A stretch of DNA of 64,000 bases, from positions 7,361 through 71,360 of the forward strand of contig DAOWBH010000001.1 of the NCBI GenBank assembly GCA_030634165.1, written 5' to 3'. The notes under the pieces are model-generated. The model was not told the origin of the DNA. It was given only the letters and a program-made list of their open reading frames with translations, and did no database searches. The translations under genes and the position numbers were made by a program. This DNA is from Spirochaetota bacterium (lineage in GTDB: Bacteria > Spirochaetota > JAGLSM01). Shown here piece by piece: positions 1 through 64,000 of the stretch (the first letter of the stretch is position 1; every line of letters starts with the position of its first letter).

Positions 1-704
1 ATACCAAAATAACTTACAACCTTTCCCATGACAGGCCATATAAGCTTAATTCTGCGGTTTCTCGGGATCCTTCCAAAATACCTGCGACTTTGTCTATTGT
101 AAGATTTTCTCCATCGTTTTCTTTTTAAACTTCTTCTTACAGGTCTTTTTCCAAATTTGCGTATAGGCAGCTTTATTCTCTGTCCGGGGTAAATCCTTGA
201 TCTGTTGAGTCTTTTTAAACTTATGAGACTGACCCTGTACCTTCTTGAGATCTTCCACAGAGAGTCCCCCTTTCGGACTCTGTACCAGCGCCACCTTATT
301 GATTTGGCGGATACTGATTTATAATGACCGGAAACATTGACCAATTGCCCAGGATAAATACGGACTGAAGACATACTGTTAATTTTTATAAAACGTCTTT
401 TTGAAATCGAAAATTTCCGGCATATAGACCAAACAGTATCTCCATGTCTAACCCTGTAATACCTTTTTTTTGCCGTTCTGACTCTTCTTGAAACCCTGCC
501 CGGTATTTTAAGAGACATTCCTTTAAATATTCTGCTGTTTTTTAAATTATTCAGGCGTTTTAATGAAGATACTGATATCTTAAACCGCCTACTGATTCTC
601 CAAACCGTATCTCCCTTTGAAACCCTGTAAATTCTCAATGAATAAACAGGAAAAGATAAATACAGCAAAAAAAACAGTAAAAAAAACATTAACGACTGTT
701 TCAT
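1..704 (-). CDS. LysM-repeat peptidoglycan hydrolase with the beginning of an M23 peptidase domain (NlpD/LytM-like). Partial: the C-terminus lies beyond the window start.
   Basis: Minus-strand ATG at 704 is followed by a hydrophobic signal-like N-terminus (MKQSLMFFLLFFLLYLSF). Three LysM-like motifs follow: YRVSKGDTVWRIS, YYRVRHGDTVWSI, YRVRKGDSLWKIS. Near position 1 the frame reads PVMGKVVSYFG, which is the typical start of an M23 domain. The frame stays open to the window edge. It is absent from the ORF track because no stop codon lies inside the window. Confidence 0.6.
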   Translation of the reverse strand, partial: MKQSLMFFLLFFLLYLSFPVYSLRIYRVSKGDTVWRISRRFKISVSSLKRLNNLKNSRIFKGMSLKIPGRVSRRVRTAKKRYYRVRHGDTVWSICRKFSISKRRFIKINSMSSVRIYPGQLVNVSGHYKSVSAKSIRWRWYRVRKGDSLWKISRRYRVSLISLKRLNRSRIYPGQRIKLPIRKFGKRPVRRSLKRKRWRKSYNRQSRRYFGRIPRNRRIKLIWPVMGKVVSYFG

Positions 705-796
705 CCGTGAATTTTTTTTTGATTCCATTCCGATTCTAGTATCGATAAAAATCAAACAAATTATAAATTTTTAAGGGATTTATTTAATGGATTGAA

Positions 797-1078
797 TCAA
801 TAAGTAACCTCAAAATCGCTATAATCTCGTCTATCCGCAGTATTTATACTCTTAATAACTTCATCAATCCTTGAAAGAGGAGGCCCTTGCTCAAGATAGT
901 TTAAAAACATTTTTATCTGCTCGGATGTTCCTTCTGCAAATGTTTCTACCGAACCATCGGGACGGTTACGCACATATCCTGTAAGCCCGAGACTTTTTGC
1001 CTTAATTACCGTAGAATAACGAAAGCCTACTCCCTGAACTCTGCCTTTTACAACAAAATGTCCGCTTTTGAATTCCAT
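797..1078 (-). CDS. acyP: acylphosphatase
   Basis: 93 aa. Carries the VxGxVQGVGFR acylphosphatase signature (KGRVQGVGFRYST) and a size typical for the family. Confidence 0.8.
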   Translation of the reverse strand: MEFKSGHFVVKGRVQGVGFRYSTVIKAKSLGLTGYVRNRPDGSVETFAEGTSEQIKMFLNYLEQGPPLSRIDEVIKSINTADRRDYSDFEVTY

Positions 1079-1102
1079 ATTTGTAAATACTTTCTTTTTC
1101 CT

Positions 1103-2437
1103 TTATTCAAAAGAATCTATAACCAGAGAAGCAAGGGAACTCCGCTCACTCTTCTCCAGTTTGACATGACCCACAATTGCCTTATTTTTTAAATGTTCAA
1201 CTGCATATGTTAGTCCATTTGAATTTGAATCGAGATACGGATTGTCAATCTGCTGGGGATCTCCGGTCAGCACGATTTTAGTTCCATGTCCTGCTCTGCT
1301 CAATATGGTTTTAATTTCGTGCGGGGTAAGATTCTGCGCTTCATCGACTATCAAATACTGGTTCGGAATTGAACGTCCTCTGATATACGTCAGAGCTTCC
1401 AGTTCCAGCAAATTTGTATCCATGAGATAGCGTATCCTCTCTTCCGGTTTTTTATCTCCATCTTCATTACCAAATAAAAACCTGAGATTATCAAATATCG
1501 GCTGCATCCAGTGTAAAAGCTTCTCATCTTTAGTACCGGGTAAATAGCCAATATCTTTACCCATAGGTATAATCGGCCTTGTAACTAAAAGCCGTTTGTA
1601 CTTATTAAGATCAACTGTTTTTTTAAGTCCGGCAGCAATAGCAAGAAGGGTTTTCCCCGTACCCGCAGGTCCAACAAGAGTCACAAGCCTGAGATTATCA
1701 TCCAGAAGAAGATCAAAAGCAAATTCCTGCTGAAGATTCAATGCCTTTATTCCCCATAACTCCTGTTTTTCAAAATTCAATGGAAGAATAGCCTTTTTTT
1801 TGCCGGAATACCTCCCTATAGCGGATTTTGAAGGACTGCTTAAGCCGCGGAATAAAAAAAACTCATTGTCAATCGGAGGTTTATCCCCAACCGGAAGCTT
1901 CTTCATGAATCCTCCATCCTTATAATAGTTGTCAATCAGGGAATCATCAATATCAAGTTTACACCATCCTTTATAGAGTACGTCATAATCTACCTTCTGG
2001 CTTTCAAAATCCTGGGAAGTTATGCCAAGAGCATCCGCCTTAATCCTCGCGTTTAAATCCTTTGATACAAAAATTACCTTCTTTTTCGGATGGTCGTTTT
2101 TTAATTTAAGGGCAACCGAGAGTATAGCATTATCAGCCTTTGAAACATTATCCAGGACAGCACTGATGGAATTATGCTTGCTGCTTGCTATCGCGACCTG
2201 AATGATACCGCCGTTTTTCATCTCCACACCAATGCCCAGCGATCCAAGAGTCCTGTGATAGTCAAGCTGTCGTGCAACCATTCTCGCGTTTTTTCCTTTT
2301 TCATCGTTGTATGACTTGAACGTGTCCAACTCCTCAATGACCTGTATGGGAATAACTATATGGTTATCATCAAAAGCCTTGAGGGCAAATGGATTATGTA
2401 AAAGCACATTAGTATCGAGGATGTAAATCTTTTTCAA
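1103..2437 (-). CDS. PhoH-family ATPase with an N-terminal PIN domain (YlaK/PhoH2-like)
   Basis: N-terminus ILDTNVLLHNP is PIN-like. A Walker A motif GPAGTGKT is present, and the C-terminal region is PhoH-like. Confidence 0.75.
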   Translation of the reverse strand: MKKIYILDTNVLLHNPFALKAFDDNHIVIPIQVIEELDTFKSYNDEKGKNARMVARQLDYHRTLGSLGIGVEMKNGGIIQVAIASSKHNSISAVLDNVSKADNAILSVALKLKNDHPKKKVIFVSKDLNARIKADALGITSQDFESQKVDYDVLYKGWCKLDIDDSLIDNYYKDGGFMKKLPVGDKPPIDNEFFLFRGLSSPSKSAIGRYSGKKKAILPLNFEKQELWGIKALNLQQEFAFDLLLDDNLRLVTLVGPAGTGKTLLAIAAGLKKTVDLNKYKRLLVTRPIIPMGKDIGYLPGTKDEKLLHWMQPIFDNLRFLFGNEDGDKKPEERIRYLMDTNLLELEALTYIRGRSIPNQYLIVDEAQNLTPHEIKTILSRAGHGTKIVLTGDPQQIDNPYLDSNSNGLTYAVEHLKNKAIVGHVKLEKSERSSLASLVIDSFE

Positions 2438-2447
2438 AAGGAACTCC

Positions 2448-4688
2448 TTACCATAGTTTTTTTATTTTTTTGGGGATGTATCTATTAACACTTTTTTTAA
2501 CAGCCTTTTTTGCGTCATCATTAATTTTTTTCTTCATTTTTCTTTCTTCATTTTTCAACTTTTGTTTTGCGGCATTCTGCTTCGAAGAAAGAGCTGATTT
2601 TTTGTTATTCTGCTTTTTATCCATAGCCCTTCCCGAAGCGGATGTATCTCCTGATTTACCCGTCTTCCCTTTAAAACTGCTCAATAACGAATCCATCTTA
2701 ATTTCTTTACCTATAAAGTTTTTTATAAATCCTTCGGCTTTTTTTGCGGCGACAGGAAGAAGTCTATTGATAACAGATTTACCGGCAATCGCGAATTTCA
2801 GTTTGTCGGTTCTGCCTGAAACGGAAAATCCCAATGAAAGGTCTTTGTTCCCGTCTTCAAAAAGCGATGTAAACTCACTCTTATTGTATTTCTTATCAGC
2901 ATGAAGCAGAACCTTTAACGATAGAGAATCATCAAGTCCGTAGTAACCGTCCATTCGGACCCAAAAATCTTTAGCTTTTATCTTGAGTTTATTAATAAAA
3001 ACCTTGCCGTTTTTAAATTCCAATGTACTTCTTGCCTCTTTAAAATCGAGCTTCTTTTTCAAAAATGGAATCTCAACCTTGTACTTTTTGGCAGCCTTCT
3101 CGATTTTATTAATCCTGGCGAGGAATACTTTTTTTAACCTTGAAGCGTATCCTGATACATGATTCTGAAAATTCTTGTTCAAGTTATTTATAAACCTGCT
3201 GAAACCTGTCTTTGTTCTTCTAATGATTAGATCAAGATCCGAAGACAGAGAACCCTTTAAGCGGTTTGTAGTCCTTTTAAAATCATTTCTAACCCTATTT
3301 ATTATGACCTTAGCCTGATTGATGTATTTAGATTGCTTTAGCTTATTTTTTGCTCCAGGATAAAGTCTTGTAACCTTATTAAATATTCGTTTAACCGAAT
3401 CGTTGAATTTTTTGAGATCCTTTTCAACCATTACCATTGACCGTGTCACATCTTTTGAAAAACCGGAAATAATCTTTTTGCGTTTGTTTAAAAGCTTTTT
3501 ATATCCTGATTTAAAAGCAGTCTTAAACCCAGCCGTAATTTTATCAAGATTAGCCTGAGCTTTTTTTGTAAAAGCAGTCATCCTTTTTTTCAGGAGAGTT
3601 TCAAAAAGATGAATCTTCTTTTTAACCGCGTCTTTAATTCCCTTGAAAAAGTCCCTCTTTAGTTCTTCAAGAAAGGATGAAGCTGCTTTTAAAAAATGCT
3701 GCCCATAAAATTTCCCGTTCTCTGCTTTGAATACAATTGAACCGGTTGGATTAATCTGACCGTTTTTATCGGTTAAAATTATATCTCCTTCTATTACCGG
3801 CTGTATATTGAATGTTTTATCAGTCTTTTTCCTGCCTCCCATAATTTCAGTTAAAGAAATTTGAAAGTTAAATTTAAGCTTTAACGGTTTTCTGGCGGGC
3901 CAGTTAAAATCTTCAATAAGAAAATCAAGATTGTCCAGTCTGTAACTGTTTTTAAAATGAGCTGTTGCCGTGTCATCTATATTAACCACACCATTTTTCA
4001 TACCAAGTTCGGATATATGAATAGCAAGAGGAAGAGAGATCTTGTTCTTTTGCTTCGGCGCAGGATAATGATTTATTGAAGCAAGAAGAATATTTCTGTA
4101 AGGATCCATCATGACAGTTTTTTTATAAACCGGAGGATTTAAAAGATCATCGATACTTGTAACAGACTTGTTACCAACTTTGAATCTTTTTATATTGATG
4201 GTCGGCGAATCAAGAACCGCTTTGTAAATCACAAGATTGCCCGTTAATATGGGAAGTATCTTGTACGAGAGAATAAACGACTTCATTCTAATAAAAGTAC
4301 CCTTCCCGTTTCTTTCCCTGATATGAAGGTCATGCAGGCTGATTCCTTTCAGTATAGAAACACTGAGACTCTTAATACTCACAGGCCTGTTCAATGCCTT
4401 GCTCATTTCTTCCTGCATGATTTTTCTTACTGTTTCATTTGGAAAAAAGAAGGTAATAAAAAGAGTCGTACATACGAGAAAAATCAGTATGGATGCTATT
4501 ATGTCAACAGGTATGCTGATTATCTTTTTTTTAATAAATTTACCGACAATACTGACAGTAATTAAAACAAGACCCGGAAAAACTCCCAAAAAACCAATAC
4601 CGGTCATCAGTTCATTACTTCCCGCCAAACCGAACATAACTATCCCGACAGCAAGCATAATTATTCCTATTAATAATCCTTTTTTCAT
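2448..4688 (-). CDS. AsmA-family, membrane-anchored, Lys-rich large protein
   Basis: Two N-terminal TM helices. The segment after them (ALNRPVSIKSLSVSILKGISLHDLHIRERNG) resembles the conserved AsmA N-terminal region. The rest is a long basic, low-complexity stretch. Confidence 0.45.
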   Translation of the reverse strand: MKKGLLIGIIMLAVGIVMFGLAGSNELMTGIGFLGVFPGLVLITVSIVGKFIKKKIISIPVDIIASILIFLVCTTLFITFFFPNETVRKIMQEEMSKALNRPVSIKSLSVSILKGISLHDLHIRERNGKGTFIRMKSFILSYKILPILTGNLVIYKAVLDSPTINIKRFKVGNKSVTSIDDLLNPPVYKKTVMMDPYRNILLASINHYPAPKQKNKISLPLAIHISELGMKNGVVNIDDTATAHFKNSYRLDNLDFLIEDFNWPARKPLKLKFNFQISLTEIMGGRKKTDKTFNIQPVIEGDIILTDKNGQINPTGSIVFKAENGKFYGQHFLKAASSFLEELKRDFFKGIKDAVKKKIHLFETLLKKRMTAFTKKAQANLDKITAGFKTAFKSGYKKLLNKRKKIISGFSKDVTRSMVMVEKDLKKFNDSVKRIFNKVTRLYPGAKNKLKQSKYINQAKVIINRVRNDFKRTTNRLKGSLSSDLDLIIRRTKTGFSRFINNLNKNFQNHVSGYASRLKKVFLARINKIEKAAKKYKVEIPFLKKKLDFKEARSTLEFKNGKVFINKLKIKAKDFWVRMDGYYGLDDSLSLKVLLHADKKYNKSEFTSLFEDGNKDLSLGFSVSGRTDKLKFAIAGKSVINRLLPVAAKKAEGFIKNFIGKEIKMDSLLSSFKGKTGKSGDTSASGRAMDKKQNNKKSALSSKQNAAKQKLKNEERKMKKKINDDAKKAVKKSVNRYIPKKIKKLW

Positions 4689-4710
4689 TTTTTCCTCCAG
4701 TATTTTAAAT

Positions 4711-6729
4711 TTATATATCTGTACCTTTTTCCCTTATAAAAAATAAACGAACATCTCCCGGACTCAGTTTATCCAGATGTATTTTCCCTTCAGCGTCCAG
4801 CTCTACGTGATTTTCAGCACCTGTCTTACAATCAATTTCATCAACAACAGCCTCATCAAATCCATATTCCTTAAACGGGAAAATTTCAAGATCATTTATG
4901 GACTTTTTTTTCTTTGTAATTTCAGGATAACAGACACACATCAACCTCATTTTAAAACCGTCTTCACGGTCAATAAACCAGACCGCATAATCTTCTTGAT
5001 ACTCTGCTTCCTTAATATATGAATTACTCAAAGCAGTCTTAAATTTATCGTATACATCCTCAATAGAATTGTAATATGTAAAAAATTCTTTATTGTTCTC
5101 CCATTTTAAAGAAACAGGTTTGTTATTGGCTTCATATAAACCTGATGTAAGATCCTGATTGCCGATAACCTCATATTTCGGTCTTCGGCCTTTTCCACAA
5201 TTGGTAAAACGGCTCAAAAAATACCTGACAAACATCCCTTTCCAGCCGAATCTCGCAGGATTCGAATTAATTTCAGGATGACCGGTATCATGACTGTCTA
5301 CCGCAAACTGAATCGAAATCCTTTTTGAAAAGCTGCTGTTGTAATCTGATAACTGTCTGTTTATATCTATTGAAGATTTAATAAAATTCACATCAATATC
5401 ACGAACCATGTCTCCGCCAAGTATAAGATCAAAGCCGACAGAACCATAGTCCTTAAAGTCATAACCCATCCGTTCAGCAAGTGCTCCGGTATACGGCATC
5501 GCCTTTCTTGCCTGCGATATTACATTTTTAAGCAGCACGGGAGTACATCTGTCTGATACAGGAATATCACTTGTTCCTTCAAGCACAGAATCAAAAACAT
5601 GGTCAACATAATCAATACGGACATAGTCAAATCCATATTTTTTCTGCATTTGCGGAAATATCGATGAAAAGAAATCAATCCCTTTCTGCCATGGGACAGG
5701 ATGGCTCCTGTGCGTCGGCATAGTATTTACGTTCAGCTTAGTTGAAAACTTAACAGGTGTAAGCATCCCGAAGGCATGGCCGCTTTGATCCTCGCCATTT
5801 CTGTCAAGATACTCAAACTCCGGATAATTATACTCATCATTGTAAATACTGAATTCAGGTAAACCCACACCTCCCCAGGTATGGCTGGGAATTGTCCAGA
5901 TTCCTTTTTTAACAAGCTCACTGATAATTGCCGAGTGAACCTCTGTGCTTTTCTGTGAATCATCATTCTCAAGATTTTCAATTGAGGCTTTGCCTAAATG
6001 ATCCTGTACTATCTTTTTGACCTTATTGGTAATTATCTTTTGATTAGCTTCCAAAAGCATCGTATCCTGATCAAGCTCATTGGCCAAGCCCTTTCTATTC
6101 CGCGCAAGTTCAATCCATCTGAAATATTCAGGATGAGTCAGAACAACCCTTGAGAACTGAGAGGTATGCGGCTCAAGATCAAAACCCACCGTCATACCTA
6201 AGGCGTGAATTGCATCGATAAAAATTCTAAGCTGATTTTCAGCTTTTAAGCCCATATCCTTATAATTTTTATCAATGACTTCAGAAGCTATAGCGGATAA
6301 TGAATCAACAGCATAAACATTCCCAAACACACAGTTAAAAAAAGGAGCAAGATGAATTGAATTAACCCTGAGAAGGACAAGAAGCTTTAACGCATCCATA
6401 AAGGTTCCGGGTTTGGCAGTTTCAAGTCCGACTGCTCTTACGTTTAAAAAACAAAAGTCGCTGTCACACATCCAGGAAGAATCCCTGTAATCAGACACAG
6501 GTGAAAGTAGTGCTTTTCCTTTTATATCCTTTTTTAATAGAAGAGTATAAAATAAAGCAAACAAATAATCGGGTAATTTTAAAGCTTCCTCGGGAAGAAG
6601 AGGGATATATCCGTTTTTAAGATACAGTTCTAACCATTCTTTGGCTTTTTTTTCAGTGTTTTTTTGAGAAGCTTTCCTGTTACTTGAAATACTTAAATAC
6701 TTGTCCCAATATTCAGGTAACTTCGACAT
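4711..6729 (-). CDS. alpha-amylase-family (GH13-like) glycoside hydrolase, divergent
   Basis: GH13-like conserved regions: NSIHLAPFF, IHALGMTVGFDLEPHTSQ (region I-like), GFDYVRIDYVDH (region II-like, with the nucleophile Asp). Substrate specificity is unclear. Confidence 0.45.
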   Translation of the reverse strand: MSKLPEYWDKYLSISSNRKASQKNTEKKAKEWLELYLKNGYIPLLPEEALKLPDYLFALFYTLLLKKDIKGKALLSPVSDYRDSSWMCDSDFCFLNVRAVGLETAKPGTFMDALKLLVLLRVNSIHLAPFFNCVFGNVYAVDSLSAIASEVIDKNYKDMGLKAENQLRIFIDAIHALGMTVGFDLEPHTSQFSRVVLTHPEYFRWIELARNRKGLANELDQDTMLLEANQKIITNKVKKIVQDHLGKASIENLENDDSQKSTEVHSAIISELVKKGIWTIPSHTWGGVGLPEFSIYNDEYNYPEFEYLDRNGEDQSGHAFGMLTPVKFSTKLNVNTMPTHRSHPVPWQKGIDFFSSIFPQMQKKYGFDYVRIDYVDHVFDSVLEGTSDIPVSDRCTPVLLKNVISQARKAMPYTGALAERMGYDFKDYGSVGFDLILGGDMVRDIDVNFIKSSIDINRQLSDYNSSFSKRISIQFAVDSHDTGHPEINSNPARFGWKGMFVRYFLSRFTNCGKGRRPKYEVIGNQDLTSGLYEANNKPVSLKWENNKEFFTYYNSIEDVYDKFKTALSNSYIKEAEYQEDYAVWFIDREDGFKMRLMCVCYPEITKKKKSINDLEIFPFKEYGFDEAVVDEIDCKTGAENHVELDAEGKIHLDKLSPGDVRLFFIREKGTDI

Positions 6730-6789
6730 TTTCCCCCACCGATCCTGTCCCTAGTATTACCAAAACAAGACTGTCTGTCAATTACTATT

Positions 6790-6833
6790 TTGATGTATTT
6801 ATCCCGATCTATCGATCGGGATAAATACATCAA
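6790..6833. repeat. 44-bp perfect palindrome with 20-bp arms and a 4-nt loop (TTGATGTATTTATCCCGATC-TATC-GATCGGGATAAATACATCAA)
   Basis: Read directly from the sequence. It shares a TCCCGATC/GATCGGGA core with a second palindrome at 7167-7210. Confidence 0.9.
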
Positions 6834-6996
6834 TTGGAAAATATGAATCAACATCAGAATTAGTTGCACATCCTAACAAACAAAATTTTAGATGGATAAG
6901 TATCAGTTGCACAACCTCATTTTTTTTAAAAAGTGTAAGATTATTCTGTCTTATCAAAATGATTTTACATAACCGGAGTCAAACAAAGCGGAATCA

Positions 6997-7142
6997 GTTG
7001 CAGAACTTGATTTTTTTGAAAAATGCACTGCTTGAGTAACTAAATATTCAACTAGAAATTAAATTTTCACCTGCACACAACTTTCTTTATCTAATTAATT
7101 ATATACGAGTTTGCATTTTCAAAAAAATCAAGTTCTGCAACA
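6997..7142. mobile_element. MITE-like 146-bp element, copy 1, with perfect 26-bp terminal inverted repeats GTTGCAGAACTTGATTTTTTTGAAAA / TTTTCAAAAAAATCAAGTTCTGCAAC
   Basis: The TIRs are exact reverse complements. The element has no coding capacity. Two more full copies lie at 30735-30880 and 40934-41100. Degenerate left-end fragments (GTTGCACA...) sit at 6863 and 6906. Confidence 0.8.
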
Positions 7143-7166
7143 TCCTCATAAGCCATATTTTACCAT

Positions 7167-7210
7167 TTAAGCATTTTGTCCCGATCATCAGATCGGGACA
7201 AAATGCTTAA
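7167..7210. repeat. 44-bp perfect palindrome (TTAAGCATTTTGTCCCGATC-ATCA-GATCGGGACAAAATGCTTAA)
   Basis: 20-bp arms and a 4-nt loop, read from the sequence. It pairs with the palindrome at 6790-6833 to bracket the MITE cluster. Confidence 0.9.
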
Positions 7211-7303
7211 ATAAAAAATCATTGATATATTCATGAGTTTGTTATAAAATCTAATTAAAGTATCTGAATAAGCCGATTCAAATACTTTAAGGAGGACTGC
7301 TTA

Positions 7304-8020
7304 ATGGATTTTTTGAAAAACACACTTGAAGAAATTGTAATTAAAAAAGTTGAACAGGGTTTTAAAGACAATCCTGATATATGTCAAAGTCTGCAATGTA
7401 AAAAAGATGTAGCTGTATTAATATTAAACAAAATAAAACCCAGATATATAATTTCAGCAAGAGGGATGCTTCACCAGGCTGCAAATACTGCAGAGCAAAA
7501 AAGAATAAGCAAAGAAATTGACTCAGTTCTTCCCTCAGCTTTGAAACAAGTAAATGAACATAGAAGACCTAACTTCGACCATAGTAAAACATCCGGTAAT
7601 CTTATGGATTCTTTTGGCAAAAAAGAAAGATTTACAATGACTGATAGTTTTTTTATCAATTTCCCATTCTTCCTGGGAGAAGTACGCGACAGGACAACGG
7701 ATGAAATAATTTCAGATGTTAAAGTCTCAATGAGTGCAAATGAGAAAATACTTGATGGATATGACGGAAACTGGCCCAATCCTTATGAAACATCCGACAA
7801 ATCCGGGGGTAAATTTGCGTTCTGGCCCAAGTCAATACCCACAGAAAATGATCAGGCCCACCCGGAAAACTTCGATTTTAAACTGATATTTGAGAGTAAA
7901 AAATACAAAACCAAGGAAATTTCCTTTTCAATAGAACTTGAACCCGAAAAATTTACGGTAAATTTTGTGAGGACCGATTATTCAAAGGACATGGATATTG
8001 TAGCACTGGATCCGAAGTAA
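7304..8020 (+). CDS. ComFB-domain protein with a roughly 150-aa C-terminal extension
   Basis: The N-terminal 85 aa (NTLEEIVIKKVEQ...NPDICQSLQCKKDVAVLILNKIKPRYI) match the late-competence ComFB fold signature, including the two Cys. The C-terminal 150 aa has no family I recognise. Confidence 0.6.
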   Translation: MDFLKNTLEEIVIKKVEQGFKDNPDICQSLQCKKDVAVLILNKIKPRYIISARGMLHQAANTAEQKRISKEIDSVLPSALKQVNEHRRPNFDHSKTSGNLMDSFGKKERFTMTDSFFINFPFFLGEVRDRTTDEIISDVKVSMSANEKILDGYDGNWPNPYETSDKSGGKFAFWPKSIPTENDQAHPENFDFKLIFESKKYKTKEISFSIELEPEKFTVNFVRTDYSKDMDIVALDPK

Positions 8021-8029
8021 GGGGGGGTA

Positions 8030-8067
8030 GTTCATTTTTTTCTTTTTTGTAAAAGAAAAAAATGAAC
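8030..8067. terminator. Putative bidirectional terminator hairpin with a 17-bp perfect stem, between convergent comFB-like and aroK
   Basis: GTTCATTTTTTTCTTTT-ttgt-AAAAGAAAAAAATGAAC. It is AT-rich but long and is flanked by T/A runs on both strands. A G7 run immediately follows the comFB stop codon. Confidence 0.4.
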
Positions 8068-8102
8068 AATGAAACTCTTCCGAAGTGTCTGACCAGGCTT
8101 TT

Positions 8103-8621
8103 TTACCCTAAATATTTCCTGTATTCATCCTCAATAATTTTTAAACATTCATCTATATCAAACGTACCTGTATCAAGAGAAAAATCGGAGGTCTTTTTGT
8201 ATAGCGGATTTCTGTTTTCAAGAAGATGTTCTATTTCTTTTTTGGGATCAAGCCTGGTTAATGACGGCCGATTTGAATCTCCGTAAATCCTTTTATAAAT
8301 TACGTCAACATCTGCCTGGAGCCACACCACAAATCCCGATTCCTTGAGAAATTCTATATTCTCCCCGCGGCCTATTATACCCCCGCCGGTCGCGATTACA
8401 GTATTATCACGTCTATTGATCTCTTTTGCGGATTCAGTCTCAAGGTCACGAAAATACTTTTCTCCGGATTCATCAAAAATTTCAGGGATACTTCGTCCTT
8501 CTTTCTGAACTATCCATTGGTCAGTATCCATCAAGTCCATACCCATTAGTTCAGCCAGTCCTGAAGCAAGAACGGTTTTACCGGTTCCCCTGTATCCTAT
8601 AAGTACAATATTATGCTTCAT
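8103..8621 (-). CDS. aroK: shikimate kinase
   Basis: 172 aa with a P-loop GYRGTGKT. The size and motifs are those of shikimate kinase. Confidence 0.8.
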   Translation of the reverse strand: MKHNIVLIGYRGTGKTVLASGLAELMGMDLMDTDQWIVQKEGRSIPEIFDESGEKYFRDLETESAKEINRRDNTVIATGGGIIGRGENIEFLKESGFVVWLQADVDVIYKRIYGDSNRPSLTRLDPKKEIEHLLENRNPLYKKTSDFSLDTGTFDIDECLKIIEDEYRKYLG

Positions 8622-8628
8622 CCAAAGA

Positions 8629-10569
8629 TCACCTGTTTTTTCTTTTTTCAGGCTTTAGAATTACATACTGATACAAAGCAATACTGTCAAAATTATTACG
8701 GTTAACTATTTCCGCAACAGCCAGAGATTCGTCAACTTTGATTATCTTTATTTTACCGGAAATTTTCGCAGGTTTATTTTTCCCAAGCCCTGACAAATAC
8801 TGCTGACGGAATCCTGCTCCGGGTACAACTATAAGGGTCATCCCCTTTTTGATACCATGGAGCTTCCCAATATTTATTACAGCACGGTCGCCCCGCATCC
8901 TGATGATTTGTCCAAATACCGGAATGTCAGCCAATATTTTTTTTGATAAACTGACTGCCACTTCAAAAAGTCTGTTATTGCCTCTCCTTGACGCAGTATA
9001 ACGTTTTATAACCGCACCTGTCCGCGTAGTTCTAAGATATATCTCTATCTTAGTAAAGTTCTGTCCCTTGATATATCTGCCGTGAATGAAGTAATCAGCT
9101 CCTGCCTTCCTTGCCGCGATACGCGCATCTATCAATGAAGAAACCGAATGATCTTTCAGGCGTTTTAAACGGTATCTGTAGTTTGGAAAAATCGCATCAC
9201 GTATGATAGCCCCATAAACATTTTGAATCCCGAAATAATTATGACGCCTGTTGTATAAATCAAAAAGGTTAAACACCACTACAGAAGGAGTTACAGAATT
9301 CTGTTTATATTGATCGATTCGGGCTTTATATGAAGGCAACCTTTTTACAAGTTTCTTAAAAAAGGCAATTTTATCTTCCAGTCTTGTGTCATTTCTTTTT
9401 AATAGTTTTATAACCTTGAGTTCCCTGTAGTACAGATCCCAGTATTTCAAAATACGATACACATCAGCAAGCCCGCCCCTTGCGGATGTTGAAACCGGAT
9501 ATATACGAATAGCACGTTTATAAGCTACCTGAGCCCTGAAAAACAGGTTCCTTCCTGAATAAAAATTGCCCCTTTGATAGTGATGCGCGGACATACTTTT
9601 TCTTACAGCACTTCTGATTGGCACTTTTTTAATTAAGAATTCCTCAAAACGGTATCTTACAACCTCATCATTGTTCTGCATTTTTAAGGCAGCTTTAAAA
9701 TTATCAACAGCCGATTGTATATAAGAAGAATCTTTTTCCGCGAGTTTTATGTATACAAGAGCAAGGGTATACCGGTAGATGCTTTTATATGGAAACATCT
9801 TGATCAGGCTTATATAATTCTGCTCGGCGTCCTTCCATTGTTTCCTGTAAAACAGTACCCTGCCGTACAGGATAAGCGCGTCTTTGAATTCAGAATCAAT
9901 ATAAAGAGCCTTCTGTAAAAAGGGATAGGCTGACCCGTTGCGGCCCCGCAGATAAAAGTATCTGCCCATATGATAATGCGGCCATTTCGATATTGAATTA
10001 TAATGTATCGCGTTTCTGAAATTTGCCTCTGCCAGATTGTAATACTTTCCTGTATAATAAATCTGTCCAAGTTTTATGTATGTCCAGAAGTATCCAGGAA
10101 GTATTTTTTTTACCGTATTGAGTCTGCGGATCGCAATATCAGATCTCTTATTTGAAATGTGATACAAGGCATCTGTATACAGCGCTTCAGCATTTCTTGG
10201 CTTGGCAGTGAGTACTTTATCTATATAAGGTTTGGCCTTATTTTTCAATCCGAGTTTCATTAAGGTTCTTGCCATATAAAGATTGGTCTCAATATTGTCC
10301 GGCTGCTGGTACAACGCTTTTTGAAGAAATTTACGGGCCAGATTGTAATGTTCCAGTTTAACATAAGTTATACCAAGATGTCTGAGCGCTCTGAAAAAAT
10401 ACGGATTATCTTCCAATGCTTTTTTAAAAAAATTAACGGCCTTTTTTAATCCGGAGGTATTTCCTTTTTCATATTGTATTAAGCCTCTTTTATATTTTGC
10501 TAATGCTCCGGCATTTAAAACAGGGGTAATACATACAAATACTAATAATAGATACCTTAAAATTTTCAT
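8629..10569 (-). CDS. TPR-repeat protein with an N-terminal signal peptide
   Basis: Multiple TPR-like repeats (A/Y/L spacing patterns) and a signal peptide. Confidence 0.6.
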   Translation of the reverse strand: MKILRYLLLVFVCITPVLNAGALAKYKRGLIQYEKGNTSGLKKAVNFFKKALEDNPYFFRALRHLGITYVKLEHYNLARKFLQKALYQQPDNIETNLYMARTLMKLGLKNKAKPYIDKVLTAKPRNAEALYTDALYHISNKRSDIAIRRLNTVKKILPGYFWTYIKLGQIYYTGKYYNLAEANFRNAIHYNSISKWPHYHMGRYFYLRGRNGSAYPFLQKALYIDSEFKDALILYGRVLFYRKQWKDAEQNYISLIKMFPYKSIYRYTLALVYIKLAEKDSSYIQSAVDNFKAALKMQNNDEVVRYRFEEFLIKKVPIRSAVRKSMSAHHYQRGNFYSGRNLFFRAQVAYKRAIRIYPVSTSARGGLADVYRILKYWDLYYRELKVIKLLKRNDTRLEDKIAFFKKLVKRLPSYKARIDQYKQNSVTPSVVVFNLFDLYNRRHNYFGIQNVYGAIIRDAIFPNYRYRLKRLKDHSVSSLIDARIAARKAGADYFIHGRYIKGQNFTKIEIYLRTTRTGAVIKRYTASRRGNNRLFEVAVSLSKKILADIPVFGQIIRMRGDRAVINIGKLHGIKKGMTLIVVPGAGFRQQYLSGLGKNKPAKISGKIKIIKVDESLAVAEIVNRNNFDSIALYQYVILKPEKRKNR

Positions 10570-10605
10570 AATCCTACCTTTAAAGACACCTTACTTTCAG
10601 AAAAA

Positions 10606-11268
10606 TCAAAACACATACTTAATCAAAACAAATCCACCCGCTAACACTATCACAAATAAAAGAGACAACCAGTTAAAATACCTGTCTATGAAGCTTTTGA
10701 TTTTTTCTCCAAACAGGTATATGAGAAGTGAAACAGTAAAAAAACGCAAAGAACGTCCAATTACAGAAGCAGTCATAAAAGTGAAAAAATAAGCCGTATG
10801 ATCCCCTACAATCATCTTCCCTGAAGGGCCGGCAGAAGCAGCAACCATCCCGGCAGTTATGGTAAACACCTTATAAGGTATTGGAGTAATTGCCGCGATA
10901 AGTACAGCCCAGAAACTGTACTTTGCAAATGTACTAAAAAGCTTTTCAAACATAGGCGCCATATTGTAAAAGTCTATTATGGGTTTTCCAACCACATCCC
11001 ACAAAGCATAGCCGATGTAGTATCCGGCAACTCCGCCTATGACCGAAAAAAGTGAACATATAAAAGCAAAATAAAACGATTTTTTCGGCTTACCAAGGTC
11101 AAGCGCGATTAAAAGAACATCGGGAGGAATGGGGAAAAAAGACGACTCCGCAAATGCATTTAGCGCAAGCGCTGCTGTACTATACTTTGTATCAGCCCAA
11201 TGCAGAACCCAGTCGTACAATCTGCGTACAATATTTTTCTTTTTAACAGCCTGTTGTTCAATGCTCAT
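10606..11268 (-). CDS. YqaA/DedA-like integral membrane protein
   Basis: Several TM helices. Carries the conserved AFAESSFFPIPPDVLL motif of the YqaA (VTT-domain) family. Confidence 0.6.
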   Translation of the reverse strand: MSIEQQAVKKKNIVRRLYDWVLHWADTKYSTAALALNAFAESSFFPIPPDVLLIALDLGKPKKSFYFAFICSLFSVIGGVAGYYIGYALWDVVGKPIIDFYNMAPMFEKLFSTFAKYSFWAVLIAAITPIPYKVFTITAGMVAASAGPSGKMIVGDHTAYFFTFMTASVIGRSLRFFTVSLLIYLFGEKIKSFIDRYFNWLSLLFVIVLAGGFVLIKYVF

Positions 11269-11909
11269 CTTTGCCTCGCGTCTTTTATTAAGGGGACAAA
11301 CCGGCAGCCAATATCTTTAATAGTATGCAGTCTTCCGTTCTCCAACTTTTTTATAATAGTTAAATAATGAATATAAAACGATCCTAATGGAATAACAATC
11401 TTTCCGCCTTCCGCCAACTGTTCAATCAAATCTTTTGGAACTTCGTCTGTGCCTGCCGTTACAATTATTCCGTCATAGTATGAAAACTCCGGATATCCCA
11501 TGCTTCCGTCGCCGAAAATACAGGTGACTGAATCCGGATAATTTTTATTAAGAATCTCTTTTGCCTTGTCGTACAGCCGCTCTATCCGTTCAACAGTTAT
11601 AACCCGGGCACCCAATTCCGCGAGAACTGCTGCCTGATATCCCGATCCGGTACCGACTTCAAGTATCTTTTTCCCTTTTATACTGCCAAGCCTGTCTGTC
11701 ATAATCGCAACCATTAGCGGCTGCGATATGGTTTGTTTATCTCCAATTTGAACAGGGAAATCTCCGTATGCCTGTTCAAAGTCATCTATACCCGCATACA
11801 GATGTCTCGGCACCCGCTTCATTGCCTCAAAGATTTCCTCATTATTGACCAATCCTTTTTTACTTATGGTATTGATCATCTGCGCGGCATACCGGTTAAA
11901 ATCATTCAT
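11265..11909 (-). CDS. pcm: protein-L-isoaspartate O-methyltransferase
   Basis: SAM-binding motif LEVGTGSGYQAAVLA and a PCMT-like length. Confidence 0.8.
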   Translation of the reverse strand: MNDFNRYAAQMINTISKKGLVNNEEIFEAMKRVPRHLYAGIDDFEQAYGDFPVQIGDKQTISQPLMVAIMTDRLGSIKGKKILEVGTGSGYQAAVLAELGARVITVERIERLYDKAKEILNKNYPDSVTCIFGDGSMGYPEFSYYDGIIVTAGTDEVPKDLIEQLAEGGKIVIPLGSFYIHYLTIIKKLENGRLHTIKDIGCRFVPLIKDARQR

Positions 11910-11912
11910 AAT

Positions 11913-13943
11913 CTATCTCGGTATATAGTATCCAAATTTATCATATCCAAAAAGACCCTTATAATTAACCTCAACAGAGAACTCACGAAAACTGCCCTTA
12001 AGTTTTGGATGTACCACAGTACTGTAATAAAGCGAGTAGCTGGTAAGAGGTCTTTTGAAAACAAACTCCCTTAATTTATAAACAGATCCGGAAGTCAGCG
12101 GATTAAAAACACGGCCGCCTGTCTCTTTAGCAATATGTATCAGCTTTTTTGCACTTTTCCCATGTTTAAACAAAACAAGGTAAACCGGAATATCATTATT
12201 TTTTGCGTAATGAAGACAGGTTTGATAACCATAGGGTTTATAATCCTCATCTGAAAAATCCGCGGCAGTAAATAGAACAAGAGCCTTCCTGTAATCATAC
12301 TTGAACTGTTCTGAAACACCTTTGTAAAGGGCCCTGCCTATCATAGCCCTTTCCTCAAATTTTCCTTTTCCTGCACCTTCAAGCGGAGAAAGTATATTTG
12401 AAATATACCTCTGGCTTATCCACACCTTAGAATTAAAATTTATTACTTCAACCTTATCCCTGCCTGGAAGGTTTTTTAATAGCCCCTTCATAACCCTTCT
12501 AAGACTATCCTTGTATTGTATCATTGACTTGGACTTATCCACCAGGAACACCATCGACACCCTTTTCTTATGGCGGTATGTAGGATGTATATCCAAAGGA
12601 AAAACCCTGGCACCTCTCTCATAAACTCTAAAGTTTTCCTTTTTCAGCCCTGTAATTGGTCTTCCATCCCGGTCTCTAACCATTACAAACTGCTGAACCT
12701 TTGGAAAATTATACTCTAATGTTCTTGTAATCCTAACATCCAGGTTCACATATTTCAGACGTTCAGGAACAAAGACGCTTACCCTGTATGAGTCAAAATC
12801 AGCAACATACAGCATATTGTTTTTATCAGCGCATAATCCTACTGCCTTGTTGACTTTACCGGAGACTGTCTCAATCCTGTTCCATAATGAATTTTTAGGA
12901 TTGTATATAACAAGACCCTTACGTCCATCAGCTATAGCTACCCGGCCGTCCGCGAGAATTATAAGACCTCGGGGCATTGATAACTGCTGCTCCCCTATTA
13001 CCTTCAAAAAATTACCACTCTCATCAAAAAGCTGTATTCTGGAATTACCAAAATCGGTAACATAAATACGGCCGCTTTGCGAAACAGCAACATCAGAGGG
13101 ACGAAAGAATTCACCGTTTCTACTCCCCTTTTTGCCAAAAGCCATAATAAATTTTCCGTTTTGTGAAAACTTCTGAACCCTTGAATTACCACTGTCAACT
13201 ACATAGACATTACCATGTTTATCACAGCTTATCCCCTGTGGTCCGGCAAATGCAGCATTGGTATAACCAAAAGATCCAAACTGCATGAGATATGATCCAT
13301 CTGAATTGTATTTAACAATCCTGTCATTACCAAAATCCGAAACAAAAAATTTGCCGTCCGGTGTAATAACAATATCAAAAGGATTTTTTAAGCCGGTGAT
13401 ATTCTTTAAAATTTTTCCATTTGCATCGAGTATTGTAACTGTTCCTGACTTAAATCCAACAATGTATACTTTGTTTGAGGAATCAACAGCCACGCCTGTA
13501 GGTCTGTGAAAAAACAGCTTTTTATTCTTATAGCCTGAATAAGATCTGAGATATATAAACGGGGTACTATACTTTGCTGAATCTTCTTTTCCCTGTAGAA
13601 AATAAAGTGAGTTTATTTTATTTTTAAGGAGATTACCGCCTCCTCCAAGGTTGAGAGCGGTCTGCCATTCCGTCAGCGCATTTTTAAGAAATCCCGACAT
13701 AAAATATGACTGCCCAAGCCATATACGTGATCTATAGTCTTTTGGATTATAGGATATTGTTTTATCAAAAAAGTTTATTGCGGCGGCAAAGTTCCGCCTG
13801 TTATAGAAATAATAACCTGATTTGAAATTATTTTCGCCCTGTACCATCCTGTATATCCTGTTATGTGCCTGAGGCAGCAGATAGGCAGGAAGAGCCAATA
13901 ATATGAAAAAGATACATAATCTTTTATTTAAGCTGGGTTTCAT
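11913..13943 (-). CDS. Secreted multidomain protein: N-terminal TPR, NHL-repeat beta-propeller, and a C-terminal vWA-like domain
   Basis: Signal peptide. Repeated NHL-like units (PxGIAVD...YVxDxxNxRIQxF) are visible. The C-terminus has a VFLVDKSKSM vWA-like motif. Confidence 0.55.
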   Translation of the reverse strand: MKPSLNKRLCIFFILLALPAYLLPQAHNRIYRMVQGENNFKSGYYFYNRRNFAAAINFFDKTISYNPKDYRSRIWLGQSYFMSGFLKNALTEWQTALNLGGGGNLLKNKINSLYFLQGKEDSAKYSTPFIYLRSYSGYKNKKLFFHRPTGVAVDSSNKVYIVGFKSGTVTILDANGKILKNITGLKNPFDIVITPDGKFFVSDFGNDRIVKYNSDGSYLMQFGSFGYTNAAFAGPQGISCDKHGNVYVVDSGNSRVQKFSQNGKFIMAFGKKGSRNGEFFRPSDVAVSQSGRIYVTDFGNSRIQLFDESGNFLKVIGEQQLSMPRGLIILADGRVAIADGRKGLVIYNPKNSLWNRIETVSGKVNKAVGLCADKNNMLYVADFDSYRVSVFVPERLKYVNLDVRITRTLEYNFPKVQQFVMVRDRDGRPITGLKKENFRVYERGARVFPLDIHPTYRHKKRVSMVFLVDKSKSMIQYKDSLRRVMKGLLKNLPGRDKVEVINFNSKVWISQRYISNILSPLEGAGKGKFEERAMIGRALYKGVSEQFKYDYRKALVLFTAADFSDEDYKPYGYQTCLHYAKNNDIPVYLVLFKHGKSAKKLIHIAKETGGRVFNPLTSGSVYKLREFVFKRPLTSYSLYYSTVVHPKLKGSFREFSVEVNYKGLFGYDKFGYYIPR

Positions 13944-14000
13944 CAGTAATTCTTGCCGTGAAAACCTGTTTTAGAAACTCTTGTTTATGCTTATCGAGTC

Positions 14001-14273
14001 CTAAGCTTCTTTATTAAACATATTTCCGGTTTTCGGTACACCAATTTTTGAGATATAATCCTTGAACATTTTTTTGGAATTATTCTGTGTTCCAAGTATT
14101 AAAAGAAAATCATGAAGCTCAGATTTTGACATAATATTTTTCTTTATTTCAGTAATCGTCTTACGAACTTCTTTTTCAGTAATTTCCTTTTCTTTTCCCG
14201 GGACTTCAGAATCATGATTTACTGCAGAATTTGATAATTTAATACCAACACTTGTATCAATTCGGACATCCAT
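14001..14273 (-). CDS. hypothetical protein
   Basis: A 90-aa ORF with no recognisable motif. Confidence 0.3.
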   Translation of the reverse strand: MDVRIDTSVGIKLSNSAVNHDSEVPGKEKEITEKEVRKTITEIKKNIMSKSELHDFLLILGTQNNSKKMFKDYISKIGVPKTGNMFNKEA

Positions 14274-14352
14274 TTCCTTATCTCCTTATCATCCTTGATA
14301 AATAACTTTCTACTTCTATTATCGGTCAATTCAGCAATACTTTAGCGTTATT

Positions 14353-15039
14353 TTATGCTATATTCAGAACATCTCTCAGGTGTTCTTTTATTTCTTCATT
14401 GTCAGGATCAATCTCTAAAGCTTTCTTAAGGGTGTCTCTGGCAAGATCCTCCTTTCCTTTTTTGTAGTATATCCAACCTTCTGTATCCAGATAAGAATAA
14501 TTCGCGGGATTTTCCTTTAGCGCGATCTTTGCGTGTTCCAATGCGTCATCAAGATCCTCACCCATTTCACACATAACATACGCAAGGGAATTTCTGGCAT
14601 TATAATTTTCCGAATTTATTTTTATTGCTTTTTTAAGAAAAACAACAGCCTCTTCAAATTTACCGGTTTTATAATACACGTGTCCAAGCGCCGCCAGGGC
14701 TATATCATTGTTAAAATTAAAATCCAACACTCTGGTAAACGCATTTTCCGCGTCATGAAACATTTCAAGAACAGTATATACATAACCTAAGAGCATATAA
14801 GCCTGCTGAATATGAAGATAACTCATTTCAGAACTTACAATTATTTCAAGATATTTTTCGGCAAGGTGAAAATCTTCAGATTTTATGTAGGCAATGCCTA
14901 TCAGATAATGCGCTTCAGGATTGTCAGGATCCAGTTCAAGAACCTTCTTTAATCCCTTAATTGATACCGACAAACGATTCTCGTCGAGATCCTTTTGCGC
15001 AATCTTTATAAAACTGTCAATTTCTTTCTGCTGAACCAT
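14353..15039 (-). CDS. TPR-repeat protein
   Basis: Tandem TPR motifs spread across its 228 aa. Confidence 0.6.
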   Translation of the reverse strand: MVQQKEIDSFIKIAQKDLDENRLSVSIKGLKKVLELDPDNPEAHYLIGIAYIKSEDFHLAEKYLEIIVSSEMSYLHIQQAYMLLGYVYTVLEMFHDAENAFTRVLDFNFNNDIALAALGHVYYKTGKFEEAVVFLKKAIKINSENYNARNSLAYVMCEMGEDLDDALEHAKIALKENPANYSYLDTEGWIYYKKGKEDLARDTLKKALEIDPDNEEIKEHLRDVLNIA

Positions 15040-15126
15040 AAATCCCTCCTATTTATGATCCCTTAAGGTCTCATAATAGTTTTACATTATAAAACCATAA
15101 AGAGCAAGAACATAATATAATAAAAC

Positions 15127-15882
15127 CTAAAAAGGCATCTGCCTTTCAAGTTTATCAAGCGCCTTATAATCCATAGCATCCAGCATCAATGGAGTAACTG
15201 ATATATATCCATCTTTAATAGCATTAAAGTCACTGCCGTCCAGAGATTTATAAGATGGATTTTCTCCCCTTATAAAAAATGACCTGTTATCCTTTGTTTT
15301 CCCATCATGTTCAAGCCTGTCATAATATACCCTTTTCCCAAGCTTTGTGTATTTAGTACCCTTGATTTTGGTATTACTAAGATTCGGAACATTAACATTG
15401 AGAAGAACTCCCTCAGGGATAGGTTTTTCTAAAACCCTCTTCACAATTCCATGTGTTATAGCTGCGGCATATGAAAAATCAATATAACTGTCATTACTTG
15501 TAATATGTGATGACGCAATGCCGGGAAGCCCGTTAATCACAGCTTCTCTGGCCGCGGCAACCGTTCCCGAATAAAATATATCAACACCCATGTTCTCTCC
15601 AAGATTAATACCTGAAACAACAAGATCGATTTTTTCTTTTATATAGTTCAATCCAATTCTGACACAATCTGCCGGAGATCCGTCTATCGAATAAACATTT
15701 TCATCCAGATGCATAAGTTTTATTGGAGAATGAATATTTATGTTGTGACTGCTCGCGCTTCGCTGACCAACAGGCGCAACTATAAAAACCCGGATATCTG
15801 AATCTTTATTTAATACCCCGCGAAGCGCCTGAAGTCCCGGAGCGTCCACACCGTCATCGTTTGTCAAGAGTATATTCTTCAT
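15127..15882 (-). CDS. surE: 5'/3'-nucleotidase SurE
   Basis: N-terminal ILLTNDDGVDAPGL signature and a length matching SurE. Confidence 0.85.
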   Translation of the reverse strand: MKNILLTNDDGVDAPGLQALRGVLNKDSDIRVFIVAPVGQRSASSHNINIHSPIKLMHLDENVYSIDGSPADCVRIGLNYIKEKIDLVVSGINLGENMGVDIFYSGTVAAAREAVINGLPGIASSHITSNDSYIDFSYAAAITHGIVKRVLEKPIPEGVLLNVNVPNLSNTKIKGTKYTKLGKRVYYDRLEHDGKTKDNRSFFIRGENPSYKSLDGSDFNAIKDGYISVTPLMLDAMDYKALDKLERQMPF

Positions 15883-17292
15883 TTATTTAAATATATCCTT
15901 AAACCCGAGTTGAAATGCTTTCTGATTAATTTTCAATACTTCAGGTTTTTTAAACTGCTCCATTAATACAGAGTCTATAACATCTGATGAAAAATATCCA
16001 AAATGAGCTGAAATAGCACCAAGCATAACAATATTTGCTGACATGGAGGATCCCGCGTTATCTGCTAAATCTGAAGCCGGAACGCCAAAAGATTCAATTC
16101 CAGCACAATCAGGATTTTCAATAATTGATGAGTTGTATAAAATCACACCGTCATCATTAACCATAGGAGCAAATTTCTTCAACGAAGGTCCATTCATAGC
16201 AATCAGAATATCAATTTCTTCAACAGCAGGAGACCCGATAGTTTCTTCATCAATTACTACTGAACAATTAGCAGTACCGCCCCTCATCTCCGGTCCATAA
16301 GACGGCAGCCATGTAACATTATAACCATGTTTCATTCCTATCTTGGAAATAAGAGTTCCAAGCAGAAGTACTCCCTGACCTCCAAATCCGGCTGTTTTAA
16401 TTCCCTTTGATGTAAATTTATGATCTAATCCTCTTGGATCCTTATCTGTTTCTGAAATACCCAGAACTTCCTTCAATTTTTCCGGAGTATTATTGTGATG
16501 TTCCGTAAAGAAACCTTCTCTTTCATTGATATCATCCTTAAAAATACCAAGCGGGAAATATGGAAGCATATTTTTTATCATCCACTCAGTCTGATCCATA
16601 GGATCAACCTTCCACCCCATCGGGCATGGACTTAAAATTTCAACAAAAGAAAAACCCTTCCCGTCCACCTGACTCTTGATAGCTTTTTTTACTGCTGTTT
16701 TTGTTTTGATTCTGTTCGGCATATCATGCAGAGAAACTCTTGTTACATATACCGGGCTTTCCAGAGTAGCTATGAGTTCAGCCATTTTCAAAGGATAACC
16801 CTCGCCTCTAACCGCTCGTCCGTAGGGCGATGTTACAGTTTTCTGTCCTACATGGGATGTCGGGGCCATTTGTCCGCCGGTCATTCCATAGATCGCATTA
16901 TTCACAAAGAATATTGTCATCTTTTCACCACGATTGGCAGCATGAAGAATTTCAGCTGTACCTATGGCAGCAAGGTCACCGTCACCCTGGTATGAAATAA
17001 CATAATTATCAGGATTTGATCTGGTAACCCCTGTACCAACAGCAGGTGCCCGGCCATGTGCAGCCTGGACATTACCGCAGTCAAAGTAGTAATATCCGAA
17101 TACACTGCATCCTACAGGTGAAATAAAAATTGTTTTATCCCTGATTTCAAGATCATCCATTACTTCTGCTATCAGTTTGTGCACAACACCATGTCCGCAT
17201 CCGGGGCAGTAATGAGTACTTCTCTTGTCCTCTCCGGGTTTTCTCTCATATGTTTTATATAGTGATTCAGGTTTTTGTATTATTGTTTTCAT
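15883..17292 (-). CDS. 2-oxoacid:ferredoxin oxidoreductase beta subunit (TPP-binding) fused to the gamma subunit
   Basis: The N-terminal region has the beta-subunit Cys cluster and TPP region (CPGCGHG...GDGD). The C-terminal 180 aa (GFGGQGVLLLG...GPEMRGGTANC) is a gamma-subunit domain. Confidence 0.75.
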   Translation of the reverse strand: MKTIIQKPESLYKTYERKPGEDKRSTHYCPGCGHGVVHKLIAEVMDDLEIRDKTIFISPVGCSVFGYYYFDCGNVQAAHGRAPAVGTGVTRSNPDNYVISYQGDGDLAAIGTAEILHAANRGEKMTIFFVNNAIYGMTGGQMAPTSHVGQKTVTSPYGRAVRGEGYPLKMAELIATLESPVYVTRVSLHDMPNRIKTKTAVKKAIKSQVDGKGFSFVEILSPCPMGWKVDPMDQTEWMIKNMLPYFPLGIFKDDINEREGFFTEHHNNTPEKLKEVLGISETDKDPRGLDHKFTSKGIKTAGFGGQGVLLLGTLISKIGMKHGYNVTWLPSYGPEMRGGTANCSVVIDEETIGSPAVEEIDILIAMNGPSLKKFAPMVNDDGVILYNSSIIENPDCAGIESFGVPASDLADNAGSSMSANIVMLGAISAHFGYFSSDVIDSVLMEQFKKPEVLKINQKAFQLGFKDIFK

Positions 17293-17293
17293 A

Positions 17294-18340
17294 TTATTTT
17301 TCCCAATATTTCTTTATTGAGTCTATAAGTTCATTTGTATCGGGCAGTTTACCGCCATAGCTTGCATAGAAACCTATATCTCTTCCGTCATATATAGTAA
17401 GTTTTACATCATCAATCAGCATACCCATGCTCATTTCCACTACAAAGAGCTTTTTTACCTTGTCAGCAAGACTCTTCAATCCAATCTTTGGAAAGGGCCA
17501 AAGAGTAACCGGTCTGAATAATCCGGCCTTTATTCCCTGTTTACGAAGCTTATCCACAACAGTACGGGATTCGCGGCTTGATACACCATAGGCAATTAAT
17601 ACAATTTCAGCGTCATCAAGCATGTATCCTTCGAATTCCTGCTCAGCTGATTCTATTTCTTCATACTTCTTTAAGAGAGCTAAATTACGCCCCTCCAGTT
17701 CCTCAAAATCAAGGAAAATGGAAGTATGGCAGTTCTTTCTATATTCTTTACTTCCAGCAACCGCCCATGGTTTATCGGGAAATTTTGTCACAGGTTCAGG
17801 AAGCTCAAGAGGTTCCATCATCTGCCCGATTACCCCGTCGGCAAGTATAATCACAGGTATCCTGTACTTGTCAGCCAGGTCAAAGGCCTTAATTGTGAAA
17901 TCGCACATCTCCTGTACTGAATTCGGCGCAAGAACAATCAGACGATAGTTCCCATGCCCGCCGCCTTTAACTATTTGATTATAGTCACTCTGTTCAGGAC
18001 CAATATTCCCCAGTCCGGGTCCGGCCCTCATTATGTCCACAATTACACATGGAAGGTCTGTAGCCGCAAGATATGAAATACCTTCCATCTTAAGACTCAT
18101 TCCGGGACTTGATGAAGCTGTCATAGTACGTTCACCGGCAGCCGATGCCCCGTAAACCATATTTATTGCGGCAACTTCACTCTCAGCCTGGAGAAATACG
18201 CATCCCAACTGAGGAAAGAGTTTTGCCGCTGTATGAGAAATTTCACTGGCCGGAGTAATAGGATAGCCGTAATAGGATCTACAGCCCGCAAGAAGTGCCC
18301 CCATAACAACCGCCTCATTCCCTTTAGCTAGTCTTTTCAT
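17294..18340 (-). CDS. 2-oxoacid:ferredoxin oxidoreductase alpha subunit
   Basis: Alpha-subunit N-terminus [29 protein letters not shown]. The gene abuts the delta and beta genes. Confidence 0.75.
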
Positions 18341-18570
18341 TTCTTTTCTTCTTTCTTTTTTATATCTCTATGAATAATTATAGTATCCGGTTCAGGACAT
18401 GTATAGTAACACTTACCGCAGCCTATGCAGTTATCATTTGATGACTGTACATAGTTATAACCCTTGGAATTAAATTTCCCTGTAAAATCAAGCTGTTTGG
18501 TAGGACAAACCTGTATACACAGACCGCAGCCCTTGCAAATTTCAGGATCTATATCAGTACGTGAAGCCAC
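18337..18570 (-). CDS. 2-oxoacid:ferredoxin oxidoreductase delta subunit (2x[4Fe-4S] ferredoxin)
   Basis: Two CxxCxxCxxxCP motifs in 77 aa. It overlaps the alpha gene by 4 nt. Confidence 0.75.
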
Positions 18571-18634
18571 ACATTACTCCTTTTTTTATGGTGAAACATA
18601 GTCAATGAAATTCGCAAATTCAAGAGATAGAAGC

Positions 18635-19129
18635 TTATCTCTTCATCCGGTTAACGAGCTTATTGAGAAGTTCCTGCATCCTTATTCCGGTAACAACCGC
18701 TTCTCCGCCTGAGATTTCAGTTTGAATTCTCGCAGCTATCCAGACAACACCATCTATGACAAATGCCAGTTTTAAGCCAATATTATTTTTAGTTACCAGT
18801 GCGAGTTTTTTTGCACCTTCTTTTGTAAAAATGAGATAAAGGACTTTTTTACCGCTTATAACATTATCTTTGATAATACTATTTTTGAGATCAGACTTTG
18901 TAAAAAGAACTTTGTCACTCAAACGTATCTTTGTGCCTGATTCGATAAGATTAAACAATTTGCCGGGAACCACGGGGTTATTCTCTTCAAGCCTCATTTC
19001 AAATGTAGAATTATTCAGAACGCCTACTCTTCGTGAATTTCCTGCACATCCTGCTATAAAGAAAATAAGAAAAATTATACTGATAAATATTAAACGTTTC
19101 ACTTCATTCCTCCATTTAATCTGTGTCAA
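18635..19129 (-). CDS. lipoprotein, hypothetical, with a possible SecD-head-like periplasmic domain
   Basis: Signal peptide plus lipobox (IAGC). The C-terminal FVIDGVVWIAARIQTEISGGEAVVTG segment resembles the SecD/SecF GG motif. Confidence 0.35.
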   Translation of the reverse strand: MTQIKWRNEVKRLIFISIIFLIFFIAGCAGNSRRVGVLNNSTFEMRLEENNPVVPGKLFNLIESGTKIRLSDKVLFTKSDLKNSIIKDNVISGKKVLYLIFTKEGAKKLALVTKNNIGLKLAFVIDGVVWIAARIQTEISGGEAVVTGIRMQELLNKLVNRMKR

Positions 19130-19175
19130 AAAACTAAAATTGACAAACTGAAAATTTTTCAGTTTATATTAAATT

Positions 19176-19556
19176 CTACGGAGCTATAAAAGATACCTTA
19201 TCTGTTATCTCTTTTTCAATCTGCCTGATATCATACTCAACCTTGACTTTGTCAGGCTTGTCACTGTTAAGATTTTTATTGCTGTAAATAATGAAATAAT
19301 GATCAGTACCACCGGTTTTAATCCTGACTATCGTTCTCGGCCCAAAATCAATAGCGTTGATAGTTAATTTACCGCCGGTTTTAACGCCTCCGAGATTGAC
19401 CCTTGCCCATCCGGTTTTTCCAACAAATTTATCCTCAAGATAAGACCTGTCGAATTTCCTTATATCTGACTTCGAAGATTGAAAAAGACTGCATCCATTA
19501 ATTAAAAGAAAAACTGACATCCATATTAATATTTTTTTATACATGTAGAACTCCAT
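19176..19556 (-). CDS. lipoprotein, hypothetical
   Basis: Signal peptide and lipobox LINGCS. No other motif recognised. Confidence 0.35.
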   Translation of the reverse strand: MEFYMYKKILIWMSVFLLINGCSLFQSSKSDIRKFDRSYLEDKFVGKTGWARVNLGGVKTGGKLTINAIDFGPRTIVRIKTGGTDHYFIIYSNKNLNSDKPDKVKVEYDIRQIEKEITDKVSFIAP

Positions 19557-19803
19557 TATATTAAAATTATTTGTATATTATATCACCTTTCAGGATTTTT
19601 AAAGGAATATAAGCATTTTATCCAAGGAAATTGCATATAAAAAACTAACCAATAGCTCTTCCTTACCTGATTCCAGGCAAATTAACTGATTGAGAGGCTT
19701 AATTAAGAATATTTTGTATATTTTTTCTTGCTTATTTATAAATAACTTGTTAAACATTGAGTATGGTGTAAAGCCATAGTTATTTTTTTAAGGAGACATA
19801 AAA

Positions 19804-20010
19804 GTGGTAACAGGTACAGTAAAGTGGTTTAATAATCAAAAAGGTTATGGATTCATCACACCGGATGATGAAAGCAGTGATGTTTTCGTTCACTATTCAA
19901 ACATTAGTTCTGATGGTTTTCGAAGTCTTCAGGAAGGCCAAAAGGTCGAGTATGAATTAGGACAGGGACGTAAAGGTCCTGAAGCAACCAATGTTCTCAT
20001 AGGTGAGTAG
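19804..20010 (+). CDS. cspA: cold-shock protein (CspA family). A GTG start is likely.
   Basis: RNP motifs [12 protein letters not shown] and VFVHYS. A GGAG lies 8 nt upstream of the GTG. A long 5' UTR is typical for csp genes. Confidence 0.85.
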
Positions 20011-20266
20011 TATTTTTAATTTTAATGAAAAATACTAAATAGTTCAGGTACACCGCTAAGCAAGAACGATTAGAGAACCTCTTTTTTGAGATATTCCTGG
20101 ATCTTCTTGCTTTACGGCGTTTATCCCAAATCGGTTTATTTAAATATAAATTATCAATTACTTTTAAGTTTATAATTAAAAAGAACTAAAAAACCTTCAT
20201 ATTTTCCTTTACAAGATCAATCAAATCTATGTATCCTTTTATGTAGTAAGTTAAGGAAATAGCTGG

Positions 20267-22330
20267 ATGAAAATACTAACCGGGCTTCTCACCGGAGCCG
20301 TTATATTATGCGCTTCATGTTCAACATTGACAACTAAACCGGCATTTTATCAAAAATATAATGCTCGAATTTCTTTTAATACCATAAATAGACATTCAAT
20401 TGACAATGGACTTGAAAAAACCATTAAAAACGCTAACAAACAACTGGCTGGCATTATAAAAATCCCCGACAAACTTAGAACCTTGGAAAACACATTAATT
20501 GCTATAGACGATATTTCAAATCTCTTATGGAGATTCGGGGGGCCTGTTTATCTGATGGCATATGTTCATACAGACAAAGCTTTAAGGGATAAGTGCCAAA
20601 AAACAATCTCTTCACTTGAAGCTTTCTCGACAGGACTTTTTTTAAATAAAAAACTATACAATGCCCTTCTCTTGTTCTCAAAATTACCGGAAGCAAAACG
20701 CCTCAAGGGAGAATATGCCAAATATCTAAAAGACAGTCTGAGATCTTTTAGAAGAAACGGTATGGGACTCAACAATAAAAAAAGAAAATCCGTCAGGTTA
20801 ATAAGAAACAAACTCTCCAGGTTATCCCTGGCATTTCAACGAAATATAAATGAATACAGCAATCCTCTTATTCTGAATCAAAAACAGATGCAGGGAATGT
20901 CCGAGGCCTATAAAAACTCAAGAAAACAGAAAGACGGAACATATAAAATCGATCTTTCCTACCCTTCTTTTTTTCCATTTATGAGATACGCGATGAACAG
21001 TGAAGCCAGGAAAAAGCTGTTATACAAATTCAGAAATAAAGCTTGGAAAAAGAATCCGTCTATTCTCAAACAGGTTTTAATTCTAAGAAAACAACTCGCA
21101 AATCTATTAGGCTATAAAAACTACGCTCAATATGTTCTTGAAACACGAATGGCAAAAAAGCCGATAACCGTTATGAATTTTGAAAACAAACTCGAAAAAA
21201 GCCTGCAAATAAAGGCAAAAAAAGATATAGCAATCCTGCTGAAACTAAAAAAAGATAAAGTTAATAAGAATGCGTCTTTAGTTAACCCCTGGGATATATA
21301 CTATCTCAGCAATCTGGCAAAAAAGACTTATTACAACCTTGACTCAAAAAAAGTCAGGGAATACTTTACGGTTCCAAATACCGTAAAAGGACTTTTTTAT
21401 ATTACGCAAAAACTCTATGGGCTTTCATATAAAAAAATAAAAAGCAAAAATGTCTGGCACAAGGATGTCAGCCTTTATGAGGCATACAGAAAAAAGACAG
21501 GAAAACTCATTGGAAGATTCTACCTAGACCTTTATCCACGCAAGGGTAAATACGGTCATGCGGCAATGTTTGGTTTAATAAGCGGTAAAAAAACAACCAA
21601 GGGATACCAGATACCTATTACAGCACTTGTCTGCAATTTTCCAAGACCAACAAAGTTAAAACCCGGCCTGCTTAGCCATAATCAGGTAGAGACCTTTTTT
21701 CATGAATTCGGACACTGTCTTCACGATCTGTTAACTAAAGCACGTATATCCTCATTTGCCGGAACTTCAGTTTCAAGGGATTTTGTAGAAATGCCTTCAC
21801 AAATGTTTGAAAACTGGGTCTGGTCTCCAAAGATTCTTTCAATTTTTGCAAAGCACTATAAAACCGGTAAAACTATCCCGGGCGCACTAGTATTAAAAAT
21901 GTTAAAAACAAGAAATTTCCTGTCAGGATACAATAATCTTGTTCAAGTATTTTATGGTAAATATGATATGACATTAAATACAACATTCAATCCTCAGGAT
22001 AAACTCTCAACAAGTAAACTATATATAAATATGAGACATAAGATAACAGGTATAAAACCATTATCACGAATCCACGCGGACGCATCTTTTGGTCATCTAA
22101 TGGGTTACGCAGCAGGATATTACGGATATCTTTGGTCAAAAGTATATGCCGAGGACGTTTTTAATGTCTTTAAAAAACACGGCCTGTTAAACAGCAGGAT
22201 TGGCAGAAAATTTGCCGATACTATTCTTTCTAAAGGTTCTACTGAAGAACCACAGAAGCTTTTATACTCATTTTTAGGAAGAAAACCCAATGATAAAACC
22301 TTTTTAAGAAAGATAGGACTAATTAAATGA
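20267..22330 (+). CDS. M3-family zinc metallopeptidase (oligopeptidase/Dcp-like), lipoprotein
   Basis: HEFGH zinc motif (FHEFGHCLHDL). Size and helical pattern fit the M3 family. N-terminal lipobox LCASCS. Confidence 0.75.
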   Translation: MKILTGLLTGAVILCASCSTLTTKPAFYQKYNARISFNTINRHSIDNGLEKTIKNANKQLAGIIKIPDKLRTLENTLIAIDDISNLLWRFGGPVYLMAYVHTDKALRDKCQKTISSLEAFSTGLFLNKKLYNALLLFSKLPEAKRLKGEYAKYLKDSLRSFRRNGMGLNNKKRKSVRLIRNKLSRLSLAFQRNINEYSNPLILNQKQMQGMSEAYKNSRKQKDGTYKIDLSYPSFFPFMRYAMNSEARKKLLYKFRNKAWKKNPSILKQVLILRKQLANLLGYKNYAQYVLETRMAKKPITVMNFENKLEKSLQIKAKKDIAILLKLKKDKVNKNASLVNPWDIYYLSNLAKKTYYNLDSKKVREYFTVPNTVKGLFYITQKLYGLSYKKIKSKNVWHKDVSLYEAYRKKTGKLIGRFYLDLYPRKGKYGHAAMFGLISGKKTTKGYQIPITALVCNFPRPTKLKPGLLSHNQVETFFHEFGHCLHDLLTKARISSFAGTSVSRDFVEMPSQMFENWVWSPKILSIFAKHYKTGKTIPGALVLKMLKTRNFLSGYNNLVQVFYGKYDMTLNTTFNPQDKLSTSKLYINMRHKITGIKPLSRIHADASFGHLMGYAAGYYGYLWSKVYAEDVFNVFKKHGLLNSRIGRKFADTILSKGSTEEPQKLLYSFLGRKPNDKTFLRKIGLIK

Positions 22331-23814
22331 CAGTTTATCAAAACGGAGACTCTCTAATTGTAGAAGTTTTTGATAAAATTTTGAGCAGGGAAATAACAAC
22401 CTTTGCATCACTGCTTGAATGGCTGGGTCCTCTTAAAGCTCCCGGTAATTCCAGAAATATTGCACTTTCAAAAGGATACAACCTTATTAAGAAATTGTAT
22501 TGGGGAGTTTTCAAGGACCTTAATCCAAAGGATTACCCTATACTATGGAATCAAATAGCTATTCAGAATACCAGGTATCGGACTGCAGGAGATCTTAAGA
22601 GAAGTCTCTCAATTTCAAATATCTTCATCTCACTTCTTGACATACATGGATATACCGCGTTTTGCCGTCAAAGTAAAAAAAATATATCCAAACTTCACGA
22701 ACTTGATGAATTTCTCAGTACATCCATAAAAAACATTGCTAAGACTTACGGCTGTATCGGAAACAGAGAAAGGGGCGACGAGATACTCCTTGTGGCCGGA
22801 AGTGCGCTTGATGCTTTACAGGCTACCTGTGAAATCATTCAGGTATTTGCAAAAGAAATATTTTTCAGCAGTAAGTATATCGAAAAATTTAAAACCGAAA
22901 TAAATAACTTTCTCCCAAAATTTAATATTTCTGCCGGAATATCAGGAGGAAATCTTAATACACCAATGATAATAACTCAAAAAGGAGAAATATCAGGTTT
23001 TCTTCTCAATGTTGCCGCGAGACTTCAGTCCCGTGCCAATAAACTTTCGCCAAAAGCAACTAAGGTAATCATTGCCAAGACGGTCCAGACTTCATTCGAA
23101 AGAGAAGTCAAAAAAAATCATTCACCTGATTTTACTTCTTCCCTGGCTTTTCTGGATAACGGACAAATTACTTTTAAAGGGACATCCATTGCTAACCTTG
23201 AGGTTATATTTAAACAGAAAAACAAGTTCAAGCTCAACTATGAAAGCGCTCTTGCCGAGCTGCTTACATCTCTAAAAAGAAATTCTTGGAAAGACAGAAT
23301 CCTTATGGACCTGCTTCAACTCATATCAAAGGTTAACAAAACTCTTCCATCATTTTCCTTAAAAGTGATACTTCCAAGTCTCAATGATAAGACTGTAACA
23401 AACGATATTATCAGACAAAAAATAAACGTAATAAAAAATTTATTCACTATCCATGAAGATTATATAGGAACACTCGAACGGCTGCAGGAGTTGATCTATA
23501 TATTAAAAAAAATACCGGATTTCGAACCTCTTGCTATTGAATACGCGACTGAAATAATAAAACGATACGAAATCGTTATACCCGATTTCAAGCATGACCT
23601 TGACAAAATCATCGAAGAAAACAAATCAATCCTTCTGTCTCCCGACGAAGTAAAAGTATATGACTACTTAATAAAAAACCAGAAAGCTCTCACCGTCCTG
23701 ATTAATAAAACGCGCCGCAGCCCTAATCTTCCCAAAAAACGAATGTTATGGCATACTCATATTGAAATGAAAAAAAATCAGCTGGACTTCAGTTTATTCT
23801 CCGGAAAACAATAA
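22327..23814 (+). CDS. Class III nucleotidyl cyclase (CHD) domain protein with an uncharacterised roughly 260-aa C-terminal helical domain
   Basis: Motifs: FISLLDIHGYTAF (metal-binding Asp), GDEILLVAGSA (second Asp), ISGFLLNVAARLQSRAN (Asn/Arg transition-state residues). The start overlaps the M3 peptidase stop by 4 nt (ATGA). Confidence 0.5.
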   Translation: MTVYQNGDSLIVEVFDKILSREITTFASLLEWLGPLKAPGNSRNIALSKGYNLIKKLYWGVFKDLNPKDYPILWNQIAIQNTRYRTAGDLKRSLSISNIFISLLDIHGYTAFCRQSKKNISKLHELDEFLSTSIKNIAKTYGCIGNRERGDEILLVAGSALDALQATCEIIQVFAKEIFFSSKYIEKFKTEINNFLPKFNISAGISGGNLNTPMIITQKGEISGFLLNVAARLQSRANKLSPKATKVIIAKTVQTSFEREVKKNHSPDFTSSLAFLDNGQITFKGTSIANLEVIFKQKNKFKLNYESALAELLTSLKRNSWKDRILMDLLQLISKVNKTLPSFSLKVILPSLNDKTVTNDIIRQKINVIKNLFTIHEDYIGTLERLQELIYILKKIPDFEPLAIEYATEIIKRYEIVIPDFKHDLDKIIEENKSILLSPDEVKVYDYLIKNQKALTVLINKTRRSPNLPKKRMLWHTHIEMKKNQLDFSLFSGKQ

Positions 23815-23818
23815 ATTC

Positions 23819-25747
23819 TTACTTAATCAGTGTTTTAATATTCTCTTCCATAACATTGGAAAAAATACCGCTGAACTTATCAGGATTATCCAGTTTTCCG
23901 CCTTCGGCAATCAACGCCTGATTGTAGAGTAATACTATATAATCATCTGTCTTTTTTCTATCCTTCACGTATAGCTCGTTTAATAATTTTATTATACTGT
24001 GGTCCGGATTTAGTTCAAAAATTCTCTTTGTTTTTGGAACATTCTGATTCATTGACTTCATAAGCCGTTCCATACTTGAACTCATCCCGAATTCATCTGT
24101 CACAAGACAAGCCGGGCTGGATACAAGTCTGTTGGATAATCTTACCTCTTTTACATTTTCATCCAGTTTCTTTTGTATTAATTCCAATAATCCCTTGAAA
24201 GAGTCCTGCTTCTCAGACAATGCTTTTTTATTACTTTCCTTTTCCTCTTCCGTTGAAGACAAATCAAGATCACCCTTAAGAACTGATTTTATTTTTTTAC
24301 CTTCATATTCATTCATGTGCTGAGAAATAAGCTCATCAATAGAATCAGTAAGATATAAAACTTCAAATTTCTTTTTATTAAATGCTTCAAGATGAGGCGA
24401 ATTTTCAACTTCTGCTCTGGATTCTCCGGTAATATAGTATATCTCTTTTTGATCTGAAGGCATATTCTTTACATACTCATCAAGTGATACATACTCGCCG
24501 GGTTTTGTTGATGTGCTTTCAAAAAGAAGAAGTTCCATTATTTTTTTCTGATTTTCAAAATCCGAAGCCAAACCTTCTTTGAGAATACCGCCAAGTTCCT
24601 TGAAAAAATCGAGGTACTTGTCTTTATCCTTTTCTTTCTTTTGAGCAAGAGTATCAAGAACCTTTTTAACCAGGTTTGTCTTTATCTTTGCAAGAAGCTT
24701 ATCCTGCTGCAGGATTTCTCTTGATACATTAAGCGGTAAATCAGAAGAGTCTAGAACTCCCTTGACAAATCTAAGATACCTCGGCATTAAGGCCTCAGCG
24801 TCATCCATAATAAATATCCGTTTTACATACAGGTGAATACCTTTGAATTTTTCAGCAGCAAACATTAAATCAAAAGGAGCCTTTGCGGGTATAAACAACA
24901 GGGCAGTATATTCGGTTACACCTTCAACCCTGTAATGTATTTTTGCATAATGATCTGTATAATCATGGGTCAGCTGTTTGTAAAATTCCTTGTATTCATC
25001 CTCTTTTACTTCCTTAGGCGAACGCGTCCAGATTGCTTTTTGGGAATTAAGAGTTTCTTCTTCTATTTCTTTTTTCGGCTCTTTTTCATCGTCTTTTTTG
25101 GGAATGTACTTCTCAACATCCATTAAAACAGGATATTCAATATAATCTGAATACTTCTTAACTATTGATTTTATTTCGTAGTCTTCAAGGTATTTTTTAA
25201 ACTCATCTTTAAGATGAATGATTATATCTGTACCTCTGGTTTTTTTATCAATCTTATCAATCGTGAAACTACCGGATCCATCAGATTCCCACCTGAAAGA
25301 TTCTTCTTCGCCTGCTTTTCTTGTTTCAACAATAACTCTTGATGAAACCATAAACGATGAGTAAAAACCAACGCCGAACTGTCCTATTAATTCAATTTGT
25401 TCCGGATTGTCTTTTTTTTGTTTAAGTGATTCAAGGAAGTTTTTTGTACCGGATCTGGCAATTGTACCAAGATTATTTAACAGTTCTTCTTCGTTCATAC
25501 CTAAACCATTATCGGAAATGGTAAGTGTATTACTCTTTTCATCCCTGATTATTTTTATTTTAAAATCAGACTTTTCATTTTTTAAAGACTTGTCACTTAA
25601 CATTTGGAGTCTTAGACGGTCACATGCATCAGAAGCATTAGAAATTATCTCGCGCAAAAATATATCCGGATGAGAATAAAGAGAATGTATAACCAAATCC
25701 AGTAATTTTTGAGTTTCTGTTTTAAATTTATGCTTTTTAGCTGCCAT
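23819..25747 (-). CDS. htpG: molecular chaperone HtpG (Hsp90)
   Basis: N-terminal ATPase signature [29 protein letters not shown] and a length of 642 aa. Confidence 0.9.
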   Translation of the reverse strand: [642 protein letters not shown]

Positions 25748-25773
25748 GTCCTGCTCCTGTTATTGTTTGCAGA

Positions 25774-25803
25774 AAAATACTAAACATATGCTTAGCGGTC
25801 AAG
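25774..25803 (-). promoter_or_regulatory. Candidate sigma70-like promoter for htpG: -35 CTTGAC, 18-nt spacer, -10 TATTTT
   Basis: Read on the minus strand. It lies 26 nt upstream of the ATG, with a GGAG RBS in between. Confidence 0.3.
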
Positions 25804-26307
25804 CAGCTTGAACATTCTTTCATTATTTATATTTTTTTATCAGGTTACAATCATTTTATAAACAGGTTTTATACATATTTCTTATTTAGCGCATTTTATA
25901 AGTATCTTTGGATACCTCTCTCTTATAGGTCTTTGATCTAAATTTTAACTAAAATCATGAATACTTATATCTTTTTTCATTTAAAATTCAAGAAAATATT
26001 TTAGAATTACAGTAAATTTCAGCTTTTTTTGTAATTTTCTTATATTTTTTTTAAAATTAATTGAATAAGAAAGCAAATTTAGAATTATCTACACCTTATG
26101 TACACCTGAATGGCGGAATGTATTAGGTGTCTAATCCTTCATAGAATATATATATTTCATGAAATATATTGAAAATGTGATAATATAATGATATACCAAG
26201 AAGGATTGATTTTATCACATAGATCCCGATTCACATTTTGAAATAATTGGATTCGGGACAATCTATGACAGAAACTAACTGATACAGAACTGCATCCTGA
26301 GGGTAAT

Positions 26308-27264
26308 ATGAGAAAATATCTCAACCTGTTAATTATCACCATATTGGTTTTTAGTAAAGCGAACTCGATGCCCGCTACAAGCAGCGCGGCAGATTTTCTA
26401 AAAGTTGAAACAAGTGCCAAGGTAAATGCTCTTGGCGGAGCTTTTGTTGCAATAACGCAAGGCAGCGCGACTGCCATATACAATCCTGCCGGGTTGATAT
26501 TTCATAAGGAAAATATTTTGTCTTTTTCAGGTTTGCCCTGGATCGGCGGGACTATGTTTTCGTCTGTGACATATATCGAACCAATACCTAAATATCCGGG
26601 TATAACAATAGGTCTTGATCTAACAATGTTCTCAACTATGGAAATCAGGGAATACTCACTGACAGGGGAGGAATTAAGCTCAACTTCCCTTTTTGATATG
26701 TCCGCGAGTTTCTTTATAAGTTATCCGCTTATTAAAGATACTCTTGGAGTAGGCGCCGGAATTCATTTCATCCTCAGAGACCTTGTTGACACTTCTATTT
26801 TTGGAGCAGCTTTTGATATAGCAATTATTTACAAAACATCATTTCTTAGTTTTTACTCCCCGAAGGATAAGAACCTTACCCTGGGACTCGCCCTTAGAAA
26901 TATAGGTCCGCCTCTTTCATTTGATGAATTTTCTTCATCAGAGGGTAGTTCCGGGAGAATGCCGTCTTCTTTAAACATTGGTTTTATGTACCGTTTTTTA
27001 AAAACTGACAATTCTTCACTATACTTCACGGCTGAATTCACCTCCTATTTCAATGAAGGAGACAAAAGATATAAAATCGGATTCTCCTATTCTCCTTTTG
27101 GATTTTTATCTCTCAGGATGGGGTATCAAAATGGATTCGAACTAAAATCTTTATCAAGCGGATTTGGAATCAAAGCAGGAAAAATTACAATAGATTATGC
27201 TTTCATACCGTTAAACAGCGATATAGGTTTCATCCATTCATTCACAGCTTCTCTTAATTTCTAG
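26308..27264 (+). CDS. outer-membrane beta-barrel protein (FadL/PorV-like N-terminal NPAGL motif)
   Basis: Signal peptide. N-terminal motif SAKVNALGGAFVAITQGSATAIYNPAGL. Alternating hydrophobic strands. C-terminal ...SLNF ends in an aromatic residue. Confidence 0.55.
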   Translation: MRKYLNLLIITILVFSKANSMPATSSAADFLKVETSAKVNALGGAFVAITQGSATAIYNPAGLIFHKENILSFSGLPWIGGTMFSSVTYIEPIPKYPGITIGLDLTMFSTMEIREYSLTGEELSSTSLFDMSASFFISYPLIKDTLGVGAGIHFILRDLVDTSIFGAAFDIAIIYKTSFLSFYSPKDKNLTLGLALRNIGPPLSFDEFSSSEGSSGRMPSSLNIGFMYRFLKTDNSSLYFTAEFTSYFNEGDKRYKIGFSYSPFGFLSLRMGYQNGFELKSLSSGFGIKAGKITIDYAFIPLNSDIGFIHSFTASLNF

Positions 27265-27820
27265 AATCAGCATCAAGAACCAGCTCAATACTATCCTTCT
27301 TATTGGAAAATTTCACGCCGAAGTTCTTTTGTTTTTTCAGCGTAACAACCGGAAATTTCCTGTAAAAAACATGGAGAATAGTCTTATTTTCTTTGAAGAG
27401 TACTTTTGCGGGATAGGTCTTAATAGTTTTACCAACAGAGTCTTTAAAATAAAACTCCGCAGAAGTCGTCTTATCCAGGGAAAATTCAGCATTTCCTTTT
27501 TTACTTATTATCAGCCTTAATTCTGCGTATTTCTTTGTCAATTCCTTTTTAAAGACAAGCCTGTAACTCTTCCATATTACCGTTGTTTTTTTTAGTTTAC
27601 TTGAAACCGGCGGCTGTTTCTTTTTTACTACAACGCATTTATAAACTAAAAACAATAGAGCGATATCAAAAATAAGAATAATAATTCTGAATTTTTTCCG
27701 GTTTTCCGGTTTTGGGTAATTTTTAAGTTTTTTCCTCTCCTCCTTATCGTAATAAAAATGACCCGTAGTGTTGTTTTCAGAATTAACCGGCACATGTGAA
27801 TTTTCTTCATTTATAATCAT
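27254..27820 (-). CDS. membrane-anchored hypothetical protein
   Basis: Single TM helix and a Lys-rich sequence. It overlaps the nnr stop by 4 nt, which suggests co-transcription. Confidence 0.35.
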   Translation of the reverse strand: MIINEENSHVPVNSENNTTGHFYYDKEERKKLKNYPKPENRKKFRIIILIFDIALLFLVYKCVVVKKKQPPVSSKLKKTTVIWKSYRLVFKKELTKKYAELRLIISKKGNAEFSLDKTTSAEFYFKDSVGKTIKTYPAKVLFKENKTILHVFYRKFPVVTLKKQKNFGVKFSNKKDSIELVLDADSRN

Positions 27821-29364
27821 CTTAAGTCCTCAATAATTTTTGGTATTTTAACTGCCAGTTCAGCAGCTGTAAGGCCATCAGATCCACTTTCCTCAGAAAT
27901 ACAGCTTCCCGCAAGTCCATGTATGTAAGCCGCGAGAGGGCCCGCTGTTGAAGCAGATACGCCCCGTGCAAGCAAGGCACCTATAAATCCGGAAAGAACA
28001 TCGCCTGTTCCACCTTTGGCCATAGCAGGATGACCGCTATTAATCAGGTATATTCTCCCGTCCGGAATATATACACTTGTCACAGCATCTTTAAGAACCA
28101 GAATGTTCCCTGTATCCTTCACAAAATCTCCGGCATAGGACTGTTTATTTTTCTTAACCTTCATTTTGTCATTATTTCCCATAAGCCTGCAGAATTCCCC
28201 AAAATGAGGAGTGATAATAACATCGGTTTTAATTCTTTTGAGAATATCCTGCTTATCTGATAAGTGAAAAATCGCGTCAGCATCTATTACAACAGGAATA
28301 TTTATATTCTCCAGAACAGAAAAAATGAAATCAGCTGTTTCCTCTTTTCTTCCAATACCGGGACCAATAACAAGAGCGTCAGCAGGTTTTAAAGCTTCCA
28401 GGCACTCATTTATACTGAGTTTATTAAATGAACCTTCCCCATCATCCATTATTGATCTTGACAACAGATCAGGGTTAAACTGTGAAGGCGTCAAATCCAG
28501 ACTCCTCGGGAGAATAACTTCTGTTAAACCGCATCCCCCGTACAGTCCTCCGAGAGCTGACAGGACAGGCGCACCCTGAAGATTCCTTGACCCGCCAATA
28601 ACAGCAAGTCTACCCATGCTTCCCTTATGAACATCAGGTTTTCTCTTTGTAATTTTTGATAAAAACCAGTCCCTGTCTATCAACTCAGTTTTTAACGAAG
28701 GTGATTTTGTTAATTTATCCGGAAAACCAATATCAATGACTTCTATATCTCCGCAAAATGAGGCTCCGGGATAATCTATCATGGATTTTTTAATAAGACC
28801 TATCGCAAGAGTAGCATCCGCCTTTAGTATATCAGGCCCCTGTTCTTCTTCCCCGCAAACAAGTCCTGACGGAACATCAACAGCCAATTTAATAATACCA
28901 AGAGTGTTTAATTCCTCAATTACCTGTTTTTTATATCCCTTCACAGCTCCCTTAAGTCCTGTTCCAAAAATTGCATCTACTATTATTTTACTATGTTTTA
29001 TCCCTGATAAAGAACCCATGTAATCATCTATAGAAGAAATAAAATCACAGGGTATTCCAAGTGAAACACATGATTTGAAGTTAATAAGCGGGTCACCCTT
29101 TAAAGTTTTCTTATCCGCAAGTATGTAAATATAAGGTCTATATCCAAGAGTATTCAGATGACGGGCTATAACAAATCCGTCTCCGCCGTTGTTGCCGGAA
29201 CCTGAAAACACAGCAATTTTTGTATTGGTTTCGTATCTGCGATCTATCCATTGAGCTACGCTTCTACCGGCATTTTCCATCAATATCAGGGAAGGTATAT
29301 TAAAGTCATCGATTGTAGCTTTATCAATTTGCTGCATCTCTATCCGGTCAACAAGCTTCATCAT
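27817..29364 (-). CDS. nnr: bifunctional NAD(P)H-hydrate repair enzyme Nnr (epimerase + ADP-dependent dehydratase)
   Basis: YjeF-N motif SGSGNNGGDGFV and YjeF-C motif GGTGDVLSG. Length 515 aa. Confidence 0.85.
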   Translation of the reverse strand: MMKLVDRIEMQQIDKATIDDFNIPSLILMENAGRSVAQWIDRRYETNTKIAVFSGSGNNGGDGFVIARHLNTLGYRPYIYILADKKTLKGDPLINFKSCVSLGIPCDFISSIDDYMGSLSGIKHSKIIVDAIFGTGLKGAVKGYKKQVIEELNTLGIIKLAVDVPSGLVCGEEEQGPDILKADATLAIGLIKKSMIDYPGASFCGDIEVIDIGFPDKLTKSPSLKTELIDRDWFLSKITKRKPDVHKGSMGRLAVIGGSRNLQGAPVLSALGGLYGGCGLTEVILPRSLDLTPSQFNPDLLSRSIMDDGEGSFNKLSINECLEALKPADALVIGPGIGRKEETADFIFSVLENINIPVVIDADAIFHLSDKQDILKRIKTDVIITPHFGEFCRLMGNNDKMKVKKNKQSYAGDFVKDTGNILVLKDAVTSVYIPDGRIYLINSGHPAMAKGGTGDVLSGFIGALLARGVSASTAGPLAAYIHGLAGSCISEESGSDGLTAAELAVKIPKIIEDLR

Positions 29365-29370
29365 TAACCT

Positions 29371-30459
29371 CTAAGGTTTCCATGATACTACGTGAATGTT
29401 TTTTTGGAAAATTTTAAAATTAAACAAACGCCCGTCATTCGATAAATAAAAATTACGGTAAGCGCCGTTACCGGTATCAGCCTTAATAACTACCTTTTTG
29501 GTATCTCCTGAAACAGGTGAATAAATGTCAAAGTAGACATATACATACGGTTTTTTAACTCTTACATTTTTTGTAAAATAAATCATTCCGAATTCAGTAA
29601 TGCCCTTAATACCATACCATATATCTGTAGGAAGACTTACCGGCGTAAGCTTTGTTTTATGGATTAAATCCATCTTGTAAAGAACCTTTTTAAGCTTAAC
29701 CTTATCTTCCACGTATAAAATCTCAAACAATAAAACCTTATTACTATATGATGGAAAAACTGACATAATTTTCATCAGTTTTAACTTGCCTTTTAATTTC
29801 AAGACAAGACTCTTTTGAGGGATCGAATATGATTTAACCTTTTTATTTTTAATATTTACAATATCAATCCATTCAATCTGGACATCACTGTCAAAACGTG
29901 TCTCCCAAACCATGACTAATTGATCCTTAGACAACAAGAACATATTTCTGATTCTGGAAACCCCTTGTCTCAGATTTTTTAAACCAAAGGATTTTTTCAT
30001 TGAAACCCTGCGGGTAACTATTCTGTTCTTTTTTGTTTTATCAATCTGCCAGACTGTATAGACTGTATCATTTTTTATCCGAATCATTTCAAGGGAATAA
30101 ACACGGCCTGCTGAATCGTTATCCACAAATAAAAACTGACTTTTACCCTGAGGAATATCATTTTTATCCCGGTTAAGAACAAAATCCAGCTTTAATATAC
30201 CTGCGTAATCGAATTGAAGAATCTTAAAATTCGCATTATCCAGAAATGTTACAGTTCCATATTTACATGATATATAGCTTGTCAATAACTGTTGATCGTA
30301 AAGAAAGGCGGAATTTTTTGATTTATCGAGAATGCCCAGATGAGCTTTGCCGGATCCGAATGAAACTTTAAAATGAAACCTTTGTGTAAGTACATTTTCA
30401 CCCACACCGCAGGCATTTAACAATATCAGAATTAGAAGAATATAATACTTTAAAGGCAA
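29371..30459 (-). CDS. lipoprotein, hypothetical
   Basis: Signal peptide plus lipobox LLNACG. No recognisable domain. Confidence 0.35.
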   Translation of the reverse strand: MPLKYYILLILILLNACGVGENVLTQRFHFKVSFGSGKAHLGILDKSKNSAFLYDQQLLTSYISCKYGTVTFLDNANFKILQFDYAGILKLDFVLNRDKNDIPQGKSQFLFVDNDSAGRVYSLEMIRIKNDTVYTVWQIDKTKKNRIVTRRVSMKKSFGLKNLRQGVSRIRNMFLLSKDQLVMVWETRFDSDVQIEWIDIVNIKNKKVKSYSIPQKSLVLKLKGKLKLMKIMSVFPSYSNKVLLFEILYVEDKVKLKKVLYKMDLIHKTKLTPVSLPTDIWYGIKGITEFGMIYFTKNVRVKKPYVYVYFDIYSPVSGDTKKVVIKADTGNGAYRNFYLSNDGRLFNFKIFQKNIHVVSWKP

Positions 30460-30605
30460 GGAAATTTCCTGAATATAGATTTTATAGATACATAAAATTT
30501 ACAACATATCCAAGAATAGTCTATATTTTGATTCATGTATGTCAAGCTCTTTATCCAATATATGCAACAATCGCATATGTCAAAAAAAGTACTTTCATAC
30601 ACCAC

Positions 30606-30680
30606 CTAACCCTATCCCTTCCCTTGTTCGCTTCGCAGGGAAGGGGAACGTTGAAAATTAATATCGAGCATTTTTTTGGA
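30606..30680. repeat. Dispersed hairpin repeat, copy A (CCTAACCCTATCCCTTCCCT-loop-AGGGAAGGG...TTGAAAATTAATATCGAGCATTT)
   Basis: Near-identical to copy B at 56648-56715 except for the hairpin loop (12 nt here, 4 nt in copy B), which is the part expected to vary if the stem is selected. Intergenic. Confidence 0.7.
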
Positions 30681-30734
30681 ACTTATTAAGCTATTTCTTT
30701 ATCAATAAAGGATATGACTATCTGAATAAGAGAC

Positions 30735-30880
30735 TGTTGCACAACCTGATTTTTTTGAAAAATGACTGTTTGAGTAAATAAACCATCTATTAACAAATAA
30801 ATTTTATGCCCAACAAATGACTTCTTTAGATAATAAATTCAATACGAGTTTCATTTTCAAAAAAATCAGGTTGTGCAACA
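30735..30880. mobile_element. MITE-like element, copy 2 (146 bp; TIRs GTTGCACAACCTGATTTTTTTGAAAA / TTTTCAAAAAAATCAGGTTGTGCAAC)
   Basis: Perfect 26-bp TIRs. Its internal sequence is conserved with copy 1 (AATACGAGTTTCATTTTC). It ends 4 bp before the stop codon of the 30885-31985 gene. Confidence 0.8.
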
Positions 30881-30884
30881 TTAT

Positions 30885-31985
30885 CTAGAATCTAAGACCG
30901 GAACCAATACTGGTAAACAGCGTTCTGAAACCACTTGTATAATCAAGACCAATACTTATATCTGTCAGTAAAAATAAAATTGAATACCTCATACCAAGAC
31001 TTGTGGAGTATTTTGTGTTTGCTGAAGAATCAATAGTCATCCTCGATTCAAAACCTATCCCTGTTCTCCAATAAAACTGCCAGTTTCTATTGTAGTAATC
31101 ATTAACCAGAAAATGTAGTTCAAAATATGCAGAAATCTCTACCATCCTGTTTCTTTTTTCGTAAAACTTCCCCAGAAAACCAAAGGATAAAATAGTATTC
31201 TCCACATCAAATATAAAATCAGCTCCAAGAGCCGTTATTCCTGTATCCGGTACAGTGCTTAATAAACCCCATTGTGAAGCAAAAAGCTCCTTGGGAAGCG
31301 CCCAGTCATACCTGAATAGTACATTAAATGTAACCGATCTTGAGCGGGCATCACCCTTGTACTTGTTTCTCGCGTCATACTTCAGCTTTGAGTCCCTGTC
31401 TATTACGAGTTTTTTGTCTTTTTTCTTTTTACGCTGTTTTACTGCCTTATTTTTAATGGTCCTTTTTTTTACCGCATATACCGAAAATTTATATTTGGTT
31501 TTAAACAGATTTCTGACCTTACTTGTAAAATCAGAAAGTATTATATTTTTTTGAGCCAAAAAGTCAGAAATTGAAACCGTTGCAATAACCATTCCTGTTT
31601 TTATACTGAGAAGCCTTCCCTTAACACGGATAATACTTGAGTTTTTGAAATACTTTACTCTTCCGAAAAATATTAAATCTGCAGCAAGCCGCCTTCCAAA
31701 TCTCTGGAGAACAAGATCATTATCAAACTGTTGTTTGCTTGCTTTGTATTTTTTACGAAGTTCCAGGATATCTTCTTTTTCAACCAGATCAACATTCGGT
31801 AAATTTCTCAGAGAATTCTTTATAGAAATACTTATCTGATGAGTATAGTTTTTTATTACAGGATTTTTACCCTTATATTCCAAATCCATAATAGATACAA
31901 CCATAAACTCTTGCGCTTTTAAATTACCAAATATTAAAAGAACCAGAATAAGAATATACCCTGTTAAGAGTGAATACCTTTTCAT
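30885..31985 (-). CDS. outer-membrane beta-barrel protein, hypothetical, with a Lys-rich internal linker
   Basis: Signal peptide. C-terminal amphipathic strands ending ...GSGLRF. No catalytic motif. Confidence 0.4.
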   Translation of the reverse strand: MKRYSLLTGYILILVLLIFGNLKAQEFMVVSIMDLEYKGKNPVIKNYTHQISISIKNSLRNLPNVDLVEKEDILELRKKYKASKQQFDNDLVLQRFGRRLAADLIFFGRVKYFKNSSIIRVKGRLLSIKTGMVIATVSISDFLAQKNIILSDFTSKVRNLFKTKYKFSVYAVKKRTIKNKAVKQRKKKKDKKLVIDRDSKLKYDARNKYKGDARSRSVTFNVLFRYDWALPKELFASQWGLLSTVPDTGITALGADFIFDVENTILSFGFLGKFYEKRNRMVEISAYFELHFLVNDYYNRNWQFYWRTGIGFESRMTIDSSANTKYSTSLGMRYSILFLLTDISIGLDYTSGFRTLFTSIGSGLRF

Positions 31986-32914
31986 TTATTCTTCCCCTTT
32001 ATAATCATCCTTCTTTTAAAAAGAAACTTCGCTTTCACAAAAGAATTTTCCGCCAAAAAAAATTTCTGAGTTTTTAGATACATATTACCAAGATCAAGAT
32101 ATAGGTCAGGATCACTGGGATTCTTTTTAATATTCTTTTTTATTATTGCAATTTTATAAAGATCCTCATTGGTAAAGTAATTATCTTTGAATATATTCTT
32201 TGTTAATTCAGAATCCTTTTTTACCGATTTGTCTGTTATCTTGCCTTCCCTGCGGTTAATGGTATCAATTCCGAGTATAGCATACTGACGCAGTTCTTCC
32301 TTGTCCTTTGATTTATTATTTTCAACGATTTTTTTCAATTCTTTGATATTTGAGCTATCACCAAGCTTTGCTATAATTGCAATAGCGCTTTTGCGGATAT
32401 CACGGCTTTCACTGCTGTAGGATGATTCTTTTTTTAAAAGAGCCTCCAAATGAGGAACGCATGTCTTATCCCCTATTTTATGCAAAGCTGCAACCGCTGA
32501 CGATCGAATAATTGCGGACGGTGATAATAAATATGAAACAACCAATGAAGTATATGAAGAGTTCCCCTTTTCTCCAATAAAAGTAAGATATTCCTCAACT
32601 AAATATGGATACTTTTCAGCTTTTAGAAGTGCAACAACCTTATCCAGGCTTTTTCTATCTTCTTTCTTTACTATTAAATACATACCGAAAACAGCATTTC
32701 TCTTTACTGAATAAGTAACATTTAATTCAAGAATTTTTATGAGATAAGGAATTACCTTCTGTGTTTTAATATCCGTAAGTTTTCTCACAAACTTTATACG
32801 GTCTGTATCATTTTTCTGTTTTATAAAATCATTAAATAGATCATGCGCTTTATCAGAAGCAAAAACTGTCACAGAAAAGAGAATCAAGTAAATGATCATA
32901 ATTATTCTTCTCAT
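31982..32914 (-). CDS. HEAT/PBS-lyase-like repeat protein, secreted
   Basis: Signal peptide. Repeated HEAT-like units (e.g. RSSAVAALHKIGDKTCVPHLEALL). Confidence 0.55.
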   Translation of the reverse strand: MRRIIMIIYLILFSVTVFASDKAHDLFNDFIKQKNDTDRIKFVRKLTDIKTQKVIPYLIKILELNVTYSVKRNAVFGMYLIVKKEDRKSLDKVVALLKAEKYPYLVEEYLTFIGEKGNSSYTSLVVSYLLSPSAIIRSSAVAALHKIGDKTCVPHLEALLKKESSYSSESRDIRKSAIAIIAKLGDSSNIKELKKIVENNKSKDKEELRQYAILGIDTINRREGKITDKSVKKDSELTKNIFKDNYFTNEDLYKIAIIKKNIKKNPSDPDLYLDLGNMYLKTQKFFLAENSFVKAKFLFKRRMIIKGKNK

Positions 32915-33119
32915 TTTATCTCCTATAAATAGCCCTTGTTCAAAACCTCACGGTTAGAAAATATCAGGGTATTATTATTAAGTCTATATTCCTATACTAT
33001 AGTATATCGCAAAATTTCACTTACACCTGTAGTAAAAGCATTTTTTTCATTTACTGTTTATGGTTTAAATATACATAAGGGTCTCTATAAAAACCCAATA
33101 AAAGATCAGCGGAAATTCG

Positions 33120-33330
33120 TCCAATCCAGGCTGTCCCTTAACTGTGAAGACACCACATAATCTCAATAATTTGAGAAAATTGAGCTAATTTCAGCATATT
33201 TATAATCAAAATACTGGAAAAAACCTGCAATTTCACCTGAAATAAGTAGTTCTGAAGTATCCGATGAATTAAGGGACAGCCTGAATCCGTAAGATCCACG
33301 TTCTATCCCATTTAATTGATAGAACGCAGA
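33120..33330. ncRNA. Candidate structured RNA or leader: long-range inverted repeat (TCCAGGCTGTCCCTTAA ... TTAAGGGACAGCCTGAA) closing a roughly 160-nt domain, followed by an 8-bp hairpin
   Basis: The 15-bp perfect arms at 33124-33139 and 33268-33285 extend with a single mismatch. A second hairpin, GTTCTATC...GATAGAAC, lies at 33300-33328. Both sit inside a 580-bp non-coding region upstream of the giant kinase gene. Strand undetermined. Confidence 0.3.
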
Positions 33331-33497
33331 TCTTTATGGATGCAACTAATCTTTTCAATTATCTATAATACCAAAATAACCTCTTTATGCCTGAAACCAG
33401 GCTTGACTTTTCCAATAACTCGTTTATGATTTAATTACAAGTAGCTTTTAAAGCTATGAAATCAACCCAAAAAAAGCGAAAATAAAGAAACGATTTT

Positions 33498-36400
33498 ATG
33501 CTAAACAAGACAATCAATAAAAAGTATAAAATAATAGGAAATATAGGCGAAGGCGGGATGAGTAAAGTATATCTTGCCAGGAATATTCATGATGAAAAAA
33601 AAGTAGCAGTAAAGTTTCTCAAAACCGGAACAATATCCGACAGAATCGAAGACCTTATAAGGTTCCGCGGAGAAGCGGCAATCATATCTGTACTCAAGCA
33701 TCCAAACATAGTAAAAATCCTTGAAATAGGTGAATATCAAAAAAAACACTATATTGTTATGGAGTATCTCAATGGAGAAAGTTTATCCGATAAAATATTG
33801 CATAACAGAAAATTCAAGGTAGATGATGCCGTAGAAATAGTAAAGCAAATATGCAAAGCCCTTGCCTACATACATGGTTTAGATATAATACACATGGATT
33901 TAAAACCCGGTAACATTATAATAAACAGTAATGTGAAATTAATAGACTTTGCTCTCGCTCAAATTAAAGAATCTACTCAAATAAAAAACACGGATGAGAT
34001 TGTAGGCACATTCAGTTACATGTCTCCTGAACAAAGCGGTACTGTAAAAAGTGAAGTTGACCAGAGGAGCGATCTTTACTCTCTTGGAATAATATTTTAC
34101 CAGATGCTAAGCGGTAAACTCCCATATAGAGGAAAGAGTATAAGTTCAATTATTCACCAGCATATATCTAAAACTCCAATACCCCTTGACAAGGGAAACA
34201 GAGAGATACCTGAAATAATTCAGATGATTGTAAAAAAACTAATGGAAAAGGATCCTGACAAGAGGTATCAAAGTACCAAAGGATTATTATCTGATCTTAT
34301 AAGGTTTGAAAAGGGAGACAGATCATTTAATCTTGACCTGCTGAACATTTCTATAAAACTTACTTATAAAACCAAGCTTGTAGGAATAGATGATAAATTA
34401 AAAAAAATAAAAAGGCTTTTTGATCATAGTCTTGAAAAAAATGGTTCAGCATGTCTTATAAGCGGAGAAGCCGGATGCGGTAAGACACGGCTGTCAGAGG
34501 AATTGCATACTTATGTTTCTTCAAATGGAGGAAATTTCATTTCGGGAAAATGTTTTTCATCAGAGAATCCTGAACCATATGCTCCTTTTAAAGACGCGCT
34601 TAATATCTATATAAACAGGTTCAACAGGTATTCAGAAAACAAAAAAAAGAAAATTATAGGAAAAATAAAAAGCCGGACAGGAAACCTTGGAGAAGCCATA
34701 TTAAAGCTCAACCCGATGCTTAAGACAATAATCGGTAAAACCCCGCCCCTTGTTAAACTGGAACCTGAAAGAGAGAACGAAAGATTTCTGATGGTTGTGA
34801 GCAAATTCTTCCAGGCTCTGGGAGCAGCTGAAAACGGTCTTGTCCTGAAACTGCAGGACCTTCAATGGGCTGATGAAGGAAGCATAGAAATCCTGAGTTT
34901 CATACTTGATAATATAAACAATATTCCGTTATTCCTTATCGGCACTTACAGGGACAACGAAGTAAAACCGGGGGGGAGGCTCTCAGGTCTGATAACAACA
35001 GCAAAATCCCAACCTAAAAGTTCAGTTAAACAAAAAAAGTTTCACAAGATTCATCTGGACCTTTTTAACAAAAAAGAAATGAACAGCTTTGTATCGGATA
35101 TGCTGCGTGACAAACAGGAAAATATACAGGAGATTTCGCATTTTGTTTTCCGGAAGAGCAAGGGAAATCCGTTTTTTGCGACTGAACTGATAAAACAGCT
35201 TATACTGAACTCTGCAATTTTTTACAAAAGAAACCGTTGGCATATTAACAAGCCGGTCCTCAAGAAAACTCAAGTATCCGAATTGATAGCTGACATACTA
35301 CTTAACAGGATAAAGAATTTAAACAGGGTACAGAAAATAATACTGTCATATTCGGCAGTAATAGGCAAAAAACTGGACATATCCCTTTTATATACTCTTT
35401 TTACTAACTCAAAGAAAAAACGGATATATTTTTCAAAAGAGAGAATTAAGGAAGCTATTGATGACGCTGTTTCTCTTCAGCTGCTTGAAAAAAACAATCA
35501 GGATAGAGGAAATTCTCTTTTTATTCATGACAGAATAAAAGAAGCTTTTTACAAGAATATAAAATTAAAGAAGAGAAGACAGCTTCACCTTCAGATTGCC
35601 GGAGCCCTGGAAAATATAAATAAAACTGCACTTAAGAAGGATATTCAAAATTGTGAAGTACTGTTTGATCTGGCTCATCATTATATAGAAGCAAAGGCTC
35701 CTGAAAAATCTCTGGAATATTCTTACCAGGCAGGGATTAAATCCAAAAATAACTACGCAAATGAAAATGCCGTAAAGTACTTTACAATTGCAAGAAACAT
35801 TTTGCTAAGGAGTGGAGATAAAACCAGTAAAATGTGGATTAAATGTACTGAACATCTCGGAGAAATATACCTGACAACTGGAAATAATGACAAAGCTATC
35901 AGGATATTTAATGAGATCCTGGATTTGATGCAGACTAAGACACAGAAGGCAAACATTTATAGACAGATAAGCTCGGGATATTTTAAAAAAGGAGATCTTA
36001 AAAACTGTGAATACTACGGCAGAATCGCCTTAAAACTCCTTGGAGAAAGAGTTCCTAAAACAAAGATAATATTGATATTGAGTATGATAAAAGAAACATT
36101 CCTGCACATACTTCATTCAGTTTTTCCTGGAGTCTTCCTAAAAAAGAAAAATACTGCAAATAGTGAAAAAAGGTTGAGGCAAACACTGATAATCCAGACT
36201 TATAACTCATTAAGCTGGTCATATGTTCTATCAGATACATGGAATTTCATCAGAACCGTACTCAGAATGCTCAACATATCCGAAAGCAGAATAGGTAAAT
36301 CAAAAGAACTTGCTATGAGCATGGGATTTTATGCCGCCGGTTGTATGGCCATACCTCTTTTTAGCAGGTCGTTGAAGTATCATATCAGGGCGCTCAAAAT

Positions 36401-38114
36401 TAAGAATGAACTTGGAGATGAATGGGGATCTGCACAGTCTCTTCAATTTTTGGGATACCTCTTTGAATGGAAAGCCGATTTCCATAGAAGCATCGATTAT
36501 TTCAGTAAAAGTCTGGATATATTCAAAAAGATCGGGGACACTAAAGAAACAACAATGTCCCAAAACGGTTTAGTATCAAACTACTATAATTTATCCGATT
36601 ATAAAAAGACACTTGATATTGGTATTGAGTATTTAGATTATTGCAAGAATAGCCTGGATAAATTTGGCATAGGAGATTCATACAACAATTTTTCAAAATG
36701 CTATATTGCCATGGGTGATTTTAACAACGCCGAAAAATACGCCAGGCAGGCATTAAAAATAAGTAATGAAAAGAATATGAGTTTGAATTACTGTATTTCA
36801 AATATCTATCTCGGTGTAGTTAATATGAAAAGAAAAAATCATGATACCGCATTGAAGTATCTCAATATAGCAAAAGATGTTTTTAAAAAAAACAAGCTTC
36901 TTAAACAATATTCTGTATTCCTTTATTTTTATTTAGCTCAAGCCTATATTCAAAAGTATAGGGAAAGTTCCAATTCAAAAGTGCTACTAAAGAAAATAAA
37001 AAAAACATGCAGATCCGGAATTAAAAAATCAAAATCATGGCCGACCCACTACCCTGTAGCACTTAGAACTATGGCCAATTATTTTGCATTAATAGATAAA
37101 AGTAAAAAAGCAGAAAAACTCTTCATTGAGGCGATAAGCCTCTGCCGGAAAAGAAACCTGCAATATGATCTTGCTAAATCACTCTACGATTACGGACTTT
37201 TTCTAAAATACAAAGGCAGAGAGATTGATACCATGTTTAATCTTGAATATGCATACAAAATTTTTAAAGGAATTGATTCAAAACTATTCCTGCAAAAAAC
37301 CGGTGATCTTCTAGGCATTAAAGAAGAACATAGAGCCATTGACAGATTAAAAGACAAACAGAAACTCATTTCTCTAATCAAGGTAAGTCAGAATATCAGT
37401 TCAATTCTAAATCTCAATGATCTTTTAAAACAGATAATATCAAAAGCAATTGAAGTCACCGGTGCCCAAAGGGGACACTTATTTATTGTTAATGATAAAA
37501 CAAAAAAGCTTGAAATTAAAGCCAGCACAAGTCCATTAAATGGAAAAATCAAACATTACTCTACCAATATAGTAGAACAGACATTCAAGACCCATAAGGC
37601 CATTATAACAACAAATGCGGAAATCGAAAAAGAGTATAAACAGTTCAACAGCATTGTTGAATATGGGCTGAAATCAATCCTATGTATTCCCATTATCCGT
37701 CATAAGAAACTAATAGGCGTTTTTTATATTGATAACTATCTATCAAGCGGGGTTTTTTCCGACGAGGATGTTGAACTCTTAAATGTCTTTATGGTTCAGG
37801 CGGCAATCGCCATTGAAAACGCAATAGTATACAGCAAAATTGATAATCTGAATAAAAACCTGGAATTGGAAATATTAGACCATAAAAAGACAGGTAAAAA
37901 ACTGCTTAAAGCACGTGATCAATTGGCAAAACGTGTAGATACTCTTGAAGGTTTTCTCCCTATCTGTTCATTCTGTAAAAAAATTCGGGATGATGACGGA
38001 AAATGGAACAATATAGAAACATATATAACAAAAAGGTCAAAAGCCAAATTCAGTCACGGTCTTTGTCCTGACTGCCTGAAAAAAAACTATCCTGAACACT
38101 CAAATCTGGTTTAA
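33498..38114 (+). CDS. Giant signalling protein: Ser/Thr protein kinase + STAND-type P-loop NTPase + TPR-like array + GAF domain + C-terminal Cys/His motif
   Basis: Kinase: G-loop GNIGEGGMSKVY, VAVK Lys, catalytic HMDLKPGN, DFA in place of DFG, SPE. P-loop GEAGCGKT near 34463, followed by an hhhhD Walker B-like segment. A long helical TPR-like region follows. GAF domain at about aa 1290-1450. C-terminus CSFCKKIRDDDGKWNNIETYITKRSKAKFSHGLCPDC. Confidence 0.75.
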   Translation: MLNKTINKKYKIIGNIGEGGMSKVYLARNIHDEKKVAVKFLKTGTISDRIEDLIRFRGEAAIISVLKHPNIVKILEIGEYQKKHYIVMEYLNGESLSDKILHNRKFKVDDAVEIVKQICKALAYIHGLDIIHMDLKPGNIIINSNVKLIDFALAQIKESTQIKNTDEIVGTFSYMSPEQSGTVKSEVDQRSDLYSLGIIFYQMLSGKLPYRGKSISSIIHQHISKTPIPLDKGNREIPEIIQMIVKKLMEKDPDKRYQSTKGLLSDLIRFEKGDRSFNLDLLNISIKLTYKTKLVGIDDKLKKIKRLFDHSLEKNGSACLISGEAGCGKTRLSEELHTYVSSNGGNFISGKCFSSENPEPYAPFKDALNIYINRFNRYSENKKKKIIGKIKSRTGNLGEAILKLNPMLKTIIGKTPPLVKLEPERENERFLMVVSKFFQALGAAENGLVLKLQDLQWADEGSIEILSFILDNINNIPLFLIGTYRDNEVKPGGRLSGLITTAKSQPKSSVKQKKFHKIHLDLFNKKEMNSFVSDMLRDKQENIQEISHFVFRKSKGNPFFATELIKQLILNSAIFYKRNRWHINKPVLKKTQVSELIADILLNRIKNLNRVQKIILSYSAVIGKKLDISLLYTLFTNSKKKRIYFSKERIKEAIDDAVSLQLLEKNNQDRGNSLFIHDRIKEAFYKNIKLKKRRQLHLQIAGALENINKTALKKDIQNCEVLFDLAHHYIEAKAPEKSLEYSYQAGIKSKNNYANENAVKYFTIARNILLRSGDKTSKMWIKCTEHLGEIYLTTGNNDKAIRIFNEILDLMQTKTQKANIYRQISSGYFKKGDLKNCEYYGRIALKLLGERVPKTKIILILSMIKETFLHILHSVFPGVFLKKKNTANSEKRLRQTLIIQTYNSLSWSYVLSDTWNFIRTVLRMLNISESRIGKSKELAMSMGFYAAGCMAIPLFSRSLKYHIRALKIKNELGDEWGSAQSLQFLGYLFEWKADFHRSIDYFSKSLDIFKKIGDTKETTMSQNGLVSNYYNLSDYKKTLDIGIEYLDYCKNSLDKFGIGDSYNNFSKCYIAMGDFNNAEKYARQALKISNEKNMSLNYCISNIYLGVVNMKRKNHDTALKYLNIAKDVFKKNKLLKQYSVFLYFYLAQAYIQKYRESSNSKVLLKKIKKTCRSGIKKSKSWPTHYPVALRTMANYFALIDKSKKAEKLFIEAISLCRKRNLQYDLAKSLYDYGLFLKYKGREIDTMFNLEYAYKIFKGIDSKLFLQKTGDLLGIKEEHRAIDRLKDKQKLISLIKVSQNISSILNLNDLLKQIISKAIEVTGAQRGHLFIVNDKTKKLEIKASTSPLNGKIKHYSTNIVEQTFKTHKAIITTNAEIEKEYKQFNSIVEYGLKSILCIPIIRHKKLIGVFYIDNYLSSGVFSDEDVELLNVFMVQAAIAIENAIVYSKIDNLNKNLELEILDHKKTGKKLLKARDQLAKRVDTLEGFLPICSFCKKIRDDDGKWNNIETYITKRSKAKFSHGLCPDCLKKNYPEHSNLV

Positions 38115-38129
38115 AGTATGTTTAACTTA

Positions 38130-39215
38130 TTACAACTTGTTTAGAAATGCAGGGTTTGTTGGATTAGAAATATCATAAAGAACAACACCATCATTTCCTG
38201 TTAGAATCATAGTGTCGTCTGTAACAATTACATCATAACCATTATAACCCTGTAATCGAACCTCTTTTGACACATTGCTTACATCTGAAACATTAAATAT
38301 CTCCAAACCATCATATCCATCACAAACATAAGCATAAGCTCCGCTTACAGCCAATCCATATGGGGCATCCATTCCTATAATATCAGTAACAAACATGTTA
38401 GATATATCACTTATATTTATTACCTCAAAACGGCTGCTTGGACCGTCAATAAAAGAGCCGTCTCTTAATGTTACATAAGCAAAATTTGATTGTACGACTA
38501 CAGGATCATAGGACCGTGCGTGTGTAAGCCTGGACAAATAAACCGGATTTGCTCTATTAGAAATAGAATATACATAAACACCTTCATTACCGCCAAGAAA
38601 CAATAAATTCCTGTCTTTAACCGGAAAAATTGTTTCAATATCCCATCCAATTTCAGCATCTCCAACAGCATCAGGATTTGTTGGATTTGAAATAGAAAAC
38701 ACCTTCATTTGTGAATATTTTAATGAATACAAATAATTGTCAACAATGGAAAATCTCGCCATCGAGCCTCCAGTACTTGACAGCATGGTTGTAGCAGAAT
38801 CTGAACTGCATCCAACTCCACATCCAAACCCGGAGTCATCACCAAGATCACCGGTAGCGCCATAATAATTGCCGGTGGCATCCGGAATAATTCTAATTAG
38901 CCGGGGATCAGTAAGCATGCTAATATCATATACATGCAAATTTCCATAACTGTCAGCATATAAGGCATTACTATAAACAGCAATATCTATATTATTAGAA
39001 ATAGCTATTGTACTAAGCCGAATTGGATTTAATGGAGTAGAAATATTAAAAATATGAACACCGCGAAATCGATCATTTACAAATAATGTTGAACCTTTAA
39101 TCCAGATTTTTCCCGGCTCTGTTATTGTATTTGGATCAAGAACTGCCCGAGATTTACTATTCATCGCACTAACAAAAAATAAAAAGACTACTAAAAAACT
39201 AATTATACGTGACAT
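38130..39215 (-). CDS. secreted LVIVD-repeat beta-propeller protein
   Basis: Signal peptide. Repeated LVIVD-like units (IAVYSNALYADSYGNLHVYDIS; AYAYVCDGYDGLEIFNVSDVSNV). Convergent with the kinase gene, 15 bp apart. Confidence 0.55.
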   Translation of the reverse strand: MSRIISFLVVFLFFVSAMNSKSRAVLDPNTITEPGKIWIKGSTLFVNDRFRGVHIFNISTPLNPIRLSTIAISNNIDIAVYSNALYADSYGNLHVYDISMLTDPRLIRIIPDATGNYYGATGDLGDDSGFGCGVGCSSDSATTMLSSTGGSMARFSIVDNYLYSLKYSQMKVFSISNPTNPDAVGDAEIGWDIETIFPVKDRNLLFLGGNEGVYVYSISNRANPVYLSRLTHARSYDPVVVQSNFAYVTLRDGSFIDGPSSRFEVINISDISNMFVTDIIGMDAPYGLAVSGAYAYVCDGYDGLEIFNVSDVSNVSKEVRLQGYNGYDVIVTDDTMILTGNDGVVLYDISNPTNPAFLNKL

Positions 39216-39525
39216 AAAATTCCTCCAACTATTTAAGAAATGAAAGAGTCCTGGATACTGTCTATAAAATCTAATCGATTACTTCATTTCTTCTTGATAA
39301 ATCTGGTTTCCCACACCTAATTATACTATTATACATCATAAATGACGGCTTTTCAATTATTTCTCTGATTTAGAACAGCAAAATTAATATTATTAGCAAT
39401 ATTTTAACAAAAAATGTCAGGACTGAAAAGCAAGCAAATATTTATACAAAAATAAGATTTATCTAAGTATTTTTTTACTAATGTACTATAATTAAAGCAT
39501 AAGCTGGTAAACTGAGGTTAATAAG

Positions 39526-40191
39526 ATGATTAAAAAAGCTTTATTTGTTTTTTCTATTGTAATTCTACTAAACTCTGTCCTATTCGCTTCCAAGGGTTTT
39601 TATGTTCATTTTGGTCCATCATATGAAAATATCACTTTTACATATAATTCCTCTCCAAGTAATTCAATAAAATATGCTACAGAATATGCATTCGGGGCCG
39701 GAGCAGTTACTTTCGGCTATATGTTCAACTGGTTTTCATTTGATGTTTCATTATCTCTGGATACAATTTATACCTCAATGACCCTCTCCTCCGGCACTAA
39801 TCTTTCCAATTACACCTACACCGGTGATGAGCGACTGCATTATGGAGGAATATCCATTGACTTGAATTTCTATCCTCTGGAATTCTTTATAACTGATGGT
39901 TCTAGCAAAATCAAACCATACCTTGGGATAGGTTACGAGCTTCTCGCGTTTATTGACAATAATAACGGCGGGAACGGATTATTCGGATATTCAATAACAC
40001 TGGGTGCCGGCATAAAATGGTTCTTTGGTAAAAACGCAGAAGACTTTTATATCGGCTTCGGCTTCAAATACAGGCTTTTAACGTTAAACAACAATTATTC
40101 ATCAGGAGTCAGGTCTGATATTCCTTCGGGAGAATCTATTACAGATACAGCCTCATATAGTTTTTCTCTATATGCAGGGTATCTTTTCTAA
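39526..40191 (+). CDS. small outer-membrane beta-barrel protein, hypothetical
   Basis: Signal peptide. Alternating aromatic/Gly strands. C-terminal ...YAGYLF. Confidence 0.45.
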   Translation: MIKKALFVFSIVILLNSVLFASKGFYVHFGPSYENITFTYNSSPSNSIKYATEYAFGAGAVTFGYMFNWFSFDVSLSLDTIYTSMTLSSGTNLSNYTYTGDERLHYGGISIDLNFYPLEFFITDGSSKIKPYLGIGYELLAFIDNNNGGNGLFGYSITLGAGIKWFFGKNAEDFYIGFGFKYRLLTLNNNYSSGVRSDIPSGESITDTASYSFSLYAGYLF

Positions 40192-40215
40192 CAGCGGAGT
40201 AATTTCTGAAAGATA

Positions 40216-40874
40216 TATTCTTTATTCTTCCAAGTGAATCAGAGTACAATCCTGTAATAAAAAAGTTAACCCCAAAAATTCTGCCGGATTATAACTTTAT
40301 TTCTGTCATAGCAAATGACTCCTGCAATTTCTATTTTGTAAAATCAGGAATCGGAAAAAAGAAAGCAATATCAACCGTAAGAAAAATCTGCTCGGACTTC
40401 AAACCCCATCTTATAATATCTTCTGGATGCTGCGGAGGTTTAAAATCCTATATAAAACCATACAGTATTTTTTCACCGGTTGAAGCGCTGTCTGAAAATA
40501 ATAAGAGCTGCAGGCTTCTAAGCCTTAGAAGCAAAATATACAAATCCTCTATTTTTGAAGGAAAATCCTTTTCTGTTAAAAAACCCGCGGACAGGGGAAA
40601 AAAATTACTGATTGCAAAGTATCATCCTGAAGCTTTCTTTGTAGATATGGAAACATATTGGGTAGCAAAGACATCCAAAGATCTTGGCATCAGATGCTCT
40701 TCTTTAAGAATCTCTGTTGATAGTCTAAAAAATAATATTCCGACTTTTAGTAAAACACATATGTCTATAAGCAAAGTTAAAAACTTTTTTTTAAAACTTA
40801 TTTATAAACACAAAGCATCAAAGGCAATGAGAAAACTGTCAGGAATTATTGAAGAATTGCTTGTTCAATTTTGA
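40216..40874 (+). pseudogene. PNP/UDP-phosphorylase-family nucleosidase (MTA/SAH nucleosidase or futalosine hydrolase-like) broken by a -1 frameshift in an A7 run. There is no ATG start.
   Basis: The frame from about 40216 to 40644 encodes ...ISVIANDSCNF...LIISSGCCGGL..., matching the nucleosidase Gly-rich substrate loop. The frame from 40590 to 40874 encodes ...PEAFFVDMETYWVAKT...SLRISVD, matching the catalytic ME and RxSD region. The two frames overlap across AAAAAAA at 40608-40614. Adding one A would fuse them. A GGAG lies at 40205-40208, but only a CTG at 40216 is available as an in-frame start. Confidence 0.55.
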
Positions 40875-40933
40875 AGTTTATCTAAGAAGCTGTTGTATAA
40901 TCTGGCAAACAAAGTATTATGTGAAATTACATC

Positions 40934-41100
40934 AGTTGCAGAAACTCATTTTTTTGAAAATGCACTGTGTGAGTAGCAAATGACTCTATAAGCAAATAAA
41001 TTTACATCAACAGACATGCTTCTTTGGGTAATTAATTAAATACGTTTGCGAAGCAACTCCGAAGGAGAATTTCATTTTTAAAAAAATAGGGTTATGCAAC
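40934..41100. mobile_element. MITE-like element, copy 3 (167 bp; degenerate right TIR; about 21-bp internal insertion)
   Basis: Left TIR GTTGCAGAAACTCATTTTTTTGAAAA. Right TIR TTTTTAAAAAAATAGGGTTATGCAAC. It ends 6 bp before the hisF stop codon. Confidence 0.7.
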
Positions 41101-41106
41101 GCACCC

Positions 41107-41865
41107 CTAATCCAGTCTAACCGGAATGTCATTTTCCTTCAGATGATGCTTGACCTGATCAATACTGAGTTCACGAAAGTGAAACAATGAAGCAGCAAGA
41201 ACCGCATCCGCATGTCCATCCTGTATAACTTCAGAAAAATGAGAAAGATCTCCAGCTCCGCCTGAAGCAATTACCGGGATTTTCACTGCATCTGCTACAG
41301 CCCTGGTTAAGGCCACATCGTATCCGTTTTTAGTTCCGTCACAATCCATACTGGTTAATAGTATTTCTCCGGCACCTCTTTTTTCTACCTCAACAGCCCA
41401 CGAAACAACATCAATACCTGTCGGAGTTCTTCCTCCGTGTATATAGACTTCCCAATCTTCTGTATTTTTTTTGGCATCAATAGCAACAACAACAAATTGT
41501 GAACCAAATTGTTCAGCTCCATCGTTTATGAGCTGTGGATTTTTTACAGCCGCTGTATTTATTGATGTTTTATCCGCCCCGGCAAGAAGCATCATTCTCA
41601 TATCGTCTACGGTTCTTATTCCGCCGCCTACCGTAAAAGGAATATAAACCGATTCAGCTACCCTTTTCACAACATCTATCATTGTACCGCGGTTATCACT
41701 TGATGCTGTAATATCCAGGAATACCAGTTCATCCGCTTTCTCTTTATCATATTGAATGGCATTTTCGACCGGATCCCCAGCATCAACAATATTTACAAAG
41801 TTAACACCCTTAACCACACGGCCCTTGTCTACATCAAGACAAGGAATAATCCTCTTAGCAAGCAT
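41107..41865 (-). CDS. hisF: imidazole glycerol phosphate synthase cyclase subunit
   Basis: N-terminus [19 protein letters not shown] and a full-length (beta/alpha)8 pattern. Confidence 0.9.
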
Positions 41866-42586
41866 TATTCACCTCCGTAATTGCGTCCTGAAGAGTAAAC
41901 TTTTTTTCGTAAAGAGCAATACCAACCACTACACCCCACAGATTTTTTATATCCGCTCCCGCAAGGGTTTTTAAATCTTCAAGACTTGAAATGCCTCCTG
42001 AGGCAATCAGAGGATTATCGATGGATTTCCCCATCTCTCTCTGCGCTCTTATGTTTGGACCGCTTAGGGTGCCGTCGGTATCGATATCGGTAAAAAGGAT
42101 TCCGGCAAGTTCATCATTATTAAATGAGGCTGCAAAATCGTAACTGTCGATATCAGCTTCTTCCTGCCAACCGTGAACAGATATTTTTCCGTTTTTTGCA
42201 TCCGCGCCAACAATAATCCGACCGGGATAGTCTCTTGCTAATGAATGTACCAGTTCGGGATTTGTTACCGCCGATGTTCCAAGAATAATTCTGTCTATAC
42301 CAATATCAAGATAACGCACGGCATCTTCACGGCTTCGGATTCCTCCGCCTATCTCGAGAGAACAAGTCACAGTTTTTCTTATTTCTTTTATTATATTGAA
42401 ATTAACTTCTTTTCCATCTTTTGCACCATCAAGATCAACAAGGTGTATTATCTGCGCTCCGGAATCTTCCCAGAACCCTGCACGTCTTACAGGATCATCA
42501 TCATAAATTTTAACACGCTTATAATCACCTTTATAGAGACGGACACACTTACCATCAATCAAATCTATAGCAGGAATTATTTTCAT
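41855..42586 (-). CDS. hisA: ProFAR isomerase
   Basis: N-terminus [22 protein letters not shown]. Confidence 0.85.
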
Positions 42587-43188
42587 AAGAGTTTACCAAA
42601 TTGACTTATTATTGAGAGTCCCTTTCTCTGACTTTTTTCCGGATGAAACTGACAGGCAAAAACATTTTCCTTCGCGATAGAAGATGCGAAGGTATAGCCA
42701 TAGGATGTATTGGTAGCAATCAAAGTTTTGTCTTCCGGGACAACATAATAAGAATGAACAAAGTAAAAATAATCTCCGGTTTCTACTTCATTTAACAGCG
42801 TAGTATCCTTTGTTTTTTCAACCTGATTCCATCCCATATGAGGGATCTTAAGATCATGTTTGAATTTGCGGACTTTCCCCTTGAAAAGACCAAGCCCCTT
42901 TACCGAATGACCATCCTCATCACTGTCCTCAAATAAAAGCTGAAGGCCGAGACAAATACCAAGAAACGGACGGCCTGAATCTATAAATCCAAGAATAGCC
43001 TTGTCAAGTTTCAGATTTTTTATATTCTCTACGGCTTTACCAAAGGCTCCGACTCCCGGGAGGATTAAACCCTTTGCTTTCTTAACATCCTGCGGGCTGT
43101 CTGTTATTATTGTCTTTAAGCCCATCTTTTCAAGGGCCTTGGCAACACTTCGTAAGTTGCCCATACCATAGTCAATTATAGCAATCAA
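42583..43188 (-). CDS. hisH: imidazole glycerol phosphate synthase glutamine amidotransferase subunit
   Basis: N-terminus MIAIIDYGMGNLRSV. Class I GATase Cys (GICLG) and His (HPE) residues are present. Confidence 0.85.
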   Translation of the reverse strand: MIAIIDYGMGNLRSVAKALEKMGLKTIITDSPQDVKKAKGLILPGVGAFGKAVENIKNLKLDKAILGFIDSGRPFLGICLGLQLLFEDSDEDGHSVKGLGLFKGKVRKFKHDLKIPHMGWNQVEKTKDTTLLNEVETGDYFYFVHSYYVVPEDKTLIATNTSYGYTFASSIAKENVFACQFHPEKSQRKGLSIISQFGKLL

Positions 43189-43769
43189 TCCAGAACACCT
43201 TTTGATGACGGAACCGCGTTTCCTGGAATTATTGTAACAGCCTTTTTAAGAGCCCTGGCAAAAGCCTTGAATGATGCTTCTATCATGTGATGAAGGTTAT
43301 CACCTGATTCTACAATAACATGAAGGGTTATTCCCGCGTGCAGTGAAACAGCCTTGAAAAATTCGTGAGTCAACTCTCCGTCAAAATCACCGGTCTTACC
43401 CTTTAATTCAGGACCTTCATAACGGTAATGAGGCCGACCTGATATATCAACAAGAACCCTTGCTCTTGCTTCATCCATAGGAACAGAGAATGTCCCATAT
43501 CGATTAATTCCCTTTTTGTCGCCTATCGCAGTTTTAATACATCGGCCGATACATATCCCGATGTCTTCAACTGTATGATGATAATCAACTTCCACATCAC
43601 CTACAGCATCAACACTTAAATTAAAACCGGAGTGATGAAGTAATAAATCAAGCATATGCGTTAAAAACCCTACCGGAGTCTTTATCGTACCAATCCCTGA
43701 ACCCTCAATAGAAAGTTCTACTTTTATCTTTGTTTCATTTGTTTCTCTGTTAACAGTAGCTTTTCTCAT
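43185..43769 (-). CDS. hisB: imidazoleglycerol-phosphate dehydratase
   Basis: IGPD motifs (DxHH...E: VDYHHTVEDIGI). Length 194 aa. Confidence 0.85.
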   Translation of the reverse strand: MRKATVNRETNETKIKVELSIEGSGIGTIKTPVGFLTHMLDLLLHHSGFNLSVDAVGDVEVDYHHTVEDIGICIGRCIKTAIGDKKGINRYGTFSVPMDEARARVLVDISGRPHYRYEGPELKGKTGDFDGELTHEFFKAVSLHAGITLHVIVESGDNLHHMIEASFKAFARALKKAVTIIPGNAVPSSKGVLD

Positions 43770-43780
43770 TTTAATATCCT

Positions 43781-45088
43781 TTAAGCATCCTTGATTCTTA
43801 AGCTGATACTCTGCGCGTGCGCATCCAGACCTTCTGATTCCGCAAATTTTACTGATGTTTTAGAAAACCTTTGAAGATCAGTCCGCGAAAAACTTATTAT
43901 TGAACTTCGCTTCATAAAATCATAAACACCAAGCGGTGATGAAAAACGGGCAGTACCGGCAGTTGGAAGAGTGTGATTGGGTCCGGCAAGGTAATCTCCA
44001 ATCGCCTCCGGAGTAAATTCACCAATAAAAACAGCTCCCGCATTCTTAACAGACTGTATCACATTATCCCTGCTTTGTGTTGTAATTACTTCAAGATGTT
44101 CAGGCGCGTAGAGATTAATAATTTCATAGGCTTCTTTTTCAGAATTCACAATTACAGCCAGACCATTTTGATTGACTGCTTTTTTTATTATATCATACCT
44201 CTTTTGATCATTAAGTCTTTCATTCATTCTAATAATAACTCTTTTTAAAAGAGTTTTGGACTCTGTTACAAAAACAACTTTCGCGTCTTCATCATGTTCA
44301 GCCTGAGCAAAAAGATCTGCCGCTATATAATCAGGATCAGCAGAATCATCAGCATAGATAAGCACTTCAGAAGGTCCCGCTATCATATCAATATCTACAT
44401 AACCATACAGCAGTCTCTTAGCCTCAGCTACATATTTATTTCCCGGTCCGCAGATTTTGTCAACTGCACTAACTGAATCAGTACCTAAAGCCATAGCCGC
44501 AATAGCCTGAGCGCCTCCTATCTTGTATATTTCATCAATTCCTGATATGGAAGCAGCATACAATACAGCATCTGAAAGATTTCCTGTTTTATCAGGCGGA
44601 GTACACATGATAATACGAGGAACACCTGCTATTACAGCAGGAACAGCATTCATTAATACAGTAGATGGATAAGCGGCCTTACCTCCGGGAGCGTAAAGAC
44701 CAACAGAAGGAATCGGCCCGATTTTCTGACCAAGTAGAGACTGATTATCAGTATAATACCATGACTCCATTTTTTGATGGAGGTGATAATCGTAAATTCT
44801 CTTTTTTGCAGTATCAATGGCTTCTTTTAATTCAGAACTAATATTCCTGTGAGCATTATCCAGAGCTTCTTTGGAAACCATTATTGAGGCCGCGTCTAAA
44901 TCAACACCGTCAAATTTTTTGGTGAAAGAAAAAAGGGACTTATCCCCGTTATTTTTTATTTGATTGATTATATCGATAACTGTTTCAGTCACAGGTCCGT
45001 TAATTTCAAAATCATTTCTTTTTTTACGGAACCTTGTTACAGCAGACTTAAAAGATAATTCTTCAAGTTGAAGGATTGATTTATCCAT
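43781..45088 (-). CDS. hisD: histidinol dehydrogenase
   Basis: Length 435 aa. Conserved HisD regions, including a C-terminal ESEGLDAHA-like segment. Confidence 0.85.
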   Translation of the reverse strand: MDKSILQLEELSFKSAVTRFRKKRNDFEINGPVTETVIDIINQIKNNGDKSLFSFTKKFDGVDLDAASIMVSKEALDNAHRNISSELKEAIDTAKKRIYDYHLHQKMESWYYTDNQSLLGQKIGPIPSVGLYAPGGKAAYPSTVLMNAVPAVIAGVPRIIMCTPPDKTGNLSDAVLYAASISGIDEIYKIGGAQAIAAMALGTDSVSAVDKICGPGNKYVAEAKRLLYGYVDIDMIAGPSEVLIYADDSADPDYIAADLFAQAEHDEDAKVVFVTESKTLLKRVIIRMNERLNDQKRYDIIKKAVNQNGLAVIVNSEKEAYEIINLYAPEHLEVITTQSRDNVIQSVKNAGAVFIGEFTPEAIGDYLAGPNHTLPTAGTARFSSPLGVYDFMKRSSIISFSRTDLQRFSKTSVKFAESEGLDAHAQSISLRIKDA

Positions 45089-45094
45089 TTGATT

Positions 45095-45796
45095 TTATTT
45101 TTTTCTTCTGCTTTCTACTTCGTTATATAACTTGAATTTCATTGCCTGCTTCGACCACGCTGAGTTTGATTTTGCGATTTTATCAAAAATTGAATTTGCC
45201 TCCGCATATCTATTGGCACCTAGAAGCGCATGAGCTTTTTTCCATAATGCTGTATTATGAAAACCGCTTTGTGAGGATTTAGAAATTATTCTATCGTATG
45301 TTTTTACAGCATCATTAAATTTCTTCATCTGAAGATAGGCATTACCCATTGCAAGCAGAGATACGGAAAAAAGATAAGTACCGCTTCCATAGTCCGCGGC
45401 TTTTTTATAATTCTCTACAGCATTCTTAAATTTTTTATTAAAAGTATAATTAATATTACCCAGATAAAAATTTGCCTTTGCCGCAGCATAGGTCCCTGAG
45501 TAGCCTCTGATAACTTCTTTTAATTTACTATCAGCTTCACTTATTTTTTGTGTCACATTTTTACTTAATAAAATCTTGCCGGCTTCTCCAAGTAACGCGT
45601 CTGCACTGAGGTTTCTGGATGAGAGATTGGCAATATAGATAATTAGAATTAGTATGACCGCAGCAAATACAAGCAATAGATTTTTAATCTTTTTTTTGTT
45701 ATGTACAATATAGTGGCGTAAATTAATTACATGCTCAAGAAGCCAATTAACCTTTAGCTCAGATTTGCTCATTTTATGCTGTTTGTATTGATTCAT
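45095..45796 (-). CDS. membrane-anchored TPR-repeat protein
   Basis: One TM helix followed by TPR-like repeats. It lies 4 nt downstream of the rpsA stop. Confidence 0.5.
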   Translation of the reverse strand: MNQYKQHKMSKSELKVNWLLEHVINLRHYIVHNKKKIKNLLLVFAAVILILIIYIANLSSRNLSADALLGEAGKILLSKNVTQKISEADSKLKEVIRGYSGTYAAAKANFYLGNINYTFNKKFKNAVENYKKAADYGSGTYLFSVSLLAMGNAYLQMKKFNDAVKTYDRIISKSSQSGFHNTALWKKAHALLGANRYAEANSIFDKIAKSNSAWSKQAMKFKLYNEVESRRKK

Positions 45797-45799
45797 ACC

Positions 45800-47581
45800 T
45801 TAACCCTGATTCTTTTTTGATTCTGTTTTTGGTTTGTCTGTCTTTTTTTTATTGCCTTTATCATTGCCTTTATCATTGCCTTTATCATTGCCTTTATTAT
45901 TAATAGAAGACAGATCAATCATGTCTCCGAGTCTAAAAGTACCCTTATCCTCACTTTTATACTGGTTTACCAGTTCTTTTTCGACATCTTTATTATAATC
46001 CTTTATTGATAGAGAAATCTTAGAACTATTCATGTCAATATTAAGAAGCTTGACATTTACAGAGTCCCCGACCTTAACCACTTCTTCAACCTTATCTACT
46101 TTTTTATTAGATAATTTTGAAATATGAACCAGTCCTTCAATTCCAGGTGAAAGCTCAACAAAAGCTCCAAAGTCAGAAACCCTGGTCACCTTGCCTGTCA
46201 TCTTGGATCCCGGAGGGTTATTGTAACTAAAAACAGCAAGCGGATTCTCCTCAAGCTGTTTAATACCAAGCCCTATCTTTTTATTTTTTTTATCAATTGA
46301 AAGGATCTGCACCTCTACCATATCTTCAACAGAAAACTGCTTTTTTGCATCATTGTCTTTTTTATCCCAGCTTAGGTCTTCTTTCCTCACAAGTCCTTCT
46401 ATGCCGTTTGAAAGTTCAACAAAAATACCAAATTCTGTTATGTTTACAATTTTTCCGGTATGTTTTGAAGCAAGAGGGAAATCCTCTTCTATTGAATCAA
46501 ATGGATTCTGAAGTAATTGCCGGAAGCCCAGTGAAATCCTTCTCTTTTCCTTGTCAATTCCAAGAATTTTAACTTGTATCTCAGAACCTGTTTCGAGTAC
46601 CTGTTTAGGGTGATTAATCTTTTTTGTCCAGGATAGTTCTGATATATGAAGTAAACCCTCGATGCCTCCAGCCAGAGAAACAAAAGCACCAAAATTTTCA
46701 AGTTTAACAACTTTCCCCTCGACAACATCTCCAACGTTATGAGCTTCAGAAAAAGAATGTATTGGATCCGGTTCCAGATCCTTTAAGGATAATGACACCT
46801 GATGCTTTTCTGTATTAATTTTTAGAATTTTAACTTTAACTTTATCACCAATACTAACAAGAGAACTTGCCTTTGCCTGCTTATTCCATGAAAGATCTCC
46901 AAGAGAAATGAGTCCATCCATTCCGCCAATATCAACAAAAACTCCAAACCTGCTGATACCGCTGACAGTACCTTCTATTACATCTTTTTCTTTTATCCTG
47001 CTAAAAACCTCTTGTATGTCTTCTTCTCTCTTAGCAGACAGAATATCCCTTCTCGAAGCAACAACACTGAAATTCTTGCCCTTATCAACTTTTATTATTT
47101 TAAAATCAAAGATCTTTCCAATATATTGTTTAGGATCCTGTACCCGTGAAAGTTCGAGGTGACTTAATGGAACATAGCCCGGAACACCGTCAAATTCGGC
47201 CATCATTCCACCCTTGGCTTCCTTAACAATCTTGCCGGAAACAAGTGCTCCGGTTTCAAAAGCATCTTCAAGAGTTTTCCGCATAACCCTCGACAAAGCG
47301 CGTTTCTTTGATACAACAAGTTCCCCTGATTTTCCATGGGTTGTAAGAACCACTACCGGAAATTTTTCTCCCTCCACCGGAGGCGTATCAAACTCTTCAA
47401 GTAATATTTTACCTTCAGATTTATATCCGACATTGACCCATACGGATTCGTTGTCAACCATAACAACGGTACCTTCAATAACTGCACCTTTTTGGACTGA
47501 CTGCATTGTGGAATGTGCATCCAAATCGAGTGTGGCTGTTTCCATTGTCATATCTTCGCTGCTTTCAAGTTTTTCTTCCAA
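45800..47581 (-). CDS. rpsA: 30S ribosomal protein S1 with a C-terminal (GNDK)4 repeat tail
   Basis: Six S1 domains, with a recurring GxxVxGxVxxIxxFGAFVxL pattern. The C-terminus reads [19 protein letters not shown]. Confidence 0.85.
45852..45899. repeat. 12-bp tandem repeat x4 (TTGCCTTTATCA) inside the rpsA 3' end
   Basis: Direct read of the sequence. It encodes (GNDK)n on the minus strand. Confidence 0.85.
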
Positions 47582-47717
47582 AGCATACTCCTTTGTCTCT
47601 TAAAGCTAAAAAATAAGCATAAATACCTATCCAGGCAATCAAAGCAAAAATATTTATCTAAATCTATAAAAAATATCTTTAAAGGTTCATCTTTGGTTAA
47701 TTTATTTTTAGTTATAA

Positions 47718-48725
47718 TCATCCCTTAAGAACTGAATGAATTCTCTTAACCTTTTCAATAAGTGACGCAAATCTCCTGGGATACAATGACTGTGCTCCAT
47801 CTACCATTGCATTGTCAGGGTCATTGTGCACCTCTACCATTAATCCGTCTGCTCCGGCCGCAATAGCTGCCAGTGAAATTGGTTCCACATAGTCCCAGAT
47901 TCCTGCAGCATGACTTGGGTCCACAATTACAGGAAGATGTGTTTCTTTTTTTAGAACCGGTATGGAACATATGTCCATTGAATTCCGTGTCGAAGTCTCA
48001 AATGTTCTGATACCTCTTTCACATAGAATGACATTTTTATTTCCCTGCGCCAATATGTATTCAACAGACATTAAATATTCTTTTATCTTTGTCATCATAC
48101 CGCGTTTAAGGACTATAGGTTTTGCCTGCTTCCCAACTTCTTTGAGTAAGTCAAAATTCTGAACATTTCTGGCGCCAATCTGAATAAAATCTGCATACTC
48201 TTCGACTAATTCAACGTTCCTTGGATCCATCACCTCTGTTACAACCGGAAGACCGGTTAGTTTCTTGGCCTCCGCTAAAATTTCAAGACCTTTTTTGCCA
48301 AGGCCCTGGAACGCGTAAGGTGAAGTCCTTGGTTTGTAAGCACCGCCTCGTAGTCCATCGGCACCATATTTTTTTACTTCCTTTGCGATTTCAATTGTTT
48401 GATCTCTGCTCTCAATTGTGCATGGACCCGCAAATATTGTGAGATTTCCCCCGCCAATATTAAGTCCCGCGTAACTTATTACAGAATTTTCAGGATGAAA
48501 ATCACGGCTTGCCAGTTTATAAGGCTTGGAAATAGGAAAAACTCTTTCAACTCCGGATATTGCCTCGAGAGGTTGATCCATGAGCTTGGTTTCATCACCA
48601 ATTGCTCCTATGATTGTCTGGATCTCTCCTTTAGAAATATGCGCTTGAAGTCCCAGTTTTTCTATTCTCTCTACAATATGGTCTATCTCTTCCTGAGAAG
48701 TTTCAGGTTTTAATACTATAATCAT
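47718..48725 (-). CDS. 3-deoxy-7-phosphoheptulonate (DAHP) synthase, class I-beta, with an N-terminal ferredoxin-like regulatory domain
   Basis: The N-terminal roughly 70-aa FL domain is followed by a KDO8PS/DAHPS TIM-barrel (GPCTIES...). It lies next to pheA. Confidence 0.7.
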   Translation of the reverse strand: MIIVLKPETSQEEIDHIVERIEKLGLQAHISKGEIQTIIGAIGDETKLMDQPLEAISGVERVFPISKPYKLASRDFHPENSVISYAGLNIGGGNLTIFAGPCTIESRDQTIEIAKEVKKYGADGLRGGAYKPRTSPYAFQGLGKKGLEILAEAKKLTGLPVVTEVMDPRNVELVEEYADFIQIGARNVQNFDLLKEVGKQAKPIVLKRGMMTKIKEYLMSVEYILAQGNKNVILCERGIRTFETSTRNSMDICSIPVLKKETHLPVIVDPSHAAGIWDYVEPISLAAIAAGADGLMVEVHNDPDNAMVDGAQSLYPRRFASLIEKVKRIHSVLKG

Positions 48726-48742
48726 TTTTTTTCTCCAATTAT

Positions 48743-49867
48743 TTAAAGATCATCCCGCATTCCCAATGGGTAAGATCCAAGAATTTTCATAAATTGCGTT
48801 GTATGTTCAAGATTGGTCAGGGCTTTCTTTATTTTTTCATTATCCTTATGACCATCTACATCTATATAAAATAAGTATTCCCAGGCTTTTTTCTTTGTAG
48901 GACGGCTTTCAATTTTCGTCATGTTAATTCCTTCCCGGGAAAAAGCTGACAATAAATCATGCAGAGCGCCTGATTTGTCTTTCACAGAGCATACAATTGA
49001 TGTCTTGTCCTTTCCGGTAGGTTTACAAAACTCGTTGCCGATAACAAGAAATCTCGTAGTATTTTCCGGGTTATCCTCTATCCCGCTTGCAATTACATCT
49101 AATTCATAAACAGTAGCTGCAATTTTACCTGCGATAGCAGCCGAAAATTTATCCCATACAGCAACTGCTGCTGCCTTGGCATTGCTTGAAGTCTCATTTA
49201 TTTCCACATTCCGAAGATTATTCTCTATCCATATACGGCATTGAGCAATACTTTGAGGATGAGCATAAAGCTTTTTAACCGATTCAATATCCTTACATGA
49301 AGACAACAAACAATGTGAAATGTTCATGTAAATCTCGGAAACAATTTTTACCGGTGAATCAAGAAATTTGTCAAGTGTATGAGTAACCATTCCTTCGGTA
49401 GAATTTTCAACAGGTACTACACCATAATCGGATTTACCTGATTCAACAGATTTAAAAATATCCGAGATAGAATCAACCGGATATGTGTTTACAAAAGAAC
49501 CAAAATTTTGTAAAACAGCCATATGTGTGTATGTAGCCTTTGGACCAAGGTAAGAAACATTTAAAGGCCTTTGAAGCTCTCTGGAGACTGACATTATCTC
49601 GTTATATATAAGCTTCACAGCTTTGTCAGGGAATTCCCTGTTCTCATTTAGCGCAAAAACCTTCTCATATACCTCCTGCTCACGTTCAGGATGATATACC
49701 TTTAAATTATCACCTGTTTTTTCTTTGCCTATTTCAAGGGCAACCTTAACCCTCTCATTGAGAATGTCTATCAAAGAGGAGTCAAGAGTATCTATCTTTT
49801 TTCTCAGACCTTTTATTTTTTCATTTTTCATAGAAAACCCGTTTTTATTACTGTATTCCAGGAACAT
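48743..49867 (-). CDS. pheA: bifunctional chorismate mutase / prephenate dehydratase
   Basis: N-terminal chorismate-mutase helix (LRKKIDTLDSSLIDILNERVKVALEIGKEK), a PDT domain (YLGPKATYTHMA) and a C-terminal ACT domain. Confidence 0.8.
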   Translation of the reverse strand: MFLEYSNKNGFSMKNEKIKGLRKKIDTLDSSLIDILNERVKVALEIGKEKTGDNLKVYHPEREQEVYEKVFALNENREFPDKAVKLIYNEIMSVSRELQRPLNVSYLGPKATYTHMAVLQNFGSFVNTYPVDSISDIFKSVESGKSDYGVVPVENSTEGMVTHTLDKFLDSPVKIVSEIYMNISHCLLSSCKDIESVKKLYAHPQSIAQCRIWIENNLRNVEINETSSNAKAAAVAVWDKFSAAIAGKIAATVYELDVIASGIEDNPENTTRFLVIGNEFCKPTGKDKTSIVCSVKDKSGALHDLLSAFSREGINMTKIESRPTKKKAWEYLFYIDVDGHKDNEKIKKALTNLEHTTQFMKILGSYPLGMRDDL

Positions 49868-49972
49868 TCATCTAAACTATATCAATATTCATTCTGATAC
49901 CTATATTTCAAACTATCAGATATCCCGGTAACTAAAGTTAATCAAAAAAAACAACAATTAAAAAACTATTCT

Positions 49973-50512
49973 TCAGTCTGTTTTATTAAATTCCATTTCT
50001 TTTATTTCCCGAATCTGAGGCAAGTCTTTAACCGACTTTAAATTGAATATCTTGAGAAAATGTTTTGTTGTAGCAAGTTCAATCGGCCGTCCTACGGTTT
50101 CCCTTCTGCCGGCAATTGTTATAAGATCTTTTTCAAGAAGCTGCTTGATTGTTCTTTCTGTAGATACACCTCTTACAGACTCAATTTCAGCCCTTGTAAC
50201 GGGCTGTTTATACGCAATTATCGCAAGAACCTCTAATGATACTTTGGATAATTTGCTTTTGTTTTTAACCCCGTAGATTTTGGAAAGAATAAGCGAAAAC
50301 CGGGGATGAGCAATCATTTGATATCCCTCTGCAACCTCATTTATTAATAGACCGCTCTGCCTAACCTCATAATCGTCCTGAAGCTCTTTCATGTATTTTG
50401 CCATTTCAGATTTTGTTATATCAGCATGTTTGCATATAACACCGTAAGGTACCGGTTCATTCTCAATAAATAATAGAGCTTCAATCAGGGCTTTTTTTTC
50501 TTCAACACTCAA
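49973..50512 (-). CDS. scpB: segregation and condensation protein B
   Basis: EALLFIENEPV N-terminus and a winged-helix pattern. It lies downstream of scpA with a 4-nt overlap. Confidence 0.8.
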   Translation of the reverse strand: MSVEEKKALIEALLFIENEPVPYGVICKHADITKSEMAKYMKELQDDYEVRQSGLLINEVAEGYQMIAHPRFSLILSKIYGVKNKSKLSKVSLEVLAIIAYKQPVTRAEIESVRGVSTERTIKQLLEKDLITIAGRRETVGRPIELATTKHFLKIFNLKSVKDLPQIREIKEMEFNKTD

Positions 50513-51267
50513 AGTTTATCTCCTGTTACTGATTTTGGAAACAAAGTAATATCACCAAACATCTTATGCTGCTTTACCACAATAGACAGCCTCTTGATCA
50601 TGTGCAGTATTGCTAAAAATACTGTAATAATTTCTCCGCGTCTAACTTCAAATGAAAACAATTCATGAAAAAGGACTTTCCCCTTGATATCAAGAACAGA
50701 CTGTATCTGACGGATTTTTTCTTCAGGATCATAATCCTCTTCAATATCATCAAACACAGAAAAAGTTGGTTTGGTTTTACCTTCCTCACCAATTAACCGT
50801 GAAAAAGCATTTATTAAATCAAAGAGTTTTACTTCTACCCAGTTATCCTCATCATCAGGAAAATCCAGAAGTATCTGATCAGCCTTCCTCTCCAGAACTT
50901 CACTGTTAACTGCAAATGAACTATCCAGAGTACTGGCAGCTTCCTTGAATTTCTGATACTCAAGAAGCTGTTGAACAAGGTCGACCCTCGGATCGTCCTC
51001 CACTTCGAGATCTTCTTCTACAGGCAGCATCATCCTGGATTTTATCAGCATGAGATGGGCGGCCATAACAATAAATTCTGAAGCAATTTCAATATCCAGC
51101 TTTTTCATCAGTCCGATATATTCCAAAAATTGGTCAGTAATTTCTGAAATAGGTATATCGTAAATATTAATTTCGTAATTCCTGACTAAAAATAGAAGAA
51201 GATCCAACGGCCCTTCAAAATTCTGTGTCTTAATATTATAACCGGTATATGAGTTCTTATTATCCAA
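50509..51267 (-). CDS. scpA: segregation and condensation protein A
   Basis: FEGPLDLLLFLVRNYEINIYDIPISEITDQF signature. Confidence 0.8.
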   Translation of the reverse strand: MDNKNSYTGYNIKTQNFEGPLDLLLFLVRNYEINIYDIPISEITDQFLEYIGLMKKLDIEIASEFIVMAAHLMLIKSRMMLPVEEDLEVEDDPRVDLVQQLLEYQKFKEAASTLDSSFAVNSEVLERKADQILLDFPDDEDNWVEVKLFDLINAFSRLIGEEGKTKPTFSVFDDIEEDYDPEEKIRQIQSVLDIKGKVLFHELFSFEVRRGEIITVFLAILHMIKRLSIVVKQHKMFGDITLFPKSVTGDKL

Positions 51268-51275
51268 ATTAAGTA

Positions 51276-52160
51276 TTATCCTGCCTTTTCGTTTTGATTT
51301 CTATCATTATCAATTTTATTAACAAGAATATTATCAATAAGACGAGTGTTTCCAAAAAAAACAGCTAAAGCAACTAAAATTCCGTTTTTTGAATCAATTT
51401 TATTCTCAAGACTCACCGGATCAACAATCTCAAGATAATCAATAAGTACTTCCGACTGCATCTTAATTTTGTCAGCAATTCTTTGCTTTACTTCAACTGC
51501 AGAAACTCCCAACATCAGCATTTCTTCAGCTTCAATAAGACTCTTGTACAAAACCGGCGCCTGACCTCTCTGCTTTTTATTAAGCTTTACATTTCTGGAA
51601 CTCATTGCAAGACCGTCAGACTCTCTGACTATCGGCCCGGTGATTATTTTAACATCAATATTAAGATCCTGCACCATTTTTTTTATTACGGCCGCCTGTT
51701 GATAATCCTTTTCACCAAAAAAGGCATAATCAGGATTTATAATATTAAAAAGCTTCATAACAACAGTTGTAACACCCTTGAAATGAACAGGCCTGCTCTT
51801 GCCGCATAAAACGGAAGTGATTTCTGAGACCTCCACACTTGTCATGTGATCTTCTTTATACATTTGTTCATTACCGGGAACAAAAACAGCTGAAATCCCC
51901 ATTTTTTCAAGCAGCATCAAATCATTATCGAGGGTTCTTGGATAAGCATTTAAATCCTCGCCATGGCCAAACTGTGATGGATTCACATATATACTGACTA
52001 CTGTCTCATCGCATTTCGCAAGAGACATTTTAACAAGTGAAAGATGTCCTTCATGCAGCGCGCCCATTGTAGGAACAAAACCTATACTTTTATCTTTTTT
52101 CTTTATGCTTTTACAGTATTGTCTTATTTTTTCGGGTATTTTTTCAACTATCATCGACAC
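51276..52160 (-). CDS. panC: pantoate--beta-alanine ligase
   Basis: GFVPTMGALHEGHLSL HIGH-type motif. Confidence 0.85.
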   Translation of the reverse strand: MSMIVEKIPEKIRQYCKSIKKKDKSIGFVPTMGALHEGHLSLVKMSLAKCDETVVSIYVNPSQFGHGEDLNAYPRTLDNDLMLLEKMGISAVFVPGNEQMYKEDHMTSVEVSEITSVLCGKSRPVHFKGVTTVVMKLFNIINPDYAFFGEKDYQQAAVIKKMVQDLNIDVKIITGPIVRESDGLAMSSRNVKLNKKQRGQAPVLYKSLIEAEEMLMLGVSAVEVKQRIADKIKMQSEVLIDYLEIVDPVSLENKIDSKNGILVALAVFFGNTRLIDNILVNKIDNDRNQNEKAG

Positions 52161-52948
52161 TAGAATATATTTCCTTCTTCAGGAAATTTTCCCTGCCTTA
52201 CATCGTTTACAAATTCCTCAACTGCAGTCTTTCCTGTATCAAAAAAATTCGCGTAACATTTGTTATGTCTTGGAACCTTACCTTCAGTCATTCCAAGCAT
52301 ATCAGATATAACAAGAACCTGCCCGTCTACATCTCTACCCGCGCCAATTCCGATTGTTGGAACATGAATCTTTTTAGTAATTTTTGCAGCCAGGCCTTCA
52401 GGAATACATTCCAAAACCAGGGCAAATATTCCTGCTTCTTCAAGTGCAAGCGCAGTATTTTTCATCAATTTTTCATCATCCGTATTTTTCCCCTGAACAA
52501 ACATCCCGCCGTATACATTTACACGCTGAGGCATGAGACCTAAATGACCCATTACAGGTATACCGGCATAAACAAGCTCTCTCACAAGAGGAATGATTTC
52601 CATTCCTCCTTCAATCTTCACAGCATTACAGCCGGCTTCCTTTAATGCACGCCCGCAATTCAAAACAGCCTGAGCAATCTCACCTCTATATGATAGAAAC
52701 GGCATGTCAAATACAAGAAAACAGCCTGAGCTTTTTCTTTTTACCGCTTTAGCATGATGAAGCATCTCATCTAATGTTACAGGAAGCGTATTATCCATGC
52801 CAAGAGCTGTATTTGCAAGAGAATCTCCCACAAGGATTATATCAACACCACCCTTACTTGCAAGATCAGCAGTAATTGCGTCATAAGCAGTAAGCATAAC
52901 GATAGGTTTTTTTTCATTCTTTTTAGTCTGAATATCAATTACAGTCAT
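52160..52948 (-). CDS. panB: 3-methyl-2-oxobutanoate hydroxymethyltransferase
   Basis: IVMLTAYDAITA...VGDSLANTALGMDNT signature. Confidence 0.85.
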   Translation of the reverse strand: MTVIDIQTKKNEKKPIVMLTAYDAITADLASKGGVDIILVGDSLANTALGMDNTLPVTLDEMLHHAKAVKRKSSGCFLVFDMPFLSYRGEIAQAVLNCGRALKEAGCNAVKIEGGMEIIPLVRELVYAGIPVMGHLGLMPQRVNVYGGMFVQGKNTDDEKLMKNTALALEEAGIFALVLECIPEGLAAKITKKIHVPTIGIGAGRDVDGQVLVISDMLGMTEGKVPRHNKCYANFFDTGKTAVEEFVNDVRQGKFPEEGNIF

Positions 52949-52967
52949 TTTAACACCAACCTGATAA

Positions 52968-53447
52968 TCATATATTAGTAAACCTCAGAGATTCAGGTCC
53001 ACAGAAAAGTTTTAATTTTTGTTTTTTTACAGATGCTTTTATTTTAAAAGTATCCGGAACAATTTCGTTTACAGGTTTCACAACAAAATATCTTTTCTCC
53101 GCTTCTTTATGCGGAATAGTAAGATTAGTTCTCGAATATTCTCCACCTGACCAGTTAATTATATCAATATCAATCTGCCTGGGCTGCATTTTTTCTTCGT
53201 GGTTCCGCCCCAGATTAGTTTCTATATACTTAATGTATGAGAGCATCTGCTCGGGCATAAGATAAGTTCTATAGTAGACCGCGCAGTTTAAAAAATCACT
53301 CTGGCCTTCAACACCAATGGGTTCTGTTTCATAAACTGAAGATAGAGCAATCAATTCGCCCTTTCTGATCAGAAAAATAACAGACTTAGCAATTGCATCC
53401 AATCGGTCTCCAAGATTTGAACCTAGTGATAATATGTATTTGTTCAT
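52968..53447 (-). CDS. folK: 6-hydroxymethyl-7,8-dihydropterin pyrophosphokinase (HPPK)
   Basis: LSLGSNLGDR motif. The start is chosen at the internal Met (MNKYIL) so that the gene abuts the dapB stop. The longer ORF in the track (to 53504) would overlap dapB by 60 nt. Confidence 0.75.
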   Translation of the reverse strand: MNKYILSLGSNLGDRLDAIAKSVIFLIRKGELIALSSVYETEPIGVEGQSDFLNCAVYYRTYLMPEQMLSYIKYIETNLGRNHEEKMQPRQIDIDIINWSGGEYSRTNLTIPHKEAEKRYFVVKPVNEIVPDTFKIKASVKKQKLKLFCGPESLRFTNI

Positions 53448-54247
53448 TTTAGTTCTAAAACATCCTGCATATTGTACAAACCCGGATCCTTTGAATTTAC
53501 CCAAAGAGCAGCTCTTAGGGCGCCATTACCAAAGGTCATTCTTGATCTTGCCTTATGGCTAAGTTCTACACTCTCTCCTTCGGCAATAAACTGAACCGAG
53601 TGTTCACCTACTATATCTCCGCCGCGTATCGCGTGAATTGCAATTTCATCCCGGGGTCTTTCACCAAGCATCCCTTCCCTGCCGTATAAAACACATTTAT
53701 TCAAGTCACGCCCCATAGCTTCTGCGGCAGCTTCAGCAAGCTGGAGAGCCGTACCGGATGGAGCATCCTTTTTATTGTGATGATGAGCTTCTATTATTTC
53801 AAGGTCAAAACCCTTATTTAGTACCTTTGCCGCCCTGCCAACCAGAAAAGTAAGAAGAGTAATACCGGTGCTGAAGTTCCTCGCATAAACCACAGGAAAT
53901 TTCGCAGAAAATCCTTCAATAAGCCGATAGTCATTATCATCCAACCCGGTAATCCCAATAACAACAGGTTTACCAACAGCCTGTATTAAAGAAATGTTCT
54001 TAGCAAAAGAGTCTTTGCTTGAAAAATCGATTAAAACGTCTGAAGCCCCGGCAGCTTCATCAACAGAACTTGTGATTAAAATTCCCGAAGCTGTTAGACC
54101 GGCAATCACAGACGCATCATTACCAATATCAGGGTGACCTTCAAATTCCACTGCTGCAGAAAGTACCGCTCCGCTATTCTGTGTTACGGCATTTATAAGG
54201 ATCTTCCCCATTCTGCCGCATGCTCCAATTATTCCAATTTTTACCAT
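53444..54247 (-). CDS. dapB: 4-hydroxy-tetrahydrodipicolinate reductase
   Basis: N-terminal MVKIGIIGACGRMGK NAD(P)-binding motif. Length 267 aa. Confidence 0.85.
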   Translation of the reverse strand: MVKIGIIGACGRMGKILINAVTQNSGAVLSAAVEFEGHPDIGNDASVIAGLTASGILITSSVDEAAGASDVLIDFSSKDSFAKNISLIQAVGKPVVIGITGLDDNDYRLIEGFSAKFPVVYARNFSTGITLLTFLVGRAAKVLNKGFDLEIIEAHHHNKKDAPSGTALQLAEAAAEAMGRDLNKCVLYGREGMLGERPRDEIAIHAIRGGDIVGEHSVQFIAEGESVELSHKARSRMTFGNGALRAALWVNSKDPGLYNMQDVLELK

Positions 54248-54381
54248 AACATCACCTGTTTTCTAAGTTACGGGCACCTCAAAACCCGATGCTTCGACAA
54301 AAGCTCAGTACACGTAAAAGAGGGTTTTTACCTCTTTTTTGCCCGCAAGGGTACCTTCAAATTAAGTAAATAGAGGTATCC
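54248..54381 (-). promoter_or_regulatory. Structured intergenic RNA segment between dapA and dapB (several GC-rich stem-loops; possible attenuator or leader)
   Basis: On the minus strand: UUGCGGGCA pairs with UGCCCGUAA, AGAGG-loop-CCUCUUUU, and CGGG-loop-CCCG. There is no room for a full-length riboswitch I can recognise. Confidence 0.25.
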
Positions 54382-55260
54382 TTATAAAATACCAAAAATT
54401 TTCATTTCTTTTTCCAGAAGCTTCTTTTTGGAATCAGACATTGCAGTAAGGGGCATCCTGATTTCAGATGATATTTTCCCCATTAAATTAAGCGCCGCCT
54501 TAACCGGAATAGGATTTGTTTCCAGAAAAAGAGTATTGCTAAGAGCCAGCTGATTCAAGTGAATATCCCTGGCAGAATTTATATCGCCAGTTTCGAAGAA
54601 TTTTATCATATCACTCATAGACTTTGGAGCTATATTTGCTAAAACAGATATTACACCTGCCCCGCCTGCTGCAAGCAAAGGAAGCACAATCGCGTCATCA
54701 CCCGAAAGAAGACAAAAATCCTCGCCTCTTAAGAGACTGAGCGTTTTACTTGCCTGTTCCACAGAACCGGTCGCATCCTTTAATCCAACAATGTTTTTAA
54801 ATTCCTTCACCAGTTGTGCTGCAGTTTCAGGCAGCATATTGACAGCAGTCCTACCGGGAACATTGTATAGAATTATTGGAATATCGGTATTCTCTGCAAT
54901 AGCTTTATAATGAAGATAAAGCCCCTGTTGTGTCGGTTTATTGTAATATGGCGTAATTATCAAGGCTGCATCGGCACCCGCTTCCTGTGCGTGCTTTGTC
55001 AATTTTATCGCTGTTTCTGTAGAATTTGATCCGGTTCCCGCAATAACAGGAACCCTTTTGTTTACTTTTTTTATTACGAATTCAATAACAGACTTATGCT
55101 CTTCTTCAGTCAGGGTTGCAGACTCGCCGGTTGTTCCGCAAGGCACTATACCGGCGGTTCCGTTATTAATCTGAAATTCTATTAATTCGGATAACTTATC
55201 AAAATCTATCTTTCCGCCGCTTAATGGGGTTACAATTGCAACAAAACTTCCTTTAAACAT
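54382..55260 (-). CDS. dapA: 4-hydroxy-tetrahydrodipicolinate synthase
   Basis: GTTGESATLT motif and a Schiff-base Lys region. Length 292 aa. Confidence 0.85.
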   Translation of the reverse strand: MFKGSFVAIVTPLSGGKIDFDKLSELIEFQINNGTAGIVPCGTTGESATLTEEEHKSVIEFVIKKVNKRVPVIAGTGSNSTETAIKLTKHAQEAGADAALIITPYYNKPTQQGLYLHYKAIAENTDIPIILYNVPGRTAVNMLPETAAQLVKEFKNIVGLKDATGSVEQASKTLSLLRGEDFCLLSGDDAIVLPLLAAGGAGVISVLANIAPKSMSDMIKFFETGDINSARDIHLNQLALSNTLFLETNPIPVKAALNLMGKISSEIRMPLTAMSDSKKKLLEKEMKIFGIL

Positions 55261-55296
55261 AAAATACCTCCGGATTTAATAATAGCCGCCGGTGAA

Positions 55297-56505
55297 TTAT
55301 TCCGTACGACGGTCTCTAAGCGCAGCATACTTAACCTGTAAACCAAATAAATTGATAAAACCTTCCGCGTCTTTCTGGTTATAAACATCATCTTCTTCGA
55401 ATGTGGCAAGAGCCTCATCATACATGCTGTATTTACTCTTACGCCCCATAACAATTACATTCCCCTTATACAGCCGCATCTTAACAAGACCTGTTACCTT
55501 CTCCTGGGTTTTTTCAATAAACGCGTCCAGGGCTTCTTTGAGAGGAGTAAACCATTCACCATTATATATCATTTCAGCATATTTTATAGCTATTTGCTGT
55601 TTGTAATGCATAGTAGACTTATCAAGAACGAGACTCTCAATCTGCTGATGTGCTGAATACAGAATAGTTGATCCCGGAGTCTCATATACACCCCTGCTTT
55701 TTATCCCGACAAGACGGTTTTCAACTATATCCACACGGCCTATCCCATGCCTTCCGCCAATCTTATTGAGTTCAATTAAGAGTTCCATCGGCTCCATCTT
55801 TTTACCGTTTATTGAAACCACAATACCCTTTTCAAAACCAAGTTCTATATCCTCATATTCATCAGGAGTATCCATAAGATTATTTGATAAAACAAACATA
55901 TCATCATTGGGGGGATTCCATGGATCTTCCAGAACTCCTCCCTCAAAGGAAATGTGCATGAGATTTCTGTCACTTGAATAAGGTTTGGATTTTGTAACCG
56001 GAACCGGAATCCCCTTCTCTTTCGCATAATCTATTAAATCGCTGCGTGATTTCATATCCCATATTCTCCATGGGGATATTATCTCAAGATCCGGAGCAAG
56101 CGCTTTGAAAGTTAATTCAAAACGAACCTGATCATTACCCTTTCCGGTACAGCCATGCGCGATTGCAACGGCACCCTCTTTGCGCGCGATCTCAACCTGT
56201 CTTTTCGCGATTATCGGGCGGGCAAGAGATGTACCAAGAAGGTAAAGATCTTCATAAACAGCATGCGCCTTTACGGCCTGAAATACATAATCTTCAACGA
56301 ATTCTTTTCTAAGATCCTCAATGTAAATCTTGCTTGCTCCGGTATTTTTTGCTTTTTCTTCAAGCCCTGTTAAATCCTCACCCAGCCCTACCTCCGCGGC
56401 ATAGGCAATAACCTCCGCATCATATGTATCCTTGAGCCATGTAAGTATAACAGAAGTATCAAGTCCTCCGGAATACGCAAGCACAATCTTCTTTTTTGCT
56501 GCCAT
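55297..56505 (-). CDS. argG: argininosuccinate synthase
   Basis: N-terminal [12 protein letters not shown]-loop. Length 402 aa. Confidence 0.9.
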
Positions 56506-56647
56506 TTAAAACTCCATAACATCTATAATAAATTCAAAAAAATATCAATAGTAAACGCCCATAAAAATTATATAAAATAAAAGAATAAACCAATTAATTT
56601 ATTGGAGAATGATTTTTATTTTAGGCAAAAATATGAGTTCTTATCAA

Positions 56648-56715
56648 CCGCTGACCTAACCCTATCCCTTCCCTCGAAGGGAAGGGTACTGTTGAAAATT
56701 AATTTCGAGCATTTC
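56648..56715. repeat. Dispersed hairpin repeat, copy B (CCTAACCCTATCCCTTCCCT-CGAA-GGGAAGGG...TTGAAAATTAATTTCGAGCATTT)
   Basis: Matches copy A at 30606-30680, with a shorter loop. Intergenic between argG and argF. Confidence 0.7.
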
Positions 56716-56770
56716 TTTATCTATAGGGGCTAAGGGGAATAGGTAAATCTACCTATATCTAAAGACTGCA

Positions 56771-57706
56771 TCACCCCATTAATAATGCAAGTACAGCTTT
56801 TTGAGCATGGAGTCTGTTTTCGGACTGATCAAATACAACAGAATGACTTCCGTCAATAACATCAGCACTGATCTCTTCTCCACGATGAGCCGGCAGACAG
56901 TGCATAACAATAACATCATCCTTGGCATTTGCAAGCAAAGATTCATTAACGCAGTAGTTTTTAAAAATTTCAGTTCTTTTTTCTTTTTCGGACTCCTGCC
57001 CCATACTTGTCCATACATCAGTGTATATAACATCAGCATCCTTTACAGCAGCCGTATAATCACTGGTAATCTCAAGTTTTGCACCGGAAACATCAGCCTT
57101 GTCAGCAACAGAATCGAGGAGTTTTCTATCCAGCATATATCCTTCAGGAGAAACAGATACAAAATTCATTCCGGCATGGGCACAAGCAAAGGCCAGCGAT
57201 ACAGCAACATTATTACCGTCTCCCACATAAACAAGCTTCTTTCCCTTTAAACTTCCTTTATGCTCTTGAATTGTAAGAACATCAGCAAGAGCCTGGCATG
57301 GATGAGAAAAATCTGAAAGGCCGTTAATAACAGGAATAGACGCGGATTTCCCCATCTTTATAACATTATCGTGAGCGTATGTCCTTAACATAATTCCATC
57401 TGTCCATCTCTCAAGATTTTTGGCTACATCGCTTACCGACTCTCTCTCTCCAAGTTTAAAATTTGTCTGCGACAGGGATATTGAGGCACCGCCCAGGTGA
57501 AGCATCGCAACTTCAAAAGTAACTCTGGTCCTTAAAGATGCTTTTTCAAAAATCATTGCCAGAGTTTTGCCTTTTAAAATTGGTTTATTTGATCTTTTTT
57601 TCTTCCACTCTGCTTTTAATTTTTTTGCTGTTTCCAGAATAAGGTGAAATTCATCAGTTGTTATCCTGTCAAGACTAATAAGGTCTTTGTTGTTTAATCT
57701 TTTCAT
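56771..57706 (-). CDS. argF: ornithine carbamoyltransferase
   Basis: S(L)RTR carbamoyl-phosphate motif and the HCLP motif. Confidence 0.85.
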   Translation of the reverse strand: MKRLNNKDLISLDRITTDEFHLILETAKKLKAEWKKKRSNKPILKGKTLAMIFEKASLRTRVTFEVAMLHLGGASISLSQTNFKLGERESVSDVAKNLERWTDGIMLRTYAHDNVIKMGKSASIPVINGLSDFSHPCQALADVLTIQEHKGSLKGKKLVYVGDGNNVAVSLAFACAHAGMNFVSVSPEGYMLDRKLLDSVADKADVSGAKLEITSDYTAAVKDADVIYTDVWTSMGQESEKEKRTEIFKNYCVNESLLANAKDDVIVMHCLPAHRGEEISADVIDGSHSVVFDQSENRLHAQKAVLALLMG

Positions 57707-57789
57707 CGTGAACCCCGGTTTTGATTATTTTTTATACCCAAAATAGTTTTATTACAAATTTTTACAAATGACGGTTATATGATTTTGTA

Positions 57790-58653
57790 TTAGATATGAA
57801 ACTCGGTACCTATCCCGCCGGTTGTAAACACTTCCAGGAGCAGGGAATGCTCTAGTGTTCCATTGATTATATGAACTTTTTTGACTCCGGCATCTATACT
57901 GCCAATAATAGAGTTGACCTTTGGAAGCATTCCGCCGCTTATAATACCATCTTTCATCAGCTTAATCGATTCATCTTTTGAAATGGATGAAATAAGATCC
58001 TTCTTATTTTCAAAATCCCTGAATATCCCCTGTACATCTGTAAGAAAGATAAGCTTTTCAGCGCCGATTGCCTCGGCAATTTTACCGGCGACAATATCCG
58101 CATTAACATTATAGGTCTTGCCGTCATTCCCGCCCGCAATAGGAGAAATGACAGGAATAAAACTGCCCTTTTCCAGATTCTGTAAAATTGCGGTATCGAC
58201 ACTATCAATAGTACCGACATGTCCGTAATCATAGCCCTTACTATCACGGTATGCGGAAGCATATAAAAAAGGACCATCCTTACCTGAAATACCTACAGCA
58301 TTGCCGCCATGCTTATTTATTAGAGTAACTATGTCCTTGTTTGCCTTACCGGATAAGACCATCTCAACAACACCAATTTCATCATCACCTGTTACTCTCA
58401 GACCATCCCTGAATTCTGATTCAAACCCAAATTTATCGAGAACATCTGATATATGCTTCCCGCCTCCATGGACAACAACCACATTTATTCCTACAAGTTT
58501 TAATAATACAAGATCCTGAGCAACCATTTCCTTTAATTCAGGATTGATCATCGCACTCCCGCCGTATTTTATAACAAAAGTTTTTCCATAAAATTCCCTG
58601 ATATATGGAAGAACCTCAAGAAGTACCTTAGCTTTTTTAATTTTTTCCTGCAT
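57790..58653 (-). CDS. argB: acetylglutamate kinase
   Basis: Amino-acid-kinase fold motifs (VIKYGGSAM, VVVHGGG). Confidence 0.85.
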   Translation of the reverse strand: MQEKIKKAKVLLEVLPYIREFYGKTFVIKYGGSAMINPELKEMVAQDLVLLKLVGINVVVVHGGGKHISDVLDKFGFESEFRDGLRVTGDDEIGVVEMVLSGKANKDIVTLINKHGGNAVGISGKDGPFLYASAYRDSKGYDYGHVGTIDSVDTAILQNLEKGSFIPVISPIAGGNDGKTYNVNADIVAGKIAEAIGAEKLIFLTDVQGIFRDFENKKDLISSISKDESIKLMKDGIISGGMLPKVNSIIGSIDAGVKKVHIINGTLEHSLLLEVFTTGGIGTEFHI

Positions 58654-58661
58654 TTGAATTC

Positions 58662-59894
58662 CTAAGAATAATGTGAATTAATTTTAACATAATCATAAGT
58701 CAGGTCTGTTGTATATACATAATCACTTGCATGACCAATACCCAGATTTACCAGTAAATCAATACTTCTCTTATTTAACAACTGACGTCCCTCAACTCTG
58801 CTGAGACCGCATCCCGCACCGCCAAGACAAATGGCGGTATTATTAATAAAAATGTCTATCTTATCAGGTTTTATTGAAACACCCGATGCTCCAATAGCCT
58901 GCATAATTCTTCCCCAGTTTGAGGATTGCCCGTAAAAAGCAGTCTTAACCAAAGGAGAATTTGCGATTTCCCGTGCAATTTTTTCAGCGTCAGTTTTTTT
59001 TGAGGCGCCTTTGACCCGGATTTTAATAACCTTGCTGACACCTTCTCCATCATTTACGATATCATGAGCCAGAGCCTCGCAAATCTGCAGCAGAGCATTT
59101 TCAAAAATAGAATAATTACTCCCATCCCTATTAATTAGAACATTATTCTGAACGCTGTTGGCAATAAGAAAGACAGAATCATTTGTACTCATCTGTCCAT
59201 CAACAGTTATTTTGTTAAATGAATGCTTTACCGAATAGCGGAGAGCCTTGTGCATCATATCCGTAGATATATTTGCATCTGTGGTTAAAAAGGCCAGCAT
59301 GGTTGCCATATTGGGGTTTATCATCCCGGAACCCTTTGCAATACCGCCTATGGTAATTGTTTTCCCGCCAATTTTACAAACTACCTTTGCAATTTTCCTT
59401 CTTGTATCAGTTGTCATTATCGCGTCTGTAGCGTTTCTGACGTTATTCTCTATCATTATTTTTCTTTTTATTTTTGTGATGCCGTAATCAACGGACTGCA
59501 TAGGAAGATTAACGCCAATTACTCCGGTTGATGCTACAAGCGTTGAACCCGGGGGAGTTTCAAAAATCTCACAGGTTTTTTTTACCATAGCTCTTGCGTC
59601 TTTCATCCCTTGTTTACCTGTACAGGCATTAGCATTACCACTATTACAGATAATAGTATGAATTTTGTTATTTATATTGGATTTGGAAACCCTTAATGGG
59701 GCTGCTTTGATCTTATTTGTAGTAAATACAGCTGTCGCATTGCATTTATCTTTGGAATAAATAATACAAAGATCTTTCTTTCCACTTTGTTTGATACCGC
59801 ATGATATGCCGTTTGCTATAAATCCGGATGGAGCGATAACTCCTCCTTCATTTTTATAAAGAATTATACTGTCTAAAATTTTTTTATTAACCAT
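58662..59894 (-). CDS. argJ: bifunctional glutamate N-acetyltransferase / amino-acid acetyltransferase
   Basis: ATML autoprocessing site (MATMLAFLTTDA). Length 410 aa. Confidence 0.85.
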   Translation of the reverse strand: MVNKKILDSIILYKNEGGVIAPSGFIANGISCGIKQSGKKDLCIIYSKDKCNATAVFTTNKIKAAPLRVSKSNINNKIHTIICNSGNANACTGKQGMKDARAMVKKTCEIFETPPGSTLVASTGVIGVNLPMQSVDYGITKIKRKIMIENNVRNATDAIMTTDTRRKIAKVVCKIGGKTITIGGIAKGSGMINPNMATMLAFLTTDANISTDMMHKALRYSVKHSFNKITVDGQMSTNDSVFLIANSVQNNVLINRDGSNYSIFENALLQICEALAHDIVNDGEGVSKVIKIRVKGASKKTDAEKIAREIANSPLVKTAFYGQSSNWGRIMQAIGASGVSIKPDKIDIFINNTAICLGGAGCGLSRVEGRQLLNKRSIDLLVNLGIGHASDYVYTTDLTYDYVKINSHYS

Positions 59895-60075
59895 AATATC
59901 CCCATTCCAATTCGTATAATCCCTTAATAAATTGAGCCGGTTTCATTCAGTAAACAAATGTCTGATGCCCTATTATTATAATAGGTCGGCAAAAAAGTTC
60001 AATAATCCTTCTTTTTTTCTTTTAAAAAAACACAGCTTTTAAGACAACTCCAAAAGAAATTATTCAGAATCATGC

Positions 60076-61119
60076 TTAAATAAGAGCTTCTCTTTCATCA
60101 AAACCAAACCGGACATTGAAGTTCTGTACGGCTTGTCCCGCGGCACCTTTTATAAGATTATCAATAGCGCTTATTGCTATCAGCGTCCCAGGCTGCCCGG
60201 AAGGTACAACAGTCATCCAGCAAAGATTGGTCCCTTCAACCTTACCGGTTTGCGGAAGCTCCTTTTGTGTTACCCTGATAAACGGCTCCCCTTCGTATTT
60301 TTTAGCCAGAAGTTCGATACAATCTTCAGCCTTCTTTGAAGAATTGAAATAAATGGTAGACAGTATACCTCTTTTCATGGGAACAAGATGCGGAGTAAAA
60401 ATTGTTTTGAAGACACCATTTTTTATCAGGGAAATTTCCTGGGAAATTTCAGGTGTATGCCTGTGAGTTCCAATAGCATATGCTCTGAAATTTTCATATA
60501 TTTCCATAAAGGTTGCATCAGAATTAACCTTACGCCCCATACCTGAAACAGCTGATTTTGAATCGATAATGATTAAACCCGGATCAATAAATTCTGACTG
60601 AATGAGAGGCAGTAACGGCAATAACGCGCTTGTAGGATAGCATCCCGGATTAGCTATGATTTTAGCATTTTTTACAGAGTCACGATAAAGCTCTGTTAAA
60701 CCATAGACTGCATCCTCCAAAATTCCGGTCTGTGTATGCTCATGTTTGTAATATGCTTCATATACAGACTTGTCCTTAATTCTGAAACCCGCGGACAAGT
60801 CTATCACAACAGAATCTTTCAGGAATACTTCAGCATTCTGTATTGATACTTCAGCCGGAAGAGCAAAAAACACAACATCAGCAAGACCGGCCTGTTTATG
60901 CGGATTGAGATTTTCGAATTCCATTTCCGCCATTGTCATATCTGTACTGCCGGAAGAATAATTAAGCAATTCCGGAAGAAATTCAACAATCTTTCTCCCC
61001 GCGAACCTCTCGGAAGTAAGAAAAACAAGTTCAGCATTCTTATGGGCCGCAAGAATCTTTACGAGTTCAAGACCGCTAAAACCTGCCGCGCCCAGTATTC
61101 CTACTTTGATCCTTTTCAA
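60076..61119 (-). CDS. argC: N-acetyl-gamma-glutamyl-phosphate reductase
   Basis: N-terminal GILGAAGFSGLEL Rossmann motif and a catalytic Cys region (PGCYPT). Confidence 0.85.
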   Translation of the reverse strand: MKRIKVGILGAAGFSGLELVKILAAHKNAELVFLTSERFAGRKIVEFLPELLNYSSGSTDMTMAEMEFENLNPHKQAGLADVVFFALPAEVSIQNAEVFLKDSVVIDLSAGFRIKDKSVYEAYYKHEHTQTGILEDAVYGLTELYRDSVKNAKIIANPGCYPTSALLPLLPLIQSEFIDPGLIIIDSKSAVSGMGRKVNSDATFMEIYENFRAYAIGTHRHTPEISQEISLIKNGVFKTIFTPHLVPMKRGILSTIYFNSSKKAEDCIELLAKKYEGEPFIRVTQKELPQTGKVEGTNLCWMTVVPSGQPGTLIAISAIDNLIKGAAGQAVQNFNVRFGFDEREALI

Positions 61120-62190
61120 CTAGTTCGCGCTCCCTGCTGCCAAAGGCTGTTCTGCCGAAACCTTCTTTGTTTCGGTATCCTTACCGGGGACTGACGGCAT
61201 ATCGTATTCAGCCCTTACAAGCTTCTCAACTTCCTTTAATATTTCAGGGCGTTCCATAAAGTATTTGCGGACACTTTCCTTTCCCTGTCCTATCCTTTCA
61301 GAACGGAAAGAATACCATGTCCCGCTTTTTTCTATAATATCATGTTTAACTGCAAGGTTGAGCAGGTCAGCTTCCTTTGAAATACCCTTACCGTAAATTA
61401 TTTCAAACTCGGCTTGTTTAAATGGAGGAGATACTTTGTTTTTAACAACCTTTACCCTGACCATGTTGCCGTATGCTTCCTGCCCATTTTTCAGGGTCTC
61501 TATCCTGCGGATATCCATTCTAATGGTGGCGTAAAACTTCAAGGCATTTCCACCTGTAGTTGTCTCAGGATTTCCAAAGAATACTCCTATCTTCATTCTG
61601 ATCTGGTTTATAAAAATAACAGCAGTTTTTGATTTATTTATAGAAGCAGTAAGCTTTCTAAGTGCCTGTGACATTAGACGTGCCTGAAGACCCATGTGAG
61701 AATCGCCCATTTCACCGGAAAGTTCCGCCTTTGGAACAAGAGCAGCTACAGAGTCAATAACTATTATATCCACAGCCCCGCTTCTTATAAGTGAATCAAC
61801 TATCTCAAGAGCCTGCTCCCCGGTGTCAGGTTGAGCAACCAAAAGATTGTCTGTATCAACCCCAAGGTTTTTCGCGTAAATTGGATCCAATGCATGTTCA
61901 GCATCAACAAATGCCGCAATTCCTCCGGCTTTCTGAGCTTCAGCAAGAATATGAAGCGCAATCGTCGTTTTACCGGATGATTCAGGACCATATATCTCTG
62001 TCACACGGCCCCTGGGTATTCCGCCAACACCAAGAGCAACATCAAGCGAAATAGCTCCGGTTGATATGGCAGGAACTGCCTCTTTTTTATCATCGCCAAG
62101 ACGCATGATTGAACCCTTGCCGTGTTGTTTCTCAATCTGAAGCATTGTAGCCTCAAGCGCCTGCATTTTTCCATTTGAATTATCAGCCAT
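61120..62190 (-). CDS. recA: recombinase RecA
   Basis: [23 protein letters not shown]-terminus and Walker [10 protein letters not shown]. Length 356 aa. Confidence 0.9.
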
Positions 62191-62346
62191 TAAAACACCT
62201 CTTTTGTATTTTATTTCTTTCTATATCGTTATACTGTTATTCAACACAAAAAGGGGCAGAATTTATTCATTTTTTTAACCCCTGATTTCAAAAAAAATAA
62301 CAATGTCTTAAAACTAAAGGTAACAGCGAAAGTCCACCAAGTTAAA

Positions 62347-63549
62347 TTATTTTTTAGCATCATTTTTTATTTTTTGCCTGTTTCTAAGCAGCATATTTAA
62401 AATATCAGATCGTCCGAATTTTTGAGCTATACTAAGAGGTGTTGACCCTTTCGGGAATCCATCAACCTTTTTTAAAGTTTTAAAATATGCTGAAGCGCCA
62501 TTATCAAGAAGAAGATTCATTATCTTAAGCTTTTTGTAAATCACCGCATAATGAAGAGCCGTAAATCCGAATTCACTCTCTACATCGTTGATATTTGCTC
62601 CTTTCTTAAGTAATAGAAGAGCTATTCTATAACTGCCCTTTGCGACAGCCCTGTGAAGGGGGGTTATATCGTACTTTGCCTTTTTATTGACGTCAGCCCC
62701 TTTCTGAATTAAAAGGGAAGCCGAACCGTAACTATCCTTCCAGCTTGCCTGGTGAAGCGGGGTTGTCCCGTTTTTTGCTGCGGCATTGACATCAGCACCT
62801 GATTTAATAAGAAAACGGACAACATCGAGACTATCTTTCCAACTCGCGTAATGAAGAAGTGTGACCCCTTCTGAATCCGTATCGGTTACTTTTCCTCCCA
62901 CTTTCAAAAGGAGTTTTAAAATCTTCAGACGCCCGTGCAGAGCCGCATAATGCATAGGAAGAAGCCCGTATTTTTTTGTCCTTGCCGTTACTGACGCTTT
63001 TTTCTTAAGAAGCATTTTTATGATTTTCATATTGTCTTTAATGACTGCATAGTGAAGAGGTGTCTTTCCATTCTTCATCTTTGCGTTTACTTGCGCCCCC
63101 TTTTTTAAGAGAAAACCAGCGATCTGATAATGAAGCCTCTTCACAGCAAAATGAAGCGGTGTCTCGCCTGTATATGTCTGATAATTTTTATCCGCACCGC
63201 TATTTATCAGAATTGAAGCAGTTGAAATGCTGTTAATCCATGATGAATAATGGAGAGGAGTCCATCCGTCAAAGTCTCTTGCGTTTAAATCAGCTTTATG
63301 CTTTACAAGCAGCTTAATCATTGAGGTATACCCCTTCATTACAGCTATATGAAGAGGAGTCCATCCATATTTTTTCTCGGCAAAACTTACCTTTGCCCCC
63401 GCGGCAATTTGTTTTTTCACCATTGAAAGGCTGCCTGATTTTACCGCCTTTACTAAATCATTATTAAGGTCAGCCAGAACCAGGGACAATGAAAAAAATA
63501 TGAATATAGAAACCGTAAAAATTATTCTTAAAAATCCGGGCCTTTTCAA
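62347..63549 (-). CDS. secreted ankyrin-repeat protein (about 10 repeats)
   Basis: Signal peptide. Repeated GxTPLHxAxxxGxxxxxxxLLxxGAdvN units. Confidence 0.65.
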   Translation of the reverse strand: MKRPGFLRIIFTVSIFIFFSLSLVLADLNNDLVKAVKSGSLSMVKKQIAAGAKVSFAEKKYGWTPLHIAVMKGYTSMIKLLVKHKADLNARDFDGWTPLHYSSWINSISTASILINSGADKNYQTYTGETPLHFAVKRLHYQIAGFLLKKGAQVNAKMKNGKTPLHYAVIKDNMKIIKMLLKKKASVTARTKKYGLLPMHYAALHGRLKILKLLLKVGGKVTDTDSEGVTLLHYASWKDSLDVVRFLIKSGADVNAAAKNGTTPLHQASWKDSYGSASLLIQKGADVNKKAKYDITPLHRAVAKGSYRIALLLLKKGANINDVESEFGFTALHYAVIYKKLKIMNLLLDNGASAYFKTLKKVDGFPKGSTPLSIAQKFGRSDILNMLLRNRQKIKNDAKK

Positions 63550-63609
63550 TTTAGCTGCTCCTCAAATTGAATATTGAAAGATTATTACAAATTCCGGAAT
63601 TAACTGCCC

Positions 63610-64000
63610 CTATAGTCCCTGTCCACCGTCAACATAGACAATCTGCCCTGTGAGATATTCATTATGCAGCAAAAACCCTATCGAATCCAGTAAATTTTTT
63701 ATTTTGCCCTGTTTTTTTAACGGGATTTTATCGATGAGGATTTTTTCATAGCCGTCCTCATGATCTTCAGGAAGCAGAAGGAATCCCGGAGCAAGTCCAT
63801 TGACTCTAATAGAAGGCGCGAATTCCAAAGCAGCCATTTTAGTAAATTCCGCCAGCACCTTCTTGGATAGAGTGTATGAAGAATAAAGCGATGAATTATT
63901 GTTAATCTTTGTGTCAAGTATATTGATTATATGACCGCTTGAGAAATTCAAAGCGTAAGCCCTGGATAGAAAAAATGGAGCTCTAAAATTAATGGCCATA
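63610..64000 (-). CDS. short-chain dehydrogenase/reductase (SDR), C-terminal part only. The N-terminus lies beyond the window end.
   Basis: C-terminal SDR region (VNGLAPGFLLLPEDHE...GQIVYVDGG). The listed Met at 63999 is probably internal. Confidence 0.5.
   Translation of the reverse strand, partial: MAINFRAPFFLSRAYALNFSSGHIINILDTKINNNSSLYSSYTLSKKVLAEFTKMAALEFAPSIRVNGLAPGFLLLPEDHEDGYEKILIDKIPLKKQGKIKNLLDSIGFLLHNEYLTGQIVYVDGGQGL

What the first reader, a model, noticed from the sequence alone, without database searches (positions are those of the whole stretch)
33498..38114. 1538-aa Ser/Thr kinase - STAND NTPase - TPR - GAF protein with a C-terminal Cys/His zinc-ribbon-like motif
The protein combines a probably active Hanks-type kinase (HMDLKPGN, a DFA variant of DFG, SPE; a non-RD kinase), a P-loop NTPase (GEAGCGKT) with a helical TPR-like sensor array, a GAF domain and the C-terminal motif CSFCKKIRDDDGKWNNIETYITKRSKAKFSHGLCPDC. 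I recall that short Cys/His tail as a recurrent but poorly characterised output module of PAS/GAF signalling proteins, not as a named domain. Kinase-STAND-TPR proteins are signal-integrating switches of the PknK or MalT type. Adding GAF plus the Cys tail is unusual. The gene has its own 580-bp leader and is not in an operon.
Basis: partly seen in the sequence, partly recalled or inferred. Interest (0 to 1): 0.65.

Follow-up and report, generated by a model that had tools for sequence, protein, structure and literature searches.

The report
Sensor kinase ending in unnamed zinc-knuckle tail
A real 1538-residue bacterial signalling protein carries, where its relatives have a known output enzyme or DNA-binding domain, a 45-residue four-cysteine module that is very widespread in bacteria but has no name, no structure and no known function.

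Summary
The ORF (33498-38114, +, 1538 aa) and all five modules are real: Pkinase (aa 10-261, E 1.5e-56), AAA_16 P-loop NTPase (294-481), TPR array, GAF (1305-1440) and a Cys tail (C1490-x2-C1493 ... H1520-x2-C1523-x2-C1526).

The kinase-NTPase-TPR-GAF part is not unusual. It is a common chassis (1717 homologues, mostly Spirochaetota, Omnitrophota and Clostridia MAGs). Its C-terminal slot holds interchangeable outputs: SpoIIE, GGDEF, histidine kinase, sigma54-AAA+, AraC, GerE or HD-GYP. Only this protein among the top 120 carries the Cys tail there.

The tail is a large unnamed family. It has 24,651 clusters at 50% identity, spans more than 15 phyla and is almost always C-terminal. It follows PAS, REC, GAF, MASE6 or transmembrane sensors. 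No Pfam or NCBIfam model covers it, no PDB relative or fold match exists, and no paper was found.

Sensor-to-tail linkers vary only by whole heptads (PAS 35; REC 41/48/55; GAF 35/49). This indicates a dimeric coiled-coil-driven effector. Its target is unknown.

The window protein is also the family outlier at HRD (HMD), DFG (DFA) and Walker B (QD), so its catalytic competence is uncertain.

The parts
33498..38114 (+). Complete ORF, 1538 aa, monocistronic
   Evidence: An identical protein, P0001, is annotated 'MAG: protein kinase [Spirochaetes bacterium]' in GCA_023135745.1.
33525..34280 (+). Hanks-type Ser/Thr kinase domain (aa 10-261). G-loop GEGGMSKV, K39, E59, H132-M-D134, N139, D150-F-A, S176-P-E.
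   Evidence: Pfam Pkinase 1.5e-56. PknB structures match at 5e-49. HMD and DFA are family outliers.
34377..34940 (+). AAA_16 P-loop NTPase (aa 294-481). Walker A is GEAGCGKT (323-330). Walker B is LKLQD-LQWAD, with QD instead of the family's DD.
   Evidence: Pfam AAA_16 2.3e-19. Motif census.
34941..37409 (+). Helical/TPR array (aa 482-1304). Pfam-supported TPR units lie between aa 786 and 1150.
   Evidence: TPR_12 9.7e-24 with 6 stretches, TPR_2, TPR_7. TPR_MalT is sub-threshold.
37410..37817 (+). GAF domain (aa 1305-1440)
   Evidence: Pfam GAF 9.3e-14, GAF_2 1.6e-13
37818..37958 (+). Coiled-coil linker (aa 1441-1487). It spans 49 residues from the GAF 'ENA' motif to the first Cys, which is 7 heptads.
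   Evidence: The family-wide linker lengths are quantised in heptads.
37959..38090 (+). Unnamed Cys4(His) tail module (aa 1488-1531): PIC1490-x2-C1493-KKIRDD-G-W ... F-S-H1520-G-L-C1523-P-D-C1526 ... Y1531
   Evidence: Alignments A1 and A4 give the invariant residues P, I, C, C, K, R, W, A, F, H, C, P, C. The family has 24,651 clusters. AF2 pLDDT is 87. No Pfam, NCBIfam or PDB match.
32915..33497 (.). 583-bp intergenic region shared with the divergent upstream gene. It contains an 18-nt inverted repeat (33124-33141 / 33269-33286) and a hairpin (33291-33334).
   Evidence: Fold z-scores are -8.9 and -9.2 on the two strands. No Rfam match.

Best explanation
This is a cytoplasmic, multi-input, one-component signalling protein built on a common chassis. 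The chassis is an N-terminal Hanks kinase, an AAA_16 (STAND-like) nucleotide switch, a TPR scaffold and a GAF ligand-binding domain. In this family the segment after GAF is the exchangeable output slot.

Here that slot holds a roughly 45-residue module with four invariant cysteines and one invariant histidine. It most likely binds one Zn2+ through C1490/C1493 (a knuckle) and C1523/C1526 (the N-cap of a helix).

The module hangs on a 7-heptad parallel coiled coil that continues the last GAF helix. GAF/STAND-driven changes in helix register or rotation would therefore reposition two tail modules in a dimer and switch their activity.

The tail itself is a widespread, still uncharacterised effector domain. 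Its strongly conserved non-ligand surface (KKIRDD-G-W, E-Y-I, S-A-F-S-H-G) suggests binding to a conserved cellular partner. A protein or a nucleotide-like ligand is more likely than DNA, because many family members are membrane-anchored.

What is shown: the domain composition, the output-slot position, the family size, the heptad-quantised linkers, and the absence of any known family or fold. What is inferred: Zn binding, dimeric operation, the effector role and the nature of the target.
For: Domains.

Output slot: among the top 120 chassis homologues the post-GAF domain is SpoIIE in 34, GGDEF in 31, HisKA HK in 17, HisKA_3 HK in 15, AraC in 8, sigma54 in 7, GerE in 2 and HD-GYP in 1. The tail occurs only in the identical P0001.

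The tail is a self-contained family. It has 24,651 clusters with E<=1e-3 and 20,467 with E<=1e-10. In 131 of 144 members there are at most 25 residues after the last Cys. The upstream partners in 140 scanned members are PAS (62), MASE6 (20), REC (12) and GAF (8), plus HAMP, PocR, Reg_prop/Y_Y_Y and MASE1.

Four of four ~200-aa members tested are REC-coiled coil-tail response regulators lying directly downstream of hybrid histidine kinases. In those proteins the tail is the only candidate output.

Linker quantisation: the distance from the PAS DITxRK motif to the first Cys is 35 residues in 88 of 91 cases. The distance from the REC KP motif to the first Cys is 41, 48 or 55. The distance from GAF ENA to the first Cys is 35 or 49.

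Tandem MASE6-tail-MASE6-tail proteins look like covalent dimers.

The deep-alignment AF2 model (pLDDT 87) places CxxC in a knuckle and CPxC at a helix N-terminus.

Distribution: more than 15 phyla.
Against: There is no direct evidence for metal binding, dimerisation or any target. No conserved neighbouring gene points to a partner. The only recurrent neighbours are histidine kinases and REC proteins.

In this particular protein the N-terminal kinase could be the true output and the tail only a modulator.

The two AF2 models differ in secondary structure, so fold details are provisional.

The window tail departs from near-invariant family residues (Y->K1502, Q->N1505, H->R1513). The kinase and Walker B motifs are atypical. 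This copy could therefore be functionally relaxed.

The GAF linker statistics rest on three sequences.
Confidence: 0.55

Rival explanations
1. The tail is a DNA-binding zinc finger. On this view the protein is a transcription factor, analogous to its AraC-, GerE- and sigma54/HTH-ended paralogues. The coiled coil would present two fingers to a repeat operator.
For: 17 of 120 chassis homologues end in DNA-binding outputs in the same slot. There is a conserved basic patch, CKKIR. The arrangement is dimeric. REC-tail proteins look like classical response regulators.
Against: A large share of family members are membrane-anchored only about 30 residues before the tail. Examples are MASE6 in 20 of 140, and Reg_prop-Y_Y_Y-TM, SBP_bac_3-TM, HAMP and MASE1. 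From established knowledge of one-component systems, this is rare for DNA-binding outputs. The module also contains conserved acidic DD and E residues. It has no fold match to any DNA-binding zinc finger.
Confidence: 0.2
2. The tail is a redox or metal sensor rather than an output. It would be a Zn-thiolate switch or an Fe-S cluster site, like Hsp33 or RsrA. It would add an oxidative or metal input, and the real output of this protein would be the Ser/Thr kinase.
For: There are two CxxC motifs, one of CPxC type at a helix N-terminus, plus an invariant His. The family is enriched in anaerobic lineages such as Desulfobacterota, Nitrospirota and Anaerolineae. This protein has an enzymatic kinase domain that could serve as its output.
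Against: Many members (REC-tail, PAS-tail, TM-tail) would then have no output at all. The position is always C-terminal, after a heptad-quantised linker, which is typical of effectors. The many invariant non-Cys surface residues are not needed for a simple thiol switch.
Confidence: 0.15
3. The tail is only a structural dimerisation or stability cap with no signalling role of its own. The protein would then be a degenerating paralogue of the chassis family that lost its output domain.
For: The window protein is the family outlier at HRD, DFG and Walker B. Its nearest non-identical relative is only 49% identical. Its tail deviates at three near-invariant positions.
Against: The ORF is intact over 4.6 kb in a genome of about 35% GC. 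The catalytic K, E, D, N and D residues are retained. About 60% identity in the tail across phyla and 24,651 clusters implies strong selection on more than folding.
Confidence: 0.1

Closest known systems
Kinase-AAA_16-TPR-GAF-output family of Spirochaetota, Omnitrophota and Clostridia MAGs (annotated as protein kinase, SpoIIE phosphatase, diguanylate cyclase or sigma54 regulator)
   Same: It has the same four N-terminal modules in the same order. Identity is 37-49% over 93-97% of the length.
   Different: Those proteins end in SpoIIE, GGDEF, HisKA/HATPase, HisKA_3, sigma54-AAA+/HTH_8, AraC, GerE or HD-GYP. This one ends in the unnamed Cys tail. It also has HMD, DFA and QD instead of HRD, DFG and DD.
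Cyanobacterial 'dual protein kinases' (cbSTKIII; HstK/Alr2258, Pkn40/Pkn41)
   Same: They have an N-terminal Ser/Thr kinase, at least one GAF, and a C-terminal signalling output in one polypeptide (PMC2176072).
   Different: Their output is a histidine kinase. The cited survey does not describe the NTPase/TPR part. I did not compare sequences with these proteins directly.
Mycobacterium PknK / MalT-type (LAL) STAND regulators
   Same: They combine a P-loop AAA_16 NTPase with a TPR-like sensor array. PknK also has an N-terminal Hanks kinase (from established knowledge).
   Different: TPR_MalT is only sub-threshold here, 24 bits against a cutoff of 45. PknK and MalT have neither a GAF nor a Cys tail. 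MalT ends in a LuxR HTH.
Small zinc-knuckle, treble-clef or zinc-ribbon modules (ClpX C4, DZR, DksA-type, ZAS anti-sigma HxxxCxxC)
   Same: They also have two Cys pairs about 30 residues apart. In the model the knuckle plus helix-cap geometry is similar.

Membership tests
Hanks-type (eukaryote-like) Ser/Thr protein kinase | Pkinase profile match above the curated threshold | tested here: met
   PF00069 scores 192 bits against a cutoff of 31.7, E 1.5e-56. PknB structures match at 5e-49.
Hanks-type (eukaryote-like) Ser/Thr protein kinase | Catalytic residues: G-loop, VAIK Lys, alphaC Glu, HRD Asp, catalytic-loop Asn, DFG Asp | tested here: met
   GEGGMSKV at 17-24, K39, E59, D134, N139 and D150 are all present.
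Hanks-type (eukaryote-like) Ser/Thr protein kinase | Canonical HRD Arg and DFG Gly (RD-type regulation and DFG flexibility) | tested here: not met
   The protein has HMD and DFA. Among 120 family members, 100 have HRD and 101 have DFG. This affects regulation or activity, not fold membership.
Hanks-type (eukaryote-like) Ser/Thr protein kinase | Phosphotransfer activity | not testable with these tools
   Needs an in vitro kinase assay.
STAND / AAA_16 P-loop NTPase | AAA_16 profile match and Walker A GxxxxGK[ST] | tested here: met
   PF13191 scores 70.9 bits against a cutoff of 32.6. GEAGCGKT is present.
STAND / AAA_16 P-loop NTPase | Walker B hhhhDD | tested here: inconclusive
   The sequence is LKLQD, so the first acidic residue is replaced by Gln. 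91 of 120 relatives have DD.
STAND / AAA_16 P-loop NTPase | C-terminal helical/winged-helix arm followed by a repeat sensor (TPR) | tested here: inconclusive
   The TPR array is confirmed. The arm/winged-helix region aa 482-785 has no profile hit and was not modelled.
MalT-type TPR sensor | TPR_MalT profile above threshold | tested here: not met
   24-27 bits against a cutoff of 45.
GAF domain | GAF profile above threshold | tested here: met
   PF01590 scores 52.5 bits against 22.4. PF13185 scores 51.4 against 28.6. The ligand is unknown.
Any named zinc-finger or zinc-ribbon family (tail) | Profile or fold match to a described family | tested here: not met
Unnamed Cys4(His) C-terminal tail family (defined here) | L-x-G-x-L-P-I-C-x2-C-K-K-I-R-D-D-x-G-x-W ... 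A-x-F-S-H-G-x-C-P-x-C at the extreme C-terminus after a coiled coil | tested here: met
   The window tail is 48-58% identical to 20 members. All invariant columns are kept. 12 residues follow the last Cys.
Unnamed Cys4(His) C-terminal tail family (defined here) | Metal (Zn) binding | not testable with these tools
   Inferred from four invariant Cys residues and the model geometry.

The most novel reading that the evidence does not exclude
The C-terminal Cys4(His) module may be a genuinely undescribed class of bacterial signal-output domain. It is one of the most abundant still-unnamed ones, with more than 24,000 clusters at 50% identity in over 15 phyla. It serves PAS, GAF, REC, MASE6 and transmembrane sensors. 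It would act as a coiled-coil-actuated dimer on a conserved, unknown cellular target through a mechanism unlike the known enzymatic or HTH outputs. The window protein would provide a natural domain-swap experiment showing that the module is interchangeable with SpoIIE, GGDEF, histidine-kinase and HTH outputs.
Probability: 0.45. Interest if true: 0.8.

Novelty: new variant of a known kind. Interest (0 to 1): 0.6.

Why it matters
Censuses of bacterial signal transduction classify proteins by their output domain. Proteins ending in this tail are currently read as having no output, or as 'PAS domain S-box protein' or 'hypothetical'. If the tail is an effector, thousands of sensors and response regulators gain a new output class with an unknown target. 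These occur across Desulfobacterota, Nitrospirota, Chloroflexota, the PVC group, Spirochaetota and other phyla. The chassis family in this window places the tail in the same slot as well-understood outputs. The heptad-quantised linkers give a concrete, testable actuation mechanism.

Tried and rejected
- Pfam and NCBIfam on the isolated tail at E<=10 gave nothing. On ten other tails only knuckle-level noise appeared.
- Literature searches found no description of the module. I searched motif strings (CKKIRD, FSHGICP and others; 0 papers), MASE6 and several keyword combinations. The archaeal HalOD2 and TackOD1 Cys-rich output domains in PMC5847659 are different.
- Neighbour clustering around 66 tail genes looked for a conserved partner. 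Only histidine kinases and REC proteins recur.
- 'Stand-alone' small tail proteins are doubtful. Two of the three examined abut or overlap an upstream ORF and look like split genes, so I do not rely on them.
- I considered a resemblance of C..C..I.D.G.W to the YacG gyrase-inhibitor finger and of HxxCxxC to the ZAS anti-sigma motif, both from memory. No profile support was found and the spacing differs, so I dropped both.
- A riboswitch or leader in the 583-bp intergenic region: no Rfam hit. The 18-mer of its inverted repeat gave only chance-level 18-21-nt matches in metagenomes.
- Plasmid search found one IS21-disrupted GAF...tail remnant in Dongshaea marina, which was uninformative.


Full report
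**Observation**

The window holds one uninterrupted ORF at 33498-38114 on the + strand, with an ATG start and 1538 codons. The opposite strand is full of stops.

Pfam assigns these domains:
- Pkinase, aa 10-261, E 1.5e-56
- AAA_16, aa 294-481, E 2.3e-19
- several TPR families between aa 786 and 1150 (TPR_12, E 9.8e-22)
- GAF, aa 1305-1440, E 9.3e-14

NCBIfam agrees on the kinase and GAF parts. PknB and StkP kinase structures are the nearest solved relatives, at 5e-49.

The last roughly 90 residues hit nothing in Pfam or NCBIfam, even at E<=10.

The gene is flanked by a divergent HEAT-repeat gene (31982-32914, - strand) and a convergent LVIVD-repeat gene (38130-39215, - strand). It is therefore monocistronic.

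The '580-bp leader' is a 583-bp intergenic region. It has no Rfam match, and its promoter-like sites occur at the chance rate (30 found against 28 +/- 5.3 expected).

An identical protein is deposited as 'MAG: protein kinase [Spirochaetes bacterium]', GCA_023135745.1.

**The chassis is common; the tail in its output slot is not**

A search of 5.8 billion proteins returned 1717 homologues with E<=1e-10. The best non-identical hit is 49% identical over 96% of the length.

The top 120 nearly all share Pkinase, AAA_16, TPR and GAF in that order, and differ in what follows GAF. By the precomputed Pfam lists the counts are:

| Post-GAF output | Proteins |
|---|---|
| SpoIIE (PP2C phosphatase) | 34 |
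| GGDEF | 31 |
| HisKA/HATPase histidine kinase | 17 |
| HisKA_3 histidine kinase | 15 |
| AraC HTH | 8 |
| sigma54-AAA+/HTH_8 | 7 |
| GerE | 2 |
| HD-GYP | 1 |
| partial or none | 4 |
| Cys tail (the identical P0001) | 1 |

A regular-expression scan confirms that only P0001 has the tail.

GAF is therefore the norm in this family, not an addition. The segment after GAF is an interchangeable output position. The closest described relatives are the cyanobacterial STK-GAF-histidine-kinase 'dual kinases' such as HstK (PMC2176072).

The PknK/MalT analogy is loose, because TPR_MalT scores only 24-27 bits against a cutoff of 45.

One further, very distant protein has the same module order. It comes from a Treponematales MAG (L030, 1314 aa). 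It has a degenerate kinase-like domain (HRA, 24% identity), a long helical region, a GAF, and a tail (28% identity over the aligned GAF-to-tail region).

**The window protein is an outlier within its family**

Its invariant catalytic residues are retained: G-loop GEGGMSKV, K39, E59, D134, N139 and D150. Three other positions are atypical:
- 100 of the 120 relatives have HRD and only this protein has HMD.
- 101 have DFG and two have DFA.
- 91 have Walker B DD and only this protein has QD.

'Non-RD' status implies regulation independent of activation-loop phosphorylation (established kinase knowledge). Taken together, the three deviations leave catalytic competence of both the kinase and the NTPase open.

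**The tail is a large, unnamed, highly conserved family**

A single-sequence search with the last 69 residues found 22 short proteins that are 55-68% identical. Their alignment (A1) shows these invariant residues: L, P, I, C, C, K, K, I, R, W, A, F, H, C, P, C.

A profile of A1 was run exhaustively against 1.84 billion cluster representatives. It matched 24,651 proteins at E<=1e-3, 20,467 at E<=1e-10 and 2,493 at E<=1e-30.

In 131 of 144 top members, at most 25 residues follow the last Cys.

Pfam scanning of 140 members shows what precedes the tail:
- PAS in 62
- MASE6 in 20
- REC in 12
- GAF in 8
- also HAMP, PocR, Reg_prop/Y_Y_Y and MASE1

No Pfam model covers the tail itself in any of these members.

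The 80 best come from Desulfobacterota, Nitrospirota, Chloroflexota, Verrucomicrobiota, Lentisphaerota, Kiritimatiellia, Planctomycetota, Acidobacteriota, Spirochaetota, Fibrobacterota, Myxococcota, Zixibacteria, Latescibacterota, Cloacimonadota, Ignavibacteria, Nitrospinota, Bacteroidales, Gammaproteobacteria and others.

Further architectures were confirmed by Pfam:
- Reg_prop-Y_Y_Y-TM-tail
- SBP_bac_3-TM-tail
- REC-PAS-PAS-tail
- MASE6-tail
- multi-PAS-tail

Four of four ~200-aa members tested are REC-coiled coil-tail response regulators lying directly downstream of hybrid histidine kinases. In these proteins the tail is the only possible output.

Source annotations call such proteins 'hypothetical' or 'PAS domain S-box protein'.

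Full-text searches for the motif strings and for descriptive keywords found no paper describing the module. The Cys-rich archaeal output domains HalOD2 and TackOD1 are different.

**Structure**

With 21 sequences, AF2 gave pLDDT 75.5. With 126 sequences it gave pLDDT 87.

The confident model has C1490-x2-C1493 in a knuckle leading into a short beta-hairpin (KIR-DDDG-KW). A helix follows (NIETYITK), then a loop carrying F-S-H1520-G. C1523-P-D-C1526 sits at the N-terminus of the next helix. This is a treble-clef-like arrangement compatible with one Zn(Cys)4 site.

Zn binding is an inference.

**Mechanistic clue: heptad-quantised linkers**

I measured the distance from a conserved motif at the end of the upstream sensor to the first Cys of the tail.

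| Upstream motif | Distance to first Cys | Cases |
|---|---|---|
| PAS 'DITxRK' | 35 residues | 88 of 91 |
| REC 'KP' | 41, 48 or 55 residues | 6, 6 and 2 |
| GAF 'ENA' | 35 or 49 residues (the window protein has 49) | 1 and 2 |

All differences are multiples of seven. This is the signature of a continuous parallel coiled coil (a signalling helix) coupling a dimeric sensor to a dimeric effector. The same is known for histidine kinases, GGDEF domains and cyclases.

Tandem MASE6-tail-MASE6-tail proteins fit a requirement for two tails. Membrane-anchored members place the tail only about 30 residues after the last transmembrane helix.

Because DNA-binding outputs are rarely membrane-tethered (established knowledge of one-component systems), I favour a protein or small-ligand target over DNA. 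This step is inference.

Neighbour clustering found no conserved partner gene.

**Verdict**

The protein is a new variant of a known kind: a member of the kinase-NTPase-TPR-GAF chassis family that carries a rare output. The valuable element is the tail, an abundant, cross-phylum, sequence-rigid C-terminal module without a name, structure or function.

The rivals I cannot exclude are a DNA-binding finger, a redox/metal input module, and a mere structural cap on a degenerating paralogue. Each is testable by metal analysis, linker engineering and partner screens.

**Side observations**

The intergenic region contains an 18-nt inverted repeat with 127 nt between its arms, plus an adjacent 17-nt hairpin. 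Together they fold far better than shuffled sequence, with z about -9 on either strand. No Rfam family matches, and no extended match was found in metagenomes.

Noticed in passing
window 33115-33340 (within the intergenic region 32915-33497): There is a strongly structured element. It consists of an 18-nt inverted repeat (33124-33141 / 33269-33286, 127 nt apart) followed by a 17-nt-arm hairpin (33291-33334). Fold z-scores are -8.9 on the + strand and -9.2 on the - strand. It has no Rfam match. The arm occurs only at this site in the window. Metagenome matches to the 18-mer are chance-level. It could be a MITE-like remnant, an sRNA or an operator.
   Followed up: partly
window 33891-33899, 33945-33953, 34854-34868 (aa 132-134, 150-152, 453-457): This protein deviates from its own family at three usually conserved positions at once: HRD->HMD (unique among 120), DFG->DFA (2 of 120), and Walker B DD->QD (unique). 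This suggests altered or reduced kinase and NTPase chemistry.
   Followed up: partly
L030 2257-6201 (Treponematales MAG JBGSKZ010000273.1): A 1314-aa protein has a degenerate kinase-like domain (HRA instead of HRD, no Pfam kinase hit), a long helical region, a GAF and the same Cys tail. It is a distant second instance of the module order, apparently with a pseudokinase.
   Followed up: partly
P0143-P0180, e.g. P0147, P0152, P0156: About 500-aa proteins carry two tails in a tandem [membrane MASE6-like domain - coiled coil - tail] x2 arrangement. These look like covalently fused dimers of the minimal sensor-tail unit.
   Followed up: partly
L082 3077-4330 and L083 3777-4360: Apparent stand-alone ~110-aa tail proteins on Mb-size contigs start exactly at, or overlap, the end of an upstream ORF (a PAS protein in L082). 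They are probably frameshift-split genes in long-read assemblies, not true small proteins.
   Followed up: partly
L096 (Dongshaea marina plasmid NZ_CP028898.1, record 36163-36303): A tail-coding remnant lies downstream of an IS21 transposase that appears to have split a GAF-domain gene. The remnant is unannotated in the record table.
   Followed up: no
window 32936-33160 (+): A 74-aa TTG-start ORF lies inside the intergenic region. It has no Pfam hit and overlaps the left arm of the inverted repeat. It is probably not a gene.
   Followed up: no
L084 1-3541: A 98-aa tail protein with a 460-nt upstream gap lies downstream of a 1468-aa TCAD9 / nSTAND_NTPase5 protein. This is a single case, and the association is unverified.
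   Followed up: no

What the first reader, a model, noticed from the sequence alone, without database searches (positions are those of the whole stretch)
40216..40874. PNP/MTA-nucleosidase-family gene split by a frameshift in an A7 homopolymer, with no canonical start
The N-terminal half (…LIISSGCCGGL…) and the C-terminal half (…FFVDMETYW…SLRISVD) of a purine-nucleoside-phosphorylase or MTA-nucleosidase-like enzyme (possibly futalosine hydrolase-like) lie in two frames. The frames overlap at AAAAAAA, 40608-40614. Inserting one A restores a single roughly 219-aa ORF. The ORF track saw only the last 75 aa. The only in-frame start candidates behind the GGAG at 40205 are CTG, ATA or ATT. This could be a homopolymer sequencing error, a true pseudogene, or slippage-based phase variation.
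Basis: seen in the sequence. Interest (0 to 1): 0.5.

Follow-up and report, generated by a model that had tools for sequence, protein, structure and literature searches.

The report
Intact nucleosidase gene, probable CTG start
The reported frameshift does not exist: this is one intact, selectively maintained gene for an MTA-nucleosidase-like enzyme that most likely starts at a rare CTG codon, which is why gene finders, including the public annotation, call only its last 75 amino acids.

Summary
The frameshift is a miscount. Window 40203-40874 (+) is a single open frame of 223 codons. Both "halves" are in that frame, and the A7 run is at 40598-40604 and reads GGA AAA AAA in frame. Five independent metagenome contigs of the same species carry the same A7 with no indel, so adding an A would break the gene.

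There is no ATG, GTG or TTG in frame before codon 149.

The product is a divergent member of the MTA/SAH-nucleosidase fold:
- Pfam PNP_UDP_1 scores above its cut-off.
- An AlphaFold model (pLDDT 90) matches H. pylori MTAN at TM 0.80.
- The equivalents of catalytic Glu12, Glu174 and Asp197 are kept.

Strand beta1 and the Glu12 equivalent lie upstream of every canonical start. Polymorphism among six haplotypes shows purifying selection, also in codons 1-148.

CTG 40206 is the best start candidate. It sits 6 nt after GGAG, the modal spacing for this genome, and aligns with the TTG start of the closest syntenic orthologue. No initiation data exist, so the CTG start is inferred, not shown.

GenBank annotates only a 75-aa "hypothetical protein" (MCK4906118.1, Spirochaetes MAG). 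This is an ordinary gene with an uncommon start codon, of low to moderate interest.

The parts
40206..40874 (+). Proposed full-length gene: 222 codons plus TGA stop, an MTA/SAH-nucleosidase-like (PNP_UDP_1) enzyme that initiates at CTG 40206
   Evidence: Single open frame. Pfam PF01048 scores 34 bits against a cut-off of 25.1. The profile matches MTANs at E 9e-19. The AF2 model has pLDDT 89.8 and matches MTAN at TM 0.80. dN/dS is 0.18.
40196..40199 (+). Shine-Dalgarno GGAG, 6 nt upstream of CTG 40206
   Evidence: GGAG with a 5-9 nt spacer occurs at 14 of 50 called starts in the window (mode 6-7 nt) but before only 0.9% of all CTG triplets. It is identical in all six assemblies.
40206..40208 (+). 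CTG, the most likely initiation codon (inferred)
   Evidence: It aligns with the TTG start of the closest distinct orthologue, P0002 (L082 2459). It is the only candidate with an SD and the only one that gives a complete strand beta1. CTG is fixed in all six assemblies.
40215..40226 (+). Alternative near-cognate start candidates: ATA 40215-40217 and ATT 40224-40226
   Evidence: Both are in frame. Neither has GGAG at 5-9 nt. They would shorten or delete strand beta1 (residues 3-9).
40242..40244 (+). Glu14 codon, the equivalent of E. coli MTAN catalytic Glu12. It lies upstream of every canonical start.
   Evidence: Nearly invariant in alignment A2. The profile alignment to 1jys and 3bl6 places it on the MTAN glutamate.
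40281..40283 (+). Codon 27: CTG in the window and L172, TTG in L001, L169, L170 and L171. The TTG made gene callers report a 197-aa product there.
   Evidence: No SD lies upstream. A product starting here would lack beta1 and Glu14.
40598..40604 (+). The A7 homopolymer, in frame (GGA AAA AAA); not a lesion
   Evidence: It is identical in six assemblies with no indel.
40644..40652 (+). Asp148-Met149-Glu150, the equivalent of MTAN Glu172-Met173-Glu174 (ribose-binding Glu). ATG 40647 is an internal Met, not the start.
   Evidence: These columns are invariant in A2 and align to VEME of the MTANs.
40719..40721 (+). Asp173 codon, the equivalent of MTAN catalytic Asp197
   Evidence: Invariant in A2. 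It aligns to the 'SD' of RAISD in MTANs.
40647..40874 (+). The 75-aa stub that ORF finders and GenBank call (MCK4906118.1, 'hypothetical protein', Spirochaetes bacterium MAG)
39526..40191 (+). Upstream same-strand gene (221 aa, signal-peptide-like N-terminus, C-terminal Phe, no Pfam hit). Its TAA ends 14 nt before CTG 40206, so it is probably co-transcribed and possibly translationally coupled.
   Evidence: No terminator-like site lies between the two genes. The gene is present in strain contigs L169 and L172.

Best explanation
Window 40206-40874 (+) is one intact, expressed gene. It encodes a roughly 222-residue enzyme of the MTA/SAH-nucleosidase (MTAN) branch of the PNP_UDP_1 superfamily, from an uncultured spirochaete. 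It belongs to a small, uncharacterised environmental subfamily.

There is no frameshift. The gene escapes ORF finders because its initiation codon is the near-cognate CTG at 40206, read by initiator tRNA as fMet. A GGAG Shine-Dalgarno 6 nt upstream positions the ribosome. The upstream gene's stop codon lies only 14 nt before the CTG, so terminating ribosomes may help initiation.

A weak start would keep the enzyme at a low level. The enzyme most likely cleaves the N-glycosidic bond of an adenine nucleoside, using a Glu-activated water, a ribose-binding Glu and an Asp that protonates the base. The 5' substituent of its substrate is unknown.

Shown: the single frame, fold and family, conserved catalytic residues, purifying selection, the SD, and the homology of the CTG to an orthologue's start codon. 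Inferred: that CTG is the codon actually used, low expression, coupling, and hydrolase chemistry.
For: - Single frame: 223 codons with both motifs in frame. The frame, the A7 run and the GGAG-N6-CTG 5' end are identical, without indels, in five other assemblies from different samples.
- Selection: window against L001 gives dS 0.079, dN 0.014 and omega 0.18. For codons 1-148, upstream of the first ATG, omega is 0.17. Among six haplotypes there are 26 segregating sites, 15 synonymous and 11 non-synonymous (P = 5e-5 against neutrality). Codons 1-148 have 8 and 6 (P = 0.004). There are no stops or indels. All haplotypes share the CTG, so this selection acted after the CTG arose.
- Family and fold: PF01048 is above its cut-off. 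Profile A2 matches solved MTANs at E 9e-19 to 1e-8, with Glu14, Asp148-Met149-Glu150 and Asp173 on MTAN Glu12, Glu172-Met173-Glu174 and Asp197. The AF2 model has pLDDT 89.8 and pTM 0.88, with beta1 at residues 3-9. Foldseek's best hit is H. pylori MTAN/aminodeoxyfutalosine nucleosidase at TM 0.80.
- Need for an upstream start: beta1 and Glu14 precede TTG-27 and ATG-149.
- CTG specifically: P0002 aligns query residues 2-218 to its residues 1-214. Its start is TTG preceded by an AAGGA-type SD at the same spacing. Orthology is supported by synteny: L082, L084 and L085 are also convergent with hisA/hisF, and L086 carries the window's 26.7-30.4 kb genes upstream. GGAG at 5-9 nt occurs at 28% of called starts, mode 6-7 nt, against 0.9% of CTG triplets. 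CTG 40206 has a 6-nt spacer, and ATA and ATT have no GGAG.
- Lineage-specific change: in an HMM survey of about 85 family loci, only this species group lacks a canonical start at the homologous N-terminus apart from a few partial or truncated matches.
- Literature: CUG, AUA, AUU and AUC initiate at about 1-2% of AUG in E. coli (bioRxiv 10.1101/063800). Conserved AUU/AUA starts with strong SDs give about 10% in S. aureus (PMC13009471). Termination-reinitiation keeps 20-60% efficiency at a 14-nt gap (PMC10666635).
Against: - There is no direct evidence of initiation: no N-terminal peptide and no ribosome profiling. The organism is uncultured.
- CUG is a poor initiator in E. coli, and confirmed bacterial CUG starts are very rare.
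- The TTG-to-CTG homology rests on one orthologue at 33% identity. Other orthologues start 1-5 residues away from that position.
- The five strain contigs come largely from one study, so they are not widely independent populations.
- NCBIfam scores for MtnN, MqnB and HpnG are all far below their cut-offs, so the substrate is unknown.
- The subfamily lacks about 25 residues that MTANs have between profile positions 109 and 110.
Confidence: 0.7

Rival explanations
1. The gene is intact and translated, but initiation is at ATA 40215 or ATT 40224 rather than CTG 40206.
For: Both are in-frame table-11 near-cognate starts. AUA and AUU are the experimentally confirmed non-canonical starts in E. coli and S. 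aureus (10.1101/063800; PMC13009471). Both lie upstream of Glu14.
Against: Neither has GGAG at 5-9 nt; the spacers would be 15 and 24 nt. ATA would leave 5 residues before the conserved Pro and ATT would leave 2, whereas every orthologue has at least 7. Strand beta1 (residues 3-9, pLDDT about 89) would be shortened or lost. Neither aligns with an orthologue's start.
Confidence: 0.12
2. The gene recently lost its start codon (TTG or ATG to CTG). It is an untranslated or barely translated pseudogene that has not yet accumulated disabling mutations.
For: There is no canonical start. All other family members surveyed have one. CUG initiates poorly in E. coli (10.1101/063800).
Against: CTG is shared by both haplotype groups, which have since diverged to dS of about 0.08. 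Non-synonymous changes are significantly depleted (P = 5e-5; codons 1-148, P = 0.004). There are no stops or indels despite five A runs of 6 or more inside the ORF. The SD is retained at optimal spacing, and the catalytic residues are intact.
Confidence: 0.1
3. Only N-terminally truncated products are made: 75 aa from ATG 40647 as annotated in GenBank, or 197 aa from TTG 40281 in the other haplotype.
For: These are what gene callers output.
Against: Codons 1-148 are under purifying selection and homologous to full-length enzymes. ATG 40647 is the invariant Met of the D-M-E active-site motif. TTG 40281 is CTG in the window and L172, and has no SD. Truncated products lack beta1, Glu14 and, for the 75-aa stub, most of the fold.
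Confidence: 0.04
4. One reading: the gene is split by a frameshift at a homopolymer, through sequencing error, pseudogenisation or slippage-based phase variation.
For: An A7 run exists inside the gene, at 40598-40604. It is formally an A_AAA_AAA slippery heptamer in phase.
Against: Both halves are in the same frame with A7. Six assemblies agree on A7 with no length variation. A6 or A8 would give a stop within about 10 codons. The window has 118 A/T runs of 7 or more, so the run is unremarkable.
Confidence: 0.02

Closest known systems
5'-methylthioadenosine/S-adenosylhomocysteine nucleosidase (MTAN, MtnN/Pfs), e.g. E. coli 1jys, S. aureus 3bl6, H. pylori 5cce
   Same: Same fold: TM 0.80 to 5cce and profile E 9e-19 to 3bl6. 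Similar length. The equivalents of Glu12, Met173-Glu174 and Asp197 are conserved, as is the G-x-x-G-G/x-L loop (SSGCCGGL against TGSAGGL).
   Different: Only about 14-18% identity. NCBIfam equivalog scores are far below cut-off: 28.6 against 169, and 18.8 against 73.8. About 25 residues are missing in the region that in MTAN follows beta5. That region contributes to the 5'-alkylthio pocket (my knowledge, not tested), so the substrate may differ. The C-terminal helix is long (residues 188-222).
Futalosine / aminodeoxyfutalosine hydrolase (MqnB; H. pylori 4bmx; TIGR03664)
   Same: Same fold and catalytic layout. H. pylori MTAN/AFL nucleosidase structures are the top structural hits. The TIGR03664 alignment covers the N-terminus, residues 9-82.
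   Different: The score is 26.8 bits against a cut-off of 124.7. No mqn genes were seen next to it. The rest of the genome is not available.
HpnG hopanoid-associated phosphorylase (TIGR03468)
   Same: It is the best NCBIfam hit by E-value (6.8e-7, residues 45-183) and has a similar short architecture.
   Different: The score is 29.1 bits against a cut-off of 187.1. There are no hopanoid genes in the neighbourhood: the neighbours are an LVIVD protein, an OMP-like gene and the his operon.
Bacterial genes with conserved near-cognate start codons (E. coli infC and pcnB, AUU; S. aureus infC, ccpN and cvfC1, AUA/AUU)
   Same: The start is a non-AUG/GUG/UUG codon, fixed in the population, preceded by a well-placed SD, and missed or misplaced by automatic annotation. 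The presumed effect is low translation (10.1101/063800; PMC13009471).
   Different: The codon here is CUG, not AUU or AUA. The SD is a plain GGAG, not an extended one. There is no experimental evidence and no known regulatory rationale. The codon is specific to one species-level lineage rather than conserved across genera.

Membership tests
PNP_UDP_1 phosphorylase/nucleosidase superfamily (Pfam PF01048) | Whole-protein score at or above the Pfam gathering threshold | tested here: met
   34.0 bits against a cut-off of 25.1, E 2.5e-8
PNP_UDP_1 phosphorylase/nucleosidase superfamily (Pfam PF01048) | Alpha/beta fold with a central mixed sheet, as in solved members | tested here: met
   AF2 model with pLDDT 89.8. 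Foldseek gives TM 0.80 and E 4.5e-16 to 5cce, with 695 PDB hits at E <= 1e-3.
MTA/SAH nucleosidase (MtnN; TIGR01704, NF004079) | Score above the NCBIfam equivalog cut-off | tested here: not met
   18.8 against 73.8, and 28.6 against 169
MTA/SAH nucleosidase (MtnN; TIGR01704, NF004079) | Catalytic Glu12, Glu174 and Asp197 (E. coli numbering) | tested here: met
   Glu14, Glu150 and Asp173 align to them in the profile alignment. They are invariant or nearly invariant in the subfamily.
MTA/SAH nucleosidase (MtnN; TIGR01704, NF004079) | Hydrolysis of MTA, SAH or 5'-deoxyadenosine | not testable with these tools
   This needs an enzyme assay.
Futalosine hydrolase MqnB (TIGR03664) | Score above the equivalog cut-off | tested here: not met
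   26.8 against 124.7; NF006087 gives 12.1 against 213
Futalosine hydrolase MqnB (TIGR03664) | Co-occurrence with mqnA, mqnC and mqnD in the genome | not testable with these tools
   Only 64 kb of the genome is available. The neighbours scanned with Pfam gave no mqn family, but most of the window's genes were not scanned.
HpnG hopanoid-associated phosphorylase (TIGR03468) | Score above cut-off and linkage to hopanoid (shc/hpn) genes | tested here: not met
   29.1 against 187.1. The neighbours are an LVIVD protein, an OMP-like protein and the his operon.
Gene with a near-cognate (non-AUG/GUG/UUG) initiation codon | No canonical start upstream of residues that the protein needs | tested here: met
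   The first canonical start is codon 149 (codon 27 in the other haplotype). Strand beta1 (residues 3-9) and Glu14 lie upstream.
Gene with a near-cognate (non-AUG/GUG/UUG) initiation codon | Ribosome-binding site at functional spacing from the candidate codon | tested here: met
   GGAG with a 6-nt spacer, the modal spacing in this genome. Enrichment is about 30-fold over CTG triplets in general.
Gene with a near-cognate (non-AUG/GUG/UUG) initiation codon | The candidate codon is homologous to orthologues' start codons | tested here: met
   P0002's TTG start aligns with CTG 40206. Other orthologues start within 1-5 residues of it.
Gene with a near-cognate (non-AUG/GUG/UUG) initiation codon | The coding region is under purifying selection after the codon arose | tested here: met
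   omega 0.18. The ratio of synonymous to non-synonymous changes gives P = 5e-5, with no stops or indels in six haplotypes.
Gene with a near-cognate (non-AUG/GUG/UUG) initiation codon | Direct evidence of initiation at that codon (N-terminal peptide, initiation-site ribosome profiling, reporter mutagenesis) | not testable with these tools
   Uncultured organism; no such data are accessible here.
Frameshifted gene (pseudogene, programmed frameshift or phase-variable homopolymer) | The N- and C-terminal parts of the homologous protein lie in different reading frames | tested here: not met
   All motifs are in one frame. A single HMM hit spans the frame.
Frameshifted gene (pseudogene, programmed frameshift or phase-variable homopolymer) | Length variation of the homopolymer between strains or assemblies | tested here: not met
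   A7 in all six assemblies and no gaps in the alignment. Read-level data are not available.

The most novel reading that the evidence does not exclude
The CTG start is an adaptive, fixed feature. It keeps a nucleosidase of new substrate specificity at very low level and makes its synthesis depend on ribosomes terminating on the upstream outer-membrane-protein-like gene (14-nt gap). The subfamily is MTAN-like, lacks the usual 5'-alkylthio-pocket segment, and is conserved beside the his operon in related uncultured bacteria. This would be a natural, population-conserved bacterial CUG-initiated gene. Few or none of these are experimentally established.
Probability: 0.2. Interest if true: 0.4.

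Novelty: new member of a known kind. Interest (0 to 1): 0.22.

Why it matters
The main value is as a correction. The claimed frameshift is not real, and the public record for this MAG under-annotates an intact enzyme gene as a 75-aa hypothetical protein. Standard gene callers accept only ATG, GTG and TTG, so the gene is called as a 75-aa or 197-aa fragment. That distorts protein databases, where the cluster representative is an N-terminally truncated 197-aa sequence.

Biologically, it is a well-supported candidate for a natural CUG-initiated bacterial gene. It has an SD at optimal spacing, homology to an orthologue's start codon, and purifying selection after the CTG arose. Such cases are rarely documented and are useful test cases for start-site prediction. 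The enzyme subfamily itself is rare: only 9 representatives at E < 1e-10 among 1.84 billion. It is uncharacterised.

Tried and rejected
- Frameshift, phase variation or sequencing error at A7: rejected.
- Genome-contig scan with the protein: no relative found. A scan with HisF gave at most 71% identity, scattered over many phyla. No close species representative is available, so the rest of the genome could not be checked for a second MTAN or for mqn genes.
- Word-indexed protein search: only one hit, P0001. The exhaustive search was needed to find orthologues.
- Rfam scan of the window: nothing, so there is no riboswitch or leader upstream.
- Promoter and terminator scan of 39200-41150: promoter-like sites at chance level and no terminator. 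This is uninformative except that nothing separates the gene from the upstream ORF.
- RNA fold of 40166-40246: not more structured than shuffles (z 0.58), so there is no evidence for a structure-based start mechanism.
- Fusion with the upstream ORF by read-through: rejected. The two are in different frames, and an in-frame TAA lies at 40200-40202.
- Second family member in the window: none.
- Source names for orthologues: only one, 'nucleoside phosphorylase', so there is no functional lead.
- Recurrent loss of canonical starts across the family: rejected. Apart from a few partial or truncated matches, it is confined to this species group.

Full report
**1. Checking the observation**

I translated the region in all three frames and walked the frame codon by codon. 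Window 40203-40874 (+) is one uninterrupted frame of 223 sense codons. It is bounded by TAA 40200-40202 and TGA 40872-40874.

- LIISSGCCGGL starts at 40410.
- FFVDMETYW starts at 40635.
- SLRISVD starts at 40701.

The A7 run lies at 40598-40604, not 40608-40614, and reads GGA AAA AAA (G-K-K) in frame. GGAG is at 40196-40199, not 40205.

Both other frames reach a stop within a few codons of the run. Inserting an A would break the gene rather than restore it. A/T runs of 7 or more occur 118 times in this 36.7% G+C window, so the run is unremarkable.

What holds up is the second half of the observation.
- No ATG, GTG or TTG occurs in frame before ATG 40647 (codon 149).
- The mechanical ORF list shows only a 75-aa ORF, 40647-40874.
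- The in-frame near-cognates at the 5' end are CTG 40206, ATA 40215 and ATT 40224.
- A 223-codon open frame has a chance probability of about 6e-6 at this window's stop-codon frequency.
- Of 61 stop-to-stop frames of 120 codons or more, this is the only one, apart from antisense shadows of real genes, whose first canonical start lies more than 40 codons in.

**2. Independent copies**

The word-indexed protein search found one relative, P0001 (97% identity, 197 aa). Its cluster has six members.

One member is the 75-aa stub encoded at window 40647-40871. It is GenBank MCK4906118.1, "hypothetical protein KAS64_01130 [Spirochaetes bacterium]" (MAG). The public annotation therefore calls only the C-terminal third of this gene.

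I fetched the DNA of five strain contigs: L001 and L169-L172, from samples SAMN18200491, SAMN18200492, SAMN18200493, SAMN18200495 and SRR13892586. All align to the window without a single gap across the ORF. All have A7, and all have the identical 5' end TAA-CAGC-GGAG-TAATTT-CTG.

Two haplotype groups exist. They differ at codon 27, among other sites. It is CTG in the window and L172, and TTG in the other four contigs. That difference is why gene callers emit either a 75-aa or a 197-aa product.

**3. Selection**

Nei-Gojobori estimates for the window against L001:

| Region | dS | dN | omega |
|---|---|---|---|
| Whole ORF | 0.079 | 0.014 | 0.18 |
| Codons 1-148 (upstream of the first ATG) | 0.061 | 0.010 | 0.17 |

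Across the six sequences there are 26 segregating sites, 15 synonymous and 11 non-synonymous. The binomial P against the neutral site ratio is 5e-5. Codons 1-148 alone have 8 synonymous and 6 non-synonymous (P = 0.004). There is no nonsense or frameshift allele.

All haplotypes share CTG 40206, so this purifying selection acted after the CTG arose. That argues against a dead gene.

**4. What the protein is**

*Family scans*
- Pfam PNP_UDP_1 scores 34 bits against a cut-off of 25.1.
- NCBIfam gives only weak hits, all far below cut-off: HpnG 29 against 187, MtnN 29 against 169, and futalosine hydrolase 27 against 125.

*Exhaustive search*
The exhaustive phmmer search of 1.84 billion representatives found 102 hits at E <= 1e-3 but only 9 at E < 1e-10. 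This is a small, divergent, environmental subfamily. The only name any source gives is "nucleoside phosphorylase".

*Conserved residues*
An 11-sequence alignment, A2, has these invariant positions: G49, G51, G75, S124, P128, D148, M149, E150, W153 and D173. E14 is nearly invariant.

A profile of A2 hits solved MTA/SAH nucleosidases best: 3bl6 at E 9e-19 and E. coli 1jys at 3e-15. The printed alignments map the residues as follows:

| This protein | E. coli MTAN |
|---|---|
| E14 | Glu12 |
| D148-M149-E150 | Glu172-Met173-Glu174 |
| D173 | Asp197 |

The same alignment shows that MTANs carry an insertion of about 25 residues that the subfamily lacks.

*Structure*
The AlphaFold2 model has pLDDT 89.8 and pTM 0.88. 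Strand beta1 is residues 3-9 (KDIFFIL), at pLDDT of about 89. Foldseek against the PDB gives H. pylori MTAN/aminodeoxyfutalosine nucleosidase first (5cce, TM 0.80, E 4.5e-16).

It is an MTAN-like N-ribosyl hydrolase with an unknown 5' substituent preference.

**5. Orthology and the N-terminus**

tblastn of the neighbours of family members against the window shows conserved synteny.
- In L082, L084 and L085 the gene is convergent with the 3' end of hisA or hisF, as in the window (hisF is 41107-41865, minus strand).
- In L086 the genes directly upstream correspond to window 26.7-30.4 kb.

These are true orthologues. Their start codons are TTG (L082/L083, P0002), ATG (L084, L085, L089) and GVG-class GTG (L086-L088).

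phmmer aligns residues 2-218 of the window frame to residues 1-214 of P0002. CTG 40206 is therefore the codon homologous to P0002's TTG start. The two 5' ends compare as follows:
- Orthologue: aaaaGGActttca-TTG-AAA-CGT-ATT-TTT
- Window: GGAGtaattt-CTG-AAA-GAT-ATA-TTC

I ran an HMM survey of stop-to-stop frames in about 85 family loci. Apart from a few partial or truncated matches, only this species group lacks a canonical start before HMM position 12. The change is lineage-specific.

**6. Which codon starts translation**

The genome uses Shine-Dalgarno sites. GGAG with a 5-9 nt spacer precedes 14 of 50 called starts, with a mode of 6-7 nt. It precedes only 0.9% of all CTG triplets in the window.

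| Candidate | GGAG at 5-9 nt | Residues before the conserved Pro | Effect on beta1 |
|---|---|---|---|
| CTG 40206 | yes, 6-nt spacer | 8 | complete |
| ATA 40215 | no (15 nt) | 5 | shortened |
| ATT 40224 | no (24 nt) | 2 | deleted |

All orthologues have at least 7 residues before that Pro. TTG-27 and ATG-149 lie downstream of beta1 and of the Glu12 equivalent, and ATG 40647 encodes the invariant Met of the D-M-E motif. I therefore favour CTG 40206, giving fMet-KDIFFILPSESEY....

The local RNA is not unusually structured (z 0.58). No terminator-like element separates the gene from the upstream ORF 39526-40191, whose TAA ends 14 nt before the CTG.

From the literature:
- CUG, AUA, AUU and AUC initiate at about 1-2% of AUG in E. 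coli, and only infC and pcnB (both AUU) are confirmed there (bioRxiv 10.1101/063800).
- S. aureus has conserved AUU/AUA starts with strong SDs that give about 10% of AUG (PMC13009471).
- Termination-reinitiation retains 20-60% efficiency at a 14-nt gap in E. coli (PMC10666635).

Low-level expression, possibly helped by coupling, is thus plausible. It is inferred, not shown.

**7. Rivals**

- A start at ATA or ATT remains possible (about 0.12).
- A recently silenced pseudogene is disfavoured by selection, the retained SD and the intact catalytic residues (about 0.1).
- Truncated products as the only products are very unlikely.
- The frameshift or phase-variation idea is refuted for the assembled sequences.
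- A sequencing error at the start codon is excluded, because six assemblies agree.

**8. Comparison with known systems and verdict**

In mechanism and fold, the protein is MTAN-like. It fails the curated equivalog thresholds of MtnN, MqnB and HpnG, so I file it only under the PNP_UDP_1 superfamily, MTAN-like branch.

In gene structure, it is a new example of a known but rare phenomenon: a near-cognate start codon that automatic annotation misses. It is not a new kind of element.

Interest is low to moderate. The headline claim (the frameshift) is an artefact of reading. The residue is a probable CUG-initiated, under-annotated enzyme gene in an uncultured spirochaete.

Noticed in passing
window 40140-40920 compared with L001 and L169-L172: The two haplotype groups appear as mosaics. 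L170 carries the L001-type 5' part but the window-type 3' end (40850-40919). L172 carries the window-type 5' part but the L001-type 3' end. This suggests recombination between co-existing strains.
   Followed up: partly
window 30885-40191: In the related contig L086 the orthologue lies directly next to the homologues of window genes 26.7-30.4 kb (a UPF0164/PorV-like protein, a 188-aa protein, YjeF/NAD(P)HX repair and a 362-aa protein). In the window about 10 kb lies in between: a 366-aa protein, a HEAT-repeat protein, a 1538-aa kinase, an LVIVD-repeat protein and an OMP-like gene. This is a lineage-specific insertion or rearrangement.
   Followed up: partly
window 33498-38114 (+): A 1538-aa ORF. 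Its translation shows an N-terminal Ser/Thr-kinase-like region (HMDLKPGNI, DFALAQ) and a P-loop (GEAGCGKT). These are followed by a long repeat-rich middle, a GAF-like region, and a C-terminal Cys-rich motif (CSFCKKIRDDDGKW...CPDC). No family scan was run on it.
   Followed up: no
window 40598-40604: The A7 run is formally an in-phase X_XXY_YYZ slippery heptamer (A_AAA_AAA). A -1 slip would terminate after about 10 codons. There is no stimulatory structure and no sign that this matters; such runs are abundant (118 of length 7 or more in the window).
   Followed up: partly
window 26308-27264 (+): This ORF matches Pfam UPF0164 (25 bits, above its cut-off) and, weakly, PorV. Both are outer-membrane-protein families.
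   Followed up: no
window 39526-40191 (+): The upstream 221-aa ORF has a signal-peptide-like N-terminus and a C-terminal ...YAGYLF ending typical of outer-membrane beta-barrels, but no Pfam hit. It is present in strain contigs L169 and L172. tblastn against the window found no counterpart among the neighbours of orthologues L082 and L084-L087.
   Followed up: partly
L090, L097, L130 (metagenome loci): In the HMM survey these more distant family loci also showed no canonical start before HMM position 12. Their alignments begin late (HMM position 21 or later), so this is probably divergent N-termini rather than the same phenomenon.
   Followed up: no
protein database cluster of P0001: The cluster representative in the large protein collection is the N-terminally truncated 197-aa call. 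The cluster also holds two 75-aa stubs. The full-length protein of this species is absent from the databases searched.
   Followed up: yes
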